From a virus: a stretch of DNA of 10,204 nt. The translations under genes were made by a program, and so were the position numbers. Below the pieces are notes generated by a model, which saw nothing but the letters and a program-made list of their open reading frames with translations, did no database searches and was not told the DNA's origin. The stretch is taken from UHGV virus genome UHGV-0144897. One strand, 5' to 3'. Positions within the stretch are counted from its first letter, which is position 1; each line of letters starts with the position of its first letter. Of this stretch, positions 1 to 10,204 are shown one piece after another.

Positions 1-168
1 GCCATTTACCATGCACGCCACAGGCTCCGCTTCGAGCGATGCCAGCGCGATACGCAGCGCCGCCAGTGTATTGGTTCCATCTTCGCCAAGTCCGAACGGG
101 ATATCATCGCGGATGGCTTCCATGTCGGCAATTTTCTGCTGCAGCCATTGTTTGGTAATAGTGCTCAC
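1..168 (-). CDS. hypothetical protein, N-terminal 56 codons only (gene continues past the window start)
   Basis: Open minus-strand frame running off the window edge (hence absent from ORF track). GTG start at 168..166, AGAGGA at 180..175, directly after the TAA stop (174..172) of the upstream gene. Translation VSTITKQWLQQKIADMEAIRDDIPFGLGEDGTNTLAALRIALASLEAEPVACMVNG. No family recognised. Confidence 0.4.
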   Translation of the reverse strand, partial: MSTITKQWLQQKIADMEAIRDDIPFGLGEDGTNTLAALRIALASLEAEPVACMVNG

Positions 169-171
169 GTG

Positions 172-345
172 TTATCCTCTCAGCGCCATAGTGCGCATTT
201 CCAGCTCAGCAATCCGCCTGTCTTTGGCTTCCAGCTCATCCAGCAGTGCCAGTAAATCGCGAGTTGGTACCATGAAGTTCGGCATGAAGTTATCTTTCGC
301 CTTTTCTGCTGTTAGGCGCAGCTCCTGTTTTTTGATGTTGCTCAT
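172..345 (-). CDS. small hypothetical protein (57 aa), coiled-coil-like C-terminus
   Basis: Part of ORF-track 172..402. Preferred start is ATG 345..343, preceded by GGGGGAGGG (361..353) and overlapping the TGA stop of the upstream winged-helix gene (ATGA coupling). Protein MSNIKKQELRLTAEKAKDNF...DELEAKDRRIAELEMRTMALRG. Confidence 0.5.
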   Translation of the reverse strand: MSNIKKQELRLTAEKAKDNFMPNFMVPTRDLLALLDELEAKDRRIAELEMRTMALRG

Positions 346-686
346 ACCCCTACCCTCCCCCAAACCATCAATACTCGCTTCATAGCCGCGCTGTTGCGGC
401 ACTCCTGGCAGATCACGTTTGCCTCTGTACGCTGCACCAGCTTCGAATTTCCCTTCGGCATGGCCGGTATGGTTTCCGGTGCGTATTTCATGCCGTAACT
501 GGTCAGACGATACAGCCGCTGGCCATGCTTACCTTCGAACTCGATCAGGCCGTCTGCAAACAATGTGCTTAGCGGGCCGGAAATCTTTTTGGTGGTCATG
601 CCGATCATCTTGGCAATATGCCCGCTGTTCAGGCCCGGGTTATTACGCAGGGCTGCAAGAATCTGCCCACGGATTGTTATGGTCAT
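342..686 (-). CDS. winged-helix DNA-binding protein (114 aa), nin-region-like
   Basis: ORF-track 342..686. ATG 686..684 with GGAGGG (698..693) 6 nt upstream. Sequence ILAALRNNPGLNSGHIAKMIGMTTKKISGPLSTLFADGLIE...GQRLYRLT has a typical helix-turn-helix plus wing pattern. C-terminal CQECRNS motif. Confidence 0.65.
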   Translation of the reverse strand: MTITIRGQILAALRNNPGLNSGHIAKMIGMTTKKISGPLSTLFADGLIEFEGKHGQRLYRLTSYGMKYAPETIPAMPKGNSKLVQRTEANVICQECRNSAAMKRVLMVWGRVGV

Positions 687-861
687 TGCCTACCCTCCGG
701 ATACCATATTCACGAACGAATGCGAGCGAGATTACGGCTATTTCCCAACTCGATTTGTAAAGTGCTTTTCGCTTTTCATCGGTATCAACGCGCTCTATCC
801 AGGCTACATCGCCTTTCGAATATTCGTTGATAACGACATAGTCATCGCTGCATGCTTTCAC
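643..861 (-). CDS. hypothetical small protein (72 aa if GTG 861 start), uncertain
   Basis: ORF-track 643..909 begins with a GTG. An in-frame GTG at 861..859 overlaps the DnaC-like TGA stop (GTGA) and has AAGGGGG upstream. The 3' end overlaps the winged-helix gene start by 44 nt, which lowers confidence. Confidence 0.25.
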   Translation of the reverse strand: MKACSDDYVVINEYSKGDVAWIERVDTDEKRKALYKSSWEIAVISLAFVREYGIRRVGNDHNNPWADSCSPA

Positions 862-1730
862 GCTGCCCCCTTGGACCGGTAAGAATCCCAGGTGAATGAC
901 AGCGTGCACCCGCCGCCATCGCTCATGCGGTCAATAACGCGCTCACTCACGAACGCTGCCAGTTCCTCTTTGGTCTGGTTGCTGATCAGAATGGTCGGCT
1001 TCATCCGCTCGTACCGGGTGTTGATGATTTCGAACATGATCAGCTTCTCGGCCTCGCTGCCGAACTGAACGCCGACCTCGTCGATGATCAGCAGGTCAGG
1101 AGTGGTGAAGTGCGAAATCACGTCGTTCTCGCAGCGCGTCGCTGTTTTCGACCACGTTGATTTGAACTCACGGGCAATTTTCAGCGCGGTGGTGAAAATT
1201 ACCGGGCTCTGGTGGTTCTCGATGACATAGCGGGCAATCGCCAGGGCGAGATGGTTTTTACCGGTTCCAGGCTTTCCGCACATCACCAGCCCGCCACCCT
1301 GCTTCAGGCGCTCTGGCCACTTCGCGGCATACGCCTGGCAAACCCGCAGTGCGCGTTCTGACTCTTTGCCTACCGGCTGGTAGTTTTCCAGCGTGCACGT
1401 CACAAAGCGCTCGGGTATTTCGAGCTGGCGCAGCAGGCGATCGATGTTCTGCTGGCGCGTGCGGTCTTCCCAGCGTTTTTTCTCGGCATACAGGAAGGTC
1501 AACTCATCGCGCAGGCAGCACGGGCAGCGAGTCGGCGGTGATGGCAACTTGATCAGACTGCTGGTAAGAACGCGTTTACGCTGTTCGTACTCGCCATGTT
1601 TCTCGCACAGCACCGTTTCGCAGACGGTCTCGCAGTTAGGGAGTTGCTCTGGCGGCCTACCGAGAACCTCCAGCATTTTTTCGATAGCGTCGATTTTTTC
1701 GAGCAGTTCCATACTCAGTCCCTCGCCCAT
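858..1730 (-). CDS. DnaC-like replicative helicase loader (IstB-like AAA+ ATPase); lambda P functional equivalent
   Basis: ORF-track 290 aa. Walker A GKPGTGKNHLALAIA, Walker B-like LLIIDEVG, N-terminal Cys cluster (CETVCETVLCEKHG...CPCC). Alternative start ATG 1712..1710 with GAGGGA RBS (1724..1719), 2 nt after the O-like TGA stop (1717..1715). Sits directly downstream of the O-like initiator. Confidence 0.9.
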   Translation of the reverse strand: MGEGLSMELLEKIDAIEKMLEVLGRPPEQLPNCETVCETVLCEKHGEYEQRKRVLTSSLIKLPSPPTRCPCCLRDELTFLYAEKKRWEDRTRQQNIDRLLRQLEIPERFVTCTLENYQPVGKESERALRVCQAYAAKWPERLKQGGGLVMCGKPGTGKNHLALAIARYVIENHQSPVIFTTALKIAREFKSTWSKTATRCENDVISHFTTPDLLIIDEVGVQFGSEAEKLIMFEIINTRYERMKPTILISNQTKEELAAFVSERVIDRMSDGGGCTLSFTWDSYRSKGAA

Positions 1731-2584
1731 GATGGGATTTCAGTCTGGCCGTAGTCTTTGCCAGCGAAGTTCTCAGATACGCGAGATGGAGTGCGGGAAG
1801 GCTGCTTAGCGCCTTTCGGCTCAAACAAACCCTGCCAGCCGTTAGCAATGCTCTGGTTAATGATTTCTTCAGGCTGATATCCGCTGCACTTGCAACGCTC
1901 GAGCAGGTTGATGGCCTGGGTAACCGTCTGCTGGGACTTGATCGGTTTCTTCAGGTCGCGACGATAATCGACCCATGACTTCCAGACTGAAACTGACAGC
2001 CATTCAGGAAGCTCAACACCGGCCGGATCGAACGAAGCCGGTTTGGGGGATTTAGGGGGTTTATTAATATTGTCTTTATTGTCTTTTGTAATAGTGTCTT
2101 TTGTGTGTCCCCATTTTGGTGACATGGTTGTCACTGTTTTGGTGACACTTTTTGTCACTACGGTAGGGACATTGTCACTACTATGGTGACAGTCACTATT
2201 GTGGTGACATTTTGGCGCAGGCTTAGTGCCCGGAATTACCCACTCACTCAGGTTTTTGTTGGGCCCGATCAGCATGCCGTCGGACACCAAAACATTCATC
2301 GCAATGAGTTCGTTTTTGGCAGTGTTAACCTTCTGGCGAGGTAATCTGGTCAGCTCCGAAAGTTGTGAGTCTGCTATGCGGTCCATCTTCTTGTTGAACC
2401 CATAGGTTTTGCGGCAAACAGCATGAGCTACTTTGGCCTGATTTTTGGTCAGGTTCGCGCCGATAAGCTCCTCATACAACTCGTTTGCCAGACGGGTGTA
2501 CCCATCGTCTGTATCGGCCACGCGTTGCTCCTGTATTCCCGAAACTACAGCGGGAAAGTTGAGAATTTCTGCGGTGTTTGACAT
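1715..2584 (-). CDS. replication initiator, lambda O-like (N-terminal phage rep_O-type DNA-binding domain)
   Basis: ORF-track 1715..2611 begins with GTG at 2611. Preferred start is ATG 2584..2582 with GGGAG RBS. N-terminus MSNTAEILNFPAVVSGIQEQRVADTDDGYTRLANELYEEL...KNQAKVAHAVCRKTYGFNKK resembles the lambda O N-terminal domain. Iterons lie inside the coding sequence (residues ...VTKSVTKTVTTMSPKWGHTKDTITKD). Confidence 0.85.
   Translation of the reverse strand: MSNTAEILNFPAVVSGIQEQRVADTDDGYTRLANELYEELIGANLTKNQAKVAHAVCRKTYGFNKKMDRIADSQLSELTRLPRQKVNTAKNELIAMNVLVSDGMLIGPNKNLSEWVIPGTKPAPKCHHNSDCHHSSDNVPTVVTKSVTKTVTTMSPKWGHTKDTITKDNKDNINKPPKSPKPASFDPAGVELPEWLSVSVWKSWVDYRRDLKKPIKSQQTVTQAINLLERCKCSGYQPEEIINQSIANGWQGLFEPKGAKQPSRTPSRVSENFAGKDYGQTEIPSWARD
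2055..2210. repeat. lambdoid replication origin: iterons (GGTGACA / TGTCAC dyads) plus AT-rich tract with TGTCTTT repeats
   Basis: GGTGACA at 2118, 2141, 2185, 2203; TGTCAC at 2129, 2153, 2173 (AGTCAC at 2191), forming dyads such as TGGTGACATGGTTGTCACT. AT-rich stretch 2061..2105 carries TGTCTTT three times. Both lie inside the O-like gene, as in ori-lambda. Confidence 0.7.
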
Positions 2585-2624
2585 ACTTACTCCCGTTACT
2601 TGGCGTAACACAGTGTTTTGAAGG

Positions 2625-2659
2625 CCTTTGAAGTGACCGCTTCAAGGGCTTTTTCTTTT
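2625..2659 (+). terminator. intrinsic-terminator-like hairpin on the plus strand (antisense to the early-right operon); oop-like RNA 3' end candidate
   Basis: Stem CCTTTGAAG (2625..2633) / CTTCAAGGG (2640..2648), 9 bp with one T-G wobble, 6-nt loop, followed by CTTTTTCTTTTC. Sits between the cII-slot gene stop (2672..2670) and the O-like start. Confidence 0.4.
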
Positions 2660-2669
2660 CTGGTGCCTC

Positions 2670-3212
2670 TCACATAACCCCCAGCATCGATGTAACCATT
2701 GTCATCAGCGGCCCCACCTGCTCCGGCATGAGGCGGAACAGCGACGCTATACCCTCGCTTACCTCTTTCAGCTTCTGATGCTCCGGAGCGTCCAGCAGCA
2801 CGGCCTGCTTTGCTTCGGCACACTCTTTCATCGCAGAGGCGATCAGCGACATCGTGTCGTTCTGCGGTGCCAGGCGGTTGCGAAATTCCAGTGGAAGTAC
2901 CGCCATGATTGCGGGCGTCAGCTGGCGCACATTCTCGCGGTACTGCTCTGAGTCGAAGCGGTTATCTAGGAAGCGAAAAAGTTTCTGGCGCGCCCTGCTG
3001 ATGTCTTCCGGGAAGCTGATGGCGGTCCCGCCCTGCTCCCGGTATTCGTTGATGATCAGCGCCGAAACGACGTCCTGATTGTCCAGCGCCGATGACCATG
3101 CACGGACCGCATCGCGGATCTTTTCGTGGCCTGGCGCCGCTTTAGGTTGAGCGCGGTTTATCATTGCTCCCGGGTGTATTCCGGTATTGTGTTGATACGC
3201 AAGTGAATGCAT
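2670..3212 (-). CDS. cII-slot regulatory protein (180 aa), family uncertain (possibly the larger CII-like/YdaT-like type)
   Basis: ORF-track 2670..3212. ATG 3212..3210 with AAGGGA RBS, 30 nt downstream of the Cro-like stop. The position between cro-like and O-like genes matches lambda cII, but the protein is about twice as long and not recognisably lambda CII. Confidence 0.6.
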   Translation of the reverse strand: MHSLAYQHNTGIHPGAMINRAQPKAAPGHEKIRDAVRAWSSALDNQDVVSALIINEYREQGGTAISFPEDISRARQKLFRFLDNRFDSEQYRENVRQLTPAIMAVLPLEFRNRLAPQNDTMSLIASAMKECAEAKQAVLLDAPEHQKLKEVSEGIASLFRLMPEQVGPLMTMVTSMLGVM

Positions 3213-3241
3213 TGCTTTCCCTTTCGTGGTTAGGGCCGCCG

Positions 3242-3469
3242 TTAAGCGGCTTTTGGTTTACTGATTTCAAGAATCTGGTTTTCGGTAAACTGACCACCAG
3301 ATGCAGCTGCGATTTTGGACGCATAGCCTGTTTCGCCTGTGTAGTCGGTGCGCGGTAGGCAACCGCTATTAATCCACTTGTAAATAGCGCGGGGAGTGCG
3401 CCCGCAAGCCTTCGCCACCACCGGTACACGGATTTGTTTGATGATGTCGCCAAGGTTTTTAGGTTGCAT
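3242..3469 (-). CDS. Cro-like / YdaS-like HTH DNA-binding protein (75 aa)
   Basis: ORF-track 3242..3469. ATG 3469..3467 with GAGGG RBS. HTH-like VVAKACGRTPRAIYKWINSG. Divergent from the cI-like repressor across an operator-rich region. Confidence 0.75.
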   Translation of the reverse strand: MQPKNLGDIIKQIRVPVVAKACGRTPRAIYKWINSGCLPRTDYTGETGYASKIAAASGGQFTENQILEISKPKAA

Positions 3470-3485
3470 TTGTTAACCCTCAAAA

Positions 3486-3559
3486 TTGAACTGTAAGTAC
3501 ATATTATGTCGGAACTGATAGTTCACGCAAGTGATATTATGATTGAACCTATGGTTCAA
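3486..3559. promoter_or_regulatory. OR-like control region: three TGAAC/GTTCA-type operator dyads with divergent PR-like and PRM-like promoters
   Basis: Site A TTGAACTGTAAGTACAT (3486..3502); site B GAACT-GAT-AGTTC (3512..3524); site C TTGAACC-TAT-GGTTCAA (3543..3559). Minus-strand promoter: -35 TTGCGT (3530..3525), 16-bp spacer containing site B, -10 CATAAT (3508..3503). Plus-strand candidate: -35 CTGATA (3515..3520), -10 TATGAT (3538..3543). Site A recurs near-identically in the pL-like region. Confidence 0.45.
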
Positions 3560-4261
3560 GAAGAAAAAGCGCGTACAGAGTTTTCCCAACGGCTAGCGCT
3601 GGCCTGTGATAAAGCTGGTTTACCTGCTCATGGTCGTCAGGCTGAAATTGCAAAGCGAATGAAGCTAACACCAAAAGCAGTAAGCAAGTGGTTCAATGGG
3701 GAGGCTATTCCAAGACGTGGCAAGCTGCAGGAACTGGCGGCTATAATTGGCACATCCTCGTCTTACCTATTAGGCGATAGTGCAGCAGATGGCATATCTG
3801 AAGGGCATATGGCAATGAGGGACGATTCTTTCCGTGTAGACGTTTTTGATATTCAAGCTAGCGCTGGGCAAGGAATTCTTGTGCGAGATGAGTTCATTGA
3901 AACAATCAGATCCATAGAGTATTCAACCGAAGAGGCTCGCGCCGTATTTGGTGGGCGCCCAGCTGACCACATAAAAATGATTGCCGTGAATGGCGATTCT
4001 ATGTCTGGCACGTTCGAGCCGAGAGACCAGATCTTCGTCGACGTGAGCATCGACTGCTTTGACGGTGACGGCATATACATTTTCGTTCTGGACAATGATC
4101 TCTACATAAAGCGCCTTCAAAAGCAGCACAAAAAATTAGCTGTGATTTCAGACAACAAAAAATATGAGACCTGGTATATCGAGGATGGTGATTTTTCATC
4201 TCTTCGGATCTGCGCGAAGGTCTTGGTAAGCCAATCTAGAGCATATAGATTTCATAGCTGA
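3506..4261 (+). CDS. cI-like prophage repressor (N-terminal HTH, C-terminal S24/LexA-type autopeptidase)
   Basis: ORF-track 251 aa. HTH GRQAEIAKRMKLTPKAVSKWFNGEAIP resembles the lambda cI recognition region. S24 motifs AVNGDSMSG (Ser) and LYIKRL (Lys). No SD before any candidate ATG (3506, 3539, 3551); start may be leaderless at 3551, inside dyad C. Confidence 0.9.
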   Translation: MSELIVHASDIMIEPMVQEEKARTEFSQRLALACDKAGLPAHGRQAEIAKRMKLTPKAVSKWFNGEAIPRRGKLQELAAIIGTSSSYLLGDSAADGISEGHMAMRDDSFRVDVFDIQASAGQGILVRDEFIETIRSIEYSTEEARAVFGGRPADHIKMIAVNGDSMSGTFEPRDQIFVDVSIDCFDGDGIYIFVLDNDLYIKRLQKQHKKLAVISDNKKYETWYIEDGDFSSLRICAKVLVSQSRAYRFHS

Positions 4262-4272
4262 GGAAGTTAAGC

Positions 4273-4860
4273 ATGGAAGCAATTAAGGTTACAGATCTTA
4301 GTGATGGAAGCGGTTTGTACGAGCTTGGCGACCACTTCATCACCTGCAAATTAAGCCACGATAAACGTTGGCAACTAGGTGCTTTCAAACGTGATGAAAG
4401 CAAGCTCAGAGATGACACACTGGCGGTTTTGAAGAATGAAAAATTCATGTTTATGGTTAAGCTCGGCGGACAGCTTTCTCCCAAGCCTCAATGCATAGCT
4501 GTTAACGGGCGATTTTTATTTTCTGTCCATACCGGCAAAGACAACAACATGGCTGCAGCCATAGTCATGGATAACACCGGGAAAGAGTTATTCAAGATAG
4601 AAACTTCCACTCACCTCATCAGTTCGGCCATATCTGAATTTGGGCGCTACATCGCCCTATCGTTTGCCGGTAGCAAAAACAAAGATGATTTTTACGCGCA
4701 CCGGCTTGAGGTCATAAACATTGATACCGGAGAGGTGTTGATGTCCGTTATCAAAACAGACTTCCTTCGATACGCTGAGCTTTCAGTTGTTGAGCCAGAC
4801 GGCGGACTTTTCGCAACTTTTAATGGTCGCACAAGGCTTGTTGATGTGACGAACCTCTAA
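4273..4860 (+). CDS. hypothetical protein (195 aa) translationally linked to the repressor; rexAB-slot moron, candidate exclusion/defence gene
   Basis: ORF-track 4273..4860. GAGGAAG RBS 6 nt upstream of the ATG; starts 12 nt after the cI-like TGA. No Walker, HTH or TM segment recognised. First 60 nt are about 45% GC. Confidence 0.8.
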   Translation: MEAIKVTDLSDGSGLYELGDHFITCKLSHDKRWQLGAFKRDESKLRDDTLAVLKNEKFMFMVKLGGQLSPKPQCIAVNGRFLFSVHTGKDNNMAAAIVMDNTGKELFKIETSTHLISSAISEFGRYIALSFAGSKNKDDFYAHRLEVINIDTGEVLMSVIKTDFLRYAELSVVEPDGGLFATFNGRTRLVDVTNL

Positions 4861-4923
4861 TAAATCAAACCAGCCCCAACCCACCTCGCCCAATCAATAA
4901 AAAATTCAAAAATATTTCTCCTT

Positions 4924-5012
4924 AAAGTTCATAAAGTTAATCGTATATGAACTTTCCATTCACAAACAATGTACTTTTGGTACTTTACATGAATGAACTA
5001 TTGGTACATTAT
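4924..5012 (+). promoter_or_regulatory. pL/OL-like region: operator-like dyads and candidate leftward early promoter
   Basis: Inverted repeat AAAGTTCATA (4924..4933) / TATGAACTTT (4946..4955). TGAACT-N4-GTACAT at 4994..5009 matches OR site A (3487..3502). Candidate -35 TTTACA (4984..4989) and -10 CATTAT (5007..5012), 17-bp spacer. GTAC-containing repeats TTGGTAC at 4977 and 5001. Confidence 0.35.
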
Positions 5013-5230
5013 CAATCCATCGAAACGAAACATCGACAGCTGAGCGAAGTTAGCCAGCGGCGGAGTGGAGTTAGATGACCGCTTAGAGCCGCCACTTGAA
5101 TTTCAGCAGGTGACGGGGAGCGCGAAGGGTGAAGCGGACGTGAGAGCGTTGGCGTGACCAGCTGGAACTAAAGGTTTACCAGCAGCTCTTTGCGAGGGGC
5201 TGACGGTAAACAAACAGAGAGGTGGAAATC

Positions 5231-5419
5231 ATGCTTGGGTGTGAAAAGTGCGACCACGGATTCGTGTTCACCAGATGCTGTTCTGGTCTTGCTGAAATGT
5301 GTGGATGCGGCGGAATGCCGGTTCAGGCCACTAATTGCAAGAACTGCAATCCAGAGAATAAAGAGCCGGATGACGCGGAGACAGAATCGCTTCTCCAGTA
5401 TGTCGAATGGGTCGATTGA
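5231..5419 (+). CDS. small Cys-rich protein (62 aa), putative zinc-binding; first gene of early-left operon
   Basis: Part of ORF-track 5222..5419 (GTG start). ATG 5231 has AGAGAGG 8 nt upstream. MLGCEKCDHGFVFTRCCSGLAEMCGCGGMPVQATNCKNCNPENKEPDDAETESLLQYVEWVD has 9 Cys in CxxC/CC/CxC arrangements and an acidic C-terminus. Confidence 0.6.
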   Translation: MLGCEKCDHGFVFTRCCSGLAEMCGCGGMPVQATNCKNCNPENKEPDDAETESLLQYVEWVD

Positions 5420-5431
5420 TCAGCATTTCTC

Positions 5432-5448
5432 CCGCATCAGCGGGTAAC
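5432..5448 (+). repeat. 17-nt intergenic hairpin element CCGCATCAGCGGGTAAC, copy 1
   Basis: Stem CCCGC (5431..5435) / GCGGG (5440..5444), loop ATCA. Ends exactly 16 nt before the ATG at 5465. Identical 17-mer at 5654..5670. Confidence 0.6.
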
Positions 5449-5464
5449 TAAGTGGAGAGTACGT

Positions 5465-5653
5465 ATGCACAAGTGTCAATTCTGTGGGTACTTTCTGGCA
5501 TCTGAAGAGATGCAGAGAATATCTGTAAACATGGTTGGCAGGCCTTACAACATCTGCATTCCATGCTCAGAAAAGTACAAAAAGAAAGGCCTGTGGGATT
5601 CGGCAAAAAACGATATCGACTGGAAAGCACTTCCATGCGTCGATGAGACATAA
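5465..5653 (+). CDS. small zinc-ribbon-like protein (62 aa)
   Basis: ORF-track 5465..5653. GGAGAG RBS. CQFCG...CIPC (two CxxC pairs) plus one further Cys. Confidence 0.6.
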   Translation: MHKCQFCGYFLASEEMQRISVNMVGRPYNICIPCSEKYKKKGLWDSAKNDIDWKALPCVDET

Positions 5654-5670
5654 CCGCATCAGCGGGTAAC
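5654..5670 (+). repeat. 17-nt intergenic hairpin element CCGCATCAGCGGGTAAC, copy 2
   Basis: Begins right after the TAA stop (5651..5653). Ends exactly 16 nt before the ATG at 5687. Identical to copy 1 at 5432..5448. Confidence 0.6.
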
Positions 5671-5686
5671 GACAGAGGAAAATTTC

Positions 5687-5905
5687 ATGTCTTACATCAC
5701 CGAAAACATCCACCTACTTTCAAACTTCAACGCTGATCCGGCAACTATCGCGAATATGAAATCGCTGGTATTGCCCTGGGCAAAGAAGCGCTTGAGTGAG
5801 TATCAAGAGCTATACGCATTGTGCCCTGAAGCGATATTCAGCGACGAAGTTGAAACGCTAAAAGCTGGCATCGCAGTTTGCGAACAAAGATTACAAGCCG
5901 CCTAA
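5687..5905 (+). CDS. hypothetical protein (72 aa)
   Basis: ORF-track 5687..5905. AGAGGAA RBS. The stop codon lies in the loop of the downstream terminator hairpin. Confidence 0.6.
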   Translation: MSYITENIHLLSNFNADPATIANMKSLVLPWAKKRLSEYQELYALCPEAIFSDEVETLKAGIAVCEQRLQAA

Positions 5906-5921
5906 CCAGCGGCTTTTTTAT
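5895..5921 (+). terminator. rho-independent terminator inside the early-left operon
   Basis: Stem AAGCCGC (5895..5901) / GCGGCTT (5909..5915), 7-nt loop containing the TAA stop of the 72-aa gene, followed by TTTTAT. Confidence 0.55.
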
Positions 5922-5947
5922 CGGCCACATAAAACAGGAGGATCGGT

Positions 5948-6586
5948 ATGGGCTCGGCAGCTACCGACATCATTCTTGAGAGCAAGAGAAGCCGAAAGAA
6001 AAATAAGGGGCCTGTCCACGGAGTTGGGATTATTGATGTTCCATTCAGTGTGCGCGGAACAGTAGATGGGAAAAAGATATACCACCGAGCCTTTAAGGTT
6101 TGGAACAGCATTTTGCAGCGATGCTATTACCCACCTATTCAAGCCAAGTATCCATCATACATAGGCTGCTCTGTTTCCCCTGAATGGCTGCTCTTCTCTG
6201 GTTTCCTTAAGTGGTGGAAAGCGAATTTTCATGAGGGCTGGGAAATCGATAAAGACCTCCTATTTCCTGGCAACAAGATCTACTCACCAGATAAATGCCT
6301 TTTCGTTCCATGCGATCTGAATAGTTTTGTAATCAGCCGAGAAGCAAAGCGCGGACCTTCTCCTATCGGAAGTACGTTTGATGCTCGTTATGGCGTTTAT
6401 AGGACAACTATCAGTCTTGGGAAAGGCCAAAAGCATTACTTGGGGTCGTTCGTTTGTCCAGACGAGGCATACACCGCCTGGCTCAGTGCAAAGTTGAAGC
6501 TTGCTGAGCGATTCAAACCAATCTGCGACGAGATACACCCTCAACTTTACGACAGCCTACTCACGAAAATTCGCTCGATTAAATGA
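5948..6586 (+). CDS. free-standing endonuclease-like protein with a C-terminal AP2-type DNA-binding domain (HNH/homing-endonuclease-associated type), 212 aa
   Basis: ORF-track 5948..6586. AGGAGG RBS 6 nt upstream. C-terminus ARYGVYRTTISLGKGQKHYLGSFVCPDEAYTAWLSAKLKLAE fits the AP2 signature (YxGV...GK...LGxF...EA..A). N-terminal W-x6-RC...Y-x-Y-x-G...W-x-x-F...F pattern recalls phage HNH-associated proteins. Family is recognition only. Confidence 0.75.
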   Translation: MGSAATDIILESKRSRKKNKGPVHGVGIIDVPFSVRGTVDGKKIYHRAFKVWNSILQRCYYPPIQAKYPSYIGCSVSPEWLLFSGFLKWWKANFHEGWEIDKDLLFPGNKIYSPDKCLFVPCDLNSFVISREAKRGPSPIGSTFDARYGVYRTTISLGKGQKHYLGSFVCPDEAYTAWLSAKLKLAERFKPICDEIHPQLYDSLLTKIRSIK

Positions 6587-6721
6587 ATTGCTAAACCGAC
6601 ACATGTGGTCGGCTTCGTTATGACAACTGGCGGCCATCCACCGCCCATTGAAACACTGAATAAATGCGTTGAAGTCTTGTATTAACCGTTCCGTTCGCCG
6701 CGATAAGGCCAAGAGGAAATC

Positions 6722-6850
6722 ATGGTAAACCAGCAGCAGATCAGAGAGGCCCAACGGCTCGCGTCGTTCGCGGTACTCCATCGCAATGCTCCGGCGTGGG
6801 AAGAAGCAAAGCGCCTTTACGCCGTCGCCATCGGGAGGACTCTTCACTGA
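6722..6850 (+). CDS. possible small ORF (42 aa), translationally coupled to the next gene
   Basis: Below the ORF-track size cutoff. ATG 6722 with AAGAGGA RBS 5 nt upstream. TGA stop (6848..6850) overlaps the ATG at 6850. MVNQQQIREAQRLASFAVLHRNAPAWEEAKRLYAVAIGRTLH. Confidence 0.35.
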   Translation: MVNQQQIREAQRLASFAVLHRNAPAWEEAKRLYAVAIGRTLH

Positions 6851-7047
6851 TGGAAACTTTATTCGCACTCGTCCTGACCGTAGCAATGACCAATGGTGAT
6901 TATCAGGATGTGATTCTCGGGGTTTATGACAGCCCGCAGGAATGCAGCCAGGCAGCTTCAGAGCAAAAAGTAACAGCCGAATGCTGGCCGGTAGAAAGCA
7001 TCCTCCGCAACGGCGAGTTCCCGGCGAAATCCATCGCGCAGCAGTAA
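6850..7047 (+). CDS. small protein (65 aa) with hydrophobic N-terminal segment
   Basis: Part of ORF-track 6796..7047. ATG 6850 has GGGAGGA 10 nt upstream. N-terminus METLFALVLTVAMTNG is signal-peptide or membrane-helix-like. Confidence 0.5.
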   Translation: METLFALVLTVAMTNGDYQDVILGVYDSPQECSQAASEQKVTAECWPVESILRNGEFPAKSIAQQ

Positions 7048-7116
7048 CCACCCTATTCAACCGATCGGCCTGGCATTACGCGGGCGGCCTTCGCACGCAC
7101 TTTTTAAGGAGTCTTT

Positions 7117-7512
7117 ATGCAACCTTACGAGCGATTAACCTCTGAACGTCTGGCAAGTTTGCCAGAAGGATCCCGACTAAAACTCGGCGGGCAAATTATC
7201 AAACTTACCGGGCGCGGGTCATTCACCAACAGTGCCGGGCGAACTGAGAACATGATCGAGTATGTCGATTCCCGTGGCGTTCCCGGTAGTTTTGCAGAAA
7301 GCATCATTCTCGACTCAGCTACCGAGTATCTCAGCTCTGTAATGTGTGCCTACTGCGGCTCGCGGCGCCATAAAAGCGATTGCACTGTTCAGACGGTATC
7401 GACCTACATGTCGACGTCACAAAAGCATTTCTGCACTGACAAAGGCTGCGCTGAGAAGTTCTTCCGCCAGAACCATTCCCGCGCCAAGACTTCACGGAGA
7501 ACGCGATGGTAA
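7117..7512 (+). CDS. hypothetical protein (131 aa) with C-terminal Ogr/Delta-like CxxC...CxxxxC zinc finger
   Basis: ORF-track 7117..7512. AAGGAG RBS 5 nt upstream. CAYCGSRRHKSDCTVQTVSTYMSTSQKHFCTDKGCAEKF recalls the P2 Ogr pattern (CPLC...YHQCQNVNCSATF), from memory. Confidence 0.7.
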   Translation: MQPYERLTSERLASLPEGSRLKLGGQIIKLTGRGSFTNSAGRTENMIEYVDSRGVPGSFAESIILDSATEYLSSVMCAYCGSRRHKSDCTVQTVSTYMSTSQKHFCTDKGCAEKFFRQNHSRAKTSRRTRW

Positions 7513-7644
7513 CTCAGCAAACCGGATTGCTGATGGTTGCCATACTCTGCCTGCTGTATGACCTGCAGCCGGCAGACCTCGAATCACTGGCCCACCAGCT
7601 TGCAGAATTTGACGCAGTTAACGACCACATTACGGAGATTAAGC

Positions 7645-8301
7645 ATGTTGAGAGTTATTGATACCGAAACTACCAGCCTGGAAGGCAGTGTGCTGGAGAT
7701 TGCCAGCGTTGATATCGTCGACGGCGTTATTTGTAATCCCATGAGCGACTTTGTGAAGCCCACTGAAGCGATTAGCTTCGAGGCTATGGCTATCCACCAT
7801 ATCACTGAAGATATGGTCGCTGACGCCCCGCTGATTGGTGAGGTTATCGGTCGTTACCTTGGCGCGCAGGCTTACGTCGCTCACAACGCGAAGTTCGATA
7901 AATCGAAGCTACCACAAATCGACGCGCCGTGGATCTGCACCGCTAAGCTGGCCCGTGCTCTTCTCCCGGATCACCCAAGCCACAGTAACCAGTACCTGCG
8001 TTACAGCCTGGGCCTGAAACCTGAACTTCCGGAAGGCCTGTATGCGCACCGCGCGCTATATGACTGCTACGTCACTGCTGAATTGCTTCTGTACATGGGA
8101 CGCCTGGCGAAATGGACGTTTGGCGAAATGCGCGCCATTTCAAACAGCCCGTCACTGATTAAGGCGATCCGGTTCGGCAAGCACAAGGGCCTGACGTTTG
8201 AAGAAATTGCGAAGGTCGACCCTGGCTATCTCCGTTGGTTGTCCAGCAACAGCGACGACGAAGACATTCTCTTCACCATCAAACACTGGCTTAAGGGGTG
8301 A
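7645..8301 (+). CDS. DnaQ-family DEDDh 3'-5' exonuclease, ExoX-like (218 aa)
   Basis: ORF-track 7537..8301 begins with TTG. Preferred start is ATG 7645 with GGAGA RBS, so the protein starts at the Exo I motif MLRVIDTETT. Also YVAHNAKFD, HRALYDCYVTAELL and C-terminal FGKHKGLTFEEIAKVDPGYLRWL, matching my recollection of E. coli ExoX. Confidence 0.9.
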   Translation: MLRVIDTETTSLEGSVLEIASVDIVDGVICNPMSDFVKPTEAISFEAMAIHHITEDMVADAPLIGEVIGRYLGAQAYVAHNAKFDKSKLPQIDAPWICTAKLARALLPDHPSHSNQYLRYSLGLKPELPEGLYAHRALYDCYVTAELLLYMGRLAKWTFGEMRAISNSPSLIKAIRFGKHKGLTFEEIAKVDPGYLRWLSSNSDDEDILFTIKHWLKG

Positions 8302-8304
8302 TTT

Positions 8305-8970
8305 ATGGCGGTGATGACTCTCATCCTTGCCGACTCCGGGTATGGCAAGACGTACAGCATCCGCAACGTTAACCCGGAAAATGCCATTCTCGCTCGCTGT
8401 ATTCGTAAGGCCCTTCCGTTCCGTAATACCGGCTGGAAACTCCACGGTAAACGCCTGCCGGATAACTCAATCCAGCGCGGGAACGTGGTTGATATCCGCA
8501 ATGGCCGTCATCTTCTTGACGTGATCCGTAACGCTGCGATTAGTGGTCGAAAGATTCTGATTATCGATGATTTTCAGGCCGTCATGCAGCACGAGAACAT
8601 GGACCGGGCCTACGAGACTGGCTACACCAAGTTTACTGAAATGGCGGAGCACGCCTGGCGCATCATCGAAGCTGCAACCCAGCTTCCTGACGACTTCCGC
8701 GTTTACTTCCTCGCACACACCGAAGAGAGCGAAGGAAAAATCAGAATGAAGACAGTCGGCAAGATGCTTAACGAAAAGCTCACTCCTGAAGGCTACTTCC
8801 CTATCGTTCTGCGCATCATCAAGCGCGACGGCAAACACCTTTTCCTGTTGAAGGGCGACGACAATGACACCGTGAAATGTCCTCCTGACCTGTTCGGTCC
8901 AGAAGTGACTGACATGGATAACGACCTAGCGGCGTTCGACAACGCAATTTCTGAATTTACTGACTTATAA
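8305..8970 (+). CDS. Sak4-like (RecA-core, AAA_24-type) ATPase, putative phage recombination/annealing protein (221 aa)
   Basis: ORF-track 8305..8970. AAGGGG RBS. N-terminal Walker A LILADSGYGKTYS; ILIIDDFQ Walker B-like. Size and position between an exonuclease and an SSB-like gene fit phage Sak4-type proteins. Confidence 0.75.
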   Translation: MAVMTLILADSGYGKTYSIRNVNPENAILARCIRKALPFRNTGWKLHGKRLPDNSIQRGNVVDIRNGRHLLDVIRNAAISGRKILIIDDFQAVMQHENMDRAYETGYTKFTEMAEHAWRIIEAATQLPDDFRVYFLAHTEESEGKIRMKTVGKMLNEKLTPEGYFPIVLRIIKRDGKHLFLLKGDDNDTVKCPPDLFGPEVTDMDNDLAAFDNAISEFTDL

Positions 8971-8981
8971 GAGAGATAACG

Positions 8982-9692
8982 ATGAACCAACCAATCAGCT
9001 TTACCTGGAACCAGCAGTCGGCAGAAGCAGCACTCAGAGCAGGATCCTCCGCTGGCATTTCTGAAACCGGCGCATATGAAGGGGTGATCACCTCCGCTGT
9101 TTATGAGTTCGGCAAGGATGGATCACAGTCGCAGGCACTTGTTCTTTCGCTCGACGCTGACGGCCAGAAAGCAAACTTCCTGCGCATCAATTTCCTCGGT
9201 CGCGACGGCACACAGACTTTTGGTATGGGATTGATCGCCGCCATCATGTGGGCTGCGCAGGTTAAAGACGCTCAGGCGCAACAGCGCCAGGGGCAAAGCG
9301 GCCCTGAATGGTGTCTGCCGGCACTGGAAGGTAAGCGTGTCGGCTTGTTCCTGCAAAAAATCCTCACCACCAAGACAGATGGCAGTGACAGCTACAAATT
9401 CGAAGTCCGGCATGTTTTCCAGCCGGGAAGTCGTCTGACCTATAAAGAGTTCACCGACAAAACGCCAGCAGAAGCGATCGCCACACTCGAGCGCACCATG
9501 AAAGACAAAGACGACCGTAAACCTCACGACTCTTCTCGCGGGGGCTGGGGTGCACCATCACATAGCGGTGGTGGGTGGGGTGGTAATCAGCAGGATCCGA
9601 ATGCGGTACCTGAATCGCGCCTGCAGCAGGCCAACCGTCAGGTATCGCAGAGCAATAAACATCCTCAGTTCGACGATGATATCCCCTTCTGA
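8982..9692 (+). CDS. SSB-like protein with divergent N-terminal domain and canonical SSB C-terminal acidic tip (DDDIPF), 236 aa
   Basis: ORF-track 8982..9692. Gly/Gln-rich linker RGGWGAPSHSGGGWGGNQQ then terminal QFDDDIPF, identical to the E. coli SSB C-terminal tip. The N-terminal 150 aa do not look like canonical SSB. Confidence 0.8.
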   Translation: MNQPISFTWNQQSAEAALRAGSSAGISETGAYEGVITSAVYEFGKDGSQSQALVLSLDADGQKANFLRINFLGRDGTQTFGMGLIAAIMWAAQVKDAQAQQRQGQSGPEWCLPALEGKRVGLFLQKILTTKTDGSDSYKFEVRHVFQPGSRLTYKEFTDKTPAEAIATLERTMKDKDDRKPHDSSRGGWGAPSHSGGGWGGNQQDPNAVPESRLQQANRQVSQSNKHPQFDDDIPF

Positions 9693-9703
9693 AAGGCATC
9701 GCT

Positions 9704-9856
9704 ATGACTCACGCTCACGACGACATCAGGGTTGGCACGCTGTGCCTTCCCTTCATTGGTAACGGCTGGCTAATGCCATGGGGTGAAGTGGTCAGCAATC
9801 CATTAAAGGCGCAGCGGCTCGCTGAGGAATTTCGGGAAAGGCAGGAGGCGGCATGA
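9704..9856 (+). CDS. possible small ORF (50 aa) coupled to the methyltransferase gene
   Basis: Below the ORF-track cutoff. ATG 9704. TGA stop (9854..9856) overlaps the methyltransferase ATG at 9853 (ATGA). Weak RBS (AAAGG). Confidence 0.3.
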   Translation: MTHAHDDIRVGTLCLPFIGNGWLMPWGEVVSNPLKAQRLAEEFRERQEAA

Positions 9857-10204
9857 CAGCGAAATACTCACTTCTGTATGTCGATCCGCCATGGTCTTAC
9901 GGCAACACCATCAGCAACGGAGCCGCTGCCGATCACTACTCCACCATGAAGCTCATCGACATCAAACGCCTCCCGGTGTGGGAACTCGCCGCCGAAAATG
10001 CAGTGCTGGCGATGTGGTACACCGGCACGCATAACCAGGAGGCTATCGAACTGGCTGAGGCCTGGGGCTTCACCGTTCGCACGATGAAGGGCTTTACCTG
10101 GGTGAAGCTGAATCAGAACGCCGAGCTGCGCATCAACAAGGCGCTGGCCGAGGGTGAAGTCACCGACTTTTACGACTTCCTCGATCTGCTTAACGCCGAG
10201 ACGC
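9853..10204 (+). CDS. MT-A70-family DNA N6-adenine methyltransferase (phage Dam-like), 5' part only
   Basis: Open to the window end (hence absent from ORF track). AGGAGG RBS 4 nt upstream of the ATG. N-terminus MTAKYSLLYVDPPWSYGN carries the DPPW catalytic motif. Confidence 0.8.
   Translation, partial: MTAKYSLLYVDPPWSYGNTISNGAAADHYSTMKLIDIKRLPVWELAAENAVLAMWYTGTHNQEAIELAEAWGFTVRTMKGFTWVKLNQNAELRINKALAEGEVTDFYDFLDLLNAET

What the first reader, a model, noticed from the sequence alone, without database searches (positions are those of the whole stretch)
2559..2659. Candidate oop-like antisense RNA between the cII-slot gene and the O-like gene
A good intrinsic terminator on the plus strand (2625..2659) lies antisense to the early-right operon. 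Upstream are a candidate promoter (-35 TTGAGA 2559..2564, 17-bp spacer, -10 CATACT 2582..2587) and a perfect TTGACA at 2578..2583. The predicted transcript of about 65 nt would be antisense to the O-like 5' UTR and RBS. Lambda has an analogous small antisense oop RNA near cII/O.
Basis: partly seen in the sequence, partly recalled or inferred. Interest (0 to 1): 0.45.

Follow-up and report, generated by a model that had tools for sequence, protein, structure and literature searches.

The report
Known phi80 M3 / oop-type antisense RNA

Summary
On the + strand there is a promoter-like site (-35 TTGAGA 2559-2564, 17-bp spacer, TG-extended -10 CATACT 2582-2587). It is followed by a 15-bp hairpin (2620-2653) and a U-run.

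The element is not new. Window 2595-2654 matches the annotated 60-nt M3 RNA of phage phi80 at 54 of 60 bases. That record notes it as "homolog of lambda oop RNA". It matches the "M3-like RNA" of phage HK639 at 59 of 60. It sits in the same slot: antisense, between the cII-like gene and the O-like replication gene.

The promoter is the counterpart of lambda pO (35 of 46 identical, same hexamer spacing, same start position). Across about 110 related prophage loci the terminator stem shows compensatory changes. Its G·U pairs fit only the + strand. The extended -10 over the start codon of the next gene persists next to at least 12 unrelated genes.

There are two differences from lambda oop. The RNA body is not alignable with oop. 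The RNA also stops 15 nt short of cII instead of overlapping it by 55 nt.

The likely mechanism is inferred, not shown: pairing with the cII-O intercistronic mRNA. Verdict: real, interpretation supported, already known, low interest.

The parts
2559..2564 (+). -35 hexamer TTGAGA of the pO-like promoter
   Evidence: Found by the scan. It aligns with lambda pO -35 TTGAGT at the same 17-bp spacing. It lies inside codons 6-8 of the O-like gene, so protein constraint also conserves it.
2579..2587 (+). Extended -10, TGaCATACT. The -10 hexamer is 2582-2587; CAT 2582-2584 is the complement of the O-like ATG.
   Evidence: A TGn + CATAAT/CATACT/CATTAT motif is kept in 33 of 35 distinct sequence contexts, next to at least 12 unrelated downstream genes, and in lambda.
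2595..2654 (+). M3-type (oop-like) small RNA, 60 nt. The ends are placed by homology with the annotated phi80 M3 RNA. The 3' end may fall anywhere in the U-run up to about 2659.
   Evidence: 54/60 identical to phi80 M3 RNA and 59/60 to HK639 M3-like RNA. The start is a G 7 nt after the -10, as in lambda oop.
2595..2609 (+). 5' hairpin GUUAC-UUGGC-GUAAC (5 bp)
   Evidence: Fold. In related loci the closing C-G pair of the stem changes to U-A or U.G (L083, L095, L106). Every sequence type has some 5' hairpin at this position.
2610..2619 (+). Single-stranded linker. Together with 2608-2609 it forms the palindrome ACACAGTGT (2608-2616).
   Evidence: Invariant in all M3-type copies. It is unique in the window. 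Its role is unknown.
2620..2653 (+). Terminator hairpin: 15 bp, including 4 G.U pairs, with loop GACC
   Evidence: Covariation across sequence types: 99-100% of cells paired, 5 pairs changed on both sides, and 0 of 500 shuffles reach the score. The + strand folds at -27.8 kcal/mol against -16.7 for the complement.
2650..2661 (+). U-run TTTTTCTTTTCT of the intrinsic terminator. The first four T also pair in the stem.
1715..2584 (-). O-like replication initiator gene. ATG at 2584-2582; Shine-Dalgarno GGGAG is the complement of 2590-2594. Its 5' UTR is the complement of the RNA.
   Evidence: Pfam Phage_rep_O, E = 2.7e-38. The start matches phi80 gene 15.
2670..3212 (-). cII-like gene (YdaT family). 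The stop codon is at 2672-2670, 15 nt beyond the RNA's 3' end.
   Evidence: The phi80 homologue is annotated 'CII decision making protein'.

Best explanation
This is a copy of the phi80-type M3 RNA gene, the counterpart of lambda oop.

Anatomy. A TG-extended -10 promoter overlaps the start codon of the O-like replication gene. It reads leftward, in the same direction as cI and against the pR early-right operon. It starts at G2595. It makes a roughly 60-nt RNA with a 5-bp 5' hairpin, a 10-nt linker and a 15-bp intrinsic terminator hairpin. The RNA ends in the U-run at about 2654-2659, 10-15 nt before the cII-like stop codon. The RNA is therefore perfectly complementary to the whole cII-O intercistronic spacer of the pR transcript. 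This covers the span from just upstream of the O Shine-Dalgarno sequence to just downstream of cII.

Mechanism (inferred from lambda OOP). The RNA pairs with that spacer and forms a roughly 60-bp duplex that RNase III cleaves. This severs cII from O and exposes the cII message to 3' decay. Because the duplex reaches position -11 relative to the O start codon, it probably also hinders ribosome loading on O. The net effect would be less CII, which favours lytic growth, with possible fine control of the replication initiator.

The phi80 RNA is also a reported RNase P substrate, so this copy is probably processed as well.

What is shown here: homology, synteny, strand, structure conservation and promoter conservation. 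What is inferred: transcription in this particular prophage, the pairing outcome, and RNase III and RNase P action.
For: - Homology. The region is 87-94% identical to phi80, HK225 and HK639. phi80 records annotate a 60-nt M3 RNA, 'homolog of lambda oop RNA', at the homologous position, 10 nt from the gene 15 (O) start and 15 nt from the cII stop. HK639 annotates an 'M3-like RNA'. Identity is 54/60 and 59/60. All six differences from phi80 lie in loops or the linker, or keep pairing.
- Literature. M3 is a phi80-induced RNA and an RNase P substrate (Bothwell, Stark and Altman 1976, as cited in PMC11143913, PMC5499578 and PMC10731613).
- Structure. -23.9 kcal/mol, z = -3.3.
- Covariation. Across the sequence types found downstream of cII-like genes, the terminator stem is 99-100% paired. 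Five pairs changed on both sides, and 0 of 500 shuffles reach the score. Slid controls pair at 33-58%.
- Strand. 26 of 196 and 27 of 171 cells are G.U pairs, which would be A.C mismatches on the other strand. In nearly all distinct variants the + strand folds better than its complement; for the window the values are -27.8 and -16.7 kcal/mol. No U-run follows the hairpin on the - strand.
- Promoter. The window is 35/46 identical to lambda pO, with the same -35, 17-bp spacer, -10 and start G 7 nt downstream. The extended -10 is kept in 33 of 35 contexts, next to at least 12 unrelated downstream genes.
- Distribution. The layout sits directly after cII in 104 of 111 informative loci.
- Lambda mechanism. 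OOP acts as an antisense RNA against cII through RNase III (PMC3349717; PMC12197685). The cleavage sites lie outside cII (PMC5869508), so an RNA confined to the intergenic spacer could work the same way.
Against: - No expression data exist for this window. Transcription is inferred from the phi80 homologue.
- The -10 CATACT matches the consensus at only 4 of 6 positions. Promoter-like matches in the window are no more frequent than chance.
- The RNA does not overlap the cII-like coding sequence. The best-documented lambda feature, a 55-nt overlap with cII, is absent.
- I found no functional study of M3 as an antisense regulator.
- In loci where an extra gene separates cII from the replication gene, the unit stays next to the replication gene. 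cII may therefore not be the primary target.
Confidence: 0.85

Rival explanations
1. The hairpin is only a + strand transcription terminator or insulator. It would stop stray leftward transcription coming out of the replication genes before it enters cII, cro and cI. No dedicated promoter and no functional small RNA would be involved.
For: The terminator is strong and specific to the + strand. The promoter match on its own is at chance level.
Against: The phi80 homologue is a discrete 60-nt RNA with a defined 5' end 7 nt after the -10. The TG-extended -10 is conserved next to at least 12 unrelated downstream genes. A 5' hairpin sits between the promoter and the terminator in every sequence type. 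A bare insulator would need none of these.
Confidence: 0.06
2. The structure works on the other strand, as a stem-loop in the pR mRNA between cII and O. It could be an RNase III processing site, a 3' stabiliser for the cII message or a translational coupling element. The + strand features would then be incidental.
For: The complement can also form a hairpin (-16.7 kcal/mol for the whole spacer). Intercistronic hairpins are common in phage operons (general knowledge).
Against: Four of the 15 pairs in the window are G.U, which become A.C mismatches on the - strand. Across homologues, 26 of 196 and 27 of 171 cells are G.U. The + strand is more stable than the complement in nearly all variants. 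The U-run is on the + strand only.
Confidence: 0.05
3. It is a DNA-level site, for example a protein-binding palindrome (ACACAGTGT) or a replication signal close to the origin, rather than an RNA gene.
For: The palindrome at 2608-2616 is invariant, even in loci whose flanking hairpins differ. The ori iterons lie about 400 bp away. In lambda, pO/oop has been linked to replication control (PMC3349717; PMC12197685).
Against: Compensatory changes that include G.U pairs point to selection on RNA pairing. No known operator, LexA box or CII box was found above chance.
Confidence: 0.04

Closest known systems
Phage phi80 M3 RNA (annotated in X13065 and JX871397) and the HK639 'M3-like RNA' (HM208537)
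   Same: - Same slot, between the cII-like gene and the first replication gene, and same strand.
- Same 60-nt extent.
- 54/60 and 59/60 identical bases.
- Same two hairpins, and the same promoter hexamers and spacing.
- Same distances to the O start (10 nt) and the cII stop (15 nt).
   Different: - Six substitutions relative to phi80. All are in loops or the linker, or are pair-preserving.
- The -35 is TTGAGA (5/6) instead of phi80's TTGATT (4/6).
- The host prophage is a different mosaic, probably from the Enterobacter group. It carries a DnaC/IstB-like loader instead of a lambda P-like gene.
Lambda OOP RNA (pO-oop-tO)
   Same: - Leftward antisense RNA.
- The -10 of its promoter overlaps the ATG of O, and the -35 lies in the conserved N-terminal codons of O. 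The promoter stretch is 35/46 identical.
- The start G is 7 nt after the -10.
- A 5' hairpin plus an intrinsic terminator, complementary to the cII-O junction of the pR transcript.
   Different: - 60 nt rather than 77 nt.
- The RNA body has no significant sequence similarity to oop.
- It ends 15 nt before the cII-like stop, whereas oop overlaps 55 nt of cII.
- The partner gene is a 180-aa YdaT-family cII analogue, not the 97-aa lambda CII.
- No LexA box above chance, whereas one is reported in lambda pO (PMC5869508).
Other oop-like two-hairpin units downstream of YdaT-family cII genes in Enterobacteriaceae prophages (KO-TP1 type, L096 type and others), all unannotated
   Same: Same layout throughout: an extended -10 over the start codon of the next gene, a 5' hairpin, a short linker, and a hairpin of the form GAAAG...CUUUC with a T-rich tail just before the cII stop.
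   Different: The 5' hairpins and stem cores have different sequences, and the modules are shuffled. For example, an M3-type 5' hairpin occurs with a KO-TP1-type terminator in L004, L068 and L058. Their tails (CTTTCGCCATTTCTG) are poorer U-runs than the window's TTTTTCTTTTCT.

Membership tests
phi80 M3 RNA family | Sequence similarity to the 60-nt M3 RNA over its whole length | tested here: met
   54/60 identical to phi80 and 59/60 to HK639, without gaps. blastn E = 4e-30 to 6e-34 over 92 nt.
phi80 M3 RNA family | Location and strand: antisense, between the cII-like gene and the first replication gene | tested here: met
   Gene order cI / cro / cII-like / RNA / O-like matches phi80 and HK225. 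The distances to the O start (10 nt) and the cII stop (15 nt) are the same as in phi80.
phi80 M3 RNA family | Two-hairpin fold ending in an intrinsic terminator | tested here: met
   MFE fold. Differences from phi80 preserve pairing. Covariation in the terminator stem across types.
phi80 M3 RNA family | A discrete RNA is actually made after infection or induction | not testable with these tools
   Known for phi80 only from the literature. No expression data exist for this window.
phi80 M3 RNA family | Cleavage by RNase P | not testable with these tools
   Reported for phi80 M3 (Bothwell et al. 1976, cited). The primary paper is not held. The 15-bp hairpin preceded by a single-stranded leader is conserved here.
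Lambda OOP RNA | Promoter pO overlapping the O start codon and reading leftward | tested here: met
   35/46 identity with lambda pO. Same -35, 17-bp spacer and -10, with the start G 7 nt downstream. Promoter activity was not measured.
Lambda OOP RNA | The 3' part of the RNA overlaps the end of the cII coding sequence (55 nt in lambda) | tested here: not met
   The terminator U-run ends at 2654-2661 and the cII-like stop codon is at 2670-2672. The same gap exists in phi80. The lambda overlap figure comes from PMC3349717.
Lambda OOP RNA | Sequence similarity of the RNA body to oop | tested here: not met
   The local alignment score is 13 against a shuffled mean of 14.0 +/- 2.0. The best related type (L066) scores 18 against 13.6 +/- 2.0, which is not significant.
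Lambda OOP RNA | RNase III-dependent cleavage of the cII-O mRNA when paired with the RNA | not testable with these tools
   Inferred only. The lambda data come from Krinke and Wulff 1987 and 1990, as cited in PMC3349717 and PMC5869508.
Any Rfam family | A match to a curated covariance model | tested here: not met
   No match in the whole window at E <= 1. Nothing in the window matched an oop or M3 model, so the element cannot be recognised from Rfam.

The most novel reading that the evidence does not exclude
M3-type and related oop-like RNAs may be regulators of the replication-initiator gene (or of origin use through pO transcription), rather than primarily cII regulators. Three observations leave this open.

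- The RNAs never overlap cII.
- Their 5' end abuts the Shine-Dalgarno sequence of the replication gene.
- Their promoter is built into that gene's start codon, whatever the gene is. When an extra gene is inserted after cII, the unit stays with the replication gene (L058).

Together these units form a large, mosaic RNA family in enterobacterial prophages. The family matches no Rfam model and, in the records examined, is annotated only in phi80 and HK639.
Probability: 0.25. Interest if true: 0.4.

Novelty: already known. Interest (0 to 1): 0.15.

Why it matters
It matters little as a discovery. The RNA was found in phi80 decades ago, and its counterpart in lambda is a textbook antisense regulator.

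There is some practical value. The element is missed by routine annotation. It is unannotated in all listed hits among the 19 complete E. coli genomes that carry it. It is annotated in only the phi80 and HK639 records among the 12 phage records that carry it, and no Rfam family matches it.

The comparative data give a clean definition: an extended -10 over the start codon, then two hairpins, on the + strand only. That definition could seed a curated family.

The data also show that the phi80-type RNA is confined to the intercistronic spacer. This is a useful natural test of whether overlap with cII is needed for oop-type control.

Tried and rejected
- Rfam scan of the whole window at E <= 1: no match.
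- TTGACA at 2578-2583 as an alternative -35: no -10 lies 16-18 bp downstream, and the hexamer is not conserved in homologues.
- LexA box in the promoter, as reported for lambda pO: the only candidate, CTGCGGTGTTTGACAT at 2569-2584, has 2 mismatches. Such matches are at chance level, 50 found against 39.7 +/- 6.7 expected.
- Trans targets of the RNA within the window: the best is a 10-nt match, E = 0.4.
- Sequence homology between the RNA body and lambda oop: not detectable.
- A peptide encoded by the RNA: there is no AUG, and the only GUG is followed by a stop after two codons.
- Longest-ORF start of the O-like gene (GTG at 2611), which would place the RNA inside the coding sequence: rejected. 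The ATG at 2584 has a GGGAG 5 nt upstream and matches the annotated phi80 gene 15 start.
- Reading the primary papers (Bothwell 1976; Rotman 2012): not held in the library. A search for Pieczenik 1972 found nothing.

Full report
**Setting**

The window is the early region of a lambdoid prophage, read in the opposite orientation to the standard lambda map.

- A cI-like repressor lies at 3506-4261 (+). It has HTH and Peptidase_S24 domains.
- A cro-sized gene lies at 3242-3469 (-).
- A 180-aa cII analogue of the YdaT family lies at 2670-3212 (-).
- An O-like replication initiator lies at 1715-2584 (-). It matches Pfam Phage_rep_O at E = 2.7e-38.
- A DnaC/IstB-like loader lies at 858-1730 (-).

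No complete E. coli genome or deposited phage covers more than about a third of the window. The closest cII-like genes (99-100% identity) are in Enterobacter genomes and metagenomic viral contigs. The host is probably in the Enterobacter group.

**Checking the observation**

The scan reports TTGAGA (2559-2564), a 17-bp spacer and CATACT (2582-2587), preceded by TG. It also reports a + strand terminator-like hairpin at 2620-2653 with 15 pairs, the longest in the window, followed by TTTTTCTTTTCT.

Taken alone, such matches are not above chance. The window has 5 promoter-like sites against 7.8 +/- 2.9 expected, and 21 terminator-like sites against 11 +/- 3.7. The predicted 65-nt RNA folds into a 5-bp 5' hairpin (2595-2609) and the 15-bp hairpin. 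The energy is -23.9 kcal/mol with z = -3.3.

**What it is**

The stretch 2552-2900 is 87-94% identical to phages phi80, HK225 and HK639. Both phi80 records annotate a 60-nt 'M3 RNA' at the homologous place. HK639 annotates an 'M3-like RNA'.

Transferred to the window, the RNA is 2595-2654 (+). It is 54/60 identical to phi80 M3 and 59/60 to the HK639 copy. The six differences from phi80 fall as follows.

- One in the loop of hairpin I.
- Two in the linker.
- One in the loop of the terminator hairpin.
- Two in pairs that stay paired (G.U to A-U, and A-U to G.U).

Spacing is also the same as in phi80: 10 nt to the ATG of the O-like gene and 15 nt to the cII-like stop codon. M3 is described in the RNase P literature as a phi80-induced RNA that RNase P cleaves (Bothwell, Stark and Altman 1976, cited in PMC11143913, PMC5499578 and PMC10731613). 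I could not read the primary papers. The window has no Rfam match at E <= 1, so no curated family covers the element.

**Promoter**

The window's promoter stretch 2552-2597 aligns with lambda without gaps, 35/46 identical:

- window: GGGAAAGTTGAGAATTTCTGCGGTGTTTGACATACTTACTCCCGTT
- lambda: GCCGAAGTTGAGTATTTTTGCTGTATTTGTCATAATGACTCCTGTT

The -35 position, the 17-bp spacer and the -10 over the complement of the O start codon are all the same. Both have a G 7 nt after the -10. In lambda that G, together with the published 77-nt length and 55-nt cII overlap (PMC3349717), reproduces the cII stop coordinate. It is therefore the oop start.

The -35 lies in conserved O codons, so its conservation is ambiguous. 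The -10 is more informative. I extracted the region after the cII-like gene from the loci found with the cII-like protein. The motif TGn + CATAAT/CATACT/CATTAT over the start codon of the next gene is present in 33 of 35 distinct contexts. Those contexts include at least 12 unrelated N-termini. The second codon of these genes is always NCA (Ser, Ala, Pro or Thr). This is what creates the TG of an extended -10 on the other strand. The 'perfect TTGACA' at 2578-2583 is a by-product of ATG-TCA. It is not conserved and has no -10 downstream.

**Structure and strand**

The region after the cII-like gene occurs in several sequence types. Each has a 5' hairpin, a short linker, and a hairpin with a T-rich tail just before the cII stop.

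For the outer 9 pairs of the terminator stem, across 19 distinct variants:

- 100% of 171 cells pair.
- 5 pairs change on both sides.
- 0 of 500 shuffles reach the covariation score.
- Slid controls pair at 33-58%.

For the full 14-pair stem of the 14 non-M3 variants, 99% of cells pair. Five pairs show double changes (CG/UA, GC/AU, UG/GC, GC/UA, CG/GC), and again 0 of 500 shuffles reach the score.

G.U pairs account for 27 of 171 and 26 of 196 cells. These would be A.C mismatches on the mRNA strand. The window's own stem has four (G2620.U2653, G2623.U2650, U2627.G2646, U2634.G2639). In nearly all of the distinct variants the + strand folds better than its complement; for the window the values are -27.8 and -16.7 kcal/mol. 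The U-run exists only on the + strand. Selection therefore acts on an RNA read from the + strand.

The 5' stem GUUAC/GUAAC also tolerates changes of its closing C-G pair to U-A or U.G in related loci (L083, L095, L106).

**Distribution**

Of 111 informative loci, 104 carry the unit directly after the cII-like gene. In seven loci an additional gene follows cII. In the one examined in detail (L058), the gene encodes 85 aa. There, the unit has an M3-type 5' hairpin and a KO-TP1-type terminator. It sits after the extra gene and still abuts the O-like start.

The modules are mosaic. The same 5' hairpin occurs with different terminators and different downstream genes. Junctions fall at the RNA start or the Shine-Dalgarno sequence, and between the two hairpins.

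The M3-type sequence is present in 19 of 5426 complete E. coli genomes and is not annotated as an RNA in any listed hit. It is present in 12 phage records, of which only the phi80 and HK639 records annotate it.

**How it most likely works**

Shown here: a conserved promoter, a start position, a two-hairpin RNA and an intrinsic terminator, all on the strand antisense to the pR operon. The RNA is homologous to one known to be made by phi80.

Inferred: the RNA pairs with its perfect complement, the cII-O intercistronic spacer of the pR transcript. In lambda, OOP lowers cII expression through RNase III-dependent cleavage (PMC3349717; PMC12197685). The cleavage sites are reported to lie outside cII, with secondary decay into cII (PMC5869508). 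An RNA confined to the spacer could therefore act in the same way.

The duplex would reach position -11 relative to the O-like start codon, inside the usual ribosome footprint (established knowledge of initiation complexes). Some inhibition of O-like translation is therefore plausible. RNase P processing is expected by analogy with phi80 M3.

**Comparison with lambda oop**

It works like oop and shares oop's promoter. As a sequence family it is M3, not oop. The RNA body is not alignable with oop. The defining 55-nt overlap with cII is absent. No LexA box was found above chance, although one is reported in lambda pO.

**Rivals**

- A bare terminator or insulator. This is contradicted by the conserved extended -10, the discrete phi80 RNA and the conserved 5' hairpin.
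- An mRNA-strand stem-loop. This is contradicted by the G.U pairs, the energy asymmetry and the placement of the U-run.
- A DNA site. The invariant palindrome ACACAGTGT at 2608-2616 is unexplained, but the compensatory changes argue for RNA.

All three rivals are minor.

**Verdict**

The element is a near-identical copy of an RNA already described and annotated in phi80 and HK639. Novelty: already known. Interest: low.

The residual points of interest are the breadth and mosaic nature of this RNA class, which has no Rfam model. There is also the possibility that spacer-confined members act on the replication gene rather than on cII.

Noticed in passing
window 2107-2213: Four to five iterons of about 20 nt (TTGTCACT-n-TGGTGACA) lie inside the O-like gene. 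They are at the position where phi80 annotates gp15 binding sites, so this is the probable replication origin. It is about 380-490 bp from the RNA start.
   Followed up: partly
window 2608-2616: A perfect 9-nt palindrome, ACACAGTGT, spans the end of the 5' hairpin and the linker. It is invariant in all M3-type copies. It is also kept in loci whose 5' hairpin or terminator stem differ (L078, L083, L095, L098). It is unique in the window, and I have no explanation for it.
   Followed up: partly
L058 2044-2440 (also L011, L055, L093, L103, L113, L114): An extra gene is inserted directly after the cII-like gene. In L058 it encodes 85 aa, and the oop-like unit lies after that gene, still abutting the O-like start codon. 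The unit therefore travels with the start of the replication gene, not with cII.
   Followed up: partly
L080-type loci (for example L080, L069, L010, L089), just downstream of the cII-like gene: The first ORF whose start codon carries the RNA's -10 is only 13 codons long (MTNANPKRQAQEV*). It may be a leader peptide or a remnant ahead of a different replication module.
   Followed up: no
35 distinct contexts across L001-L119 and lambda: The second codon of the first gene after the RNA is always NCA (Ser, Ala, Pro or Thr) in 33 of 35 contexts. The other two have ATG-CAT. This supplies the TG of an extended -10 on the opposite strand. It is a dual coding and promoter constraint, shared by unrelated genes.
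   Followed up: yes
window 5895-5915: A GC-rich hairpin (AAGCCGC...GCGGCTT) is flagged as terminator-like on both strands, so it may be a bidirectional terminator. It lies between convergent ORFs near 5687-5905 (+) and 5902-6111 (-).
   Followed up: no
window 858-1730: The gene after O is a DnaC/IstB-like AAA+ loader, not a lambda P-like protein as in phi80 and HK225. The replication module is therefore a different mosaic from phi80, even though the RNA is the same.
   Followed up: no
non-M3 types, for example L096, L038, L066: Their hairpins end in CUUUCGCCAUUUCUG, a much poorer U-run than the window's UUUUUCUUUUCU. Termination efficiency, and hence RNA length, may differ between types.
   Followed up: no

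Follow-up and report, generated by a model that had tools for sequence, protein, structure and literature searches.

The CI repressor of phage HK022 binds cooperatively within the OR and OL operator regions, an observation credited to Carlson and Little (1993; summarised in PMC8053113), and DNA looping between OL and OR has been demonstrated (PMC8053113). The HK022 OR region was annotated in database record X16093 (1989; L009 in the numbering used here), which enters 430-444, 454-468, and 487-501 of L009 as 'oR potential repressor binding sites' and begins the cI coding sequence at 494, the middle base of the last of these. The record for HK75 presents the same layout of oR1-3, with oR3 at 937-951 and the cI start at 944, and cI also starts at the ATG within OR3 in the O276 record and in the complete HK022 genome (AF069308). 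The cI mRNA of λ is naturally leaderless when made from PRM (PMC3177188).

The DNA under study is a 10,204-nt stretch of virus genome UHGV-0144897 (hereafter the window), which is the early region of a lambdoid prophage. Between a cro-like gene and a cI-like repressor gene the window carries the HK022 OR architecture, here in an uncharacterized enterobacterial prophage. As the layout already is annotated in the HK022 records, its recovery is an ordinary rediscovery and no new kind of element is present. The comparison of related loci described below bears mainly on where the repressor gene starts, and on how its promoters and operators are arranged around that start.

Three related operators lie between divergent genes

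The original prediction placed three related dyads, A, B, and C, between two divergently transcribed genes, with spacings of 24 and 33 bp, and the sequence reads as was described: the dyad centers are at 3494, 3518, and 3551. The features of this region are as follows.

3242-3469, minus strand: cro-like gene, 75 aa, PHROG 35 transcriptional repressor, with the Shine-Dalgarno sequence GAGGG at 3481-3477
3486-3502: dyad A (OR1), TTGAACTGTAAGTACAT, imperfect, with a 15-bp core TGAACTGTAAGTACA at 3487-3501, over the predicted pR start
3503-3508, minus strand: pR -10, CATAAT, corresponding to X16093 L009 446-451 and containing the plus-strand ATG3506
3512-3524: dyad B (OR2), GAACTGATAGTTC, with the full 15-bp site GGAACTGATAGTTCA at 3511-3525
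3515-3520, plus strand: candidate -35 of the PRM-like promoter PM, CTGATA, with a 17-bp spacer, inside OR2; putative in function
3525-3530, minus strand: pR -35, TTGCGT, corresponding to X16093 L009 468-473 (TTGACT in that record)
3538-3543, plus strand: PM (PRM-like) -10, TATGAT
3543-3559: dyad C (OR3), TTGAACCTATGGTTCAA, a perfect dyad of 7+3+7, with the 15-bp site TGAACCTATGGTTCA at 3544-3558
3551-4261, plus strand: cI-like repressor gene, 236 aa, with HTH_3 and Peptidase_S24 domains (Pfam)

The 15-bp operators conform to the consensus TG(A/T)AC-N5-GT(T/A)CA. OR2 fills the 16-bp spacer of pR and overlaps the pR -35 by 1 bp, so that the proposed location of dyad B within the spacer of a PR-like promoter is borne out by the position of 3511-3525 between the hexamers at 3503-3508 and 3525-3530. 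The center of OR3 coincides with A3551 of the repressor start codon. A repeat finder returned a 25-nt direct repeat (3501-3525 and 3534-3558; 76% identity), which amounts to ATATTATG followed by an operator, twice, 33 bp apart.

The TGAAC-N5-GTTCA motif with at most one mismatch occurs five times in the 10.2-kb window compared to an expectation of 0.32; five matches were not attained in any of the 200 shuffles that gave this expectation. These near-perfect matches are OR1, OR2, OR3, and two sites (4948-4962 and 4994-5008) in an OL-like cluster at 4948-5008, shortly past the repressor operon. When two mismatches were allowed there were 10 matches against 4.6 expected, which is not a significant enrichment; thus, the signal resides in the near-perfect sites. 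The right half-site of OR1, GTACA, is not an error, as TGTAC/GTACA recurs in eight of 22 half-sites when those of the window and HK022 are pooled. The site scored 19.0 with a position weight matrix (PWM). There is next to no likelihood that these palindromes arose by chance in AT-rich intergenic DNA and lack a regulatory role. That OR1 is only a partial palindrome and that the motif is not enriched at two mismatches would fit such a reading. Against it, all five near-perfect matches fall in two promoter regions, relatives retain the sites at fixed spacing even where flanking coding sequence has diverged to ~75%, and their positions are homologous to the annotated repressor-binding sites of HK022, whose CI protein binds and loops OR and OL (PMC8053113).

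The region corresponds to OR of HK022

The best named match to the repressor in a tblastn search of a phage collection was HK022 cI, with 60% identity (139/233 residues) in an alignment that begins at residue 1 (MVQ...). The recognition-helix regions of the window and HK022 repressors read PKAVSKWFNG and PKAISKWFNG, respectively. The product of the divergently transcribed cro-like gene was 55% identical to HK022 Cro (40/73 aa; E = 2e-30). The homologues of this gene in RefSeq/PGAP records often are annotated only as 'hypothetical protein'. Addition of 3057 to the HK022 L009 coordinates yields the window positions of dyads A, B, and C, the pR hexamers, and ATG3551 in an alignment without an indel. 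The claim of a tripartite operator overlapping divergent promoters therefore is supported by X16093, in which three 15-bp OR sites and the -10 and -35 elements of pR are annotated at matching positions.

The two systems share half-sites, the 24- and 33-bp spacings in OR, and the positions of the pR and pL hexamers, as well as a pair of operators, OL1 and OL2, that flank the pL -35 at a spacing of 24 bp, and a far-left OL element 53 bp from OL2. Differences are evident too. Approximately 40% of the repressor residues are unlike those of HK022. OR2 and OR3 of HK022 each differ by one base from those of the window, and OR1, which in HK022 is a copy of OR3, is TGAACTGTAAGTACA with a GTACA right half in the window. 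The pR -35 is weaker in the window (TTGCGT) than in HK022 (TTGACT). A site 22 bp to the left of OL2 is near-consensus in the window and degenerate in HK022, and a 195-aa open reading frame (ORF) located between cI and OL in the window is not found in HK022. Clear counterparts of putL, putR, and nun are lacking in the window, and a YdaT-domain gene occupies the cII position.

An OFR operator past cro is present in HK022 (L009 163-177) and HK75 (614-628), and a PWM scan of 3100-3300 detected no such site in the window. As OFR is an accessory site outside the exchanged module at 3190-5070, its absence is irrelevant to the identity of OR.

Repressors of Xenorhabdus and Photorhabdus with 39-54% identity have other N-termini, and the different dyads at those loci (ATAGC..GCTAT) leave the start codon uncovered; the arrangement in which the gene starts within OR3 thus is specific to the HK022 clade. 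A 933W-like origin of the region, suggested by the annotation of the Cro homologue, was rejected: the repressors of Stx phages are only ~30% identical.

Operators and promoter hexamers are conserved among related loci

Related loci were compared without gaps: the 96 loci yielded 51 unique upstream sequences and 40 unique OR segments. Most of the 96 were recovered by matching peptide patterns, MVQEEKAR among them, and the sample therefore is biased toward a conserved N-terminus. The phage matches obtained by BLAST, among them HK022, are free of this retrieval bias and agree with the loci derived from patterns. As the loci share phylogeny, the counts given here and below are of non-independent events.

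No indels were observed in 3487-3565 in any of the 96 loci. Among the 40 unique OR segments, conservation was 91-100% in the pR hexamers, in the operator half-sites, and throughout OR2, and the operator centers, 3531-3537, and 3549-3550 varied. Of the 40 unique relatives, 39 had unchanged OR1 half-sites around a variable center, 36 had an identical OR2, and 39 had an unchanged left half of OR3. Within OR3, the third base of the Val codon (3556) did not vary either.

The repressor gene probably starts within OR3

The repressor reading frame contains ATG codons at 3506, 3539, and 3551, and automated annotation is inconsistent in its choice among them. In RefSeq/PGAP records the coding sequence is 756 nt in E. 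coli GB089 (3506 start, 251 aa) and 723 nt in strains 1218KP, ET846, and H6 (3539 start, 240 aa).

L005 4306-5061, L006 1338-2060, L007 1292-2014, and L008 1340-2062: E. coli repressor coding sequences, RefSeq/PGAP, 251 or 240 aa

None of the 51 unique upstream sequences lacked ATG3551. AAG or ATA stood in place of ATG3506 in four of them, and ATG3539 was replaced by ATT, AAT, ACT, or ATA in 16, including HK022. An Enterobacter sp. lineage (L087 and L013) possesses neither upstream ATG and has the consensus hexamer TATAAT at 3538-3543. The distribution of variable columns by codon position also was informative. From 3551 to 3700 there were 8, 6, and 35 variable columns at first, second, and third positions, respectively, of 50 each (variability 0.044, 0.040, and 0.25), compared to 3, 4, and 5 in 3506-3550, where each codon position has 15 columns (variability 0.064, 0.069, and 0.088). 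The excess of third-position variation from 3551, and the lack of such an excess in 3506-3550, indicate that the coding signature begins at 3551.

According to the competing interpretation, a leadered mRNA is translated from ATG3506, yielding 251 aa, or from ATG3539, yielding 240 aa, in which case 3506-3550 is coding sequence and dyads B and C are intragenic. The PGAP calls of 756 and 723 nt favor this interpretation, as does an uninterrupted frame from 3506 onward in each of the 51 unique relatives. Nevertheless, we judge it very improbable: either upstream codon can be lost, both are missing in the L087/L013 lineage, and third-position excess is lacking in 3506-3550. Moreover, the promoter hexamers account for the partial conservation of the two codons, as ATG3506 doubles as the CAT of the pR -10 CATAAT, and ATG3539 sits inside the PM -10 hexamer. 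A start at 3506 also would leave just 36 bp for two divergent promoters, and every curated HK022-type record uses the ATG in OR3. There is a minor possibility that an N-terminally extended repressor is made from long, establishment-type transcripts where ATG3506 or ATG3539 is retained.

The suggestion that the start codon sits inside dyad C thus agrees with the HK022, HK75, and O276 records, with the universal presence of ATG3551 in the relatives compared, and with codon periodicity from that position. The accompanying estimate of ~28 residues ahead of the helix-turn-helix is in keeping with the Pfam result, in which the HTH_3 alignment begins at residue 30 of 236.

A probable promoter for the repressor gene ends close to the start codon

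The only match to a promoter scan in this region was CTGATA-17-TATGAT, with nine of 12 positions matched. The four hexamers are ordered pR -10 (3503-3508), PM -35 (3515-3520), pR -35 (3525-3530), and PM -10 (3538-3543), such that the pR and PM -35 hexamers are interleaved and the predicted starts are ~55 bp apart. In the 40 unique segments the hexamer at 3538-3543 was TATGAT in 28 and TATTAT in eight, with TATAAT, TAATAT, TACTAT, and TATAGT as the other variants. T1, A2, and T6 were invariant and positions 3-5 varied, and the flank at 3531-3537 was the most variable stretch. The hexamer therefore appears to vary as a sigma-70 -10 element would. In a published cI expression clone of HK022, which begins with ATGGTTCAACAG, the label 'PM-10' stands beside the sequence just upstream (PMC8053113 supplement). 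The conserved bases and this label sustain the proposal of a PRM-like -10 at 3538-3543; the likeness to PRM did not extend to the geometry of activation in λ, which is discussed below.

Two other candidates in this interval were discarded: an extended -10 element, TGaTATTAT (3532-3540), which is not conserved in relatives, and a second minus-strand promoter that employs CATAAT at 3541-3536, which on inspection has no usable -35. In a search for a λ-type pRE, TTGC-N6-TTGC repeats were not enriched, and cro had no exact site nearby. No statement on the PM start site was found among the HK022 papers searched in full text; HK022 promoters reportedly were mapped by Cam et al. (1991).

T3550 and A3551 are 7 and 8 nt, respectively, downstream of the end of the 3538-3543 hexamer, and the base that precedes A3551 is a pyrimidine in most relatives. 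No Shine-Dalgarno sequence precedes 3551, as the upstream sequence GATATTATGATTGAACCT is devoid of a GGAG-like element. The repressor mRNA is likely to be leaderless or nearly so, judged from this geometry: the end of the -10 is close to A3551, a Shine-Dalgarno sequence is absent, and the start codon always is AUG. A leader of 1-5 nt would be compatible with the same geometry.

We therefore weighed a variant of this reading that keeps the operators and the 3551 start but gives the message a short, A/U-rich, unstructured leader (start at ~3546-3550) or derives it from another promoter. The commonest distance from a -10 to a start, 7 nt, would put the first base at T3550, and an alternative hexamer, TATTAT at 3535-3540 with TG upstream, would direct a start near 3547. 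However, neither the TG nor the 3535-3540 hexamer is conserved and 3531-3537 is the most variable stretch, whereas ATG3551 is invariant and unaccompanied by a Shine-Dalgarno sequence. Start-site choice generally favors a pyrimidine-purine step, which at 3550/3551 would make A3551 the +1, and this also counts against a short leader. We regard this alternative as unlikely. In contrast, we hold with considerable confidence that the locus possesses an HK022-type OR in which the repressor starts at ATG3551 in the center of OR3, and that the lysogenic transcript begins at the AUG or within a few nucleotides of it.

A second operator set accompanies pL

A position-weight scan of the half-sites, together with alignment to HK022, established the homology of OL and pL with those of HK022. 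The features are as follows.

4917-4931: far-left OL element, TCTCCTTAAAGTTCA, 53 bp center-to-center from OL2, corresponding to HK022 L009 1209-1223
4948-4962: additional OL operator, TGAACTTTCCATTCA, one mismatch to consensus, 22 bp from OL2
4970-4984: OL2, TGTACTTTTGGTACT, corresponding to HK022 L009 1262-1276
4984-5012, plus strand: pL, -35 TTTACA at 4984-4989 and -10 CATTAT at 5007-5012, corresponding to HK022 L009 1276-1281 and 1299-1304
4994-5008: OL1, TGAACTATTGGTACA, inside the 17-bp pL spacer, corresponding to HK022 L009 1286-1300

The HK75 record designates as oL3 a degenerate counterpart, TGAGCTTTTTATACC (L103 1690-1704), of the window site at 4948-4962. The OL2-OL3 spacing reported for HK022 is 53 bp (PMC8053113). 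The name 'OL3' thus differs by source, denoting the 22-bp site in the HK75 record, whereas the 53-bp spacing fits the far element; the window contains both. A weak operator-like sequence, GGAACTAAAGGTTTA, at 5164-5178 (plus strand; PWM 11.6) lies ~160 bp past pL, outside the module, and could be due to chance.

A short core, GGGAGCGCG..GGGT at ~5113-5131 (plus strand), aligned to putL and putR of HK75. The sequence here, CGGGGAGCGCGAAGGGT at 5113-5131 (plus strand), resembles the conserved core GTCGGGAGCGCGGCGGGT of putL and putR in HK022 and HK75. Predicted folds of the 5113-5131 region were unlike those of putL and putR, and 5098-5165 folded better than shuffled sequences (z = -2.4). An Rfam scan of the window with E ≤ 1 produced no match. 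It was equally empty for HK022 and HK75; Rfam thus lacks a put family, and the scan says nothing on the presence of put RNA. Overall, a convincing put RNA was not found in the window, and no nun gene was seen.

The immunity module and its flanks

OR, the repressor gene, and OL are contained in a conserved, exchangeable immunity module at ~3190-5070. Two further genes within or adjacent to it are listed here.

2670-3212: YdaT-domain gene, 180 aa, at the cII position, with a phi80-like 5' end
4273-4860, plus strand: ORF between cI and OL, 195 aa

On the left flank, the YdaT-domain gene in the cII position is followed by genes for replication protein O and a DnaC/IstB-like loader. The module boundary is near 3190, where a phi80-like segment and the YdaT-domain gene take the place of cII, putR, and OFR of HK022. 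The right flank consists of genes of the early left operon. These include HNH-endonuclease-like (PHROG 953) and RNase_T/ExoX-like exonuclease genes, at 5948-6586 (plus strand) and 7537-8301 (plus strand); at that position E. coli relatives have recombination genes of the gam, recT, and λ-exo type.

The 195-aa ORF had no match in Pfam, PHROG, or PADLOC. The ORF occupies the position of λ rexAB inside the exchangeable module, and HK022 has no gene there. It probably is co-transcribed with cI, and may be considered a candidate accessory or exclusion gene expressed in the lysogen. The best nucleotide matches to the window were Enterobacter genomes and IMG/VR contigs, with E. coli prophages matching at up to 96%; the host of the prophage probably is Enterobacter.

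Comparison with λ and a model for regulation

The locus shares with λ three dyad operators that lie between divergent cI and cro genes and overlap both promoters, a 24-bp OR1-OR2 spacing, a second operator set at pL, and a cI start that has no Shine-Dalgarno sequence and is just past the maintenance -10. The operator sequence is unrelated to that of λ, and the geometry differs. Measured upstream from the cI ATG, the operator centers are at 19, 42, and 66 bp in λ, where that ATG also is the PRM +1, and at 0, 33, and 57 bp in the window. OR3 of λ ends 10 bp before the ATG, whereas in the window OR3 covers the start codon and the predicted +1. OR2 and OR3 are separated by 33 bp in the window and by 23 bp in λ, and the pR and maintenance starts are ~55 bp apart, with interleaved -35 hexamers, compared to ~80 bp in λ. 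OR2 is not near -42 of the maintenance promoter, the position from which bound repressor activates in λ: a distance of 33 bp separates its center (3518) from A3551, and the site overlaps the only -35-like hexamer of that promoter. OR3 is centered at ~+1, and not within the interval between the maintenance -35 and -10. The switch thus appears to be λ-type in outline while departing from two geometric features that define positive autoregulation in λ.

By homology to HK022, which is the basis for assigning occupancy to repressor or Cro, the following model can be envisaged. The cI-like repressor would bind the three 15-bp dyads, as presumably would the Cro homologue. Repressor on OR1, at the pR start, and on OR2, which fills the pR spacer and touches the -35, would switch off cro and the lytic genes, and repressor on OL1 and OL2 would block pL, the operator set at 4917-5008 governing this promoter. 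The PM -10 at 3538-3543 would direct a transcript that begins at or near the AUG, with translation independent of a Shine-Dalgarno sequence, in the manner of λ cI from PRM. Binding of repressor or Cro to OR3, across the +1 and AUG, would turn down the repressor gene, which in the case of the repressor would constitute direct negative autoregulation; OR3 also is the probable site at which Cro shuts off repressor synthesis.

A further step, which we put forward tentatively as possible if somewhat doubtful, is that the logic of the HK022-type switch differs from that of λ by virtue of the interleaved promoters, the placement of OR2 on the PM -35, and autorepression at the +1 and AUG. As OR2 lies on the PM -35 at -33, the repressor on this reading could not activate its own synthesis by the contact mechanism of λ. 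If so, PM expression would depend on relief from competition with pR, on a promoter that is independent of its -35, and on leaderless translation. Additionally, the stronger third OL site and the loss of OFR in the Enterobacter variant could alter looping between OL and OR.

Implications for the repressor family

The comparison fixes the likely start codon for a widespread family of enterobacterial prophage repressors, with a protein of 236 aa here compared to 251 or 240 aa in RefSeq; both of the extended RefSeq versions lengthen the N-terminal arm that contacts DNA. It also predicts that operator specificity, and perhaps immunity, is common to this prophage and HK022. Finally, the analysis supplies a comparative map based on 40 sequences of a switch in which an operator is superimposed on the +1 and AUG of the repressor's own gene, which offers a contrast to λ for the modeling of phage switches.

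Follow-up and report, generated by a model that had tools for sequence, protein, structure and literature searches.

The interval between the repressor and pL of a lambdoid prophage raises the question of what its cargo does for the lysogen. In phage lambda this interval holds rexA and rexB, abortive infection genes that lie between cI and oL/pL. The slot between cI and N, in which both rexAB and bstA are found, has been described as a hotspot of mosaic cargo under a promoter that ranks among the most active in prophages (PMC8585504). It has been proven to harbour anti-phage genes that are expressed in the lysogen, yet most of its cargo is unannotated. We examined the occupant of this slot in the window, by which we mean the whole stretch of 10,204 nucleotides analyzed here (virus genome UHGV-0144897). 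The window corresponds to the early region of a lambdoid prophage. The initial annotation had singled out a gene for a 195-residue protein behind the repressor as a possible exclusion or defence function and, by analogy with the known cargo of the slot, it is a reasonable candidate for a new phage-exclusion protein. Unannotated genes are common between cI and pL; this one is a well-founded candidate and not a surprise.

The immunity region and the gene behind the repressor

The features of the immunity region are collected in the table. The cI-like repressor may in fact start at the ATG at position 3551, which would give a protein of 236 residues; in E. coli prophages its counterpart is annotated as an XRE or LexA-family regulator. 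A search for the 15-bp operator motif TGWAC-N5-GTWCA, in which at most one mismatch was tolerated, found six copies in the 10.2-kb window compared to 0.75 expected, and none of 200 shuffles reached six. With three operators on each side, this is a tripartite oR/oL arrangement. A pRM-like promoter is directed into cI, a pL-like promoter overlaps the oL copies, and on the plus strand between these two sites the promoter scan detected no further promoter-like site. Between about 4900 and 5067 the sequence is near-invariant in five alleles (the window and those of E. coli GB089, accession NZ_CP013663, Citrobacter freundii, Enterobacter kobei and a metagenome), with dS in the neighbouring coding DNA of up to 0.9. 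The oL/pL layout of the window matches that of phi80, in which the annotated order is cI, gene 40A, three CI operators with pL, nutL and N. The tripartite operators and their agreement with the phi80 layout therefore place the 195-aa gene in the slot of rexAB, bstA and 40A. The earlier assignment to a slot equivalent to that of rexAB, with a pL-like region beyond the gene, is thus borne out, since the gene lies between the cI stop and the three oL operators with their overlapping promoter.

Features of the window and terminators of the tail-operon cassettes
Feature	Locus	Position	Strand	Details
YdaT/CII-like gene	window	2670-3212	-	
Cro-like gene	window	3242-3469	-	75 aa
O-like and DnaC-like replication genes	window		-	
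oR-type region, three operator copies	window	3487-3558		3487-3501, 3511-3525, 3544-3558
cI-like repressor	window	3506-4261	+	251 aa as called; HTH_3 and Peptidase_S24; phrog_4 'transcriptional repressor', 2e-50
pRM-like promoter	window	3515-3543	+	CTGATA-17-TATGAT; promoter scan
Shine-Dalgarno sequence of the 195-aa gene	window	4260-4266	+	GAGGAAG; overlaps the cI TGA; 6 nt 5′ of the ATG
195-aa gene	window	4273-4860	+	ORF list; closes with the double stop TAA TAA
C-rich, G-poor unstructured spacer 3′ of the 195-aa gene	window	4866-4898	+	17 C and 2 G in 33 nt
oL-type region, three operator copies	window	4948-5008		4948-4962, 4970-4984, 4994-5008
pL-like promoter, sigma-70-like	window	4984-5012	+	TTTACA-17-CATTAT
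Cassette terminator	L002	5926-5945		
Cassette terminator	L003	9019-9043		second terminator at 7916-7935, just upstream of the cassette
Cassette terminator	L007	9318-9341		
Cassette terminator	L010	8941-8962		

The cI stop codon occupies positions 4259-4261 and the ATG of the 195-aa gene follows at 4273, leaving a gap of 11 nt. The ribosome-binding site that had been noted just behind the repressor is present and overlaps the cI stop, and the TGAGGAA of this junction does not vary across the five alleles. The range first given for the gene, 4262-4920, does contain it, but the open reading frame proper is shorter and the remainder is spacer on both sides. The GC content of the gene is 0.45, similar to the 0.46 of cI and compared to a window mean of 0.51.

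The 195-aa gene is real and is kept by strong purifying selection. Its dN/dS between the window and the other four alleles is 0.07-0.14, at dS of up to 0.9, and that of cI in the same allele pairs is 0.01-0.06. This range of dN/dS, together with the confident AlphaFold models described below, identifies the frame as a real gene, and the length of the protein is held at 192-195 residues even among homologues of 30% identity. A chance open reading frame or a decaying, non-functional remnant might be suspected behind a protein that is everywhere labelled only as hypothetical; this is refuted by the evidence of selection and structure, as well as by a protein cluster of 264 members spanning three genera, and can be dismissed with near certainty.

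Since the gene lies inside the cI-oL/pL interval, 11 nt behind cI and with no promoter of its own, it is expected to be expressed from the repressor transcripts in the lysogen. From this anatomy we infer co-transcription with cI, and by its position the repressor transcript should have to cross the gene. Transcription would start from the pRM-like promoter in the lysogen and from a cII-dependent promoter during establishment, and translation would proceed from the gene's own strong Shine-Dalgarno sequence, which overlaps the cI stop. With co-transcription and this Shine-Dalgarno sequence combined, continuous production in lysogens is to be expected.

No intrinsic terminator was found by fold prediction in the spacer 3′ of the gene. 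The spacer at 4866-4898 differs in sequence between alleles yet is C-rich in all of them, including those in which the slot is empty, and it may represent a Rho-dependent stop of the repressor transcript. A search of the whole window against Rfam returned zero matches.

Optional cargo at two prophage sites

Two relatives of the window lack the gene. In the ET846 prophage of E. coli and in Citrobacter phage Omnitron, the distance between cI and oL is about 120 bp compared to 687 bp in the window. Their cro and cI genes have 81-83% nucleotide identity over window positions 3247-4268, their operators, including all three of oR, are the same, and their junctions align to the window on either side of the 195-aa gene. 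This is a clean presence and absence of about 600 bp, and the gene is therefore optional.

All homologues of at least 85% identity, which come from the Enterobacter cloacae complex, Citrobacter and E. coli, follow the same cI after a gap of 11 nt. These loci share window positions 3185-5067, a segment that runs from cro through oR, cI and the 195-aa gene to oL/pL and also takes in 50 nt at the start of the pL transcript, and outside this segment the replication and early-left genes differ between prophages. The sequence comparison thus suggests that the segment from cro to oL/pL moves as one mosaic block. The constant pairing of every allele of at least 85% identity with one cI allele, across an invariant 11-nt junction, would suit a regulator of the lysogenic switch, in which the protein would bind cI, RecA, a protease or a cII-like factor and tune maintenance or induction. 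However, prophages of the same immunity work without the gene, and the more distant homologues described below are not beside any repressor, which makes such a role very unlikely.

The family is small. When 1.84 billion representatives were searched exhaustively with phmmer, 13 matched, and a profile search over 5.8 billion clusters gave 18 clusters at 90% identity. The 90% cluster that contains the window protein is the one of 264 members noted above, all of them annotated as hypothetical and confined to the same three genera. The filled cassette was present in 7 of 5,426 complete E. coli genomes; any benefit that it confers is therefore not a broad one. A tblastn search of plasmids found no match to the protein, and a search of the literature for the protein accessions and for DUF6246, a domain of the neighbouring genes at the second site, found nothing relevant.

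The members of 30-52% identity, which were found in Klebsiella phage Kp4856-1, in Serratia or Serratia-type and Providencia prophages, in Vibrio casei and in metagenomes, occupy a different place. Every one of them lies in a tail operon, after the genes for the major tail protein and a DUF6246/phrog_791 protein and before the tape-measure gene. In Flyfo Tbat1_6, Enterobacter CobraSix and Erwinia Eho49, the DUF6246 gene directly abuts the tape-measure gene.

A moron is defined by being extra to the late operon around it, lower in GC content and equipped with its own terminator. Compared to the tail genes on either side, the GC content of the cassettes is lower by 6-11 points in the four tail-operon loci, and intrinsic terminators with stems of 8-11 bp lie just before the tape-measure gene in all four; the promoters upstream of the cassettes are weak or were not detected. 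This combination of extra DNA, lower GC content and terminators indicates, as far as sequence can tell, that the tail-operon homologues are morons. The site is equivalent to that of HK97 gp15, the original moron, which encodes a superinfection-exclusion protein (PMC3594210). The 195-aa gene of the window lacks both a promoter and a hairpin terminator of its own, and it has the same GC content as cI, so that the classic moron signatures are confined to the distant homologues.

Half of the family lies between the DUF6246 and tape-measure genes, the usual place of tail chaperones, and the protein could in principle be a tail-assembly or virion component that has been displaced into the immunity region. 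This is highly improbable: related phages have no gene at all at this site, the cassettes are of low GC content with a strong terminator at their 3′ end within a late operon, the site is shared with other morons, and the window copy is under repressor control. The moron signatures rule out an essential role in tail assembly, and the structural reading was rejected on the basis of the empty sites in relatives, the drop in GC content and the terminators.

The morons that share the DUF6246-tape measure site encode KilA-N, Arc-like and secreted proteins. Among these neighbouring tail-site morons there were zero PADLOC matches, and Pfam recognized only one KilA-N and one XhlA-like protein. That they are not known defence genes is an observation that counts against a defence role for the family.

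On the 3′ side of each tail-operon homologue a single small gene encodes an exported or membrane protein, which in the Klebsiella/Serratia-type, Providencia and Vibrio loci is a phrog_13843 protein that has a signal peptide, a lipoprotein whose lipobox reads LAGC or a protein with a transmembrane (TM) segment. A conserved two-gene system of propeller and small downstream protein was considered and rejected, since these three proteins are mutually non-homologous and such a partner is absent from the window. Among the homologues, only that of Vibrio has a possible hydrophobic extension at its N terminus, but its start codon is uncertain, and an internal ATG with a good Shine-Dalgarno sequence would give a soluble form of 194 residues; membrane tethering was accordingly not relied on.

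Taken together, the family is mobile cargo at two classic lysogen-expressed sites, one between cI and pL and the other between the chaperone and tape-measure genes. Both are the best-documented sites of exclusion and abortive infection cargo, represented by rexAB and bstA at the first and by HK97 gp15 at the second (PMC8585504, PMC3594210).

A predicted WD40-like mini-propeller

The protein has a mass of 21.7 kDa and a pI of 6.2. No model in Pfam, PHROG or NCBIfam matched it, and a PDB sequence-profile search gave nothing significant. Structure prediction was more informative. The AlphaFold2 model, built on an alignment of 16 sequences, reached a pLDDT of 91.7 and a pTM of 0.88, and it contains 17 strands and no real helix, in keeping with the earlier description of the protein as beta-rich. 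The model of the Providencia homologue, which is 30% identical, has a pLDDT of 88.6 and the same strand order, so that two independent models show the strands in a regular pattern of 17. The Foldseek search that the initial annotation had suggested, run with this confident model against PDB and BFVD, returned only WD40 and other beta-propellers, at E values of about 1e-6; all of the matched structures are seven-bladed, and the TM-score normalized to the query is only 0.5-0.58.

Sequence comparison agreed with the fold. In phmmer searches, residues 70-185 or so matched bacterial WD40 arrays at library-wide E values of 5e-8 to 4e-4, and one of these arrays sits on an nSTAND1 NTPase. Alignment to WD40 repeats with hhalign gave an E value of 4.9e-5 and a probability of 68%, which is the level of a generic blade motif. 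A repeat of about 45 residues was weakly detected within the protein (E 0.046), and the blade repeats carry a motif of the type hydrophobic-SxxG(R/K)Y(I/L)A(L/T). The Pfam WD40 model was not reached by the window protein; one homologue matched Beta-prop_THOC3 at 0.002, far below the cutoff. The initial annotation had recognized no motif, and it was right that there is no Walker A motif, helix-turn-helix or TM segment, but the protein does have a recognizable motif, since WD40-like blade repeats run through residues ~70-185.

The protein has no signal peptide or TM segment (the highest 17-residue Kyte-Doolittle mean is 1.02), and no catalytic motif is apparent. The invariant residues, which include S84/H86/D90-type motifs, G79, F81, F83 and E174-P175-G177, look structural; the invariant positions on the surface are W33, D47, K137, E154 and E174/P175/G177. 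We therefore predict from the models a soluble protein of the cytoplasm, all-beta and folded as a WD40-like mini-propeller with about four blades. The predicted propeller has no module for catalysis, DNA binding or membrane insertion, and no partner gene accompanies it.

The length and the strand count correspond to four blades and a closing strand (4x4+1), and the N-terminal strand is well ordered. The strand count, this N-terminal strand and the TM-scores of 0.5-0.58 are compatible with a closed four-blade ring in the modelled structure. Alternatively, the modelled geometry may be that of a half-propeller which dimerizes into an eight-bladed ring.

Known WD40 propellers have seven or eight blades and about 300 residues or more. 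The protein resembles them in its four-stranded blade repeats and in that its Foldseek and phmmer matches are restricted to the WD40/propeller class, but it differs in fitting about four blades into 195 residues, in reaching no Pfam threshold and in its limited TM-scores to the seven-bladed structures. A beta-propeller defence protein described by Vassallo et al. is distinct from it, being a seven-bladed propeller fused to an Mrr nuclease.

Possible roles and comparison with known systems

The search against PADLOC, which had also been suggested for this locus, gave no support from known systems: of the 5,027 defence protein models in PADLOC-DB v2, zero families matched at E values up to 1. 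The proposal that follows is built on position, distribution and predicted fold. The best explanation, which we hold tentatively, is that the gene is moron cargo made together with cI and that its propeller binds a protein needed by a superinfecting phage. The gene would be moron-type cargo in the immunity cassette of an Enterobacter/Citrobacter/E. coli lambdoid prophage. Its product would act stoichiometrically, as a protein-binding module, and the target could be a protein of the superinfecting phage itself or a host factor used by that phage. The outcome would be exclusion or defence with no toxic effector, following the logic of Sie, Tab and Tai and not that of the abortive infection caused by RexAB and BstA. 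By analogy with such proteins, exclusion or defence through sequestering or blocking a protein that the superinfecting phage needs is the function that we rank first, though tentatively. It is more doubtful that the gene founds a new family of single-protein exclusion or defence systems, one characterized by a four-blade mini-propeller, stoichiometric capture and occurrence as a moron at both classic siphophage sites.

Virulence, fitness and regulation are also among the functions that morons provide, and position alone is therefore no proof of defence. The positional and moron evidence applies equally to a factor for lysogenic conversion or fitness, in which the propeller would bind a host protein and alter stress tolerance, the envelope, virulence or metabolism. 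Such roles are known for morons (PMC3594210), the protein has no similarity to any defence family, and WD40-like propellers are generic scaffolds. On the other hand, both family sites have exclusion and abortive infection genes as their best-documented cargo (PMC8585504, PMC3594210), and a protein predicted to be cytoplasmic, with no secretion signal, is not a secreted effector. A host-directed fitness role is, on balance, somewhat unlikely. It also speaks against a defence role that the partner of so small a propeller might just as well be a host protein, bound for reasons that have nothing to do with phage.

Counter-defence or self-protection was considered as well, with the propeller neutralizing an immune sensor of the host or of a rival element, or shielding a prophage protein at induction. 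The distant relatives recognized by sequence are all WD40 arrays, among them the conflict-type nSTAND1 NTPase-WD40 protein, a free-standing fragment of such a sensor could serve as a decoy, and prophages are known to carry counter-defence partners (PMC11364771, PMC10884400). However, the similarity is at the level of a generic blade motif, as the hhalign probability indicates, anti-defence genes are usually expressed early in the lytic cycle and not co-transcribed with the repressor, and no cognate defence gene adjoins the gene in the window. We consider this role quite unlikely.

Comparison with characterized systems helps to define what sort of gene this is. RexAB combines a sensor with a polytopic membrane channel and kills the infected cell. 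The window gene shares with lambda rexAB the slot downstream of cI in the immunity region and the expected transcription from the repressor promoters in the lysogen, but RexAB consists of two proteins, whereas here a single soluble protein, the predicted propeller, lacks a membrane segment and resembles neither of them in sequence. BstA of Salmonella prophage BTP1 is encoded by a single accessory gene directly behind cI with a presumably shared promoter, and it is present in many prophages at a conserved position (PMC8585504). The 195-aa gene is likewise a single accessory gene directly 3′ of a prophage cI; however, BstA has a KilA-N-like DNA-binding domain at its N terminus and aba self-immunity DNA, and the window gene has neither, its protein having no Pfam match to KilA-N. 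With HK97 gp15 the similarity is through the distant homologues, which lie at the equivalent chaperone-tape measure site with the hallmarks of morons, but gp15 is a small YebO-like inner-membrane protein, whereas the propeller family is predicted to be soluble and is unrelated in sequence.

The layout in phi80, a partly homologous phage, is identical, with cI, one accessory gene and three CI operators with pL, but the 40A protein, annotated with an 'acetate kinase superfamily domain', is unrelated (hhalign probability 0.2%). No relation was found between the window protein and phi80 ABF05_gp52, a hypothetical protein of 203 residues encoded upstream of the packaging module, which we provisionally take to be taiEcA. 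The prophage proteins Tab and Tai block the tail assembly of an invading phage and are small, effector-less moron products that are made constitutively (PMC10884400, PMC11364771). The binding or blocking of a structural protein is the class of mechanism that, by analogy, might apply to the 195-aa protein; Tab itself has 83 residues.

The gene is best filed as a new unannotated member of a known group, namely lysogen-expressed moron cargo of the immunity region. The case is cleanly delimited, combining a natural presence/absence pair with identical operators, strong purifying selection, a confident fold prediction and a second moron site. If exclusion is its true function, the defence repertoire would gain a binder that is based on a propeller and has no effector, and at 22 kDa the protein is easily cloned. 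If it does not exclude phage, it would still be a rare and possibly four-bladed WD40-like bacterial protein.

Start of the repressor gene and proposed end of its transcript

The annotated start of cI is ATG 3506. With this start, the first 17 codons of the gene would contain two operator copies (3511-3525 and 3544-3558) and also the pRM-like promoter (3515-3543). An alternative start, ATG 3551, lies about 7 nt downstream of the -10 element TATGAT. Initiation at this codon would give a leaderless cI of 236 aa, resembling the leaderless cI made from lambda pRM and equal in length to the cI of phi80. For the prophage of E. coli ET846, PGAP chose a third start, equivalent to window position 3539.

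On the 3′ side of the 195-aa gene, the spacer at 4866-4898 is C-rich, G-poor (17 C and 2 G in 33 nt) and unstructured, and it holds no hairpin terminator. Its C-richness is kept across alleles despite their differing sequence, including that of the Citrobacter phage Omnitron, in which the slot is empty. The spacer may be a rut-type site at which the repressor transcript ends by Rho-dependent termination ahead of oL/pL. The short cI-oL spacer of the empty-slot ET846 allele (L024 4015-4135) carries an inverted repeat rich in GC, GGGGCTAGG...CTTAGCCC, which the window lacks; this repeat may form a hairpin terminator that takes on the role proposed for the C-rich spacer.

The pL leader and the early genes

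The first ~50 nt downstream of the pL-like promoter (to ~5067) are invariant in five prophages that are otherwise mosaic. The 205-nt pL leader in the region 5013-5221 folds better than its shuffles (z -2.8) and includes a strong hairpin. It had no match in Rfam, and the first ORF behind it (5222-5419) is not N-like. The leader could serve in antitermination, as an RNA-based (put-like) element or as one of another kind.

In one Citrobacter freundii prophage (L016 5589-9130), an inserted IS110-family transposase separates the 195-aa gene and the pL region from the Ral-KilR early-left genes; because of this insertion, early-left expression is probably defective in that prophage. Both cI and the 195-aa gene are nonetheless intact there.

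On the other side of the repressor, the matches of the gene in the cII position illustrate that the name 'YdaT toxin' covers a gene that, by its position, is a cII-type regulator.

Coordinates of early-region features in the window and of genes neighbouring the tail-operon homologues
Feature	Locus	Coordinates	Strand	Description
cII-position gene	window	2670-3212	-	Pfam YdaT_toxin 8e-28; phrog_163 'CII-like transcriptional activator' 2e-60
Strong hairpin	window	5174-5211		in pL leader
First ORF after pL leader	window	5222-5419		resembles ECs_2282-family zinc-binding protein
Small downstream gene	L010	8588-8920
Small downstream gene	L002	5552-5923
Small downstream gene	L003	8599-8991
Small downstream gene	L007	8744-9292
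Cargo	L003	within 4128-7935	opposite	Arc-like repressor
Cargo	L003	within 4128-7935		395-aa protein with signal peptide
Cargo	L003	within 4128-7935		334-aa protein
Cargo	L003	within 4128-7935		131-aa membrane protein

Surroundings and N-terminus of the tail-operon homologues

Each tail-operon copy of the propeller gene has, 8-50 nt behind it, a small gene whose product is exported or membrane-bound. The products are phrog_13843, which carries a signal peptide, a lipoprotein with an LAGC lipobox, and a TM protein; they share no homology. There are two readings: interchangeable envelope proteins serve as partners of the propeller, or one terminator is common to two independent morons. The DUF6246-to-tape-measure junction of a Providencia prophage (L003) is a multi-gene cargo hotspot; several of its cargo genes are set apart by their own terminators (7437-7454 and 7916-7935), and none of those tabulated has a family match.

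As called, the Vibrio casei homologue has in its N-terminal part (L007 7986-8130) a 17-residue hydrophobic segment (mean hydropathy 3.1) followed by KPRKK, an arrangement that would anchor the propeller on the inner side of the membrane. Further inside the gene, ATG 8115 has a GAGGA Shine-Dalgarno sequence, and a start there instead would give a soluble protein of 194 aa, matching all other family members.

Follow-up and report, generated by a model that had tools for sequence, protein, structure and literature searches.

An OL operator region and candidate pL promoter of probable HK022-type immunity in a lambdoid prophage

We analyzed a 10,204-nucleotide stretch of viral DNA (UHGV-0144897; the whole stretch is hereafter called the window) and found that positions 4917-5012 very probably represent the OL operators and pL promoter of a lambdoid prophage that carries an immunity module of the phage HK022 family. 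From the sequence, we infer that the operator of its cI-type repressor is a 15-bp pseudo-palindrome, TGWAC-N5-GTWCA. A preliminary description of this DNA had proposed an operator code common to both control regions on the basis of a shared 16-bp motif, TGAACT-N4-GTACAT. The two copies, TGAACTATTGGTACAT at 4994-5009 and TGAACTGTAAGTACAT in OR site A at 3487-3502, are indeed present and agree in both hexamers, and the sharing of a code between OL and OR stands; however, the unit of that code is the 15-bp sequence rather than the 16-bp pair of hexamers. The broader proposal of an OL/pL region under a common repressor is supported by a phylogenetic footprint, natural domain swaps, position, and homology to phages HK022 and HK75. 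Since cI, Cro, OL, and OR are all homologous to their HK022 counterparts, the earlier reading appears to be right and the system to be a relative of a known one. The finding of an OL/pL region with repressor operators is therefore correct and ordinary, the system being related to one already characterized. The identity, number, and spacing of the operator sites and their overlap with the promoter are supported by sequence, conservation, and homology, and what is said below on the function of OL and pL rests on 55-60% homology at the protein level.

The exact TGAACT-N4-GTACAT pattern occurs twice in the window. When the 15-bp form TGAACNNNNNGTWCA was searched with up to one mismatch, five loci were found (3487, 3511, 3544, 4948, and 4994), all inside the two control regions, and no operator-like site at this stringency was present outside OR and OL across the whole window. 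Counted over both strands, this amounted to 10 matches, compared with a mean of 1.1 in 200 dinucleotide-preserving shuffles, none of which reached 10. The shared motif could conceivably be a chance likeness of two A/T-rich intergenic regions, with 4984-5012 being no regulated promoter at all; the region is A/T-rich, the candidate pL scored only 9/12 in a consensus scan, and matches of this kind were no more frequent than in shuffled sequence. We regard this as extremely improbable, since not one of the 200 shuffles contained even a single exact copy of the 16-bp pattern, the motif is kept over ~90 loci from several genera, in covariation with the repressor's HTH domain, and the region is homologous to annotated HK022 operators.

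At the sequence level, OL1 and OL2 overlap a sigma-70-type promoter that reads away from cI, with early-left-type genes downstream (Table 1). The preliminary description had named TTTACA and CATTAT as a candidate pL overlapped by the shared motif, and this was borne out: the hexamers are 17 bp apart, they align with the annotated -35 and -10 of HK022 pL, and they form the only promoter-like site that the consensus scan found on the + strand of the 360-bp gap at 4861-5221. OL1 matches TGAAC-N5-GTWCA exactly and aligns with the oL site annotated at 2201-2215 in HK022 and with oL1 of HK75. OL2 aligns with HK022 oL 2225-2239 and HK75 oL2; it was missing from the earlier operator list, which correctly held the site at 4994, and emerged as one copy of a 20-nt direct repeat shared with the 4994 site (4968-4987 / 4992-5011). 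Across all relatives, no block is more strongly conserved than OL2, whose left half reads TGAAC in loci L082 and L084. The 24-bp spacing between OL2 and OL1 is equal to that between OR sites A and B. Invariance was assessed on a representative set of 23 divergent loci (15 + 8), in which no change occurred in the OL2 and OL1 half-sites, in the -35 bases TTTAC, or in CATnnT at the -10, while the operator spacers, the bases between elements (including the five between the -35 and OL1), and the flanks were variable. Just downstream, CAT at 5018-5020 is also invariant in relatives.

Table 1. Operators, promoter, genes, and other features of the control regions, with positions in the window
Feature	Position	Strand	Remarks
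Cro-like repressor	3242-3469	-	75 aa; matches phrog_35, transcriptional repressor
OR site A (OR1 equivalent), TGAACTGTAAGTACA	3487-3501	strandless	Adjoins cro; fixed offset in relatives; aligns with HK022 oR site
OR site B (OR2 equivalent), GGAACTGATAGTTCA	3511-3525	strandless	Start 24 bp beyond that of site A
OR site C (OR3 equivalent), TGAACCTATGGTTCA	3544-3558	strandless	Spacer contains the probable cI start, ATG 3551
cI-type repressor	3551-4261	+	HTH_3 and Peptidase_S24 (Pfam); 236 aa from ATG 3551
Cargo gene, 195 aa	4273-4860	+	Between cI and OL, in the position of lambda rexAB
Weak upstream site, TCTCCTTAAAGTTCA	4917-4931	strandless	TCTCC-TTAAA-GTTCA; GTTCA is the core of the left palindrome arm
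Inverted repeat, AAAGTTCATA-N12-TATGAACTTT	4924-4955	strandless	Arms 4924-4933 and 4946-4955
Weak upstream site, TGAACTTTCCATTCA	4948-4962	strandless	TGAAC-TTTCC-ATTCA; TGAAC is the core of the right palindrome arm
OL2 operator, TGTACTTTTGGTACT	4970-4984	strandless	Start 24 bp before that of OL1; final base doubles as the first of the -35
pL promoter (candidate)	4984-5012	+	-35 TTTACA 4984-4989; 17-bp spacer; -10 CATTAT 5007-5012; predicted start near A5019
OL1 operator, TGAACTATTGGTACA	4994-5008	strandless	Between pL -35 and -10; overlaps the -10 by 2 bp
pL transcript leader start	5016-5064	+	Mosaic module common to phi80 and HK639
Probable put-like antiterminator RNA	5095-5211	+	Two stem-loops; HK639 similarity and predicted fold

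A protein search of phage genomes showed the repressor to be ~60% identical to cI of coliphages HK022 and HK75 (60% over 233 aa for HK022), and the recognition-helix region is nearly identical (TPKAVSKWFNGE in the window, TPKAISKWFNGE in HK022). Cro is 55% identical to HK022 Cro. The cI translation contains a SAG/QG-type cleavage region and GDSM and KR motifs, and a search of PDB sequences with cI returned only a distant HTH domain named LexA. The mechanically called cI ORF starts at 3506, and RefSeq places the starts of relatives at positions equivalent to 3506 or 3539. ATG 3551 is the only triplet in the spacer of OR site C that never varies, the two bases before it being variable, and the HK022 cI coding sequence starts inside oR3 (see also the supplement of PMC8053113). 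Since ATG 3551 is invariant and HK022 uses the same start, cI is probably 236 aa long and translated from a leaderless, or nearly leaderless, message. A candidate -10 for cI, TATTAT/TATGAT (3535-3543), is preceded by TG at 3532-3533.

The comparative footprint was drawn from five annotated relatives and 93 loci that were found with the repressor protein. Over ~90 related loci, the half-sites, the two promoter hexamers, and the spacing were constant, and the variation lay in the spacers and flanks. At every locus with a related N-terminal repressor domain, the three OR sites kept both their offsets and their half-sites, and only their spacers differed. In 88 of 92 loci, a TGWAC-N5-GTACA site lay downstream of OR site B at a distance of 890-3156 bp, and the OR-OL distance varied with the cargo genes that follow cI. 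One of the four exceptions (L011, from Brenneria) carries an OL-site variant in which the half-site types are exchanged; at the other three, the fetched DNA ended or showed no TGWAC-N5-GTACA site. Two to four exact TGWAC-N5-GTWCA sites were present wherever the N-terminal domain was related (59-100% identity), with C-terminal identities anywhere from 41 to 100%. Six loci of Xenorhabdus and Photorhabdus, at which the C-terminal domain is 50-77% identical and the N-terminal domain unrelated, held none. Therefore, these natural domain swaps show that the motif goes with the DNA-binding domain of the repressor, not with the C-terminal domain, and with the Cro that is inherited alongside it. The two domains of the repressor have had separate histories: among loci L008-L100, some are 70-82% identical to the product of 3551-4261 in the N-terminal domain and only 41-51% in the C-terminal domain, and at Xenorhabdus/Photorhabdus loci with a C-terminal domain 70-77% identical the N-terminal domain is unrelated.

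By analogy with characterized systems, repressor dimers bound cooperatively at OL2 and OL1 would exclude RNA polymerase from pL, which is predicted to read rightward from ~5019, through a put-like antiterminator leader, into the early-left genes. Repressor at a distal upstream site, 53 bp or ~five helical turns from OL2, might contact the repressor at OL2/OL1 with the intervening DNA bent out, and the whole OL set may in turn loop to OR, 1.5 kb away, tightening repression. Cro could be expected to use the same operator sites, and RecA-stimulated, SOS-induced self-cleavage of cI would free pL.

The two upstream sites are weaker than OL1 and OL2. The site at 4948-4962 has one mismatch to the pattern; its left TGAAC is invariant in all 49 unique window-like OL regions, its right half, ATTCA, is less conserved and lost in some relatives, and its homologue is annotated as oL3 in the GenBank record of HK75 (L102, 3247-3261). 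The left half of the site at 4917-4931 matches the consensus at only three of five positions. Its GTTCA is likewise invariant (49/49); T4917, A or T at 4919 (47/49), and C4921 are mostly kept, and a full site, TATAC-N5-GTTCA, occupies the equivalent position in L057 and L061. The sequence CTTAAAGTTCA at this site is identical between the window and HK022 and, by coordinate arithmetic, its center is exactly 53 bp from the center of OL2 in both. The same value is given for OL2-OL3 of HK022 in PMC8053113, and it is from this figure that we infer the identity of HK022 OL3. The assignments of the third operator thus conflict, the HK75 record pointing to 4948-4962, through its homologue, and the 53-bp figure to 4917-4931. 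Since both upstream sites carry one perfect half, OL may hold four sites.

The preliminary description had also pointed to an inverted repeat with 10-bp arms and a 12-bp spacer, said to be built from the TGAAC half-site. The repeat lies where it was placed and is the sole spaced perfect repeat with arms of at least 10 bp in the 10.2-kb window. Its half-sites are real, the arms being equal to the extended half-site (T/A)ATGAACTTT, of which ATGAACTTT recurs in OL3, OL1, and OL2; however, the two pentamers face outward (GTTCA-N16-TGAAC), so the repeat is a pair of extended half-sites and not an operator of canonical geometry. Both pentamers and the 16-bp gap between them are invariant in the 49 window-like regions, and between OR sites B and C the same outward-facing geometry recurs with a gap of 18 bp. 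The pair is wholly absent from one group of relatives (cI ~56% identical) and is thus not essential to the family.

The 32-bp palindrome might instead be a hairpin, a signal for termination or processing where the cI-ORF195 transcript ends, or else a cruciform, its arms then not being half-sites. As RNA, the repeat forms a 10-bp stem (-7.6 kcal/mol, z = -4.2), it lies 60 bp after the ORF195 stop codon, and in the relative 30EVA1 and in HK022 the innermost arm position is changed on both sides in a way that preserves complementarity. However, the pairing is poorly maintained in the 49 unique relatives. The outer arm pairs are kept in only 35/49, 44/49, 46/49, 44/49, and 38/49 of the sequences, mostly one-sided changes break them (in 3-14 of 49), and compensatory changes were limited to isolated two-sided cases. 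Pairing is all but absent at the positions further in than the arms (9/49 and 3/49), the five core pairs are constant and therefore uninformative, and in distant relatives (L061, L059, and L082) only the pentamer core is still complementary. The stem is also A+T-rich, the loop is 12 nt long, no U run occurs in the sequence that follows (CCATTCAC), and the arms are the same extended half-site as in the operators. We therefore favor protein half-sites over a hairpin, which is very unlikely given the invariant pentamers, the one-sided arm changes, the A+T-rich stem, and the lack of a U run. An intrinsic terminator at this place was rejected, as the repeat has neither a G+C-rich stem nor a short loop nor a U run, and a terminator scan made no call.

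Half-sites for the repressor account for the arms; they leave unaccounted for T4938 and a purine at 4939, each present in 49/49 sequences within the otherwise variable spacer of the palindrome. One reading of these bases is that 4927-4939, including the left arm, is (also) a site for IHF, which, together with an A/T tract at 4895-4917, would stimulate pL from about -85, the position of the IHF site at lambda pL; such a site would be compatible with repressor binding. When the IHF core WATCAANNNNTTR is aligned with 4927-4939, T4938 and R4939 fit its TTR. Stimulation of lambda pL by IHF was reportedly described in a 1998 study. Relatives that lack the outward-facing pair match the core at 8-9 of 9 positions (AATCAATACATTA), always with the same offset and at the homologous location, where L082 and L090 share TCATAACGTTGC with an 11-bp difference in length. 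In the window itself, however, the core matches at only 6/9 positions, and random A/T-rich 76-mers gave a best match of at least 7 in ~89% of trials. Moreover, the window-like relatives regularly depart from the core at three positions (G, T, and T) that form the operator half-site in its stead, and position 4937 is T in only 17/49. An IHF site in the left arm is thus unlikely, if more plausible than a hairpin. Loci L013 and L084-L100 have only OL2 and OL1 and a different type of C-terminal domain, and their IHF core, AATCAATACATTA, lies ~56 bp upstream of OL1.

Returning to the repressor half-sites, a tentative extension is that in the Enterobacter/E. coli/Citrobacter branch the upstream part of OL was rebuilt as the outward-facing pair, giving four sites where HK022 has three, and that this layout co-evolves with the C-terminal domain; we hold this to be possible and not probable. 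The two half-consensus sites would then be filled only through the 53-bp micro-loop, OL-OR looping, or both. The geometry appears to co-vary with the type of C-terminal (cooperativity) domain of the repressor, and in the branch with a different C-terminal domain an IHF site would replace the outward-facing pair. If true, operator layout and oligomerization domain would co-evolve as a unit.

Downstream of pL, the immunity-specific block seems to end at the predicted transcription start, since relatives with the same OL have other leaders from ~5021 onward, with at least five unrelated families following the conserved (C/T)CAT. The leader of the window is 100% identical to phi80 over 49 bp, directly after the -10 and from exactly where the 'O-L region' of the phi80 record ends, and HK639 likewise has this sequence after its 'putative pL'. 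A mosaic joint thus lies at the predicted pL start, ~5013-5021, and phi80 shares the leader despite its different immunity type. Further on, 5168-5224, with stem-loop II (5174-5211), is ~95% identical to the second stem-loop of the 'putL-like antiterminator RNA' of HK639, while stem-loop I (5095-5173) differs from that feature. The leader is predicted to fold into two stem-loops (z = -2.95) and probably encodes a put-type antiterminator RNA; an Rfam scan of the whole window at E-values up to 1 gave no match, including for this leader. No N or Nun gene was evident downstream of the leader. Within the leader, a direct repeat of 80% identity, GCTGAGCGAAGTTAG at 5039-5053 and GCGGAGTGGAGTTAG at 5060-5074, has its copies 21 bp apart. 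The first ORF after the leader (5222-5419) specifies a 65-aa protein that is rich in cysteine and has several CxxC-like pairs (phrog_28167), and E. coli relatives have a gene for an 'ECs_2282 family putative zinc-binding protein' on the opposite strand just downstream of the homologous leader.

The gene order around these elements is canonical for a lambdoid phage. Leftward lie the Cro-like gene, a YdaT-family gene in the cII position, and O-like and DnaC-like replication genes; rightward are the repressor, the 195-aa gene, the 360-bp gap with OL/pL, small genes, and an ExoX-like nuclease. The YdaT-family protein is encoded on the - strand at 2670-3212, where HK022 and HK75 have a CII-type activator, and the immunity module therefore appears to be itself mosaic left of cro. 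Neither Pfam nor PHROG gave a match for the 195-aa cargo gene. Omnitron, ET846, and HK022, in which OL directly follows cI, lack it, and relatives carry different cargo at this place; the gene could be an exclusion or defense gene expressed from the prophage.

Taken together, the analysis fixes the regulatory map of this prophage, namely the probable cI start, OR1-3, OL1-2 with the upstream sites, a predicted pL start, and a probable put-like leader. Its placement in the HK022 immunity family implies that cross-immunity with HK022-type phages is possible. The ~90 natural variants provide a phylogenetic footprint of an operator family that has so far been studied in one phage, and they include natural swaps of the repressor domains and two alternative layouts of upstream OL. 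Beyond the map and the variant set, no new principle emerges.

Among known systems, the PaaR2/YdaS/YdaT switch of CP-933P (PL933P, OL1-3) resembles the window in being lambdoid, with a YdaT-family equivalent of cII, a repressor gene without a leader, and operators that recur at OR and at a pL further downstream (PMC8630535). However, its operators are 18-bp palindromes of the GTTTAGTAA type and its repressor gene is followed by the paaA2-parE2 toxin-antitoxin genes, and CP-933P was rejected as the closest system because its operators are different. The site reported for YdaT, TTGATT-N6-AATCAA (PMC9986795), was also looked for by eye and set aside, the AATCAA at 4891 being without a partner. 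Phages phi80 and HK639, which share the start of the leader with the window, have other immunity types (the repeats of phi80 are of the AAATCAAC type), and only the transcribed module downstream of pL is common to them and the window.

Phage lambda and the window share the layout cro / OR / cI / cargo / OL-pL, several pseudo-palindromic operators that overlap pL, and a repressor that joins an HTH to a LexA-like self-cleaving domain. The strong OL sites of lambda, like those of the window, are 24 bp apart. Long-range looping between OL and OR is a feature of lambda that may, by analogy, apply to the window. In contrast, the operator sequences are unrelated and differ in length (17 bp in lambda, 15 bp in the window), the sequence similarity of the two repressors is low, and the third OL site, adjacent in lambda, is probably distant (53 bp) in the window. 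The window also lacks the N gene of lambda, and its antitermination is probably RNA-based.

The closest likeness is to HK022 and HK75, compared here through their GenBank records (X16093 and NC_016160, respectively). The HK022 record annotates two 15-bp oL sites, the -35 and -10 of pL, three oR sites, and a cI start inside oR3, and the HK75 record annotates oL1-3, pL, putL, oR1-3, and OFR. The control regions of the window align base for base with these at OL1, OL2, TTTACA, CATnAT, CTTAAAGTTCA, and oR1-3. In common with the HK022-type region, the window has 15-bp TGWAC-N5-GTWCA operators, OL1 between the -35 and -10, OL2 adjoining TTTACA, 24-bp spacing of both OL2-OL1 and OR1-OR2, CTTAAAGTTCA 53 bp from OL2, the probable cI start codon in OR3, and, probably, a put-type RNA after pL. 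For HK022 itself, PMC8053113, citing Carlson & Little (1993), describes experiments that showed cooperative binding of CI at neighboring operators of both OR and OL, loop-like DNase I patterns in the 53 bp between OL2 and OL3, and in vivo looping between OL and OR. The window differs from these phages in several respects. No extra operator like the OFR that HK022 and HK75 have was found downstream of cro in the window at up to one mismatch, CII of HK022 is replaced by the YdaT-family protein, and the pL leader is phi80/HK639-like rather than HK022-like. The host is apparently Enterobacter, unlike that of the coliphage HK022. OL and OR are ~1.5 kb apart, compared with ~0.7 kb in HK022, as a result of the 195-aa cargo gene between cI and OL. 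Lastly, the right arm of the inverted repeat is a perfect TGAAC with an ATTCA partner in the window, whereas HK022 has TGAGC...ATACC, and it is this difference that gives the window its perfect 10-bp-arm palindrome and, possibly, four OL sites.

Follow-up and report, generated by a model that had tools for sequence, protein, structure and literature searches.

A conserved RNA structure at the put position of the pL leader in an N-less lambdoid prophage is a candidate antiterminator

To our knowledge, the put elements of phage HK022 and its close relatives are the one family from which processive antitermination by RNA alone is known in detail, with one cryo-EM structure. Put acts in cis with RNA polymerase as its sole partner, and rpoC mutations in the beta' zinc-binding domain, such as Y75N, block it. 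HK639 is reportedly a second phage with RNA-mediated antitermination. In Bacillus, the eps-associated RNA (EAR) is a structured leader RNA that is reported (reference 102 in PMC8632103) to promote processive terminator read-through in its own operon.

The put elements of HK022, putL and putR, are cis-acting and are found at the start of the early transcript of this N-less lambdoid phage, with terminators downstream (PMC9378689). They are G-rich and approximately 70-80 nt long. Each is made up of two irregular stem-loops whose internal loops are rich in purines, and a loop engages in tertiary pairing with a distal strand (PMC9378689). Here we analysed a window of 10,204 nucleotides, i.e. the whole stretch of the virus genome UHGV-0144897 under study, and compared its early leader with those of related phages and prophages.

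The pL leader and its surroundings

In a mosaic lambdoid prophage of Enterobacteriaceae, the window corresponds to the immunity and early region. Patches of it match phages HK225, HK639 and phi80 at 92-94%. Its main features are collected in Table 1. The O-like gene contains four 22-nt direct repeats (GTCACTnTTTTGGTGACA) at 2107-2213, which are typical of lambdoid origin iterons. Between cI and pL, in a slot where relatives have rexAB, SIR2 or DUF7946 genes, a 195-aa ORF with no match in Pfam or PHROG may be an uncharacterized, lysogen-expressed defence or moron gene.

Table 1. Coordinates of the features of the window, with the evidence for the elements of the pL operon
Feature	Position	Strand	Evidence or remark
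DnaC-like loader	858-1730	minus	
O-like gene	1715-2611	minus	
cII-like gene	2670-3212	minus	
cro	3242-3469	minus	
cI-like repressor	3506-4261	plus	
195-aa gene	4273-4860	plus	
oL operators and pL promoter	4948-5012	plus	Promoter scan; identity to HK022/HK75 oL1-3/pL
Module A, conserved 5' part of the leader	5019-5067	plus	Near-identity across loci; compensatory changes
Module B, candidate antiterminator RNA cassette	5068-5173	plus	Covariance model R1; cassette swap
Stem-loop I of module B	5080-5122	plus	RNAalifold; MFE fold; compensatory changes
Stem-loop II of module B, irregular helix	5128-5159	plus	MFE fold, z = -3.9; compensatory changes
3' tail CUGGAAC	5162-5168	plus	Complementary to the stem-loop I loop AUUUCAG (5100-5106)
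Module C, conserved hairpin	5174-5211	plus	MFE -20.4 kcal/mol, z = -4.6
Ribosome-binding site GAGAGGTGG (5217-5225) and first early gene	5217-5419	plus	PHROG 28167
Intrinsic terminator of the pL operon	5895-5921	plus	Terminator scans; fold z = -2.3
Leftward early operon: three small genes, terminator, HNH endonuclease, DUF1482 protein, RNase T-type exonuclease		plus	

Three operator-like repeats (4948-4962, 4970-4984 and 4994-5008) accompany a sigma-70-type promoter, TTTACA-17-CATTAT, detected by the promoter scan at 4984-5012 (-35 at 4984-4989, -10 at 5007-5012). This promoter falls within an HK022-like block (4908-5023), whose identity to the oL1-3/pL regions annotated in HK022 and HK75 is approximately 76%. 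Judging from the spacing and by analogy with pL of HK022, transcription would start at about A5019. From there, an untranslated, G-rich leader of 212 nt (5019-5230) runs to the ATG of the first early gene at 5231. The G+C content climbs from 0.36-0.375 (4801-5100) to 0.55 (5001-5200), and the G-C skew is positive (+0.22 to +0.31). Folding of the entire leader is more favourable than that of shuffled versions (z = -2.9, 0 of 200 shuffles).

The ORF list contains just two ORFs from the promoter to 5231, and no credible one within the 212-nt leader: a 43-aa ORF (4947-5078) starts upstream of the pL promoter, and a TTG-initiated ORF (5190-5447) is in a reading frame that differs from that of the 5231 gene. 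The latter codes for a Cys-rich protein of 62 residues that is not N-like and for which Pfam holds no family. At other loci, this first gene is also found downstream of put-type and other cassette types.

Further downstream, the terminator at 5895-5921 consists of a 7-bp G+C-rich stem followed by T6. The third small gene has its stop codon within this terminator, and the genes beyond it include those of the HNH endonuclease and the RNase T-type exonuclease. Searches with PHROG, Pfam and tblastn detected no N-family match among the ORFs of the window. The first-pass annotation of this DNA had described an untranslated GC-rich leader after a pL-like region, with no ORF of plausible size, an internal terminator and no recognizable N gene; all these elements are borne out, and the RNA folding that it proposed as a check gave the favourable z score reported above for the leader.

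An exact 17-nt repeat (CCGCATCAGCGGGTAAC), with copies at 5431-5448 and 5654-5670, forms a small hairpin (CCCGC-AUCA-GCGGG, z = -4.1). One copy immediately precedes the ribosome-binding site of the second pL gene, and the other that of the third. The same element is found in front of phi80 'N' and of genes of loci L007, L008 and L110, and it could be a processing or translation signal.

Exchange of cassettes at the put position

The best match of the leader in the phage collection is the HK639 region annotated as 'putL-like antiterminator RNA' (GenBank HM208537, 34187-34312). The two leaders share the same layout and the same distance to pL, with two near-identical blocks, module A (~5012-5067) and module C (~5174-5225), but their middles are unrelated. 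That of HK639 is clearly homologous to putL of HK022 and shows compensatory changes relative to it (AGACGAACGGCGCGUCU... versus AGUCGAACGGCGCGACA..., the arms of stem II compensating each other). Its put core is located at approximately 3064-3138 of locus L001, and the window has the unrelated module B in its place. That the putL-like RNA of HK639 would be active, and that module C would belong to the active element, are both taken from the GenBank annotation alone.

In the Escherichia coli L6-21 prophage, modules A and C, the ribosome-binding site and the Cys-rich first gene are approximately 98-99% identical to those of the window, and an HK639-type put is found where the window has module B. 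The comparison of the two reveals a clean natural cassette swap, with module B exactly at the position of put. The leader is thus modular, being composed of three exchangeable parts, A, B and C. A leader identical to that of the window from the start of module A to the core of module C is present in IMG/VR locus L139, where the first gene differs, and a near-identical one is found in Trabulsiella guamensis.

The L6-21 prophage (locus L008, 4060-4729) also codes, two genes after its HK639-type put, for a protein identical to phi80 'N' (WP_000564503.1). Put and a phi80-'N'-type protein are found together in 4 of 40 put-type loci. The protein annotated as phi80 'N' is devoid of an arginine-rich N-terminus. 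Either the two coexist as systems, or the phi80 'N' assignment deserves re-examination.

HK639- and phi80-type pL leaders resemble that of the window in that modules A and C flank a variable cassette. We catalogued about 100 loci with modules A and C, and the co-occurrence of cassettes was checked over 238 loci. At least five mutually exclusive cassettes are found between the two modules: the HK639-type put, module B of the window, a cassette of ~170 nt of the Enterobacter phage BHUENT6 type, a phi80-like cassette of ~185 nt, and longer ones of >400 nt. None of module B, put and the three other types co-occur in the 238 loci. The last three types start with a hairpin and a good boxA; this region is the annotated nutL in phi80, which has the 'N' gene downstream. 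In lambda, too, nutL occupies this position in the pL leader. As the slot also houses such a nutL-type boxA region, occupancy of the slot is no proof of an RNA-only mechanism.

Other cassettes of the slot (L004, 2555-2735; L007, 2550-2900; ~60 IMG/VR loci) are conserved and 170-400 nt long. At their start, a hairpin (GGCGGACAGCAAGUCGCC) comes first and then a boxA-like motif (UGCUCAUUAAGAA or UGCUUUUUAACAA). In the sequence examined, the majority of these loci harbour no phi80-N or lambda-N homologue. In loci L110, L062, L131, L158 and L199 (IMG/VR, Scandinavium), the cassette is followed by a three-codon mini-ORF (MKH or MKN, then a stop codon) with a strong ribosome-binding site, and then by ~250 nt of conserved G+C-rich RNA up to module C or the first gene. 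The mini-ORF and this RNA may form a leader-peptide-type regulatory element.

Module A contains a 5'-terminal hairpin (UCGA 5020-5023 with UCGA 5033-5036) and a second one at 5039-5058. HK639, phi80, Enterobacter phage BHUENT6 and ~100 IMG/VR loci have near-identical versions of it, regardless of the cassette that follows. Its divergent versions, aligned and read by eye, retain both hairpins by compensatory changes (CAUCGA/UCGAUG versus CAUCGC/GCGAUG in the first, GCUG../..CAGC versus GCGG../..CCGC in the second). The hairpin of module C combines two helices (5174-5180/5205-5211 and 5183-5190/5195-5202) closed by a UGCG loop, and its 5' strand contains a boxA-like GCUCUUUG (5185-5192). The core of module C is identical in at least 115 IMG/VR contigs, in which it precedes >10 different first genes, and it lies within the stretch annotated as putL-like RNA in the HK639 record. 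Module A probably serves as a 5' stabilizing and folding platform, and module C as a hairpin ahead of the ribosome-binding site.

A conserved RNA structure distinct from put

Module B is a conserved RNA structure with covariation. Its covariance model, R1, finds one match per locus, with a score of 119.6 bits for the window. The underlying alignment is gap-free and comprises 21 distinct sequences, of the window's type, of an E. coli type, of a third type with a longer loop in stem-loop II, and from Scandinavium hiltneri. Stem-loop I consists of three helices (5080-5084/5118-5122, 5089-5091/5114-5116 and 5093-5098/5107-5112) topped by the apical loop AAUUUCAG (5099-5106). Its single-sequence MFE fold is identical to the comparative structure, in which 98.9-100% of the cells are paired. 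Compensatory changes affect three column pairs of the alignment (24-47, 26-45 and 27-44). In stem-loop II, the pairings GGU/ACC, A-U, GC/GC and GACG/CGUU are broken by purine-purine internal loops. Folded alone, it yields the same MFE structure, and compensatory changes are found at columns 67-86 (G-C, G.U, A-U) and 71-82 (A-U, G-C). RNAalifold independently predicts the same two stem-loops, including the upper two helices of stem-loop I, except that the 3' strand of the basal helix of the latter is set two columns further.

Over the whole alignment, 97.4% of the cells are paired in the two-stem-loop structure, versus 31-46% in slid-partner controls. Five base pairs show two-sided changes across the 21 sequences, which represent three or four clades only, 83-100% identical, and several further, one-sided changes to G.U preserve pairing. 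The covariation score was reached by none of 500 shuffles. Loops and internal loops do not vary, unlike the stems, which covary; in stem-loop II, for its part, the loop differs among types (GAGA in the window, CGUGAA or AAUGGAGA elsewhere). The thermodynamic signal of module B taken as a whole is weak (z = -0.26). Searches for more divergent relatives in genome contigs (two species), in metagenomes (two contigs) and by further IMG/VR scans yielded no new clades.

Just beyond stem-loop II, the 3' tail is complementary to the loop of stem-loop I. Each of the 21 distinct sequences retains an uninterrupted run of six to seven pairs, in which a single position changes from U-A to U.G. Both the loop (AUUUCAG) and the tail (CUGRAAY) are invariant. 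No two-sided covariation was found for this pairing among the 21 sequences, and with invariant partners covariation is uninformative there. The complementarity is suggestive of a possible pseudoknot.

The end of module A (AAGUGG, 5063-5068) can also pair with the 5' strand of stem-loop I (CCACUU, 5092-5097). In the E. coli variant of module B, other sequences (GUUGCG with CGCAGC) form the equivalent pair. From this complementarity, an alternative helix or a co-transcriptional folding intermediate may exist. A coding function of module B was considered and rejected: the mini-ORF ATG-ACC-GCT-TAG loses its ATG in the variant with a longer stem-loop II loop, from other Enterobacteriaceae.

Module B shares several properties with the put elements of HK022. 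Both are positioned in cis at the start of the early transcript of N-less lambdoid phages with terminators downstream, and module B is likewise a G-rich element of ~70-80 nt, with two irregular stem-loops, purine-rich internal loops and a candidate tertiary pairing. Nevertheless, no sequence or profile similarity links the two. The 5' strand of put pairs with the top of stem I, whereas in module B the loop of stem-loop I would pair with the 3' tail; the stems of module B are separated by a 5-nt spacer; and module B is present in one copy per genome rather than two. Its two adjacent stem-loops span 80 nt, where about 65-75 nt are typical of put, and their architecture is analogous to that of put but not superimposable on it.

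Module B is not detectably a member of the put family, as each covariance model misses the other element. The put model, R2, scores 103 bits in HK639, 100 in L6-21, 87 for HK75 putL and 47 for putR, but its best score in the window is 6.6 bits (E = 3.8), and model R1 matches no put. A fuzzy search of the window for put motifs (stem I GAACGGC..GUCGG, stem II apex GGCG.G.UCA.GGAWGA..CAAU) was also negative. The GGGAGCGCG common to module B and stem II of HK022 belongs to non-equivalent strands, in a stretch that is variable within the put family. A second, putR-like copy of module B is absent from the window, from 26 kb of phage Perceval and from 45 other loci, with one match each; the HK639 record likewise annotates only a putL-like element.

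The first-pass annotation had suggested a nut- or put-like RNA in this leader. The direction was right, given the match to HK639 and the true put of sibling prophages at this place, but the window has no put by sequence or profile, nor does it have a nut site accompanied by an N gene. Of the pairings it had listed, the complementary segments do exist (GGCGG 5059-5063 with CCGCC 5089-5093, AGTGG 5064-5068 with CCACT 5092-5096), but they are mutually exclusive and not supported by the comparative analysis: GGCGG is GGCGA in most relatives, and CCGCC is part of stem-loop I. Covariation is found in the module at 5068-5173, in helices other than those. The palindrome CCAGCTGG is present at 5158-5165, one nucleotide away from the position initially given. 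The boxA-like GCTCTTTG was correctly placed at 5185-5192, but its 7-mer GCTCTTT occurs at chance frequency (two occurrences for 1.78 expected in the window) and the octamer is buried in the stable helix of module C. Lastly, the proposed Rfam scan found no match in the leader at the gathering threshold or at E <= 10; as Rfam 15 also misses HK75 putL and putR, it holds no put family, and this negative result says nothing about put.

A ~85% identical variant of module B directly follows pL in phages Perceval, Turner, 4A7, Lambda_4C10 and others. It is devoid of modules A and C, though a related 5' hairpin is present there. In 16 phage records, this variant is unannotated or overlapped by the kil CDS. 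The 'Kil' CDS of Perceval (L003, 1514-1933) starts within module B, and the kil start in a RefSeq O157 prophage lies downstream, past module B; the Perceval start is probably wrong, an annotation artefact. A full-text search of the literature with the core sequences of the module returned unrelated primers only.

Module B is also found, at 80-90% identity, in ~2,200 of 5,426 complete E. coli genomes (~40%), including O157:H7. It is a single-copy element, always located ~50-60 nt from the start of pL, and it precedes many different first genes, which points to an operon-wide rather than a gene-specific role. In Perceval-type phages, pL leads directly into kil-gam-bet-exo after the leader, and the expert annotation of Perceval includes Q but not N. 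A search of 131 module-B loci for homologues of phi80 N or lambda N found none. Intrinsic terminators were identified within the module-B pL operons of the window (5895-5921), of an O157 prophage (L009, 5929-5947) and of Perceval, upstream of dksA-xis-int. A strict census detected a perfect-stem terminator within 4 kb downstream in only 9 of 69 loci, which is uninformative.

A candidate antiterminator and its alternatives

Elsewhere the slot of module B holds put, a proven type of antiterminator RNA, or a nut-type boxA region; the phages with module B are N-less, terminators are found downstream and the element is independent of the genes that follow. On these grounds, we propose module B as a new structural class of put-like antiterminator RNA that acts in cis, a proposal drawn from its position, its context and the natural swap with put that we hold to be about evenly balanced. 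In the pL leader of the N-less prophage (5019-5230), module B would fold co-transcriptionally into its two irregular stem-loops, and the possible loop-to-tail pseudoknot might lock this fold. It would then act in cis like put of HK022 and HK639, by remaining bound to the RNA polymerase that made it. The bound polymerase would become resistant to pausing and termination, so that pL transcription would continue past the 5895-5921 terminator, and past any Rho-dependent sites, as far as the recombination genes, all this independently of a phage protein. A structured leader RNA with a read-through role would recall EAR, to which the leader of the window is unrelated in sequence, host and operon.

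Four other explanations were considered, none of which accounts for both the precise swap with put and the covariation. The leader might be a structural or housekeeping 5' UTR whose stable G-rich, C-poor hairpins protect the long untranslated RNA from RNases and Rho loading, or that tunes translation of the first gene by RNase III-type processing, with no processive modification of the polymerase. The strong positive G-C skew, opposite to that of a rut site, and the chain of hairpins, one of them 5'-terminal and another just upstream of the ribosome-binding site, fit this idea, and these hairpins recall the RNase III hairpin of the lambda N leader. We nevertheless deem it unlikely, as it explains neither the precise exchange with put, nor the invariant loops and internal loops alongside covarying stems, nor the independence from the downstream gene. 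We find it somewhat more doubtful still that module B is a nut-like loading site in need of a protein partner rather than an RNA-only antiterminator. The partner would be an unrecognized N-like protein of the phage or a Nus factor of the host, and the boxA-like sequence of module C might take part. Other cassettes of the slot do begin with a hairpin and a good boxA (UGCUUUUUAACAA), with N downstream of nutL in phi80, module C contains the boxA-like GCUCUUUG, and N proteins are so diverse that a negative search is not final. However, no gene is conserved beside module B, the first genes vary from locus to locus, and nothing but the leader lies between pL and kil-gam-bet-exo in Perceval-type phages. 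The boxA-like 7-mer is base-paired and no more frequent than by chance, module C does not accompany the E. coli variant of module B, and the loop of stem-loop II is not conserved, unlike that of boxB.

Alternatively, the 5' end of the pL transcript could release module B as a small RNA or decoy that acts in trans, for instance on targets of the host or of competing phages. A conserved, structured and abundant prophage RNA with an invariant single-stranded loop might suit such a role. This is very unlikely, as its source promoter is repressed, neither a terminator nor an evident processing site follows module B, and both its position and the swap with put favour a role in cis. The possibility that module B is conserved as mosaic 'linker' DNA for phage recombination, with no RNA function, takes its appeal from modules A and C, which behave as recombination joints among many cassettes and first genes. 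Linker DNA would not covary by base pairs, however, and the E. coli variant of module B occurs without modules A and C, so that we give this explanation hardly any credence.

Module B could represent a second, non-homologous structural class of RNA that binds RNA polymerase and renders it termination-resistant, mediating early antitermination with no phage protein in N-less, Perceval-type lambdoid prophages; we put this forward tentatively, as slightly the less probable outcome. Nature has exchanged put and module B between leaders that are otherwise identical, which offers an experimental design ready for use. If a second, unrelated RNA does the work of put, it would reveal how RNA polymerase can be reprogrammed by different folds and supply a new, compact part for terminator-proof expression. 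Far from being a curiosity of HK022, RNA-only antitermination would then be common, as these prophages are present in ~40% of complete E. coli genomes, O157:H7 included, and it would account for the expression of recombination, excision and integration genes after induction in N-less lambdoid prophages of E. coli.

Follow-up and report, generated by a model that had tools for sequence, protein, structure and literature searches.

Comparison of loci identifies the three small genes at the head of the early-left operon of a lambdoid prophage, here called ORF1, ORF2 and ORF3, as independent, swappable accessory cassettes that lie close to the promoter and do not form one unit. They are found in the slot of the phi80 gene N, in an operon that has no N, and the leader in front of them carries a conserved structured RNA, element B, which is the likely cis-acting antiterminator. 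For this reading as a whole we estimate a probability of about 0.6. The proteins are more ordinary than was first proposed, and the leader RNA is the more interesting result.

The analysed window, a stretch of 10,204 nucleotides from the virus genome UHGV-0144897, stems from a mosaic lambdoid prophage, of which it comprises the immunity and early-left region, as assigned from Pfam and PHROGs matches and the map of open reading frames (Table 1). A gap of 370 nt separates the 195-aa ORF from the three small ORFs, and the promoter is located inside this gap. Since the pL/OL sequence is nearly identical to that of HK022 and lies downstream of an HK022-like cI gene, the + strand corresponds to the 'leftward' early operon. 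The earlier note had placed the small ORFs as the first genes after a pL-like region; the location of the HK022-type promoter bears this out, and the coordinates and sizes given there for the three ORFs are correct. Past the HNH-endonuclease-like gene, the + strand continues with a DUF1482 gene, an RNase T/ExoX-type exonuclease and more early genes. The HNH gene, the exonuclease and the later genes all lie beyond the strong terminator at 5895-5915, and read-through is therefore needed to reach them. None of the loci in the mosaic-map comparison contains an HNH gene at this position.

Table 1. Features of the window, with their positions, strands and supporting evidence.
Feature	Position	Strand	Description	Evidence or remark
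DnaC/IstB-like loader	858-1730	-		
Replication O protein	1715-2611	-		
YdaT-domain protein	2670-3212	-	in cII position	
Cro-like gene	3242-3469	-		visible likeness to HK022 Cro
cI-type repressor	3506-4261	+	HTH and S24 peptidase	Pfam Peptidase_S24 (2.4e-18) and HTH_3; visibly like the HK022 cI ORF
195-aa ORF	4273-4860	+		
Operator repeats	4974-4986, 4998-5010		TTGGTAC, flanking pL	repeat family D1
pL promoter	4984-5012	+	TTTACA-N17-CATTAT	promoter scan; near-identical to HK022 pL/OL
Leader	5016-5224	+	about 210 nt; made up of J0, element B and hairpin C, all conserved RNA modules	
J0	5016-5064	+	49-nt start of the pL transcript	
Element B	5074-5171	+	two adjacent imperfect hairpins (~5080-5124 and ~5125-5163)	RNAalifold, conservation
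Hairpin C	5174-5211	+	GUUUACC...GGUAAAC; boxA-like GCTCTTTG at 5185-5192	
ORF1	5231-5419	+	62 aa, eight invariant Cys	family alignment, AF2, dN/dS
J1 linker	5422-5448	+	AGCATTTCTCCCGCATCAGCGGGTAAC, 27 nt, 5-bp GC hairpin	repeat D4; same sequence directly upstream of phi80 N
ORF2	5465-5653	+	62 aa, two conserved CxxC pairs, zinc-ribbon-like	PHROG 19863
J1, shorter copy	5654-5678	+	25 nt, before ORF3	
ORF3	5687-5905	+	72 aa, no Cys motif	no family
Intrinsic terminator	5895-5923	+	stem of 7-8 bp with 5 GC pairs, then TTTTTTAT	overlaps the ORF3 stop; first terminator of the operon
HNH-endonuclease-like gene	5948-6586	+	between the terminator and J2	PHROG 953 (3.8e-72)
J2	6610-6700	+	right-hand edge of the slot, conserved	matches phi80 sequence just past the N terminator tL1A

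The three ORFs are real genes, as the earlier note had assumed. Each is preceded at a distance of 7–9 nt by a Shine-Dalgarno-like motif (GAGGTGG, GGAG and AGAGGA for ORF1, ORF2 and ORF3, respectively), and each has homologues of conserved length. In a large protein database they belong only to small families of same-length proteins, comprising 4, 8 and 11 clusters for ORF1, ORF2 and ORF3, with identities of 66–97%; a full HMM scan with an ORF1 profile widened the ORF1 family to about 20 clusters. Nei-Gojobori comparisons with DNA homologues yield dN/dS ratios of 0.05–0.19 for all three ORFs, a range taken from pairs that have accumulated more than a handful of substitutions and whose dS is unsaturated; saturation of dS is reached in the most distant pairs, where dN amounts to 0.2–0.44. 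Such ratios indicate that the ORFs are under purifying selection. The explanation that they arose by chance as open frames within a long leader might appeal to their very short length and to the fact that two of the three are without a family of known function, but it is hardly conceivable in view of the Shine-Dalgarno motifs, the conservation of lengths and Cys residues, and the recurrence of ORF homologues in unrelated genomic contexts; the substitution pattern already refutes it.

ORF1 contains eight Cys residues, one fewer than the nine counted in the earlier note, arranged as C4xxC7, C16C17, C24xC26 and C36xxC39 (CxxC-x8-CC-x6-CxC-x9-CxxC). All eight are invariant in a family of 21 sequences with a mean column identity of only 27%, a pattern that greatly exceeds what chance would produce. 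The residues probably form two Cys4 zinc sites within a mini-protein. Four Cys pairs within approximately 36 residues, an arrangement that points to a pair of interleaved Cys4 sites, are a feature that ORF1 has in common with the Cys-rich region of DnaJ and with anti-TRAP. However, the CxxCxGxG repeats are absent from ORF1, the genomic context is different, and a comparison with the DnaJ Cys-rich region using hhalign gives a probability of 0.8%. The AF2 model of ORF1 is moderately confident, with a pLDDT of 77 (a 5-sequence alignment gave a pLDDT of 46), and fold searches reveal no match to a characterised fold. PHROG 28167, a family without known function, is a weak match (1.6e-7), and the 50,697 phage records include one distant relative, from a Yersinia phage, with 54% identity and annotated as hypothetical. 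In locus L005 (L numbers refer to loci compared here) ORF1 and its flanks are 97.7% identical to those of the window, with a dN/dS ratio of 0.15 between the two homologues, and are preceded in the operon by an N gene (PF25694) and by a gene for a 198-aa protein. In L227/L228 and in a prophage of Tatumella terrea (L238), more distant ORF1 relatives are again found downstream of N genes, here of the Arg-rich (ARM) type. A further relative, with 77% identity, belongs to a non-lambdoid phage, where an Acb2/Tad1-hairpin gene lies three genes away.

ORF2 contains five Cys residues, including the two CxxC pairs that had been pointed out previously, C4/C7 and C31/C34 (CxxC-x23-CxxC). C31 and C34 do not vary, and all eight homologues that possess the N-terminus retain C4 and C7, the ninth sequence being N-terminally truncated. 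The protein fits a zinc ribbon and very probably binds metal. The spacing of its Cys pairs is similar to that in the zinc fingers of the Ogr/Delta proteins (CxxC-x22-CxxxxC), which occur in a different context; the hhalign probabilities are 2.8% for P2 Ogr and 0.4% for Rac YdaE. With the eight Cys residues of ORF1, the conserved pairs of ORF2 and their knuckle spacing, the proposal that two of the three ORFs encode zinc-binding mini-proteins is upheld as a prediction. PHROG 19863, again a family without known function, matches ORF2 over its full length (7.9e-44). Among the 50,697 phage records ORF2 is represented in HK225, where it is gp39, in mEp213, where gp50 resembles it, and in Louie, and all are annotated as hypothetical. 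ORF2 and its flanks are 98–99.6% identical in HK225, L003 and L133, and the relative in mEp213 begins 4 nt past the N gene. A match to an 'ECs_2282 family zinc-binding protein' (H15) was discarded, as it belongs to an unrelated insert and lies there on the opposite strand.

ORF3 contains two Cys residues, has no PHROG family and has no relative in the 50,697 phage records. ORF3 and the terminator move jointly as a single cassette, which is 94–96% identical in L004 and L134, and ORF3 sits behind nut-type leaders, put-type leaders (L236, L233 and L234) and others.

Searches with ORF1, ORF2 and ORF3 against Pfam, NCBIfam and PADLOC retrieve nothing significant, and PDB sequence profiles give only noise. 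In particular, none of the three matches the Pfam families Lambda_CIII or Lambda_Kil at E-values up to 1; the earlier note had named such homology as counting against its proposal. The ORFs share several properties with lambda Ral, cIII, Kil and Ea8.5 and with Rac YdaE, which are likewise proteins of 50–75 aa, non-essential-looking, patchy in distribution and transcribed from pL, several of them Cys-rich, although no homology to any of these is detectable. Small proteins of lambdoid early-left operons serve many other roles than defeating host defences, including cIII, Kil, Gam and Ral-type functions. For this reason, and because the ORFs are not similar to anything characterised in Pfam, PHROGs, NCBIfam, PADLOC, the PDB or BFVD, we consider it unlikely that they are anti-defence proteins, made first to disarm host immunity, even though such a role would suit their promoter-proximal position before the first terminator, their rare, patchy and cassette-like distribution, and the Acb2/Tad1-like gene near one ORF1 relative.

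As stated in the earlier note, none of the ORFs is an Arg-rich N protein. The numbers of Arg and Lys residues are only 4, 9 and 6 in ORF1, ORF2 and ORF3, respectively, without any Arg cluster and without a match to Pfam N_peptide. Throughout the window, tblastn searches for an N-type protein were negative with eight queries, i.e., the N proteins of lambda, P22, phi21, L005, L227 and phi80, Nun, and HK225 gp40. The expected position of N is occupied in a literal sense: the linker preceding ORF2 and ORF3 is the sequence that precedes phi80 N, and the segment past the HNH gene matches phi80 just past tL1A. The order in phi80 is J1, N, tL1A and J2, and in the loci compared here J1 and J2 form the left and right edges of the ORF2 and ORF3 cassettes; in L005, J1 follows ORF1. 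Between J1 and J2 a varied set of contents is observed: phi80 N alone in phi80, ORF2 directly followed by phi80 N in L201-203, L210, L211 and L003, gp40 followed by J1 and ORF2 in the HK225 type, ORF2 alone in L133, and ORF3 with its terminator alone in L134, L004 and L231-237. The full trio was found in no other locus, and the 1090-nt head region is absent, at a coverage of at least 80%, from 5,426 E. coli genomes and the 50,697 phage records. The sole partial recurrence is in L227 and L228, which carry ORF1-like and ORF2-like genes approximately 190 nt apart. The idea that the three ORFs fill in for N as a unit must therefore be abandoned, as each occurs alone or in other combinations and relatives of ORF1 and ORF2 are found beside N genes.

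The same distribution bears on the question of whether a single one of the ORFs could act in the place of N. The most plausible version of this alternative is that ORF2 or ORF3 is a new protein antiterminator, not rich in Arg, which replaces N and works with the leader RNA. The occupation of the phi80 N slot would be in line with such a function, and an Arg-rich motif is likewise not obvious in the phi80 'N'. Moreover, in L133, which has no phi80 N, ORF2 follows a leader sharing 95% identity with that of phi80 nutL, and ORF3 is placed in the same way, again without phi80 N, behind phi80-like leaders in L134 and L004 (with 99% and partial identity, respectively). However, L201-203, L211 and L003 contain ORF2 as well as phi80 N, L210 contains it with both put and phi80 N, and all 19 of the more distant ORF2 loci, mEp213 included, carry an ARM-type N. 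ORF3 is found behind put-type leaders that need no protein, and its hhalign comparison with phi80 N is negative. ORF1 elsewhere is always located downstream of N (L005, L227 and the Tatumella prophage), and phages of the 4A7 type possess element B but none of the three ORFs. Since relatives of ORF1 and ORF2 adjoin bona fide N genes, and since the leaders in front of ORF3 are of the nut type, the put type and other types, we conclude that none of the ORFs is a substitute for N; the protein antiterminator is judged very improbable, and the reading as accessory cassettes is preferred.

The leader modules are located just outside the stretch considered in the earlier note, where they were missed. 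J0 is 98–100% identical in most loci compared and 96% identical in HK639. Past J0 the leaders are of the nut type (phi80 and HK225), of the put type (HK639) or of the element-B type. Element B shares approximately 85% identity with part of the pL leaders of the 4A7/Perceval type, leaders that are otherwise unrelated, and two pattern scans of IMG/VR retrieve it from at least 128 viral contigs. It is present as a single copy per phage, with none in the pR operon. For 20 distinct B sequences RNAalifold gives 22 base pairs in two adjacent hairpins, with 98.6% of the cells paired, compared to 25–39% when the partners are slid against each other. Four pairs are altered on both sides in a compensatory manner; as there are essentially only three subtypes, few independent events underlie this covariation. 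An alternative long-range pairing of UUUCAGCAGG with CCAGCUGAAA is possible. Folded alone, B has a minimum free energy no better than that of shuffled sequences in two of three cases (z = -0.04 for the window and +0.76 for 4A7). A coding function of element B was considered, one frame being open in the three subtypes, and rejected on inspection of the sequences, since those of the 4A7 type lack a start codon in this frame and the compensatory changes alter the amino acids. Rfam contains no match to the window at E-values up to 1, or to the HK022, HK639, 4A7 and phi80 loci at E-values up to 0.1; apparently it has no put family. Element B is presented here as a candidate conserved structured RNA, and B-type elements may already figure in the HK639 literature.

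The position of element B is best understood by comparison with HK639. The annotation of this phage includes a 126-nt 'putL-like antiterminator RNA', with the order J0, put core and hairpin C, and its 3' part shares 98% identity with hairpin C of the window. The window and L067 contain J0, B and hairpin C, such that B has the same flanks as HK639 put. In L210 the cI gene is 100% identical to that of the window, yet the HK639 put core is located in the place of B. From these layouts it follows that B and put are positional alternatives. Element B starts approximately 60 nt past pL, in the slot of HK639 put, in a phage without an N gene. The two RNAs do not appear to be related in sequence: a covariance model trained on five put sequences gives no match in the 5016-5224 region with the filters switched off and an E-value limit of 10, while the same model scores the five true put sequences with 56–101 bits. 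Relatives of N, Nun or phi80 N are absent from all of the 72 B loci with adequate flanks (among the at least 128 contigs), whereas 28 of 46 control loci without B contain one. L105, a B locus below the flank criterion, contains a 28-codon remnant of an ARM-type N. In the 4A7/Perceval type, the annotated pL operon runs straight to kil, with neither N nor hairpin C, and the 4A7 operon contains terminators.

The similarities with put extend to the predicted architecture of the RNA. To our knowledge, put is the only family of phage RNA antiterminators that is understood structurally. Element B resembles the put elements of HK022 and HK639 in that both occur in N-less lambdoid phages, comprise approximately 70–100 nt with two adjacent imperfect stem-loops, which for B are a prediction, and lie shortly past pL; with HK639 put it also shares the J0 and hairpin-C flanks. 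Unlike in put, however, the core (stem I CGAACGGC...GUCGG; stem II ...CAAU...) is absent from B, and there is no second copy comparable to putR. HK022 putL and putR and the HK639 putL-like RNA are cis-acting and bind to the zinc-binding domain of the RNA polymerase beta' subunit (PMC9378689).

These differences leave some room for the view that B is not an antiterminator and acts instead in mRNA stability, processing, translation control or as an sRNA, with read-through being either leaky or brought about by hairpin C and host Nus factors. Besides the lack of sequence or covariance-model similarity to put, the weak folding energy of B would be in agreement with this. The motif GCTCTTTG in hairpin C resembles boxA of the ribosomal RNA (rrn) operons, which makes a route via Nus factors possible, and J0 is common to nut, put and B leaders, which implies that some of the leader serves purposes other than antitermination. 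Nevertheless, such another role for B is regarded as the less probable one, though it deserves more weight than any of the alternatives above. It does not account for the exact replacement of put between J0 and hairpin C, nor for the strict anti-correlation with N genes, and it is at odds with the phages of the 4A7 type, whose operon contains terminators although they possess B without N or hairpin C. Cis-acting antitermination by B is therefore the preferred interpretation of the leader.

Taken together with the cassette structure, this interpretation leads to the following model. In a prophage without N, transcription would start at the HK022-type pL promoter and cross the leader formed by J0, B and hairpin C, after which RNA polymerase would pass the three short genes before it meets the first terminator. 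As the ORFs are located upstream of this terminator, their products would be made immediately upon infection or induction, with no antitermination required. Recombination would have stacked the three accessory cassettes in the slot of phi80 gene N. ORF1 and ORF2 are predicted to be small proteins stabilised by metal, which most likely bind a host or phage macromolecule, and ORF3 would be another small protein, none of the three acting as an antiterminator. The leader RNA most likely provides read-through in cis into the HNH, exonuclease and recombination genes, with element B as a putative functional analogue of the HK022/HK639 put elements despite the lack of detectable homology.

A more far-reaching proposal is that B founds a second class of put-like RNAs, unrelated in sequence to the first, which as nascent transcript alone renders RNA polymerase resistant to terminators, is exchangeable with put between the same flanks, and is used by a large group of N-less lambdoid prophages of the Enterobacteriaceae, including 4A7 (Bievrevirus) and the LF82 prophage Perceval. 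This proposal is tentative, and we hold it at somewhat less than even odds. If it is true, a second protein-independent RNA family would allow one to compare how RNA alone reprograms RNA polymerase.

With regard to the proteins, the analysis adds two conserved, uncharacterised families of probable zinc mini-proteins and one orphan to the immediate-early accessory genes of lambdoid phages. The head of the early-left operon appears as a series of interchangeable modules, consisting of a promoter, a common 5' leader, an antitermination device, a linker, cassettes and a terminator. The relation between the window and phi80 illustrates this organization. The first 49 nt of the transcript and the 27-nt sequence before the gene are identical in the two, and the region past the terminator is 97–98% identical. 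Between these shared segments ORF1, ORF2 and ORF3 replace N, element B and hairpin C replace the boxA and core of nutL, and the HNH gene is inserted past the terminator.

Transcripts from pL begin with a 49-nt segment, J0, that is 98-100% identical in most of the compared loci (96% in HK639), and this segment is common to leaders of the nut type (phi80, HK225 and L133), the put type (HK639, L210 and L236) and the B type (the window, L067 and L105), the latter containing the leader RNA element B, a candidate antiterminator. The near-identity of J0 ahead of all these leaders implies a shared function that would be independent of the kind of antitermination.

Further downstream, each gene in the slot, the region in which phi80 carries gene N, is preceded by the linker J1. 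This holds for phi80 N and for ORF2 and ORF3, two of the small genes of the window, while L067 contains two copies of the linker. J1 may represent a recombination boundary or, alternatively, a common signal for translation or processing. The tie between phi80 N and the annotated nutL is questionable, since phi80 N is missing from two loci (L133 and L134) in which the leader shares 95-99% identity with the nutL leader of phi80, whereas in L210 this gene is found downstream of a put-type leader, and the protein shows no obvious Arg-rich motif. Phi80 N is also absent from L004, of which the leader is only partly similar to that of phi80 nutL. Between element B and hairpin C, the next leader module, L105 carries a piece of an ARM-type N gene 28 codons long; it matches the N-terminus of N from the ORF1-bearing locus L005 at 89% identity and has the appearance of an N gene decaying inside a B-type leader.

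Coordinates of the features discussed (window positions unless another locus is named)
Feature	Locus	Position	Remarks
J0	window	5016-5064	
J1 linker	window	5422-5448; 5654-5678	27 nt, 5-bp GC hairpin (CCCGCAUCAGCGGG)
J1 linker	phi80 (L006)	3308-3334	
HNH-endonuclease-like gene	window	5948-6586	PHROG 953, 3.8e-72; between terminator and J2
Mini-ORF and hairpin in J2	window	6620-6685	
195-aa ORF	window	4273-4860	
cII-position gene	window	2670-3212	minus strand
N gene fragment	L105	10733-10816	
ORF1-like, ORF2-like genes	L227	3632-3820; 4001-4189	also in L228
Early region with ORF1 relative	L132	2764-5186	

Relatives of ORF1 and ORF2 (53% and 68% identity, respectively) are neighbours downstream of N in L227 and L228, the former a distant AT-rich lambdoid phage; their proximity could reflect a functional link, or merely a common slot. 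A closer ORF1 relative (77% identity) occurs in the early region of a non-lambdoid phage, adjoining RdgC/FtsK-gamma and DUF3310 genes and three genes away from an Acb2/Tad1-hairpin (anti-CBASS/Thoeris-like) gene.

At the right end of the slot, the HNH-endonuclease-like gene, which has no Pfam match, is missing from this position in all related loci compared and therefore looks like a homing-type insertion. The right slot boundary, J2, contains a conserved mini-ORF with an ATG start (MTTGGHPPP..., 21 codons in the window) that overlaps a GGCGG...CCGCC hairpin; in 4A7-type phages this mini-ORF/hairpin sequence lies directly 3' of element B.

Elsewhere in the window, the position of rexAB, immediately 3' of cI, is taken by a 195-aa ORF that has no match in Pfam, PHROG, NCBIfam or PADLOC and is a possible exclusion or defence gene expressed in the lysogen. 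The gene in the cII position encodes a YdaT_toxin domain (7.9e-28) and not Phage_CII.

Follow-up and report, generated by a model that had tools for sequence, protein, structure and literature searches.

A repeated 17-nt hairpin sequence as the core of a probable leader-derived exchange junction in the early-left operon of phi80-type lambdoid phages

The early-left region and its two hairpin copies

The window analyzed here is a 10,204-nt stretch of DNA from the virus genome UHGV-0144897, and the features of its early-left region are collected in Table 1. For phi80 pL, the -10 element and the operators are annotated in the record. The conserved 5' segment of the leader was 89.9-100% identical (six at 100%) in phi80, HK225, HK639 and 10 more relatives, regardless of what follows it, and the middle of this candidate antiterminator leader (∼5075-5165) diverged from HK639. 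The first small ORF had no family match in Pfam or PHROG. A terminator scan made a single call in the window, the hairpin at 5895-5915, on both strands, and a promoter scan of the window showed no promoter-like site at the hairpin copies.

Table 1. Features in and around the early-left operon of the window.
Feature	Position	Strand	Remarks
cro-like gene	3242-3469	-	Upstream of pL
cI-like repressor	3506-4261		Upstream of pL
Putative pL promoter of the early-left operon that carries the element	4984-5012	+	TTTACA-17-CATTAT; promoter scan; just upstream of a 49-nt transcript start common to phi80 pL
Conserved 5' segment of the pL leader	5016-5064	+	ATCCATCGAAACGAAACATCGACAGCTGAGCGAAGTTAGCCAGCGGCGG; identity in relatives
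3' part of the leader and ribosome-binding region of the first ORF	5168-5231	+	As in the HK639 "putL-like antiterminator RNA" segment; megablast, HK639 annotation, alignment
First small ORF, cysteine-rich	5232-5419	+	ORF list
Remnant of the 3' strand of leader stem P1	5422-5431	+	AGCATTTCTC; identical to the basal-stem 3' strand of relatives; 5' partner lacking here
17-mer copy 1	5432-5448	+	Hairpin 5431-5444, CCCGC-AUCA-GCGGG, then UAAC
205-nt cassette	5449-5653	+	Own ribosome-binding region TAAGTGGAGAGTACGT and 62-aa cysteine-rich gene (5465-5653; phrog_19863, no assigned function)
17-mer copy 2	5654-5670	+	4-bp hairpin 5654-5666, then UAAC; abuts the TAA stop of the 62-aa gene; homology block to loci L016 and L075 begins exactly at 5654
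Ribosome-binding region	5671-5686	+	GACAGAGGAAAATTTC, variant of consensus GACAGAGGGTAAGGCG; with the hairpin tail UAAC matches UAACUGACAGGAG of lambda N
72-aa ORF ending in QRLQAA*	5687-5905	+	Last two codons and stop (GCC GCC TAA) form the terminator 5' arm
Intrinsic terminator	5895-5921	+	AAGCCGCCTAACCAGCGGCTTTTTT; equivalent to phi80 tL1A (96% identity to the annotated tL1A stretch); terminator scan; right border of the variable gene slot

As stated in the preliminary description, the window contains two identical copies of the 17-mer CCGCATCAGCGGGTAAC. A repeat search likewise recovered these two as a direct repeat whose length is exactly 17 nt and whose spacing is 222 nt, and no further copy was present on either strand of the window when up to three mismatches were allowed. 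The pair was not expected by chance, as had been argued before: the expectation was 0.03 matches, and none of 200 shuffles contained two copies. Each copy folds as a short GC hairpin with the ATCA loop described earlier. Copy 1 forms a 5-bp stem (CCCGC/GCGGG, loop AUCA) that uses C5431 and has a folding energy of -9.0 kcal/mol (z = -3.8), while copy 2 forms only 4 bp (-6.6 kcal/mol, z = -2.4), because an A stands in place of the C of copy 1. Neither could be an intrinsic terminator, as the hairpin is followed by UAAC and has no U run.

Both copies end 16 nt before an ATG, at 5465 for the 62-aa ORF and at 5687 for the 72-aa ORF. The preliminary description took this as a fixed register, which holds for the window itself and weakens on comparison: among 129 distinct contexts, the distance from the junction to the first ATG was 16 nt in 98, 30 nt in 15, 13 nt in 7 and 15 nt in 4. 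The two spacers of the window also differ in sequence (TAAGTGGAGAGTACGT vs GACAGAGGAAAATTTC). As the spacers differ and the distance varies among contexts, the equal 16 nt reflects ordinary Shine-Dalgarno geometry and a shared ribosome-binding module, and not a measured distance.

The wider junction and the lambda N leader

A search for the 17-mer in related prophages, suggested with the preliminary description as a check, located it in over 150 loci, in prophages and phages of Enterobacteriaceae, with the start-codon distances given above. The exact 17-mer lies directly upstream of gene N in phi80 and was also found in HK225, HK639, the Enterobacter phages ENT1, BHUENT3, BHUENT6 and CobraSix, and the Klebsiella phage KO-TP1; the junction is also present in the phi80-derived strains DH5alpha and DH10B. 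At least 120 IMG/VR contigs carried the exact 17-mer, nearly always as a single copy and within a larger conserved junction. It occurred in 115 of 5426 complete E. coli genomes at one or two places per genome, which rules out a REP/BIME element (hundreds of copies per chromosome). In a one-genome-per-species collection, a flank-anchored pattern across the hairpin recovered 10 contigs, from Citrobacter, Enterobacter, Scandinavium and Trabulsiella. The 17 nt are a real conserved stretch and at the same time only the core of the true unit, which comprises ∼45 nt, or ∼60 nt with both basal-stem strands; the ∼45-nt junction reads (A)AAGCATTTCTC, hairpin, TAAC, GACAGAGGGTAAGGCG, ATG. No Rfam family was found for the hairpin or the leader in the window and 13 related loci, the sole relevant match being a 16S fragment in one leader class. 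In the set of papers searched by text, the junction and leader motifs gave no match except a CRISPR repeat, which is discussed below.

Relatives have a long covarying stem (P1, 20-25 bp) ahead of the junction, ending 0-2 nt before the hairpin. The basal 12 bp of P1 are constant, and the distal 6-10 bp occur in at least eight fully complementary versions. P1 carries a purine bulge followed by CCA, and in some phages it encloses a tRNA-like cloverleaf. The structured leader is not the RNase P substrate known as phi80 "M3 RNA", which the phi80 record places at 36229-36288 and which is an oop homologue. The P1 5' strand GGAATGTTWTGGG is absent from the window.

Sequence comparison shows homology of both P1 and the UAAC-GACAG-AG region to the N leader of phage lambda. 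Both systems have the order pL, nut or put, long stem, ribosome-binding site and first gene. Lambda reads GGCUUUGGGGUGUGUG...CACACACC-A-CCAAAGC-UAAC-UGACAGGAG...AUG, and the phi80 type, with GGAAUGUUUUGGGGUGUGG/CCACACC-A-CCAAAGCAUUUC ... UAAC-GACAGAGG, differs by an inserted AUUUCUCCCGCAUCAGCGGG. The lambda-type long stem (GGGGUGUGUG/CACACACC-A-CCAAAGC) is found with covariation in relatives, while the window keeps only AGCATTTCTC. Lambda lacks the small hairpin, which in the phi80 type is part of a 20-nt insertion, with the 17-mer core in it, between the stem and the ribosome-binding region of N. The adaptor of the phi80 group further differs from lambda in serving at least 49 unrelated genes and not N alone, and in being reused between cistrons, where the copies of the window have lost the long stem.

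For an unbiased sample of leaders, the search was anchored on the P1 5' strand, which yielded 86 distinct leaders. The hairpin directly followed P1 in 71 of these and the exact 17-mer was present in 57; the remaining 15 had no hairpin, some of them preceding lambda-like and P22-like N genes, so that the hairpin is dispensable for leader function in general. In phi80, KO-TP1 and most IMG/VR loci, the element comes after pL and its nut (or put) and before the operon's first ORF, whereas the copies of the window follow the first and second ORFs. Copy 1 and most other copies preceded by an ORF retain GCATTTCTC; copy 2 lacks the AU-rich segment.

The position beside gene N might point to a nut or boxB-type site for an N-like antiterminator. 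The hairpin is a small pL-leader hairpin next to phi80 gene N, and the annotated nutL core of phi80 itself has a 4-nt loop, so that loop size, a ground given in the preliminary description for setting boxB aside, cannot by itself exclude it. That conclusion was nevertheless right, on better grounds: phi80 and KO-TP1 have a separate boxA and hairpin (nutL) ∼250 nt upstream, and the pR side contains no copy in either phi80 or the window. Furthermore, no boxA lies at the proper distance, GCATTTCTC is not a boxA, and the element occurs in put-type phages without N. This reading is effectively refuted.

The hairpin itself shows little variation. The loop variants AUCU, AUCG, GUCA and AUUA were observed, and all six stem substitutions seen (ACGC, CCAC with GCGGT, GCGGA and two L147 copies) weaken the stem. 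Variation was too slight for the covariation test on the small hairpin, which detected no compensatory change; the structure is consequently supported only by thermodynamics and conservation. Near-total identity could reflect recent spread by recombination and not selection on the hairpin itself.

Gene exchange at the junction

The flanks of the junction have been reassorted extensively. In 152 junctions, 29 upstream and 51 downstream classes were distinguished, and they occurred in 107 combinations that include 47 complete four-gamete quartets; 25 downstream classes were each found with at least two upstream classes. Directly behind the hairpin, the first gene belonged to 49 unrelated families. 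The adaptor bounds a hypervariable gene slot on the left, and the genes to either side of this adaptor have been exchanged repeatedly. On the right, the slot is often bounded by a conserved terminator, located 136-646 nt beyond the junction in 41 of 135 loci, that gives the resident gene its last two codons and stop: of the 49 unrelated first-gene families, 11 end in AA*, encoded by the terminator 5' arm.

A mosaic map placed breakpoints at both copies in the window. The blocks cover 5171-5448, 5422-5678 and 5654-5919. The first contains the first ORF, and its homology to the loci L048, L052 and L120 stops at 5448, the end of hairpin copy 1. The second runs from just before copy 1 to 8 nt beyond copy 2 and includes both, and the third starts at copy 2. 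All 11 close homologues of the 62-aa gene (≥92% identity) lie between both junction copies, in at least five upstream and at least six downstream contexts, and this middle gene and its ribosome-binding region move together between two 17-mers. The window contains two copies because its slot holds three small genes, with the 62-codon gene between the copies. Of the functions considered in the preliminary description, that of a module-junction sequence is therefore strongly supported by more than 150 loci with unrelated flanks, by breakpoints at both copies and by alleles in all combinations. We estimate the probability that the element is an N-leader-derived junction and exchange point at about 0.7.

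We propose that the 17-mer is the near-invariant core of an untranslated adaptor that joins the pL leader RNA to the first ORF or ORFs of the early-left operon in phi80-type lambdoid phages of Enterobacteriaceae. The full adaptor consists of the P1 3' strand ...RCCAAAGCAUUUC, the 5-bp hairpin CCCGC-AUCA-GCGGG, the spacer UAAC and the ribosome-binding region GACAGAGGGUAAGGCG-AUG. At the DNA level, its 25-55 bp of identity may act as a patch for homologous exchange. Such exchange could be catalyzed by phage-encoded single-strand-annealing recombinases; a Sak4-like annealing protein and an exonuclease are encoded in the window, and RecT or RecE in relatives. A single illegitimate event, in which the 3' end of the cassette was joined to a second adaptor, is the probable origin of the 17-nt duplication in the window.

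The same observations bear on the suggestion that the hairpin is a translational operator, by which a phage or host RNA-binding protein would control the gene 16 nt downstream. The sequence, including loop and tail, is very well conserved in most copies, and the hairpin is close to the ribosome-binding site. However, 49 unrelated gene families stand behind the hairpin and no gene consistently co-occurs with it, the loop variants listed above exist, and the same ribosome-binding region works without the hairpin, right after terminators. The 62-aa cysteine-rich gene is missing from most junction loci and has distant homologues in other phage groups that have no hairpin, which rules out its product as the binding partner. 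The operator proposed in the preliminary description thus found no support, and we consider it improbable.

Conserved "linker" sequences at gene boundaries were reportedly postulated in the modular theory of lambdoid phages, and such linkers have been found to be rare in lambdoid genomes. The junction resembles them as a short conserved sequence that joins unrelated modules at gene boundaries, with breakpoints and free reassortment at this site. Unlike them, it is one defined sequence that recurs in more than 150 loci, for which an RNA function is plausible and which has a conserved right border to match. A second likeness is to the promoter-early stem-loop (PeSL) elements, which are said to be mobile regulatory cassettes in hyperplastic regions of T4-type phages: there, too, a repeated intergenic stem-loop motif of ∼50 nt brackets small variable early ORFs and offers homology for shuffling. 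PeSLs contain an early promoter, whereas the junction element has a ribosome-binding region only, lies inside one antiterminated operon and belongs to another phage lineage. An integron attC site (a 57-141 bp imperfect inverted repeat with an adjacent integrase) was rejected, as the hairpin measures 13 nt and no integrase is among its neighbors. IHF sites, Chi, REP and the MS2 operator were compared by visual inspection and set aside, as either the fit was poor or the biology did not agree.

Possible roles of the hairpin in the RNA

At the RNA level, the hairpin may be a structural spacer that keeps the ribosome-binding site clear of the highly variable upstream RNA. Once the RNA is cleaved in the leader stem or in the AU-rich GCAUUUCUC, the hairpin would stand near the 5' end of the downstream message (or between cistrons). 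The lambda N precedent would make RNase III the nuclease, with RNase E and RNase P as further candidates. The homology with lambda makes a role in RNA processing, which the preliminary description had also considered, or in insulation plausible, and the RNA-level role, taken by itself, is a tentative proposal to which we give somewhat less than even odds. As both copies in the window are without P1, a stem-processing role cannot hold unchanged there.

Processing or message stability could also be the primary function of the element, with its behavior as a junction a by-product. The hairpin and the preceding AU-rich GCAUUUCUC would then mark the cleavage site of the polycistronic pL transcript, whether RNase III acts on the adjacent stem or RNase E or RNase P acts close by. 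Thereafter, the hairpin would shield either the 5' end created on the downstream message or the 3' end left on the upstream message. In relatives, the hairpin indeed follows P1, whose lambda homologue, the N-leader stem, is reportedly an RNase III substrate. The purine bulge and CCA, with the cloverleaf of some phages, would suit RNase P. RNase E prefers RN↓WUU, which GC↓AUU fits, and GCATTTCTC is kept in copy 1 and most ORF-preceded copies. Against this, copy 2 is without the AU-rich segment and the window without P1, 15 of the 86 P1 leaders have no hairpin, and the hairpin shows no covariation. We regard processing as the primary function as rather unlikely, and prefer the reading of the element as an exchange junction.

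One reading of the CRISPR match returned by the text search is that the hairpin might mimic the stem-loop of the host type I-E CRISPR repeat and be bound or cut by Cas6e. It would then serve as a decoy or else, ahead of early, possibly counter-defence, genes, provide a processing site that depends on the host. The hosts are Enterobacteriaceae, in which type I-E systems are common. The sequence CCCGCATCAGCGGG is identical over 14 nt to GTGTTCCCCGCATCAGCGGGGATAAACCG, the leader-distal repeat in the array of E. coli K-12; with gaps allowed, the alignment also takes in TTC and TAA, two small gaps being enough to align the flanks. Phage-borne mimics of CRISPR repeats exist (PMC10651486; bioRxiv 10.1101/2024.10.29.618823). 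Like a type I-E repeat or Racr (PMC10651486), the junction hairpin has the identical upper 5 bp and the loop of one natural repeat variant, and it is solitary, intergenic and in a phage. It differs from them in that it has no basal stem pairs and no 5' handle, and there is no separate small RNA gene with its own promoter.

The match itself scored 28.2 bits at 48% coverage (14 of 29 nt, to a variant repeat), below the SRUFinder criteria of ≥90% identity over ≥90% of a known repeat and ≥41.1 bits. With the canonical repeat, the best ungapped match was 7 nt and the gapped alignment gave 18 of 23 columns. The hairpin stem comprises 5 bp vs 7 and is missing the basal pair at the Cas6e cut site; the AUAAACCG handle is lacking, the loop varies, and the 13-mer is absent from the Racr supplements. 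Moreover, the text search that produced the match would be expected to return one or a few 13-mers at random. As pL is silent in lysogens, a decoy would come too late against pre-assembled Cascade. The element was accordingly rejected as a CRISPR solitary repeat unit by the published thresholds and its absence from the Racr supplements, and Cas6e mimicry is retained as a low-probability lead, even less likely than the translational operator. Were it true, the earliest phage transcript would carry a Cas6e decoy or a Cas6e-dependent processing site before rapidly exchanged, probably counter-defence, genes.

Pairing of GCGGGUAACG with nt 483-492 of 16S rRNA was also considered. The complementarity is real, yet 6.4% of shuffles equal its length, and it was therefore treated as chance.

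Synthetic 5'-UTR insulators combine the RiboJ ribozyme with a hairpin, or place Csy4 sites between cistrons. By analogy, the adaptor would likewise combine a processing structure, a small hairpin and a standard ribosome-binding site, making downstream expression independent of upstream context; the likeness is one of analogy only, as cleavage and insulation by the natural element are putative. These engineered elements would have a natural counterpart in the hairpin, should it indeed insulate the ribosome-binding site or set a processed 5' end.

The 17-mer or the 45-nt junction provides a sequence handle for one of the most variable spots of phi80-type prophages, the first gene or genes behind pL. 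This slot holds at least 49 unrelated families of mostly uncharacterized small proteins, and genes for counter-defence and host takeover are expected at such a position. The element also ties the classic lambda N leader to a broader family of leaders with a conserved stem and a strikingly variable interior, including tRNA-like and 16S-like inserts. The junction is a clear natural example of the "linker" sequences postulated by the modular theory of phage evolution.

The repeated hairpin and its place in the pL operon

A scan of the window located CCGCATCAGCGGGTAAC on the + strand at 5432-5448 and 5654-5670, and no third copy was present on either strand of the window when up to three mismatches were allowed. 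The identical 17-nt hairpin of the preliminary description was thereby confirmed: 16 nt separate the end of each copy from an ATG (5465 and 5687), and the ORFs that begin there encode 62 and 72 aa. The arrangement is not due to chance, as had been argued; 0.03 matches to the 17-mer were expected, and none of 200 shuffles contained two copies. A repeat search of the window returned a direct repeat of exactly 17 nt, with the copies 222 nt apart. The repeated part is limited to the 17-mer itself, as GCATTTCTC precedes copy 1 and the stop codon of the cassette (the 62-aa cysteine-rich gene with its flanking copies) precedes copy 2. Copy 1 folded into a 5-bp stem (CCCGC/GCGGG) that uses C5431 and has the loop AUCA (-9.0 kcal/mol, z = -3.8), copy 2 into a stem of 4 bp only (-6.6 kcal/mol, z = -2.4).

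The window comes from a lambdoid prophage and represents its immunity and early-left region. Approximately the first 49 nt of the pL transcript (5016-5064, ATCCATCGAAACGAAACATCGACAGCTGAGCGAAGTTAGCCAGCGGCGG) form a conserved 5' leader module, with 89.9-100% identity to the leaders transcribed from pL in phi80, HK225 and HK639. The same stretch was near-identical in phages with a nut site (phi80, KO-TP1) and in phages with a put-like RNA (HK639 and the related locus L004). The window and HK639 leaders have only these 49 nt and ∼57 nt at the 3' end in common, and the middle of the window leader (5075-5165) was unlike the stem region of the annotated putL-like RNA of HK639. No N-like gene follows the junctions of the window. 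The promoter-like site and leader upstream and the gene order place the element within the pL operon, where its copies separate the first small ORF from the second and the second from the third.

Features of the window, and loci of relatives with hypervariable leader interiors
Feature	Position	Strand	Remark
cII/YdaT-like gene	2670-3212	opposite to early-left genes	
cro-like gene	3242-3469	opposite to early-left genes	
cI-like repressor	3506-4261		
Promoter-like site	4984-5012		upstream of the 49-nt transcript start
Leader 3' end	5168-5231		matches segment annotated in HK639 as putL-like antiterminator RNA
Intrinsic terminator	5895-5921		equal to phi80 tL1A; 3' of the small ORFs
Exonuclease	7537-8301	+	downstream of junction copies
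Sak4-like annealing protein	8305-8970	+	downstream of junction copies
Leader interior, L002	5001-5047		
Leader interior, L068	11356-11426		
Leader interior, L027	8159-8228	-	
Leader interior, L043	6974-7053	-	
Leader interior, L056			
Leader interior, L058			
Leader interior, phi80 (L124)	1733-1880		

A conserved junction derived from the N leader

The exact 17-mer was found in at least 120 IMG/VR contigs. Their alignment showed that it is the core of a ∼45-nt conserved junction, composed of AAAGCATTTCTC, CCGCATCAGCGGGTAAC, GACAGAGGGTAAGGCG and the ATG, with highly diverse sequences on both flanks. In phi80 the junction, with the exact 17-mer, lies directly before gene N. It was also present in HK225, four Enterobacter phages, Klebsiella phage KO-TP1 and, with the loop variant AUCU, in HK639, as well as in 115 of 5426 complete E. 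coli genomes (many from phi80-derived laboratory strains) and in genomes of Citrobacter, Enterobacter, Scandinavium and Trabulsiella. The earlier statement that the hairpin is not a boxB-type nut holds: a nut site was excluded, since phi80 has a separate nutL and no copy on the pR side. No Rfam family matched the element, its annotation was absent from every record examined (including HK225, HK639, the Enterobacter phages and KO-TP1), and the junction motif had no match in the literature searched.

In most loci the junction forms the 3' end of a structured leader. Its basal helix of 12 bp (GGAAUGUUUUGG/CCAAAGCAUUUC) is followed by a bulge of one or two purines and a distal helix of 6-10 bp, for which at least eight fully complementary versions occur among the relatives, such as GGUGUGGUG/CACCACACC, GCUGGC/GCCAGC, GAUUGGAUG/CAUCCAAUC and GGUGAGUU/AACUCACC, a clear case of covariation. 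The base of the stem is separated from the small hairpin by 0-2 nt, and its interior of 108-222 nt is extremely variable. Some phages carry in this interior a tRNA-like cloverleaf, in which a canonical T-arm is accompanied by a discriminator purine and CCA; ARAGORN identified these as tRNA-Ile(gat) or tRNA-Ser(tga). The largest leader class holds a 47-nt copy of 16S rRNA helix 11 (Rfam SSU 237-283, E = 3e-7), with 35/40 nt identity to E. coli 16S 243-282 and paired changes in the helix. These inserts are possibly processing signals, decoys or mobile inserts.

Leaders were also sampled through the 5' strand of the stem, which leaves the sample unbiased as to the hairpin, and 86 distinct ones were obtained. 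The exact 17-mer was present in 57 and variants of it in 14 (four loop variants, two stem variants and tail changes). The remaining 15 had no hairpin and diverged within or directly after CATTTC; two of these leaders stand before N genes of the lambda-like and P22-like kinds. The lambda layout is GGCUUUGGGGUGUGUG ... CACACACC-A-CCAAAGC, UAAC-UGACAGGAGAAUCCAG-AUG of gene N, and in the alignment the phi80 type differs by a 20-nt insertion, AUUUCUCCCGCAUCAGCGGG, between CCAAAGC and UAAC. The shared architecture and this alignment identify the long stem as a homologue of the lambda N-leader stem. By the same comparison, UAAC-GACAGAGG is the ribosome-binding region of the N type, and the hairpin is an addition between the two that is specific to the lineage; lambda has the homologous stem and ribosome-binding region but lacks the hairpin.

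Different partners are joined at the junction

The first ORFs after the junction (42-222 aa) belonged to 49 unrelated families among 129 instances, with a BLASTP cut-off of E = 1e-5. Most had no Pfam match; the recognised families include phi80 N, an Nmad5 protein and a DUF2528 protein. A dedicated translational operator, as had been proposed for an RNA-binding regulator, is unlikely and found no support: the hairpin stands before so many unrelated genes, has no co-occurring partner gene and varies in its loop, and the same ribosome-binding region functions after terminators without it. The alternative reading as a module junction was well supported. Among 152 junctions, 29 upstream and 51 downstream classes were found in 107 combinations, 25 downstream classes had at least two upstream partners, and 47 sets with all four combinations were complete.

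When the window was compared pairwise with 13 relatives, breakpoints were found at both copies. The block 5016-5064 was common to all 13. The block 5171-5448, with the first ORF and copy 1, is shared with three loci (L048, L052, L120) and stops exactly at the end of copy 1, while 5654-5919, with copy 2, the 72-aa gene and the terminator, is shared with two (L016, L075) and begins exactly at copy 2. Between them, 5422-5678 (copy 1, the 62-aa gene and copy 2) was 99.2-99.6% identical in HK225 and five further loci (L002, L096, L110, L138, L142). All 11 close homologues of the 62-aa gene were bracketed by both copies, in at least five upstream and at least six downstream contexts, one of them between a phi80-type leader and phi80 N. 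Where other genes lie upstream of a junction, the retained left flank varies (AAAGCATTTCTC, AAGCATTTCTC, AGCATTTCTC or TC), and because its length differs the joints are not site-specific. One cassette, in L147 (IMGVR_UViG_3300006946_000268), has both hairpin copies mutated and the stem weakened (CCCGCATCAACGGG, CAGCATCAGCGGG), the only such case among the loci seen. Where the 62-aa gene has distant homologues in other phage groups (L149, L164, L165), these are without the hairpin and flanked on both sides by their own group's repeated ribosome-binding sequence, CACGTTAT.A.GGGGT.A.A.A-ATG or AATAACGGAGGGAGT-ATG. Small early genes thus appear to be framed quite generally by repeated intergenic linkers, and the hairpin itself is confined to the phi80 group.

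The element thus borders a hypervariable slot, at which different partners have been joined repeatedly by recombination. The right side of the slot is often a conserved terminator, GCCGCCTAACCAGCGGCTTTTT, located 136-646 nt downstream in 41 of 135 loci. Its 5' arm (GCC GCC TAA) starts inside the resident ORF as the last two codons and the stop, in the window (5897-5921) as in many other loci, and since it encodes this ending, Ala-Ala-stop was found in 11 of the 49 families (expected ∼0.4), including that of the window's 72-aa gene. The ssrA tag has a similar end to this C-terminal Ala-Ala; speculatively, ClpXP might therefore degrade such early proteins. The window has a 688-nt segment (5922-6609), absent from all 13 relatives, that is inserted after the tL1A-like terminator and ahead of the next conserved block (6610-6700). 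Its 212-aa ORF (5948-6586) matched PHROG HNH-endonuclease families in their C-terminal part (phrog_953, E = 4e-72), had no Pfam match and may encode a free-standing homing endonuclease beside the exchange hotspot.

Origin and possible RNA-level role

The 17-nt duplication probably had a single origin by an illegitimate join, after which the bracketed cassette would have spread via homologous exchange. The 25-55 bp of identity would suffice for phage annealing recombinases; Sak4 and an exonuclease are encoded in the window, and relatives encode RecT or RecE.

The hairpin itself probably keeps the ribosome-binding site apart from variable upstream structure, and a cut in the stem or in the AU-rich GCAUUUCUC would leave it near the 5' end of the downstream message. 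The lambda N-leader stem is reportedly processed by RNase III, with an effect on the translation of N (Steege 1987; Kameyama 1991; Wilson 1997), and by homology to it an RNase processing site would be plausible. For an insulating or 5'-end role the comparative signal is weak, because substitutions in the hairpin stem were uncompensated in 6 of 6 cases, both copies are damaged in L147, and some leaders are without the hairpin.

It is very improbable that the hairpin mimics a type I-E CRISPR repeat, although phage-borne repeat mimics are known (PMC10651486; bioRxiv 10.1101/2024.10.29.618823). CCCGCATCAGCGGG (5431-5444, 5654-5666) equals 14 nt of the variant leader-distal repeat of the E. coli K-12 type I-E array (L135), with flanks TTC and TAA alignable with small gaps. 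However, the canonical repeat loop has GC where the hairpin has AT, the basal stem pairs and 5' handle are missing, and the hairpin loop differs among phages. The match covered 48% of the repeat at 28.2 bits, where the published thresholds are 90% and 41.1 bits, and came from a 13-mer text search over millions of papers, for which about one random match is expected. Partial likenesses to the I-E repeat in the phi80 leader (L124, 1657-1673) and at L002 ∼4965-4985 (GAGTATCCCCGCGCGAG, CGCGCCGGGCGCGGATAAAC) scored marginally above shuffles (1-11/300) and were dismissed as a coincidence of GC-rich structured RNA. Also, GCGGGUAACG (5440-5449, 5662-5671) is complementary without mismatch to nt 483-492 of E. 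coli 16S rRNA, probably by chance, as 10 nt were reached by 6.4% of shuffled junctions.

The closest known relatives of the element are the lambda N leader, the 'linker' sequences that the modular theory describes for the evolution of lambdoid phages, and the PeSL cassettes of T4-type phages, which follow the same logic but carry a promoter. The element is best described as a hairpin adaptor that derives from the N leader and has been put to use again as a cassette junction. The junction is of practical use as a marker of an early-gene slot with very high diversity, and its leader family shows unusual features.

Follow-up and report, generated by a model that had tools for sequence, protein, structure and literature searches.

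The hairpin at positions 5895-5921 of the window (the whole stretch of DNA analysed here, 10,204 nt of the virus genome UHGV-0144897) is, with a probability of roughly three in four, a functional Rho-independent terminator and the counterpart of phi80 tL1A. It lies ~900 nt into the pL transcript of a lambdoid phage of the phi80/HK639-like kind, where it would form both the fixed 3' edge of a slot with swappable contents and a conditional barrier to the polymerase.

The gene order of the window is that of a lambdoid immunity region, with the following two genes to the left of the region discussed here:

3242-3469, minus strand: Cro-like gene, with the replication genes further left.
3506-4261, plus strand: CI/LexA-like repressor gene (phrog_4, E 2e-50).

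On the plus strand, the repressor gene is followed by a 195-aa gene, small ORFs, an HNH-like gene, a DnaQ-like exonuclease gene, a Sak4-like gene and SSB. The DNA matches form a mosaic, composed of HK225, phi80, Enterobacter phages and E. coli prophages. The hairpin is located between the small ORFs and the HNH-like gene:

5895..5921, plus strand: probable rho-independent terminator, counterpart of phi80 tL1A (from the sequence, scans, folding, the phi80 match and relatives).

In direct reading, the 5' arm AAGCCGC (5895-5901) and the 3' arm GCGGCTT (5909-5915) form a stem of 7 pairs, five of them G-C, closed by the 7-nt loop CTAACCA (5902-5908). On the 3' side the stem is continued by TTTT (5916-5919), an A (5920) and a T (5921), and the six consecutive T residues span 5914-5919. 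The TAA stop codon of a 72-aa ORF (5687-5905) occupies 5903-5905, within the loop of the hairpin, while the next ORF starts at 5948, preceded by its Shine-Dalgarno sequence AGGAGG (5936-5941). The consensus terminator scan reports the site on the plus strand; on the opposite (minus) strand, GTAATCTTTG comes after the hairpin, and a real T-tract is therefore lacking. The terminator hairpin is the centroid structure of its 51-nt context (-10.6 kcal/mol). When a 162-nt context is folded, the hairpin recurs without change in both the MFE and the centroid structure; no competing structure is formed, and no upstream sequence was found that could make an alternative anti-terminator by pairing with the 5' arm.

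With strict criteria (a perfect stem of at least 7 bp with at least 5 G-C pairs, a loop of 3-8 nt, and 6 or more T residues among the 8 nt where the stem ends), the hairpin is the only site on both strands of the window, and none was found in 100 dinucleotide-preserving shuffles. The looser consensus scan is not discriminating (21 sites, with 11 +/- 3.7 expected). The site has the G+C-rich hairpin and the U-rich tract of an intrinsic terminator, and it occurs beyond chance. The original prediction had described a 7-bp GC-rich stem with a T-tract, the TAA of the 72-aa gene in the loop, and an endonuclease-like gene just downstream, all of which is confirmed by direct reading, the fold and the strict scan. 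The 7-nt loop and the five G-C pairs suggest that the termination efficiency is moderate, not high.

The site had also been proposed to be an intrinsic terminator of the tL1 type that splits the early-left operon, and it has the same sequence and genomic position as a named feature of phi80. In the phi80 record JX871397, positions 32473-32495 are annotated as 'tL1A; rho-independent leftward transcription terminator', with the sequence AGCCGCCTAACCAGCGGCTTTTT (4948-4970 in our reference locus L003). All 23 of the 23 bases are identical in the window, which has one extra T, and the strand relative to pL is the same. The flanks also correspond: on the 5' side, the same pL leader is found ~900 nt upstream of the hairpin, and the linker catttctcccgcatcagcgggtaacgaca precedes the upstream gene in both phages (as well as the 72-aa homologue in the E. 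coli HL15 prophage). On the 3' side, positions 6617-6700 of the window are 97.6% identical to the small-ORF region that comes just after tL1A in phi80, between tL1A and tL1B. As judged from the sequence identity and these flanking landmarks, the element at 5895-5921 is the orthologue of phi80 tL1A, with the downstream landmark displaced by a 660-bp HNH-like insertion.

The two loci differ in what surrounds the terminator. In both, it overlaps the end of the upstream ORF (in phi80, the stop codon of gene N), but this ORF is the 98-aa N in phi80 and an unrelated 72-aa ORF in the window, and the stop codon is a TAG at the 5' foot of the stem in phi80, whereas it is the TAA in the loop in the window. 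In the window, moreover, the HNH-like gene is inserted directly after the terminator, and boxA and nutL, which are present in the phi80 leader, are absent. In the older phi80 record M11919 (1985), the 't-L1 regulatory signal' is placed at 1408-1777, downstream of the hairpin (~1345-1367). For this reason, the phi80 terminator mapped by experiment may be tL1B (rho-dependent, as named in JX871397), and tL1A is perhaps a prediction only.

The exact terminator 22-mer is found in at least 120 viral (IMG/VR) contigs, where it follows ORFs of ~30 unrelated families. In 64 loci (viral contigs, reference loci and the window), its distance from the conserved pL leader, on the downstream side, is 466-1540 nt. 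For the comparison of the terminator site among relatives, the conserved downstream ORF served as an independent anchor. Of 67 unique contexts, 65 form a hairpin at this site that abuts a T-tract and folds at -7.9 kcal/mol or below, and at least 10 stems are represented (GCCGC/GCGGC, CCCGC/GCGGG, GCCCTC/GAGGGC, GGTCGC/GCGACC, GTCGC/GCGAC, GGCTGCC/GGCGGCC and others). The hairpins of the relatives, which are followed by T5-7, include the HK639 type ACCCGC/TCCG/GCGGGT, annotated as a terminator at the same site in HM208537, and the loops CACG, TACG, TTCG and TCAG are also seen. Further hairpins at the site are AGCCCTC/CGCG/GAGGGCT, AAAGGTCGC/TTCG/GCGACCTTT, AAGTCGC/CTAGT/GCGACTT and GGCTGCC/AGGTA/GGCGGCC. 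Stems with G.U intermediates (GTCGC/GCGGC, GGTCGC/GCGGCC) are found along with compensatory variants, and substitutions confined to the loop of the phi80-type hairpin give CTAACTA, CTAATCA and CTAACAA. Since the relatives keep a stem and a T-tract with other stems and with G.U and compensatory variants, the hairpin and T-tract at this site are under selection for termination. A search of genome contigs with the 14-mer GGGTGAAGCGGACG gave chance matches only, in GC-rich genomes.

The presence of one 22-mer behind ~30 unrelated ORF families, many of which take their terminal GCC GCC TAA from it, may be accounted for if the hairpin is not primarily a terminator but a recombination linker, or a stabiliser of mRNA 3' ends, at a cassette boundary. 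The homology between the window and the E. coli HL15 prophage, which breaks off exactly at the T-tract, also fits such a boundary. A pure recombination linker needs no T-tract, however, and the unrelated hairpins that substitute for this one in relatives keep both the stem and the T-tract, which makes this explanation quite improbable as the main one; the linker and terminator roles are compatible and not exclusive. The pattern of loss points in the same direction. Loci without a slot gene are also without a terminator at this place (84 Perceval-type loci, plus L255 and L257, which carry put); outside the Perceval type, a perfect hairpin with a T-tract is found in 40 loci, and most of the other 20 have imperfect or G.U-containing ones. 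A terminator that is present with the slot gene and absent without it is predicted by selection for termination, not by a mere recombination joint.

The identical 22-nt terminator also ends genes outside the pL slot, for example a Sak4-like gene and a 434-aa capsid-like gene (IMG/VR contigs L118, at 7787, and L028, at 3118). Because of these occurrences, it is taken to circulate among these phages as a general terminator module.

Upstream of the terminator, the end of the pL-proximal region is organised as follows:

5231..5419, plus strand: Cys-rich small ORF of 62 aa (ATG 5231) or 65 aa (GTG 5222); phrog_28167, function unknown.
5431..5444, plus strand: linker hairpin, first copy, CCCGC/ATCA/GCGGG, followed by TAAC and a Shine-Dalgarno sequence.
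5465..5653, plus strand: 62-aa Cys-rich ORF; phrog_19863 (E 8e-44), function unknown.
5654..5665, plus strand: linker hairpin, second copy, CCGC/ATCA/GCGG, the upstream edge of the slot of the 72-aa gene.
5687..5905, plus strand: 72-aa acidic ORF in the position of phi80 gene N, flanked by the linker and the terminator that also flank phi80 N.

The DNA of the 62-aa ORF at 5465..5653 is 98.8% identical in phage HK225. For the 72-aa ORF, only 11 homologous clusters were found, and PHROG, Pfam and NCBIfam searches gave no match. Pfam and NCBIfam searches with the small ORFs (the Cys-rich ORF at 5231..5419 included), the HNH-like protein and phi80 N also gave no match. In 59 of 124 loci the linker hairpin motif immediately precedes the slot gene, and in phi80 it immediately precedes N. 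The ORFs that end at the terminator hairpin fall into ~30 BLAST-unrelated clusters of 42-434 aa, phi80 N being one of them and the 72-aa family another. The 107 unique upstream ORF ends include 36 whose stop codon is the TAA of the loop and another 36 whose stop codon is no more than 12 nt from the stem (72/107 taken together), and for the ORFs that stop in the loop the last two codons, GCC GCC, are supplied by the stem (GCC GCC TAA). From this arrangement, the terminator is the fixed 3' border of an exchangeable gene cassette, with the linker hairpin as its 5' border. The slot itself (5654-5921) is hypervariable, with the unrelated ORF families of the relatives all placed between linker and terminator.

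Extra genes of this kind are known in lambdoid phages as morons, which are promoter-gene-terminator insertions (reportedly treated by Juhala et al. in 2000). The slot resembles a moron in that a variable extra gene has its own terminator at its end and is found in some close relatives and missing from others; it differs in that no promoter of its own was detected, and in its place inside the pL operon with conserved hairpins on both sides. As an alternative, the hairpin might work in the prophage, as a moron-type insulator that ends lysogen transcripts (from cI-operon read-through or an internal promoter), so that the slot genes are on and the kil-like and recombination genes silent. The joint gain and loss of slot genes and terminator among relatives would agree with it, as would the fact that no terminator was found between the 195-aa gene (which ends at 4860) and pL in the window, unlike in L001 and Perceval. 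HK022 keeps its exclusion gene nun at this same position. We nevertheless consider the insulator function rather unlikely: no promoter was found 5' of the slot genes between 5012 and 5976, the repressor bound to oL would stand in the way of read-through, and the putative antitermination element described below would be part of any transcript that runs through the leader.

In the main reading the terminator lies within the pL operon, and the following elements were recognised at the start of the pL transcript:

4984..5012, plus strand: predicted early-left promoter pL (TTTACA, 17-nt spacer, CATTAT), from the promoter scan.
5017..5066, plus strand: conserved 5' leader common to all three leader types, from an alignment of 58 unique leaders.
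5074..5171, plus strand: structured leader element of 'type C', a candidate antitermination determinant, replacing the HK639 put core between identical flanks.
5174..5211, plus strand: stem-loop GTTTACC..CAGCTCTT/TGCG/AGGGGCTG..GGTAAAC directly before the first gene, predicted in the leader fold.

Positions 4948-5023 share 77.6% identity with oL/pL of HK022 and HK75, a region with annotated operators and an annotated promoter, and from 5017 onward the window is identical to the phi80 transcript leader after the annotated pL -10. The transcript probably starts at about 5019-5020. Because of the pL-like site and the identity with the phi80 leader, the plus strand from about 5020 is read as the early-left transcript, with the hairpin ~900 nt in. 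Within its first 40 nt, a boxB-like hairpin GCTGA/GCGAAG/TTAGC (5039-5054) has a 5-bp stem and a purine-rich 6-nt loop. It is conserved across the three leader types, and two variants, T->C (L065) and A->G (L080), preserve the pairing.

Lambda tL1, with N and nutL, is the textbook system for the control of such a terminator. The terminator of the window is like tL1 in being the first of the pL operon, located just after the promoter-proximal gene and gating recombination and kil-type genes; it differs in that the window lacks an N homologue, an arginine-rich protein and a boxA, so that neither the N protein nor the boxA of lambda-type N/nut antitermination is found. Lambda-style antitermination could nevertheless operate if the 65-, 62- or 72-aa protein were an N analogue that binds the hairpin at 5039-5054 and modifies the polymerase, and the position of the 72-aa gene, exactly that of phi80 N, and the conserved boxB-like hairpin in the 5' leader would suit this model. 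Against it, the 72-aa protein is acidic and without an arginine-rich motif, the three small proteins have no antiterminator match in PHROG, Pfam or NCBIfam, and the slot is occupied by ~30 unrelated families. In the window leader no match to the boxA TGCTCTTTAACAA was found within 3 mismatches, and the rest of the window contains one chance-level match, far off. The phi80-type N, moreover, is found in only 5 of 103 unique segments, put leaders included, and is not tied to one leader type. Altogether, an N analogue among the small proteins is highly improbable.

The protein annotated as phi80 N, encoded at 4653-4949 of L003, occurs in 5 of the 103 unique leader-to-terminator segments, two of which have put-type leaders, and most phages with a phi80-type boxA leader are without phi80 N. 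For these two reasons, the role of phi80 N as the general partner of the phi80-type leader is open to question.

In these 103 segments, three leader types follow the common 47-nt 5' leader: type A is the phi80 nutL type, with the boxA TGCTTTTTAACAA; type B has an HK022-like put core, and is represented by HK639, in which the leader is annotated as 'putL-like antiterminator RNA'; and type C is that of the window. The leader of the window differs from that of HK639 in its middle part alone, with identical sequence on either side of it. The stem-loop at 5174..5211 is identical in HK639, where it lies inside the annotated putL-like feature, and it also precedes different first genes in other loci. 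The element at 5074-5171 is 83-85% identical to an element that follows the predicted pL of Perceval/4A7/Lambda_4C10-type phages, starting ~55 nt after the probable pL start in the window and ~30 nt after it in Perceval. The Perceval genome has Q and no annotated N, and in the minimal genomes of the Perceval type the type C element borders on the downstream hairpin that put borders on in L255 and L257. The 209-nt leader of the window is structured (fold z = -3.87), and the RNAalifold consensus of the type C element contains two stem-loops 3 nt apart with 2 compensatory pairs, as derived from two sequence variants only.

The relation of the type C element to the two known determinants was examined with covariance models and BLAST. 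A put covariance model was built from 11 put sequences (HK639 scores 101.9 bits and HK022 putL 91 bits; HK022 putR, a positive control left out of the training, reaches 32.8 bits). The window leader gave no match to this model, the best match in the window being 7.3 bits outside the leader, and membership of the put family was therefore rejected. A likeness by eye to the phi80 nutL core (the CGUGAGARCG motif) was rejected as well, as the BLAST matches of the phi80 core do not extend to the window. In the phi80-type and put-type leaders, in turn, nothing was found by a covariance model of the type C element (best score 11 bits, E 0.45, elsewhere). No second copy of the element was found on the pR side in the window nor in 20 kb of Perceval, and the window as a whole had no Rfam match at E values up to 1.

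Without the help of phage proteins, put RNAs suppress terminators of both the intrinsic and the rho-dependent kind, acting in cis on the RNA polymerase, and their action is blocked by mutations in the beta' zinc-binding domain (PMC9378689). The type C element has the location of a put RNA, just after the early promoter in a phage without N. The window shares with HK639 the 5' leader, the stem-loop at the 3' side of the leader, an element at the position of put, the lack of an evident N gene, and, at the corresponding site, a terminator with the ATCGGCCA tail behind it. It differs from the put systems of HK022 and HK639 in that its element fails the put covariance model and has no second copy on the pR side. 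The position of the type C element argues for a candidate role in antitermination, even though membership of put and nutL is rejected. Tentatively, and with odds well below even, the stretch at 5074-5171, possibly together with the stem-loop at 5174-5211, may constitute a third, undescribed class of early antitermination determinant, most likely a cis-acting RNA, which is swappable with HK022-type put and phi80 nutL and makes the tL1A-type terminator conditional here and in the N-less coliphages of the Perceval/4A7 type. The view of the original prediction that the antiterminator is not identifiable was thus too pessimistic, as a candidate exists at the place of the HK639 putL-like RNA and of phi80 nutL. 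The terminator at 5895-5921 probably works like lambda tL1 and belongs to the phi80 tL1A group; no N/nut or put system to which it would belong can be recognised.

We infer that the hairpin terminates in vivo and that two routes of read-through exist. The polymerase starting from pL (4984-5012) would transcribe the 210-nt structured leader and the three small ORFs, and the hairpin would free a fraction of the transcripts at the U-tract (5914-5921). This release would cap expression of the genes downstream, i.e. the HNH-like gene, the exonuclease, the Sak4-like gene and the SSB. By the first route, a terminator-resistant state of the polymerase would be set in the leader by the element at 5074-5171. 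By the second, a ribosome finishing the 72-aa ORF at the TAA in the loop would occlude the hairpin, as may be expected from another terminator: for lambda tR2 in vivo, bringing the stop codon closer, from 28 bp upstream to 5 bp upstream, lowered termination from ~90% to <10%, and uncoupling translation restored it (PMC4824070). As the stop codon is inside the hairpin, a ribosome on the 72-aa ORF is expected to suppress termination.

The second route may be sufficient by itself. The terminator would then be intrinsically leaky and gated by translation, with no dedicated antiterminator: a ribosome at the TAA (5903-5905) covers the 3' arm and the polymerase reads into the HNH-like gene, whereas untranslated transcripts stop. 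The stop codon within the loop, the systematic nature of this arrangement among the upstream ORF ends counted above, and the near-complete repression of lambda tR2 by a close stop codon, relieved by uncoupling (PMC4824070), make this a possibility to be taken seriously, although it is not the one that we favour. It leaves unexplained the put or nutL found upstream of the same terminator in relatives, the leading ribosome is not always tightly coupled, and the published effect comes from a different terminator.

A terminator with conditional read-through is supported by the lack of a promoter in the gap, by the stop codons near the stem, and by the leader element at the put/nutL position. In the gap at 5922-5947, the promoter scan found no sigma-70-like promoter, the nearest plus-strand site (5976-6004) being inside the next gene. 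The original prediction had stated that downstream expression needs either antitermination or a promoter in the gap. The second option finds no support in these 26 nt, and the list omits gating by the ribosome, which the stop codon in the hairpin and the lambda tR2 precedent bring in; dependence of the read-through on an antiterminator is thus not forced.

Downstream of the terminator, three elements are found:

5932..6593, plus strand: inserted cassette with a Shine-Dalgarno sequence (5936-5941) and a 212-aa HNH/AP2-like gene (5948-6586); phrog_953 'HNH endonuclease', E 4e-72.
6596..6612, plus strand: 'hairpin 2', CCGAC/ACATGTG/GTCGG, located in relatives ~10 nt or less after the terminator.
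6620..6685, plus strand: conserved 21-codon ORF (MTTGGHPPP...), in phi80 within the region between tL1A and tL1B.

The HNH-like protein matches only the C-terminal two thirds of phrog_953. Since the expected HNH motif reads EIDKD in the 212-aa protein, the nuclease may be degenerate. In HK639 and L021, the flanks of the cassette, ATCGGCCA.ATA and hairpin 2, directly adjoin each other, and the terminator tail ATCGGCCATACATA continues straight into the conserved downstream region. The endonuclease-like gene does adjoin the terminator, as had been noted, but from these contiguous flanks it has evidently been inserted after the terminator tail and before the conserved downstream region, and is not the original neighbour. 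At the place of hairpin 2, different stems are found among the relatives (AGTCGC/GCGGCT, GAGTCA/TGGCTC, AAACGGG/CCTGTTT, CCGAC/GTCGG), and the hairpin may sequester the weak Shine-Dalgarno sequence of the 21-codon ORF.

In general, the terminator at 5895-5921 is a known kind of element, ordinary though neatly built. Its value lies mainly in annotation, as it defines the operon structure of the prophage, places the HNH-like gene as a later insertion behind a stop signal, and provides the link to a named feature of phi80. The linker and the terminator, which bracket ~30 unrelated small genes, give a map of an accessory-gene exchange site in phi80-like phages, and the slot is a likely seat of exclusion or anti-defence genes. 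One position in the leader is filled by nutL, by a put RNA or by the third element, and should the latter indeed be an antiterminator, a new polymerase-reprogramming RNA would be at hand.

Two further observations concern other parts of the window. Between the 195-aa gene and pL (4861-4983) there is no terminator-like hairpin, while relatives have one (L001 at about 4262-4290; Perceval, locus L126, at 2257-2274); for this reason, transcripts of the immunity operon might run into the pL leader in the lysogen. At 2620-2653 on the plus strand, a long hairpin with a T-tract is found between a replication gene and a cII/YdaT-like gene, on the strand opposite to both, at the position of the terminator of the phi80 M3 / lambda oop antisense RNA.

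Follow-up and report, generated by a model that had tools for sequence, protein, structure and literature searches.

Free-standing endonuclease-like genes at the mosaic boundaries of phage genomes are a well-known phenomenon. Canonical phage endonucleases combine an HNH_3 with an AP2 domain (Magnani et al. 2004). The IPA-HNH proteins, described by Barth, Dunham and Seed in 2023, have an N-terminal HNH-like domain that is beyond detection by the Pfam HNH_3 model and a C-terminal AP2 domain; their type members are ICP1 gp59, gp115-116 and gp209, and 431 genes were counted in 240 phages (PMC10448857). The nuclease and homing activity of these proteins was deduced from their architecture rather than demonstrated, and the missing histidine that is described below is not mentioned in that study (PMC10448857). 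The genes are often present in multiple copies per genome and, in lytic phages of many hosts, they lie next to essential genes (PMC10448857). Among the His-Me finger nucleases, PacI is a member without the catalytic His, which is replaced by a Tyr in the omega-loop, and groups that have neither the His nor a replacement for it bind DNA but are inactive (PMC5714182). Here, we describe an IPA-HNH cassette that has been caught in the filled and the empty state at one precisely defined junction in tL1, which is a classical regulatory region of phi80-like phages.

The window, by which we mean the whole stretch of DNA analysed, is a 10.2-kb metagenome contig (ENA ERZ1743331 NODE_378) that covers the immunity and early part of a lambdoid prophage. 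The closest protein to the product of its 212-aa ORF is from Enterobacter hormaechei (98%), and the cassette lies in the early-left (pL) operon of an Enterobacter prophage that is lambdoid and phi80/HK225-like. Among its neighbours are genes of exonuclease, ATPase and SSB-like type, and the operon also contains recombination-type genes. The features referred to below are:

Minus strand: DnaC/IstB-like gene, Phage_rep_O gene, YdaT-family gene and cro (ORF list and annotation)
3506..4261, plus strand: cI
Plus strand: small accessory genes and further early-left genes
5687..5905, plus strand: upstream 72-aa gene
5895..5919, plus strand: intrinsic terminator of the 72-aa gene (stem 5895-5915, T-run 5914-5919; terminator scan and folding), part of the flank and outside the insert
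5920..5931, plus strand: ATCGGCCACATA, residual 5' foot of the resident hairpin at the left edge of the insert, from the 'ATCGGCCATACATA' empty-site allele
5932..6617, plus strand: inserted cassette of ~686 bp, comprising a 5' UTR with RBS, the CDS and a 3' hairpin (comparison with empty alleles)
5936..5941, plus strand: Shine-Dalgarno sequence AGGAGG, spaced 6 nt from the ATG (sequence reading)
5948..6586, plus strand: CDS of 212 aa, IPA-HNH family, with ATG start and stop codon at 6584-6586
6368..6535, plus strand: AP2 DNA-binding domain (~aa 141-196), a three-stranded sheet and a helix
6596..6612, plus strand: cassette 3' hairpin CCGAC-ACATGTG-GTCGG (scan, folding and comparison with homologous cassettes)
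6618..6735, plus strand: right flank, conserved, in the tL1 region; it forms the invariable right edge at all filled sites and is a candidate recognition site
6618-6624, plus strand: TTATGAC, 3' foot of the resident hairpin
6629-6645, plus strand: GC-rich inverted repeat GGCGG-CCATCCA-CCGCC (-9.8 kcal/mol, z -2.97)
7645-8301, plus strand: DnaQ/ExoX-like exonuclease gene, in the same operon as the 212-aa ORF

A first-pass annotation, made from the sequence alone, had proposed a free-standing gene with its own AGGAGG ribosome binding site, located right after a terminator and bracketed by hairpins, at 5948-6620. The ribosome binding site and the preceding terminator are present as described and the ORF is real, whereas the end then given lies ~34 nt past the stop codon. 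The bracketing holds on one side: the downstream hairpin belongs to the cassette, in a form that is degraded here, but the upstream terminator, which folds at -10.6 kcal/mol (z=-2.3), belongs to the flanking module and not to the insert, since the same terminator adjoins the empty sites of HL15, KL53 and many Enterobacter and viral loci.

Comparison with related loci defines the insert. In E. coli HL15 (locus L003), the sequences corresponding to window positions 5654-5919 and 6610-6691 match at 94-96% and are separated by 24 bp, versus 690 bp in the window, with BLAST placing the boundaries at 5919 and 6610. The same empty junction, behind other upstream genes, is found in phage HK225 and E. 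coli KL53, and in the HL15/HK225-type arrangement the terminator is followed by a CATACC hairpin, TTATGAC and GGCGGCCATCCACCGCC. A further comparison of a filled with an empty site is provided by locus L008 (E. cloacae) and HK225, which have in common the end of the upstream gene, the terminator and CATACCTCAGTCGCTTC(T/A)CCGAGG, and the filled site of L008 reads AGTAATTG, the gene and then ATTGCTAAACCGACACATGTGGTCGGTTTTT where HK225 has CGGCTTAG; in L147, the L008 allele is located behind a third upstream gene. The gene is thereby seen as two diverged alleles in three backgrounds with an identical right edge, which at filled sites always consists of the cassette hairpin, a T-run, TTATGAC and the anchor sequence. 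In the distant alleles L009-L012, homology with the window extends exactly through 6644, that is, over the hairpin and inverted repeat. Homologs with 60-63% identity in E. cloacae, Salmonella and Kluyvera are all encoded in pL operons, and placement in the pL accessory region is seen in at least five different lambdoid prophages.

The occupancy of the junction was surveyed using the conserved right flank GGCGGCCATCCACCGCCCATT (window 6629-6649) as anchor. All 10 informative loci from Enterobacter species representatives are empty, as are 95 of 96 informative IMG/VR contigs, one being filled (~1% occupancy), and the gene was found in none of the 122 E. coli genomes carrying the flank. The left junction ATCGGCCACATA (5920-5931) is that of the commonest viral empty allele (ttttttATCGGCCATACATAGGCAGATTTTCGAGTCTGCCCATTTATGAC, ATCGGCCATACATAGGCAGA...) and otherwise unique. 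The ttttttATCGGCCATACATAGGCAGATTTTCGAGTCTGCCCATTTATGAC allele is present in 15 of the 95 empty contigs and in 20 anchor-bearing loci, as well as in L025, and from this match the insert is placed at ~5932-6617, where it replaces ~23 bp of the resident hairpin. The insertion suspected at first is supported by these empty sites, and the presence/absence comparison in syntenic prophages that had been suggested as a check finds the gene sporadically at the same junction. Sporadic insertion at a fixed junction is strongly supported.

The resident site is itself a conserved element. Across phi80, HK225 and the 122 E. coli genomes, the identity of its right flank is 96-98%, and in the phi80 record M11919 the region, located after gene N, is annotated as 't-L1 regulatory signal terminator'. 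Empty sites contain a hairpin with CAUA...UAUG feet and a conserved UUY...GAG loop, in which 9 of 15 pairs show compensatory double changes among 13 variants, followed by the invariant GC-rich inverted repeat; it is this covarying RNA hairpin that the cassette interrupts or replaces. In Rfam scans, neither the window junction nor an intact empty site came near the gathering score of any family. A downstream mini-ORF (MTTGGHPPPI...) was considered as a leader peptide with a polyproline stall and rejected, as indels of 1-2 nt break the frame in several loci and the C-terminus varies freely; at this site the inverted repeat is conserved and the reading frame is not. Two properties of the junction speak against homing: the anchor is identical in filled and empty alleles, leaving the immunity of filled alleles to cutting unexplained, and ordinary homologous recombination in the conserved flanks could by itself account for the spread of the cassette.

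The polarity of the polymorphism could also be reversed, such that an ancestral gene was lost repeatedly by deletion between short repeats and the empty sites are derived, with neither insertion nor mobility. At the end of the cassette hairpin, GGTCGG TTTTT TTATGAC is similar to GAGGCGG CTTAG TTATGAC of the empty site, and a deletion between the GAGG and GTCGG microhomologies is therefore conceivable. We regard repeated loss as very improbable, however, because an intact hairpin with compensatory changes in most of its pairs is a selected structure rather than a deletion scar, empty alleles are far commoner and more diverse (55 distinct junction sequences), phi80, HK225 and the 122 E. coli prophages are without the gene, and the gene family extends across unrelated phage types.

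At the other end of the cassette, the 3' hairpin of the window copy folds at -6.8 kcal/mol (z=-0.69), 49 of 200 shuffled sequences folding equally well, and its T-run is eroded to CTTCGTT. It is credible only because the homologous cassettes L008, L009, L010, L012 and L147 keep a hairpin with a full T7 run in the same place, where it is a proper terminator (-9.7 kcal/mol, z -2.1 for the L008 version). The eroded CTTCGTT resembles the empty-site sequence CTTAGTT, which suggests that the right junction of the window cassette is recombinant. Between 5400 and 7200 there are 5 terminator-like sites versus 2.2 +/- 1.8 expected, and the distance from the upstream T-run to the ATG of the 212-aa ORF is only 28 nt. 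A scan of the same interval found no promoter-like site upstream of the gene, the sole one starting at 5976, inside the CDS. As the gene is without its own promoter, the cassette would be transcribed from pL by read-through of the upstream terminator. The possibility that it is a moron, an autonomously expressed prophage cargo gene, was rejected on account of the missing promoter; a 3' terminator is present in relatives and eroded here.

By sequence comparison, the window protein belongs to the IPA-HNH family, the genes of which are putative homing endonuclease genes. It matches ICP1 gp59, the type member used for the comparison, over aa 26-196 (BLASTP, E=2e-23, 30% identity) and has the signature W..RCY..C..EW..F..W..LDKD..GNKxY..C..N in common with it, and both proteins match PHROGs 953, 374, 2081, 30929, 3377 and 8790; membership is concluded from this similarity, the same signature and the common PHROGs. 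The window protein has the defining combination of an N-terminal domain unseen by Pfam HNH_3 and a C-terminal AP2 domain. Its strong PHROGs matches are to families labelled 'HNH endonuclease' (phrog_953, 3.8e-72). The family is very large: a database search retrieved at least 282 homologs of ~200 aa, mostly unnamed, a translated search gave matches at 2620 places in 1550 phage records, and the family of the N-terminal domain comprises 21,554 cluster representatives at E<=1e-3. The dN/dS ratio of the cassette gene is ~0.12-0.13 versus the 60%-identical alleles, with dS near saturation, indicating that the protein is under purifying selection and the gene is kept functional.

The C-terminal AP2 domain, which the first-pass annotation had recognized from its signature, is confirmed at the family level by profile and predicted fold, and the window protein itself scores below the gathering threshold of Pfam AP2 (PF00847). 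In the AlphaFold model (pLDDT 94), the domain is composed of strands 142-145, 150-158 and 161-168, followed by a helix at 171-196. A profile built from a 73-member family alignment recovers WRI1 (E=2e-6) and AtERF1, both of them AP2 structures, and 18 of the 73 members match PF00847. It is this domain that would provide sequence recognition in a two-domain, site-specific DNA-binding protein.

The endonuclease assignment is weaker, no curated profile supporting it. Pfam (E<=10) and NCBIfam scans of the window protein returned no match even at permissive thresholds, and none of the Pfam models covers its N-terminal half. The profile search that had been advised gave a divided result, with no HNH-family Pfam model matching any of the 73 members at E<=0.01 and AP2 matches for the 18 members mentioned above; the combination that had been named as refuting the first reading, no HNH/AP2 match and uniform presence of the gene in all relatives, was found in neither of its halves. 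Window-family proteins do not reach the PF13392 gathering cut-off of 24.8 bits, whereas canonical HNH_3+AP2 genes in sister operons score 45-53 bits and have an invariant D-H. Aligned by hhalign with the HNH_3 block, the N-terminal domain profile gave a probability of 1.1% with shallow and 1.0% with deep profiles. For the whole family against canonical HNH_3-AP2 proteins, hhalign gave 97.4% over the motif and the AP2 domain together, placing D101/K102/N109 on D81/H82/N90, and this score was rejected as evidence for HNH homology, since tests with the N-terminal domain only gave ~1% and the score is carried by the AP2 domain. A single-sequence PDB search yielded noise only, and the N-terminal domain profile retrieved ferritin and dCK noise from the PDB but not PacI. 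A PADLOC scan, the scope of which excludes anti-defence genes, gave no match.

What the N-terminal domain (~aa 20-130) does contain, according to the alignment and the AlphaFold model, is a predicted beta-beta-alpha unit of strands 98-101 and 118-121 and helix 122-127, in addition to an extra W/R/C/Y-rich subdomain of ~75 aa. The residues D101, K102, D103, N109, Y112, C117 and N125 in this region are invariant in the 73-member alignment, and the conserved cysteines of the family are C59, C74 and C117. In the AP2-anchored alignment, D101, N109 and N125 line up with HNH_3 residues D81, N90 and the Asn in the helix, and Y112 is located in a loop corresponding to the PacI omega-loop. The catalytic histidine, the general base at the end of strand 1, is absent family-wide, His never occurring at the K102 position. 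D-K-D is found in 120 of 120 homologs, with Lys at the position of the catalytic His, and in a wider set of 154 domain copies (148 mutually diverse representatives) the residue counts are Asp 149, Lys 149 (never His), Asp 150, Asn 149, Tyr 153, Cys 152 and Asn 150; at the catalytic-His position, Lys is present in 149 of 153 diverse copies. The two invariant acidic residues beside the beta-beta-alpha unit, which are hard to explain by DNA binding alone, speak for a nuclease, and the family-wide absence of the general-base His together with the lack of HNH profile support speaks against one. Judged by its sequences, the family carries the label 'HNH endonuclease' without the defining His and without support from curated profiles. 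We see it as possible rather than probable that IPA-HNH proteins as a family are not His-dependent HNH enzymes; they could then be either a distinct His-less catalytic variant, using the invariant loop Tyr and/or the Lys in a manner similar to PacI, or site-specific binders that do not cut.

The reading we favour, with a probability of about one half, is that of a mobile, homing-type cassette that is expressed from pL and whose product binds DNA via AP2 and cuts or nicks it via the His-less beta-beta-alpha unit. In the proposed model, the free-standing, mobile cassette consists of a ribosome binding site, the CDS and its own terminator hairpin, and would have inserted within the intergenic hairpin, directly upstream of the GC-rich inverted repeat in the tL1 region. 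The D-K-D...N-K-x-Y...C...N unit would form a divergent His-Me-finger-like nuclease site without the His and with a PacI-like loop Tyr. At co-infection or prophage induction, the protein would nick or cut cassette-free alleles near the junction, and repair would copy the cassette in, in a process of intronless homing. DNA cutting or homing by a family member is not known (PMC10448857), which counts against the model. The gene, its AP2 domain, its place in the family, the presence/absence polymorphism, the fixed right junction and the purifying selection are established here, and catalysis, target and homing are inferred.

The lack of the catalytic His in the family and of profile similarity to HNH proteins would also be expected of a domesticated DNA binder that does not cut, a site-specific regulator or anti-defence repressor made up of AP2 and a degenerate nuclease-derived domain. 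Such a protein would be kept because the phage profits from it, for instance if it silences a gene of the host or a competitor or modulates tL1 read-through, and would have spread by recombination at module boundaries and not by homing, for which the junction flanks conserved across many phages would be enough. There are precedents: CasPRs (CapR and AP2) are phage proteins that repress the transcription of cas genes (10.64898/2026.02.23.707548), PLE CapR and plant AP2 factors originate from homing endonuclease genes, namely from their DNA-binding parts (PMC10448857), and Smad MH1, a His-Me finger without the His, binds DNA and does nothing else to it (PMC5714182). The strong purifying selection and the recurrent pL accessory placement likewise fit a useful cargo gene. 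However, the invariant D101, D103, N109, Y112 and N125 around the beta-beta-alpha unit look more like a metal site or an active site than like a relic, the multiple copies, the occurrence in lytic phages of many hosts and the essential neighbouring genes are what is typically seen with homing endonuclease genes (PMC10448857), the family is without the cysteine signature of CasPRs, CxCxC...CxC, and no PADLOC match was obtained, although PADLOC leaves out anti-defence genes. On balance, we see the domesticated binder as possible rather than probable.

Alternatively, the protein could be an active nuclease that does not home and that serves the phage in the degradation of host or competitor DNA, in the exclusion of related phages or in recombination together with the exonuclease, ATPase and SSB-like genes nearby, with the patchy distribution reflecting pL mosaicism. 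The same operon encodes the DnaQ/ExoX-like exonuclease and recombination-type genes, sister operons have canonical HNH_3-AP2 genes at other positions, and HK97-type HNH proteins work with terminase and not in homing (PMC10448857). An occupancy of ~1% at the junction speaks against a core role, though, while the right edge that is fixed for two diverged alleles suggests a site preference and the AP2 domain implies a sequence-specific rather than a bulk action, making this explanation improbable in our view.

For the homing-type cassette that we prefer, the filled/empty pair at the tL1 junction is a ready substrate pair for a homing or cleavage assay. The wider relevance lies in a very large family that is routinely annotated as 'HNH endonuclease', a label that stays unproven for annotation pipelines and homing-gene counts until one member has been assayed. 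Should the family be a His-less catalytic variant, the covarying hairpin and the GC-rich inverted repeat would be a defined natural target; should its members be binders that do not cut, their homing-like distribution, including the insertion in tL1, would need another explanation. The practical stakes are modest.

Similar to the canonical HNH_3 + AP2 proteins (PF13392 + PF00847; I-HmuI-type group 2, PMC5714182), the window family has a predicted beta-beta-alpha unit directly N-terminal to AP2, and canonical genes are found free-standing in the same pL operons (L003, L009, L010 and L011). In contrast to their invariant D-H...N...N, the window family has Lys in place of His and the extra ~75-aa subdomain. 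With the PacI restriction endonuclease (PDB 3m7k/3ldy; His-Me finger group 20), it shares the lack of a catalytic His and a Tyr in the loop (PMC5714182). CasPR and PLE CapR are likewise phage or prophage accessory genes that combine AP2 with a second, Cys-containing DNA-binding module, with binding and not cutting documented. CasPRs differ in having the CapR zinc finger (C33, C35, C37, C56 and C58), in occurring in Bacillota and in being without a DKD...Y...N unit, whereas the window family has C59, C74 and C117 and the beta-beta-alpha unit; membership was rejected on this cysteine pattern, as compared with the pattern described in the preprint (10.64898/2026.02.23.707548), and the functional analogy is kept. 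The free-standing seg/mob genes of T4-like phages are comparable in that they are intergenic and self-contained, have their own translation signals, lie at boundaries of genetic exchange and are present in one close relative and absent from another, and differ in having recognisable GIY-YIG or HNH motifs as well as demonstrated cleavage and co-conversion. The closest match is provided by the IPA-HNH genes (ICP1 gp59 and others), which have the same two-domain architecture, belong to the same sequence family and are free-standing, intergenic and patchily distributed. These have been described mainly in lytic phages (ICP1, Barbaviruses and Flaumdraviruses), near polymerase, ribonucleotide reductase and terminase genes, whereas the cassette described here is located in pL/tL1 of a temperate lambdoid prophage, which is an unusual setting for an IPA-HNH gene.

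Homology between the window gene, an IPA-HNH family member with a C-terminal AP2 domain, and the allele carried by loci L008 (from E. cloacae) and L147 begins at the DNA level only at position 6182, within the coding sequence. The two are 83.6% identical from that position on through the DUF1482 gene, and the 5' third of the gene together with its 5' UTR has no nucleotide similarity to that allele. Read at the sequence level, this start point and the dissimilar 5' third indicate that the gene is itself mosaic, with a putative recombination joint near codon 79. In some family representatives of 400-570 aa (P0254, P0255, P0260, P0262 and P0366), the N-terminal domain is present as two tandem copies, which suggests domain duplication or gene fusion.

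Genes of a related type are found at other positions in phages of this kind:

L003 4007-4516: canonical HNH_3+AP2 gene
L009 8800-9306: canonical HNH_3+AP2 gene
L010 3635-4135: canonical HNH_3+AP2 gene
L011 2134-2631: canonical HNH_3+AP2 gene
L107 1090-1707, minus strand: IPA-HNH family member (39% identical), on a single viral contig

The canonical genes encode 165-169 aa and score 45-53 bits against PF13392, and their positions in the pL operon vary and differ from the tL1 junction, where the window gene is inserted. In L009, L010 and L011, one operon holds both a canonical and an IPA-HNH gene. In these prophages, endonuclease-like genes linked to AP2 land generally in the early-left operon, at more than one place. 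In L107, the tL1 junction is empty, and a family member is encoded on the other strand at a distance of about 9 kb; therefore, different IPA-HNH members occupy different sites within one type of phage.

At loci where the tL1 junction is empty, an RNA hairpin of about 39 nt separates the upstream terminator from the tL1-region element; the window retains only its remnants:

L003 3267-3305 and L001 3741-3779: intact resident hairpin (intact also in L025)
Window 5920-5931 and 6618-6624: remnants of the resident hairpin

The hairpin has CAUA...UAUG feet and a conserved UUY-NNN-GAG loop, and compensatory double changes were found in nine of its 15 pairs (13 sequence variants compared; 55 distinct junction sequences were seen). 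A scan of Rfam returned no matching family. The hairpin could act in transcript processing, in termination or in antitermination. Further upstream is another small hairpin with a spacer, forming an exact 17-nt direct repeat:

Window 5432-5448 and 5654-5670: direct repeat CCGCATCAGCGGGTAAC

Each copy follows the stop codon of a small gene (the successive genes 5222-5419 and 5465-5653), and the motif recurs in HK225, KL53, HL15 and L025; it has the look of an intergenic linker that is reused where modules meet.

Several reading frames cross the conserved tL1-region element:

Window 6620-6685: apparent mini-ORF of 21 codons, MTTGGHPPPIETLNKCVEVLY
Window 6557-6781, minus strand: 74-aa gene called in the source assembly
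Window 6557-7060, minus strand: 167-aa ORF

A mini-ORF variant with an in-frame 15-nt deletion (…ISAEVLY) is common, in several loci indels of 1-2 nt, located after the ATG and before the repeat, break the frame, and the C-terminus is free to vary among loci; given these indels and this variability, the mini-ORF is probably not a conserved peptide. Both minus-strand frames also overlap the downstream plus-strand genes, and both calls are probably spurious.

Ten nucleotides downstream of the insertion point lies a GC-rich inverted repeat (-9.8 kcal/mol, z -2.97):

Window 6629-6645: GGCGG-CCATCCA-CCGCC, invariant and present in all loci with the conserved right flank

Its conservation across phi80, HK225 and 122 E. 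coli genomes is 96-98%. The minus strand of the repeat contains GCCGCC, the core of the 'GCC-box' of plant AP2 proteins, and the repeat may, speculatively, be a candidate recognition site for the AP2 protein.

Follow-up and report, generated by a model that had tools for sequence, protein, structure and literature searches.

Experiments on phage HK620 (Hutinet 2018, PMC5928155) show that its Sak4 protein binds ssDNA in the presence of ATP and that it anneals strands that are complementary. A second HK620 protein, HkaK, which in vitro evidence identifies as an SSB, stimulates annealing by Sak4 via its last six residues. The pairing of Sak4 with an SSB is therefore known biology. The HK620 genes are arranged in the order hkaM - sak4/hkaL - ssb/hkaK - abc2. 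A nuclease gene is missing from this locus, whereas abc2, which codes for a modifier of RecBCD, and hkaM, an orphan gene, are present. The lambda Red (Exo-Beta-Gam) and Rac RecET modules combine a nuclease with an annealase for RecA-independent recombination. To our knowledge, the nuclease is a 5'-3' enzyme in all phage nuclease-annealase pairs that have been characterised. Zheng et al. 2025 (PMC12315714) note that lambdoid Rec modules can include 3'-5' nucleases of the DnaQ-like kind, and they describe a 'Pocitis76' type that has an SSB, a nuclease and a strand-annealing protein without an anti-RecBCD function. In their terms, 'SSB-2' is the HK620-type SSB, and the Rad51/RecA-type annealing protein is Sak4.

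Here we describe a cassette of this kind in a stretch of 10,204 nucleotides from the virus genome UHGV-0144897 (the window), which belongs to a lambdoid prophage, probably of the Enterobacter cloacae complex. Three genes on the + strand code for a putative exonuclease (7645-8301, 218 aa), a Sak4-type ATPase (8305-8970, 221 aa) and an SSB (8982-9692, 236 aa). We consider it likely that the cassette is the homologous-recombination (Rec) module of the prophage, in which a nuclease of the ExoX family is added to a Sak4/SSB pair of the HK620 type. The Sak4 (46% identity) and SSB (36%) proteins are homologous to those of HK620 and their genes share the same order and early-left position, whereas the window carries an ExoX-type gene before sak4. 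Position, contiguity and combination of functions also match the 'Pocitis76' type. Red and RecET share the genomic position and presumed purpose of the cassette, but its putative annealase is RecA-like rather than Rad52-like, its predicted nuclease is of the DEDDh 3'-5' rather than the 5'-3' type, and it has a dedicated SSB and lacks Gam. Public records mostly label the trio 'exodeoxyribonuclease X / AAA family ATPase / hypothetical protein'. The present analysis provides a confident annotation for the cassette, the practical value of which is modest.

Operon setting of the cassette

The preliminary description of this DNA had placed three consecutive, tightly spaced genes at 7645-9692. ORFs lie exactly there, with gaps of 3 nt between the exonuclease gene and sak4 and of 11 nt between sak4 and the SSB gene. 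Shine-Dalgarno-like sequences precede all three starts (GGAG at 7634-7637, AAGGGG at 8293-8298 and GAGAG at 8971-8975). The second of these, which is the ribosome-binding site of sak4, is located inside the 3' end of the exonuclease gene and, judged from the sequence, the three genes are translationally coupled.

The cassette is located downstream of a gene for a cI-like repressor (3506-4261, + strand), in the early-left operon. A Phage_rep_O gene and a gene for an IstB/DnaA-type AAA+ ATPase (858-1730) belong to the opposite, early-right operon. In a near-identical prophage of Enterobacter asburiae (L005), an excisionase gene is found about 3.7 kb beyond the cassette. This arrangement corresponds to the lambdoid Rec-module definition of Zheng et al. 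2025, with a cI-like gene, the cassette on the same strand and, as seen in L005, an excisionase gene further on.

Homologues of Exo/YqaJ, RecE, Bet, RecT, Erf, Gam and Abc2 were sought with PHROG and Pfam, and none was found among the sizeable + strand ORFs of the window or, in L005, downstream as far as xis. The earlier statement that lambda-type exo, bet and gam are absent thus holds for both. No anti-RecBCD gene was recognised in the window operon, and tblastn searches for Abc2 were negative at all loci that carry ExoX. A promoter consensus scan of positions 6500-10204 gave one match, on the minus strand upstream of the cassette (7195-7222), where 1.9 are expected. A terminator scan of the same region gave eight weak stems, several of them within the three genes, compared to 4.2 by chance. 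None of these candidate signals is convincing. The 10 kb hold a single Chi sequence (GCTGGTGG), which is not above chance.

The exonuclease, ATPase and SSB families

All three ORFs have family matches that are too strong for chance. The exonuclease matches the NCBIfam equivalog model for exodeoxyribonuclease X (NF005937) with 328.6 bits (cut-off 202; E 1.2e-98), and the alignment pairs its residues 1-217 with model positions 1-218 of 220. The Pfam families RNase_T (1.8e-19) and ExoX-like_C (PF20600; 42.6 bits, cut-off 26.5, E 3.9e-11) are likewise matched above their cut-offs, the latter at residues 177-204 (nt 8173-8256). The match to E. coli ExoX in the PDB (4fzx) has a value of 5.4e-50, and identity to residues 1-164 of that enzyme, which form the nuclease domain, is 53.7%. 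The DEDDh residues D6 and E8 (nt 7660-7668), D85, H135 and D140 align with those of E. coli ExoX and are conserved in 90, 91, 92, 91 and 92 of 92 aligned sequences, respectively. In line with the first reading of the ORF translations, which gave a DEDDh 3'-5' exonuclease, the gene appears to code for an ExoX-type DNase of this class with an intact active site, and homology to E. coli ExoX suggests that both ssDNA and dsDNA would be substrates. Like the E. coli enzyme, the window protein fits the equivalog model and has the DEDDh residues and an ExoX-like C-terminal domain. Host ExoX works on its own in DNA repair, whereas the window protein is encoded by a phage, within an early operon and in apparent translational coupling to a recombinase.

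Alignment of the ATPase with HK620 HkaL/Sak4 spans the entire protein (46% identity across 219 of 221 aa, E 2e-66), and its residues 1-220 match PHROG 2872, the 'Sak4-like ssDNA annealing protein' (1.8e-69). A tblastn search against phages gives 2e-54. The protein carries a Walker A motif, ADSGYGKT (aa 9-16, nt 8329-8352), and a Walker B motif, KILIIDD (aa 83-89, nt 8551-8571), and 20 diverse homologues show no variation at G12, G14, K15, D88 or D89. Its length of 221 aa falls within the class of about 200-250 aa, and there is no additional N- or C-terminal domain, in agreement with the size and layout of Sak4. We regard the ATPase as an orthologue-level relative of HK620 Sak4, with a predicted core-only RecA-like structure. 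ATP-dependent ssDNA binding and annealing are predicted by carrying over the activities of HK620 Sak4.

It is barely credible that this protein is an unrelated P-loop NTPase, such as a kinase, a transporter component or an AAA+ protein, and hence no recombinase. Such a reading could draw on the Pfam scores for AAA_24 (PF13479; 19.2 bits) and AAA_22 (18.8 bits), each of which is below the cut-off of 27, on the NCBIfam search, which gave no match, and on a search of PDB sequences with the family profile, in which nothing was significant (best E 0.066). However, the alignment with HK620 Sak4 effectively refutes it. In the clade as a whole, 19 of 20 members match AAA_24 with E <= 0.01 (the best with 1.6e-10), the window member being sub-threshold, and many relatives of 68% identity carry a precomputed PF13479 match. 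Assignment to a kinase or transporter family, which had been named in advance as grounds for abandoning the Sak4-like reading, did not occur.

The SSB is homologous to HK620 HkaK (36% identity over 182 aa, E 5e-26) and matches PHROG 743, 'single strand DNA binding protein' (1.5e-38). An OB-fold core is predicted at about residues 30-180 (nt 9069-9521), followed by a low-confidence linker that is predicted to be disordered (about residues 184-229, nt 9532-9668), with pLDDT values of <50 at residues 184-204 and 222-230. The C-terminal tip, FDDDIPF (nt 9669-9689), is acidic and ends in PF. Among homologues, D231, D232, I234 and P235 of the tip are invariant, and D233 and F236 are nearly so. Its last six residues, DDDIPF, are those of the E. 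coli SSB tip, and the E. coli-type SSB model in the NCBIfam search aligns only to residues 181-236. The corresponding tip of HK620 SSB, NDYPPF, differs in sequence but is also acidic and ends in PF. The window protein has no Pfam match at E <= 0.1, and therefore none to DUF669. Because HK620 HkaK likewise has no match to the same Pfam copy at E <= 1, the DUF669 criterion is uninformative for this protein. We assign the product of the third gene as a predicted HK620-type phage SSB ('SSB-2', described as DUF669-like). This supports the initial designation of the protein as SSB-like, and the expected adjacency of sak4 and a phage ssb is also seen, with the SSB gene directly 3' of sak4 as in HK620. 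The profile searches suggested at the outset recovered the ExoX equivalog, PHROG 2872 and PHROG 743, whereas the AAA_24 match fell short of its threshold and alone would not have settled the assignment.

Distribution and gene linkage

Searches at the DNA level found few relatives. Among 50,697 phage records, the cassette is present only in Citrobacter phage Omnitron, where it is unannotated (71% identity over 91%), and only 2 of 5,426 complete E. coli genomes carry it, within a prophage. Protein-guided locus searches were therefore needed to reveal its real distribution. When one genome was taken per species (n=74), an ExoX gene was located directly 5' of sak4 in 33 loci from at least 15 genera, with distances of -4 to +6 nt from its end to the sak4 start, and most of the 74 loci have an SSB gene immediately 3' of sak4. 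The ExoX gene occupies the same position in 67 of the 69 IMG/VR loci with the window Sak4 type. In prophages of Enterobacter, Klebsiella, Raoultella, Pantoea, Serratia and Xenorhabdus, the cassette is one of the Rec modules that occur often, and so it is largely ordinary. The preliminary description had called a 3'-5' exonuclease partner less usual. Such a partner is indeed unusual beside Red and RecET, but it is neither rare, given these counts, nor unnoticed (PMC12315714).

ExoX partners at least three Sak4 sequence types, and the identities of ExoX and Sak4 are uncoupled (95% vs 67% at locus L016; 71% vs 43% at locus L066). Two loci (L036 and L089) have an intact sak4-ssb pair and an exonuclease gene that is reduced to a short remnant, which fits the expectation that a linked gene will occasionally decay. 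In Pseudomonas prophages and in phage phiPSA1, the three families are present in the order sak4-ssb-exo. RefSeq names phiPSA1 gp27, gp26 and gp25 as Sak4-like, SSB and 3'-5' exonuclease. The genes are adjacent as in the window, and the SSB tail carries a DDIPF motif followed by a final D. Gene order differs from that of the window, however, and the phiPSA1 ExoX is about 30% identical to the window protein; for the Sak4 proteins of related Pseudomonas prophages, identity is about 44%.

Three candidate relatives were considered and rejected. Zheng et al. 2025 name the 'DnaQ' nuclease of phage epsilon34 (gp34) as an example. Its partners are Erf, Abc2 and an SSB of the bacterial type, and the gene order is not that of the window. 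The nuclease is Rv2179c-like in Pfam and thus belongs to another DEDD family that is essentially unalignable with the window exonuclease, so it is a precedent at the superfamily level only. The HK620 gene hkaM, which is found at the position of the window exonuclease gene, was considered as a decayed ExoX C-terminal domain but gave no BLASTP alignment of any kind. A 336-aa protein (P0102) with an RNase_T part and an SSB-like part resembles a natural ExoX-SSB fusion. However, its sequence joins an ExoX N-terminus to a gapped SSB fragment and an unrelated tail, with sak4 missing. We read it as a likely deletion product in a decaying prophage, and not as evidence for interaction.

Possible roles of the nuclease and of upstream genes

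In the mechanism that we propose, the phage SSB would coat ssDNA and recruit Sak4 through its DDDIPF tip, which would probably also recruit host SSB-binding proteins. Sak4 would anneal the SSB-coated strand to complementary ssDNA, and this would support annealing of single strands independently of RecA, circularisation of the genome or formation of concatemers, and replication that depends on recombination. Processing of 3' ends would fall to the ExoX-like enzyme. We tentatively suggest that this enzyme might resect the 3' ends of duplex ends, exposing 5' tails for annealing. This polarity is the reverse of that of lambda Exo and RecE and is like that of poxvirus recombination, in which the viral DNA polymerase, through its 3'-5' exonuclease, drives single-strand annealing together with the I3 SSB, and 5' tails are exposed. 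The poxvirus system is an analogy only, with unrelated proteins, a polymerase-borne nuclease and no Sak4-like ATPase.

More doubtfully, the enzyme could trim unpaired 3' flaps after annealing so that the 3' end primes synthesis, or it could have some other role, a possibility to which we give similarly limited credence. Also speculative is the more specific proposal that ExoX is a dedicated end-resection partner of Sak4 and SSB in an annealing pathway of reversed polarity, with the nuclease and Sak4 both recruited by the DDDIPF tip of the SSB. If this proposal is true, the three proteins could form the basis of a new system for dsDNA recombineering, with strand preferences opposite to those of Red and RecET. 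ExoX, Sak4 and SSB might yield a recombineering tool for Enterobacterales and Pseudomonas. The consistent coupling of a predicted RecA-like annealase to a 3'-5' exonuclease contrasts with the 5'-3' enzymes of the characterised phage pairs, and it may serve end resection or flap trimming.

The ExoX-like gene might be a functionally independent passenger beside sak4 and ssb, although we find this distinctly improbable. Its product might, for example, be a nuclease for proofreading or repair, counteract defence, or destroy host 3' ssDNA tails and so block RecA/RecBCD-Chi recombination. The PHROG label of the family, 'DNA polymerase exonuclease subunit', is in line with such a role, but there is no nearby DNA polymerase gene to proofread for. 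Among the PADLOC models for anti-phage defence, only a generic CRISPR-associated DEDDh model is matched. HK620 and many other Sak4 loci do without an ExoX gene, and ExoX-type genes are found in jumbo phages with no Sak4 among the matches listed. Zheng et al. (PMC12315714) also state that such nucleases usually inhibit recombination and report sporadic DnaQ-type genes outside Rec modules. Since no anti-RecBCD gene was recognised in the operon, a role of the exonuclease in countering RecBCD or RecA is conceivable. Weighing against independence are the near-invariant adjacency to sak4 (-4 to +6 nt, or stop/start overlap) in many genera and beside three sequence types of Sak4, the retention of the trio despite the permuted gene order in Pseudomonas, and the exonuclease remnants beside intact sak4-ssb at L036 and L089.

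A rather unlikely alternative to the Rec-module assignment is that the cassette is mainly a replication module, in which fork restart or a switch to rolling-circle replication would be the task of Sak4 and SSB while ExoX edits 3' ends. Work cited in PMC5928155 (PMC5499656) reports that phage replication in Staphylococcus aureus needs Sak and Sak4, and that ssb mutants have a similar but weaker defect. Lopes et al. assign these recombinases to replication modules, and Zheng et al. (PMC12315714) tie Rec modules to the theta-to-sigma switch. However, the Phage_rep_O and AAA+ ATPase (858-1730) genes are in the opposite early-right operon, and the cassette occupies the canonical Rec-module position. 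This alternative is not really exclusive of a Rec module, because recombination-dependent replication is the proposed purpose of the recombination.

Two small genes on the + strand precede the cassette, and each is a possible accessory gene of it. The closer one (7506-7661) is a 51-aa ORF with a hydrophobic N-terminus that overlaps the start of the exonuclease gene by 17 nt. It has no match in PHROG, Pfam or NCBIfam. By tblastn, it is matched directly 5' of the exonuclease gene at 72 of 105 ExoX-positive loci and at none of the ExoX-less genome loci. The other (7117-7512) codes for a 131-aa protein with a CxxC...C..C motif that belongs to phrog_37974 (1.6e-46), a family with no assigned function. 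Its gene is present at 64 of the 105 ExoX-positive loci and at none of the ExoX-less genome loci. Both genes may be further components of a reversed-polarity pathway. The 131-aa gene is often co-inherited 5' of the exonuclease gene, and homologues of its product include divergent Pantoea/Erwinia lineages with 30-37% identity.

Products of the three cassette genes

The preliminary description listed an ExoX-like DEDDh exonuclease, a Sak4-like ATPase and an SSB-like protein in consecutive, tightly spaced genes and interpreted them as a recombination module. ORF calls, gaps and starts agree with that layout, with the exonuclease gene at 7645-8301 (+), sak4 at 8305-8970 (+) and ssb at 8982-9692 (+), separated by 3 nt and then 11 nt. 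A Shine-Dalgarno-like sequence precedes each start, and that of sak4 sits within the end of the exonuclease gene. All three assignments are upheld by the comparisons below, and the interpretation as a recombination module holds.

The first product exceeds the Pfam cut-offs for RNase_T (71 bits) and the ExoX-like C-terminal domain (42.6 bits), and it scores 328.6 bits over its whole length against the NCBIfam equivalog model for exodeoxyribonuclease X (cut-off 202). It also matches the solved E. coli ExoX structure at 5.4e-50, and the nuclease domain is 53.7% identical to that of E. coli ExoX. The DEDDh set (D6, E8, D85, H135 and D140) is present, and each residue is conserved in at least 90 of 92 aligned sequences (90 unique relatives from the surveyed loci, the window protein and E. 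coli ExoX). Because of these family matches and conserved residues, the protein should be an enzymatically active ExoX-family 3'-5' DNase.

The second product aligns end to end with HkaL, the Sak4 of phage HK620 (46% identity, E 2e-66), and carries intact Walker A (ADSGYGKT) and Walker B (ILIIDD) motifs that are invariant in the family. The profile check proposed for this ATPase gave a divided result: the PHROG profile 'Sak4-like ssDNA annealing protein' matches at 1.8e-69, whereas Pfam AAA_24 scores the window protein at 19.2 bits, under the cut-off of 27. AAA_24 is matched by 19 of 20 diverse members of the ATPase clade, and no NCBIfam model matches the window protein. HkaL was purified by Hutinet et al. 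and found to bind ssDNA with ATP, to anneal complementary strands and to support oligonucleotide recombineering, which is stimulated by the neighbouring HK620 SSB (PMC5928155).

The third product has no Pfam match, and the HK620 SSB likewise has none in the same Pfam copy. Its assignment comes from PHROG 743 'single strand DNA binding protein' (1.5e-38) and from homology (36% identity, E 5e-26) to the HK620 protein HkaK, a bona fide SSB in vitro (PMC5928155). An AF2 model (36 homologues) is confident at residues 31-180, with 10-residue block means of 88-97, and beyond this core places a low-confidence linker and then the tip FDDDIPF. Within the tip, D231, D232, I234 and P235 are invariant among the 36 homologues, and D233 and F236 almost invariant. 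Hutinet et al. quote an identical tip for E. coli SSB (PMC5928155), and the NCBIfam E. coli-type SSB model covers only the tail of the window protein. For HK620 SSB, the last six residues, NDYPPF, are required for Sak4 action on SSB-coated DNA (PMC5928155). The predicted Sak4-SSB annealing core is based on homology to these tested proteins.

Prophage setting

The window comes from a lambdoid prophage, of which it forms the immunity and early region. Its cassette proteins match those encoded on an Enterobacter asburiae contig (L005) at 100% (Sak4), 100% (exonuclease) and 99% (SSB) identity, and an IMG/VR contig (L081) is nearly as close (100%, 99% and 99%). Most likely the source belongs to the Enterobacter cloacae complex. 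The minus strand carries an IstB/DnaA-type AAA+ ATPase gene (858-1730), a Phage_rep_O replication gene (1715-2611) and, in the position of lambda cII, a gene for a 180-aa YdaT_toxin-domain protein (2670-3212; domain match 7.9e-28) that is not a classical CII. A small 75-aa ORF (3242-3469, -) adjoins the cI/LexA-type repressor gene (3506-4261, +).

A long series of plus-strand genes follows the repressor gene and is therefore assigned to the early-left (pL) operon. The cassette lies in the middle of this operon, the usual recombination-module site in lambdoid phages (PMC12315714). Just after the repressor gene, a 195-aa ORF (4273-4860, +) without a match in PHROG, Pfam or PADLOC is, by position, a possible repressor-operon moron or exclusion gene. 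About 1 kb upstream of the cassette, the operon holds an HNH endonuclease gene (5948-6586, +; phrog_953, 3.8e-72); Zheng et al. caution that HNH-type genes are frequently mobile and need not belong to the Rec module (PMC12315714). Directly downstream of the cassette is a DUF1317/phrog_1998 gene (9704-9856, +), followed by the start of an MT-A70-type adenine methyltransferase gene with a DPPW motif (9853-10204, +), which is cut by the window end. Its L005 counterpart has 605 aa and two methyltransferase domains. A methyltransferase also comes after the trio in E. coli ET896, phage Omnitron and phiPSA1.

The reported absence of lambda-type exo, bet and gam is confirmed, in that no match to Exo, Beta, RecT, Erf, Gam or Abc2 was found among the other sizeable plus-strand ORFs of the window. 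In L005, the DNA past the cassette encodes DUF1317, the 605-aa double DNA methyltransferase, three unassigned proteins and an excisionase, with no recognisable anti-RecBCD gene, and tblastn searches for Abc2 were negative in all ExoX-positive loci. In the scheme of Zheng et al., the cassette corresponds to 'SSB + nuclease + strand-annealing protein, no anti-RecBCD' (PMC12315714).

Between 6500 and 10204, a consensus scan picked out a single promoter-like match, on the minus strand and upstream of the cassette (1.9 expected by chance), and eight weak terminator-like stems, several of them in the cassette (4.2 expected by chance), none of which is read as a real signal. The Chi octamer GCTGGTGG has a single copy in the 10-kb window (7592-7599, -), a count not above chance since 55 of 200 shuffles contain at least one copy.

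Distribution and linkage

The cassette is common in prophages. A scan with a Sak4 alignment, using one genome per species, gave 74 loci, of which five have upstream sequence too short to judge ExoX presence. At 33 of the 74, a full-length ExoX gene ends -4 to +6 nt from the sak4 start; the genera are Enterobacter, Pseudocitrobacter, Huaxiibacter, Trabulsiella, Apirhabdus, Pantoea, Pectobacterium, Raoultella, Sodalis, Kosakonia, Hafnia, Serratia, Rahnella, Xenorhabdus, Erwinia and Providencia. Among IMG/VR loci with a Sak4 sharing at least 65% identity with that of the window, 67 of 69 have the exonuclease gene, the exceptions being a 44-aa remnant and a contig end. The same arrangement is found in Citrobacter phage Omnitron and in an E. 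coli prophage annotated 'exoX / AAA family ATPase / hypothetical / DUF1317'.

ExoX and Sak4 identities to the window proteins are independent of each other (95%/67% in locus L016, 71%/43% in L066), and in Xenorhabdus they are 54% and 45% with an SSB core of HK620 type. The nuclease has therefore been kept beside at least three Sak4/SSB sequence types via mosaic exchange. Pseudomonas prophages and phage phiPSA1 carry the same three families in the order sak4-ssb-exo, with the RefSeq names 'Sak4-like ssDNA annealing protein', 'single strand DNA binding protein' and '3'-5' exonuclease'. Linkage that outlasts a change in gene order is good evidence for a shared function. The nuclease is absent from HK620 and about half of Sak4 loci, and is an optional accessory, not a requirement.

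Two upstream genes, one for a 131-aa protein with a CxxC...C..C pattern (phrog_37974; 7117-7512, +) and a 51-aa ORF overlapping the exonuclease start (7506-7661, +), may be further cassette members. They occur in 64 and 72 of 105 ExoX-positive loci, respectively, reach distant Pantoea/Erwinia lineages at 30-37% identity, and are absent from all ExoX-less genome loci. Decayed forms of the cassette were also seen. Protein P0102 (336 aa) joins the ExoX N-terminus to an SSB fragment that has gaps, and sak4 has been deleted; short ExoX remnants lie directly 5' of intact sak4 in loci L036 (4787-5005, 73 aa) and L089 (1844-1975, 44 aa). In Apirhabdus apintestini (L010, 5669-7643), an otherwise typical cassette has an insert of about 2 kb between sak4 and ssb.

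The location of Sak4 beside a distant SSB is already established (PMC5928155). A Firmicutes survey of Sak4 neighbours lists SSB, helicases, Mu Gam-like genes and SbcC, with ExoX not among them. Zheng et al. mention DnaQ-like 3'-5' nucleases as components of lambdoid Rec modules (PMC12315714). The example they name, epsilon34 gp34, differs in belonging to another DEDD family (Rv2179c-like) and in its partners, which are Erf, a bacterial-type SSB and Abc2. No paper in the literature library searched names both 'Sak4' and 'ExoX'. The ExoX-Sak4-SSB trio thus has database annotations and is treated in print in generic terms.

Possible contributions of the exonuclease

We can infer two roles for ExoX that would suit a 3'-5' DNase working with a RecA-like annealase in an annealing pathway. 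ExoX might strip 3' strands at duplex ends and thereby bare complementary 5' tails, which would anneal as well as 3' tails do and leave paired, recessed 3' ends from which gaps could be filled. Poxvirus recombination is understood to work by such 3'-strand resection. We favour resection only tentatively, at somewhat less than an even chance. ExoX could alternatively cut off unpaired 3' flaps after annealing so that the 3' end primes synthesis, a role that we consider rather unlikely, and it is similarly doubtful that the nuclease does something other than resection or flap trimming. By taking away 3' tails, ExoX might also divert substrates from host RecA, an idea kept in play by the lack of a recognisable RecBCD inhibitor and by the remark that nucleases of this kind usually lower recombination in E. 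coli (PMC12315714).

The SSB tips of the HK620-type clade were compared between loci L024-L028 and loci L001, L023, L030-L040 and L150-L159. At most ExoX-positive loci of this clade (Xenorhabdus, L024-L028) the SSB ends in DDDIPF or DDQGIPF, the exceptions being L073 (Providencia, NNDDAPF) and L029. ExoX-less loci have NDYPPF, GFTPF, NFSPF, NQDF and similar ends, with IPF in 0 of 23. This pattern may hint at use of the IPF tip by the ExoX nuclease. It may, however, be the trace of a single evolutionary event, and some loci have DDDIPF (L017, L033 and L041) or the related ADDIPF (L064) without ExoX.

In one SSB sub-lineage, 15 further conserved residues, APIGLPFPSHSIYAL, with APLGLQYGRNFIYAIS and APIGKQYPSHTICVI as variants, come after DDDIPF. 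The motif is then internal and would not be expected to act as a free SSB tip does. SSBs with this addition are found in loci L003 (7304-8035), L004 (4686-5417), L015, L029 and many IMG/VR loci (e.g. L099 and L101), and one variant is borne by an HK620-type SSB core in Xenorhabdus indica.

Follow-up and report, generated by a model that had tools for sequence, protein, structure and literature searches.

The closest described relative of the locus analyzed here is a pair of genes in phage HK620, studied by Hutinet et al. [quoted passage not shown] HkaK was found to bind ssDNA and to block annealing mediated by RecA, and its apparent state on elution is a tetramer (PMC5928155). It also stimulates ATP-dependent annealing by Sak4 as well as recombineering, and this activity requires its last six residues, NDYPPF; when these are deleted, stimulation of Sak4 is abolished (PMC5928155). 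That an annealase reads the tail of an SSB is an established principle, since RecT-type annealases read the last 7 residues of the host SSB (bioRxiv 10.1101/2020.04.14.041095). In 2016, Kazlauskas et al. put forward the view that the DUF669 and N4-type proteins are SSBs with acidic tails and a highly diverged OB fold (PMC4889955), and a 2025 survey of lambdoid recombination modules named the HK620 type "SSB-2" (PMC12315714). The family as such, with its divergent OB fold, acidic tail, and Sak4 partnership, is already in the literature (2016, 2018, 2025).

Here we describe a relative of HkaK that ends in the exact tip of the host SSB. The gene lies in a 10,204-nucleotide stretch of virus genome UHGV-0144897, the whole of which we call the window. 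We conclude that its product is very probably an SSB-2/HkaK-type protein serving as the cognate SSB of a Sak4 annealase. Sources that give this SSB a name list it as a "hypothetical protein"; an annotation as Sak4-cognate SSB could replace this.

A candidate SSB-2 gene adjoins sak4 in a lambdoid prophage

The SSB ORF runs from an ATG start to a TGA stop and encodes 236 aa plus the stop. Its start codon, with a purine-rich AGAGAGA before it, follows the stop of sak4, the upstream gene, at a distance of 11 nt. The features of the module and the parts of the SSB are as follows.

7645..8301, plus strand: ExoX/DnaQ-type 3'-5' exonuclease, first gene of the recombination module (Pfam RNase_T, E 2.9e-19; ExoX-like_C, E 5.1e-11)
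8305..8970, plus strand: sak4, RecA-like ATP-dependent ssDNA annealase, presumed partner of the SSB (phrog_2872, "Sak4-like ssDNA annealing protein", E 1.8e-69)
8982..9692, plus strand: SSB gene, probable SSB-2/HkaK-type phage ssDNA-binding protein (ORF, phrog_743, HK620 HkaK match)
8982..9521, plus strand: SSB residues 1-180, N-terminal helix, predicted divergent OB-fold core, and C-terminal helices
9522..9668, plus strand: SSB residues 181-229, Gly/Gln-rich linker, poorly conserved and predicted disordered (pLDDT, column conservation)
9669..9689, plus strand: SSB residues 230-236, acidic C-terminal tip FDDDIPF, the enterobacterial host SSB tip
9704..9856, plus strand: DUF1317 small protein, conserved directly 3' of the SSB (phrog_1998, E 1.9e-27; PF07026 in the gene tables of relatives)

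The SSB falls in PHROG 743 (phrog_743, "single strand DNA binding protein", E 1.5e-38), and HK620 HkaK (also Abc1-HK620, NP_112044) matches the same family with an E of 1.4e-65. The two proteins are 36% identical over 182 aa (BLASTP, E 5e-26), and the upstream Sak4 is 46% identical to the Sak4 of HK620 (HkaL; E 2e-66). At the nucleotide level, megablast of the SSB gene against phage records gave no match, and relatives were reached by tblastn. The window SSB carries the traits of the family: similarity to HkaK and PHROG 743, an adjoining sak4, and a flexible tail with an acidic, aromatic tip. Besides the homologous core, it shares with HkaK a place directly after sak4 in the early-left operon and a short linker with an acidic tip ending in P-F. 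The two differ in the tip itself, which is NDYPPF in HkaK and the exact host tip DDDIPF in the window SSB, and in the linker, which is ~40 aa longer than that of HkaK, Gly/Gln-rich, and carries an SRLQQA motif. The modules differ as well. In the window an ExoX-type exonuclease lies upstream and there is no Abc2, whereas HK620 has the Abc2 anti-RecBCD gene after its SSB. A preliminary description of the window, made before the directly upstream sak4 had been taken into account as the key context, had suggested a divergent phage SSB, a reading that is supported by the HK620 homology, by PHROG 743, and by an OB-fold model close to ssDNA-binding OB proteins.

The early-left operon, on the plus strand downstream of the repressor, ends with genes for the ExoX-type exonuclease, Sak4, SSB, DUF1317, and an MT-A70 methyltransferase, and the same gene order was found in four related loci (L005, L006, L007, and L009). 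In one of these (L007, an NCBI assembly), an identical SSB protein is encoded by a prophage next to fliE. The minus strand of the window encodes Ren-like, DnaC-like, O-like, CII-like/YdaT, and Cro-like products, and the plus strand an S24 repressor. The window, an ENA metagenome contig, thus includes a lambdoid immunity and replication region, and the module lies within a lambdoid prophage of Enterobacterales. The exonuclease gene also has a longer, TTG-started ORF that begins at 7537. Its product, being of the ExoX/DnaQ type, is neither a 5'-3' lambda-Exo nor a RecE-type nuclease; in one distant relative (L004:2719-3396), a YqaJ/RecE-type exonuclease follows the SSB instead.

Using one genome per species, we scanned for relatives of the SSB and obtained 57 loci, with hosts among Enterobacterales, Pasteurellaceae, Alcaligenaceae, Collimonas, and others. 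A Sak4 homolog ends just before the SSB start in most of them (46/57), and two distant relatives, one from Bergeriella and one from a metagenome (L002 and L004), have the same sak4-SSB pairing. On one chromosome of Xenorhabdus sp. TCT-1 the ExoX-Sak4-SSB module is present three times (L053, L054, and L055), and the SSB tails and match coordinates of the three copies are identical. In Arsenophonus nasoniae there are at least four copies of SSB-2 (L034, L043, L047, and L049) that lack a Sak4 in the 1.5 kb upstream and whose ends are unusual (GDDVFFSG and the like); these perhaps belong to decaying prophages.

Several other genes in the window were recorded in passing. An HNH endonuclease ORF of 212 aa (5948-6586, plus strand; phrog_953, E 3.8e-72) stands amid the small ORFs of the early-left operon; the corresponding place in the related prophage L007 is taken by other genes. 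Directly downstream of the S24 repressor gene is a 195-aa ORF (4273-4860, plus strand) that PHROGs does not match and for which no Pfam hit is recorded. The position downstream of the repressor gene often houses superinfection-exclusion or defense genes, and L009 carries HipA_2 and DUF3037 genes there. The CII-like product has a YdaT_toxin Pfam domain, and the Cro-like product of L007 a YdaS_toxin domain (window 2670-3212 and 3242-3469, both minus strand); a YdaS/YdaT pair occupies the Cro/CII position, as in Rac-like prophages.

The SSB core is a predicted OB fold that sequence comparison does not recognize

Sequence comparison of the SSB with canonical proteins reached only its tail. Against Pfam (hmmscan, E<=0.1) no family was found, PF00436 and DUF669 included. 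Searches of PDB sequences with phmmer and with a profile matched bacterial SSB in the tail only, and the NCBIfam model PRK09010 scored 17.4 bits against a cut-off of 260, again in the tail only. When residues 1-180 were aligned to the cores of E. coli and epsilon34 SSB with hhalign, the probability was 0.5%, which is not significant. In that comparison of the core with canonical SSB, the pairing of TDGSDSYKFEV with DQSGQDRYTTEV was suggestive, without statistical support, and was set aside.

Structure prediction recovered what these searches did not. Single-sequence AlphaFold gave a pLDDT of 41 and was unusable, and it was replaced by a model built on an alignment of 118 homologs (A2). This model has a mean pLDDT of 81.5, with values of 92-98 over residues 30-180, and most of residues 184-236 fall below 50 (184-205, 207-209, and 223-231). 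Its strands at 30-43, 51-59, and 62-72, helix at 81-91, and strands at 119-130 and 136-146 follow in the order of the OB-fold topology, a barrel of five strands whose third and fourth are separated by a helix. Additional to the barrel are an N-terminal helix, a small hairpin at 100-111, and C-terminal helices at 154-172. The preliminary description had considered the N-terminal 150 residues unlike the canonical SSB OB fold. This holds for the sequence, but the predicted structure is an OB fold, and the folded part extends over residues ~1-180 in the model. The same description had allowed that a confidently modeled OB fold would make the protein simply a phage SSB; the N-terminus does model confidently as one, and together with the phage SSB homology this largely bears out that simpler reading, though the fold is divergent and invisible to sequence comparison.

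When the model was compared with PDB structures using Foldseek, the top match was PrgE of plasmid pCF10 (E 6e-5), followed by dozens of bacterial SSBs; the further solved neighbors include bacterial SSB, Rim1, RPA, and PriB. PrgE (PDB 8s4s and 8s4t) has 14% identity to the SSB model and a large rmsd. It binds ssDNA and dsDNA as monomers strung bead-like through an N-terminal tail, whereas the HK620 homolog of the window SSB behaves as a tetramer. We had expected a fold of the T7 gp2.5/Enc34 ORF6 type, and this was absent from the top Foldseek neighbors. The core of the SSB is, on the predicted structure, a divergent OB fold that is recognizable by structure and not by sequence. It shares with canonical E. 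coli SSB (PF00436) an OB-fold core, a disordered Gly/Gln/Pro-rich linker, and the identical DDDIPF tip, and it differs in that its OB domain has no sequence match to the PF00436 family model.

Among viral models, the best Foldseek matches were DUF669 proteins and N4-like phage SSBs (E 5e-14 to 1e-9). These nearest viral models have been interpreted as highly diverged OB folds with acidic C-terminal tails (PMC4889955). The window SSB has no match to Pfam DUF669 (PF05037) at E<=0.1. This test says little, since HK620 HkaK, which Hutinet et al. assigned to DUF669, fails it too: with Pfam at E<=1, HkaK and seven relatives gave nothing relevant. One relative (P0045) bears the UniRef name "DUF669 domain-containing". 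The SSB of N4 has additional roles, such as activation of late transcription.

The viral neighbors bring up the alternative that the protein is chiefly a replicative SSB, whose host-type tip couples it to the host replisome (Pol III chi, PriA) and for which the adjacency to sak4 is secondary. DUF669 viral proteins were read as replication SSBs by Kazlauskas et al. (PMC4889955), N4-like phage SSBs are among the nearest models, the tip is exactly the host's, and the prophage depends on host replication proteins through its O-like and DnaC-like loaders. The gene, however, lies in the early-left recombination module, with the O/DnaC replication module on the opposite strand; sak4 is immediately upstream in the 46 loci counted above; and the HK620 homolog acts with Sak4 (PMC5928155). 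We consider a chiefly replicative role unlikely. It is also compatible with the role that we favor, that of a partner of Sak4.

The host-type tip is old and under selection

Translation of the ORF bears out the earlier statement that the protein ends in QFDDDIPF after a Gly-rich linker. The C-terminus of the 236-aa protein reads ...SNKHPQFDDDIPF, or, to the stop codon, ...NKHPQFDDDIPF*, and the Gly-rich stretch SSRGGWGAPSHSGGGWGGNQQ lies N-terminal to the last third of the tail. E. coli SSB and Klebsiella SSB have the same final six residues, an identity that had been claimed for E. coli and that we confirmed against the C-termini deposited in the PDB (1eqq, 7f2n).

DDDIPF forms the C-terminal end in 84/119 homologs, close and distant. 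We measured conservation of the tail as the mean frequency of the top residue per column among 55 homologs with mutual identity <80%. The seven tip columns, FDDDIPF, scored 0.86, compared with 0.16 and 0.20 for the linker segments and 0.62 for the core. The frequency of the terminal DDDIPF and the high conservation of the tip together indicate that the match to the host is not due to chance. In an exhaustive profile search, 1,011 clusters were found at E<=0.001; 37/143 cluster representatives end in DDDIPF, and 33 more end in near variants (DDDLPF, EDDLPF, DDEIPF, etc.). One hit of the SSB-2 profile was of another kind: an adhesin-like, repeat-rich protein of 4,191 aa (P0147) was matched in 24 stretches (profile positions 5-72; summed E 5e-53), probably as an artefact of repeats or composition.

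Within the otherwise variable linker, the segment SRLQQA (residues 212-217, window 9615-9632) is semi-conserved (0.48) and coincides with a weakly predicted helix at 213-223. E. coli SSB shows QSRPQQS at a similar distance from its tip. SRLQQA may be a second interaction motif.

Another way to arrive at a tip identical to the host's is recent recombination with the host ssb gene and acquisition of its tail, which would make the protein a chimera and the identity a historical accident that was not selected. Such an origin would account for sequence matches in PDB and NCBIfam that are confined to the enterobacterial SSB tail. In some relatives (P0061 and P0064) the sequence NEPPMDFDDDIPF is the same as at the end of E. 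coli SSB, and canonical phage SSBs can have an identical tip with a C-terminal extension. When the stretch that codes for the tail (9500-9692) was compared by blastn with 5,426 complete E. coli genomes, however, there was no match; outside the tip only 14/27 residues match the E. coli SSB protein; and relatives with as little as 31% identity, from Enterobacterales, Pasteurellaceae, and Neisseriaceae, retain the tip. Recent capture is extremely improbable. Taken together, the absence of a tail DNA match in E. coli, the 14/27 residues, and retention in distant relatives mark the tip as an old, selected feature.

Tips vary within one host order

Prophages of Enterobacterales carry three types of tip. 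DDDIPF ends the SSBs of the window clade and of Xenorhabdus TCT-1; others end in NDYPPF (HK620), DDNFSPF (Photorhabdus), DDPGFTPF, NDDAPF, or GDNSAPF; and in a third type, DDDIPF is followed by a 15-aa extension. We rejected the idea that the tip simply tracks the host, as Enterobacterales prophages bear host-type and other tips alike. Since the Sak4 of HK620 needs a non-host tip, it is most likely the phage annealase that constrains the tip in all of these phages, and the DDDIPF clade may be compatible with host SSB partners as well.

This variety also bears on the proposal, made in the preliminary description, that the tail is a mimic that competes for host SSB partners. As a decoy with no SSB function, DDDIPF would titrate or redirect these proteins, for example blocking Exo I, RecQ, or RecO. 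An exact, strongly conserved host tip on a core without sequence similarity to host SSB is what such a decoy would look like. Yet the core is confidently predicted to be an OB fold whose structural neighbors bind ssDNA, and the HK620 homolog binds ssDNA and blocks RecA annealing as SSBs do (PMC5928155). Many relatives from the same host order have non-host tips (NDYPPF, DDNFSPF, DDPGFTPF, NDDAPF), which a pure decoy could not tolerate. We regard a pure decoy as very improbable, and mimicry is not required to explain the tail, given that the demonstrated job of the HK620 tip is stimulation of Sak4.

The extended tips form a further observation. In a subset of SSB-2 homologs, DDDIPF is internal and is followed by ~15 aa of the form APIGLPFP(R/S)HxxYAL, as in P0054 (L005:4001-4732); the extension is also carried by P0023, P0033, P0035, P0037, P0038, P0040, P0041, P0044, P0053, P0061, P0062, and P0064, and the observation covers loci L011:2501-3232 and L010:2063-2569. 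The same tip and extension end canonical-type lambdoid phage SSBs, for example epsilon34 gp35 (...NEPPMDFDDDIPFAPVTLPFPRHAIHAI) and those of HK75, mEp235, mEpX2, and ECP1, and such extension-bearing canonical-type SSBs sit beside Erf annealases. By this extension the Phe carboxylate, otherwise free at the C-terminus, would be buried. A literature search for the DDDIPFAP extension found no paper.

A model for the SSB in phage recombination

The Sak4-cognate SSB that we favor suggests the following mechanism. Upon induction, the early-left operon would express the exonuclease, Sak4, and SSB. The OB-fold core (residues 1-180) would coat ssDNA, probably as an oligomer, with both the binding and the oligomeric state taken by analogy from the homologous HK620 SSB. 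Residues 181-229 would act as a flexible linker, making FDDDIPF available as a docking peptide on SSB-coated ssDNA. As in HK620, the tip may then recruit or activate the neighboring Sak4 ATPase, leading to ATP-dependent single-strand annealing and phage recombination. The model is built on what we observed: the ORF, its homology, the predicted OB fold, the disordered tail, the conservation of the tip, and synteny with sak4.

Because it is identical to the tip of host SSB, the same tip probably docks host SSB-interacting proteins too, such as Pol III chi, PriA, RecO, Exo I, and RecQ. Our confidence in this binding of host partners is lower than in the identity and role of the protein, at about even odds. 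Conversely, a shared tip may let Sak4 act on ssDNA that is coated with host SSB. Compatibility between annealase and SSB tail limits portability (bioRxiv 10.1101/2020.04.14.041095), which makes a Sak4-SSB pair with a tip of the exact E. coli type an apt candidate for recombineering tools.

An extension common to SSB-2 and canonical-type SSBs would mean that the tail moves between unrelated cores. It is conceivable, though doubtful, that tails in lambdoid phages are interchangeable modules of this kind, that the tip sets both the annealase and the host partners, that the DDDIPF clade has dual specificity, and that the extension caps the Phe carboxylate. If so, this cap would keep the free carboxylate masked until it is needed, and the DDDIPF clade would serve Sak4 and the whole host SSB interactome. 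With its variety of tips inside one host order, this family is well suited to the study of which constrains the tip, Sak4 or the host proteins.
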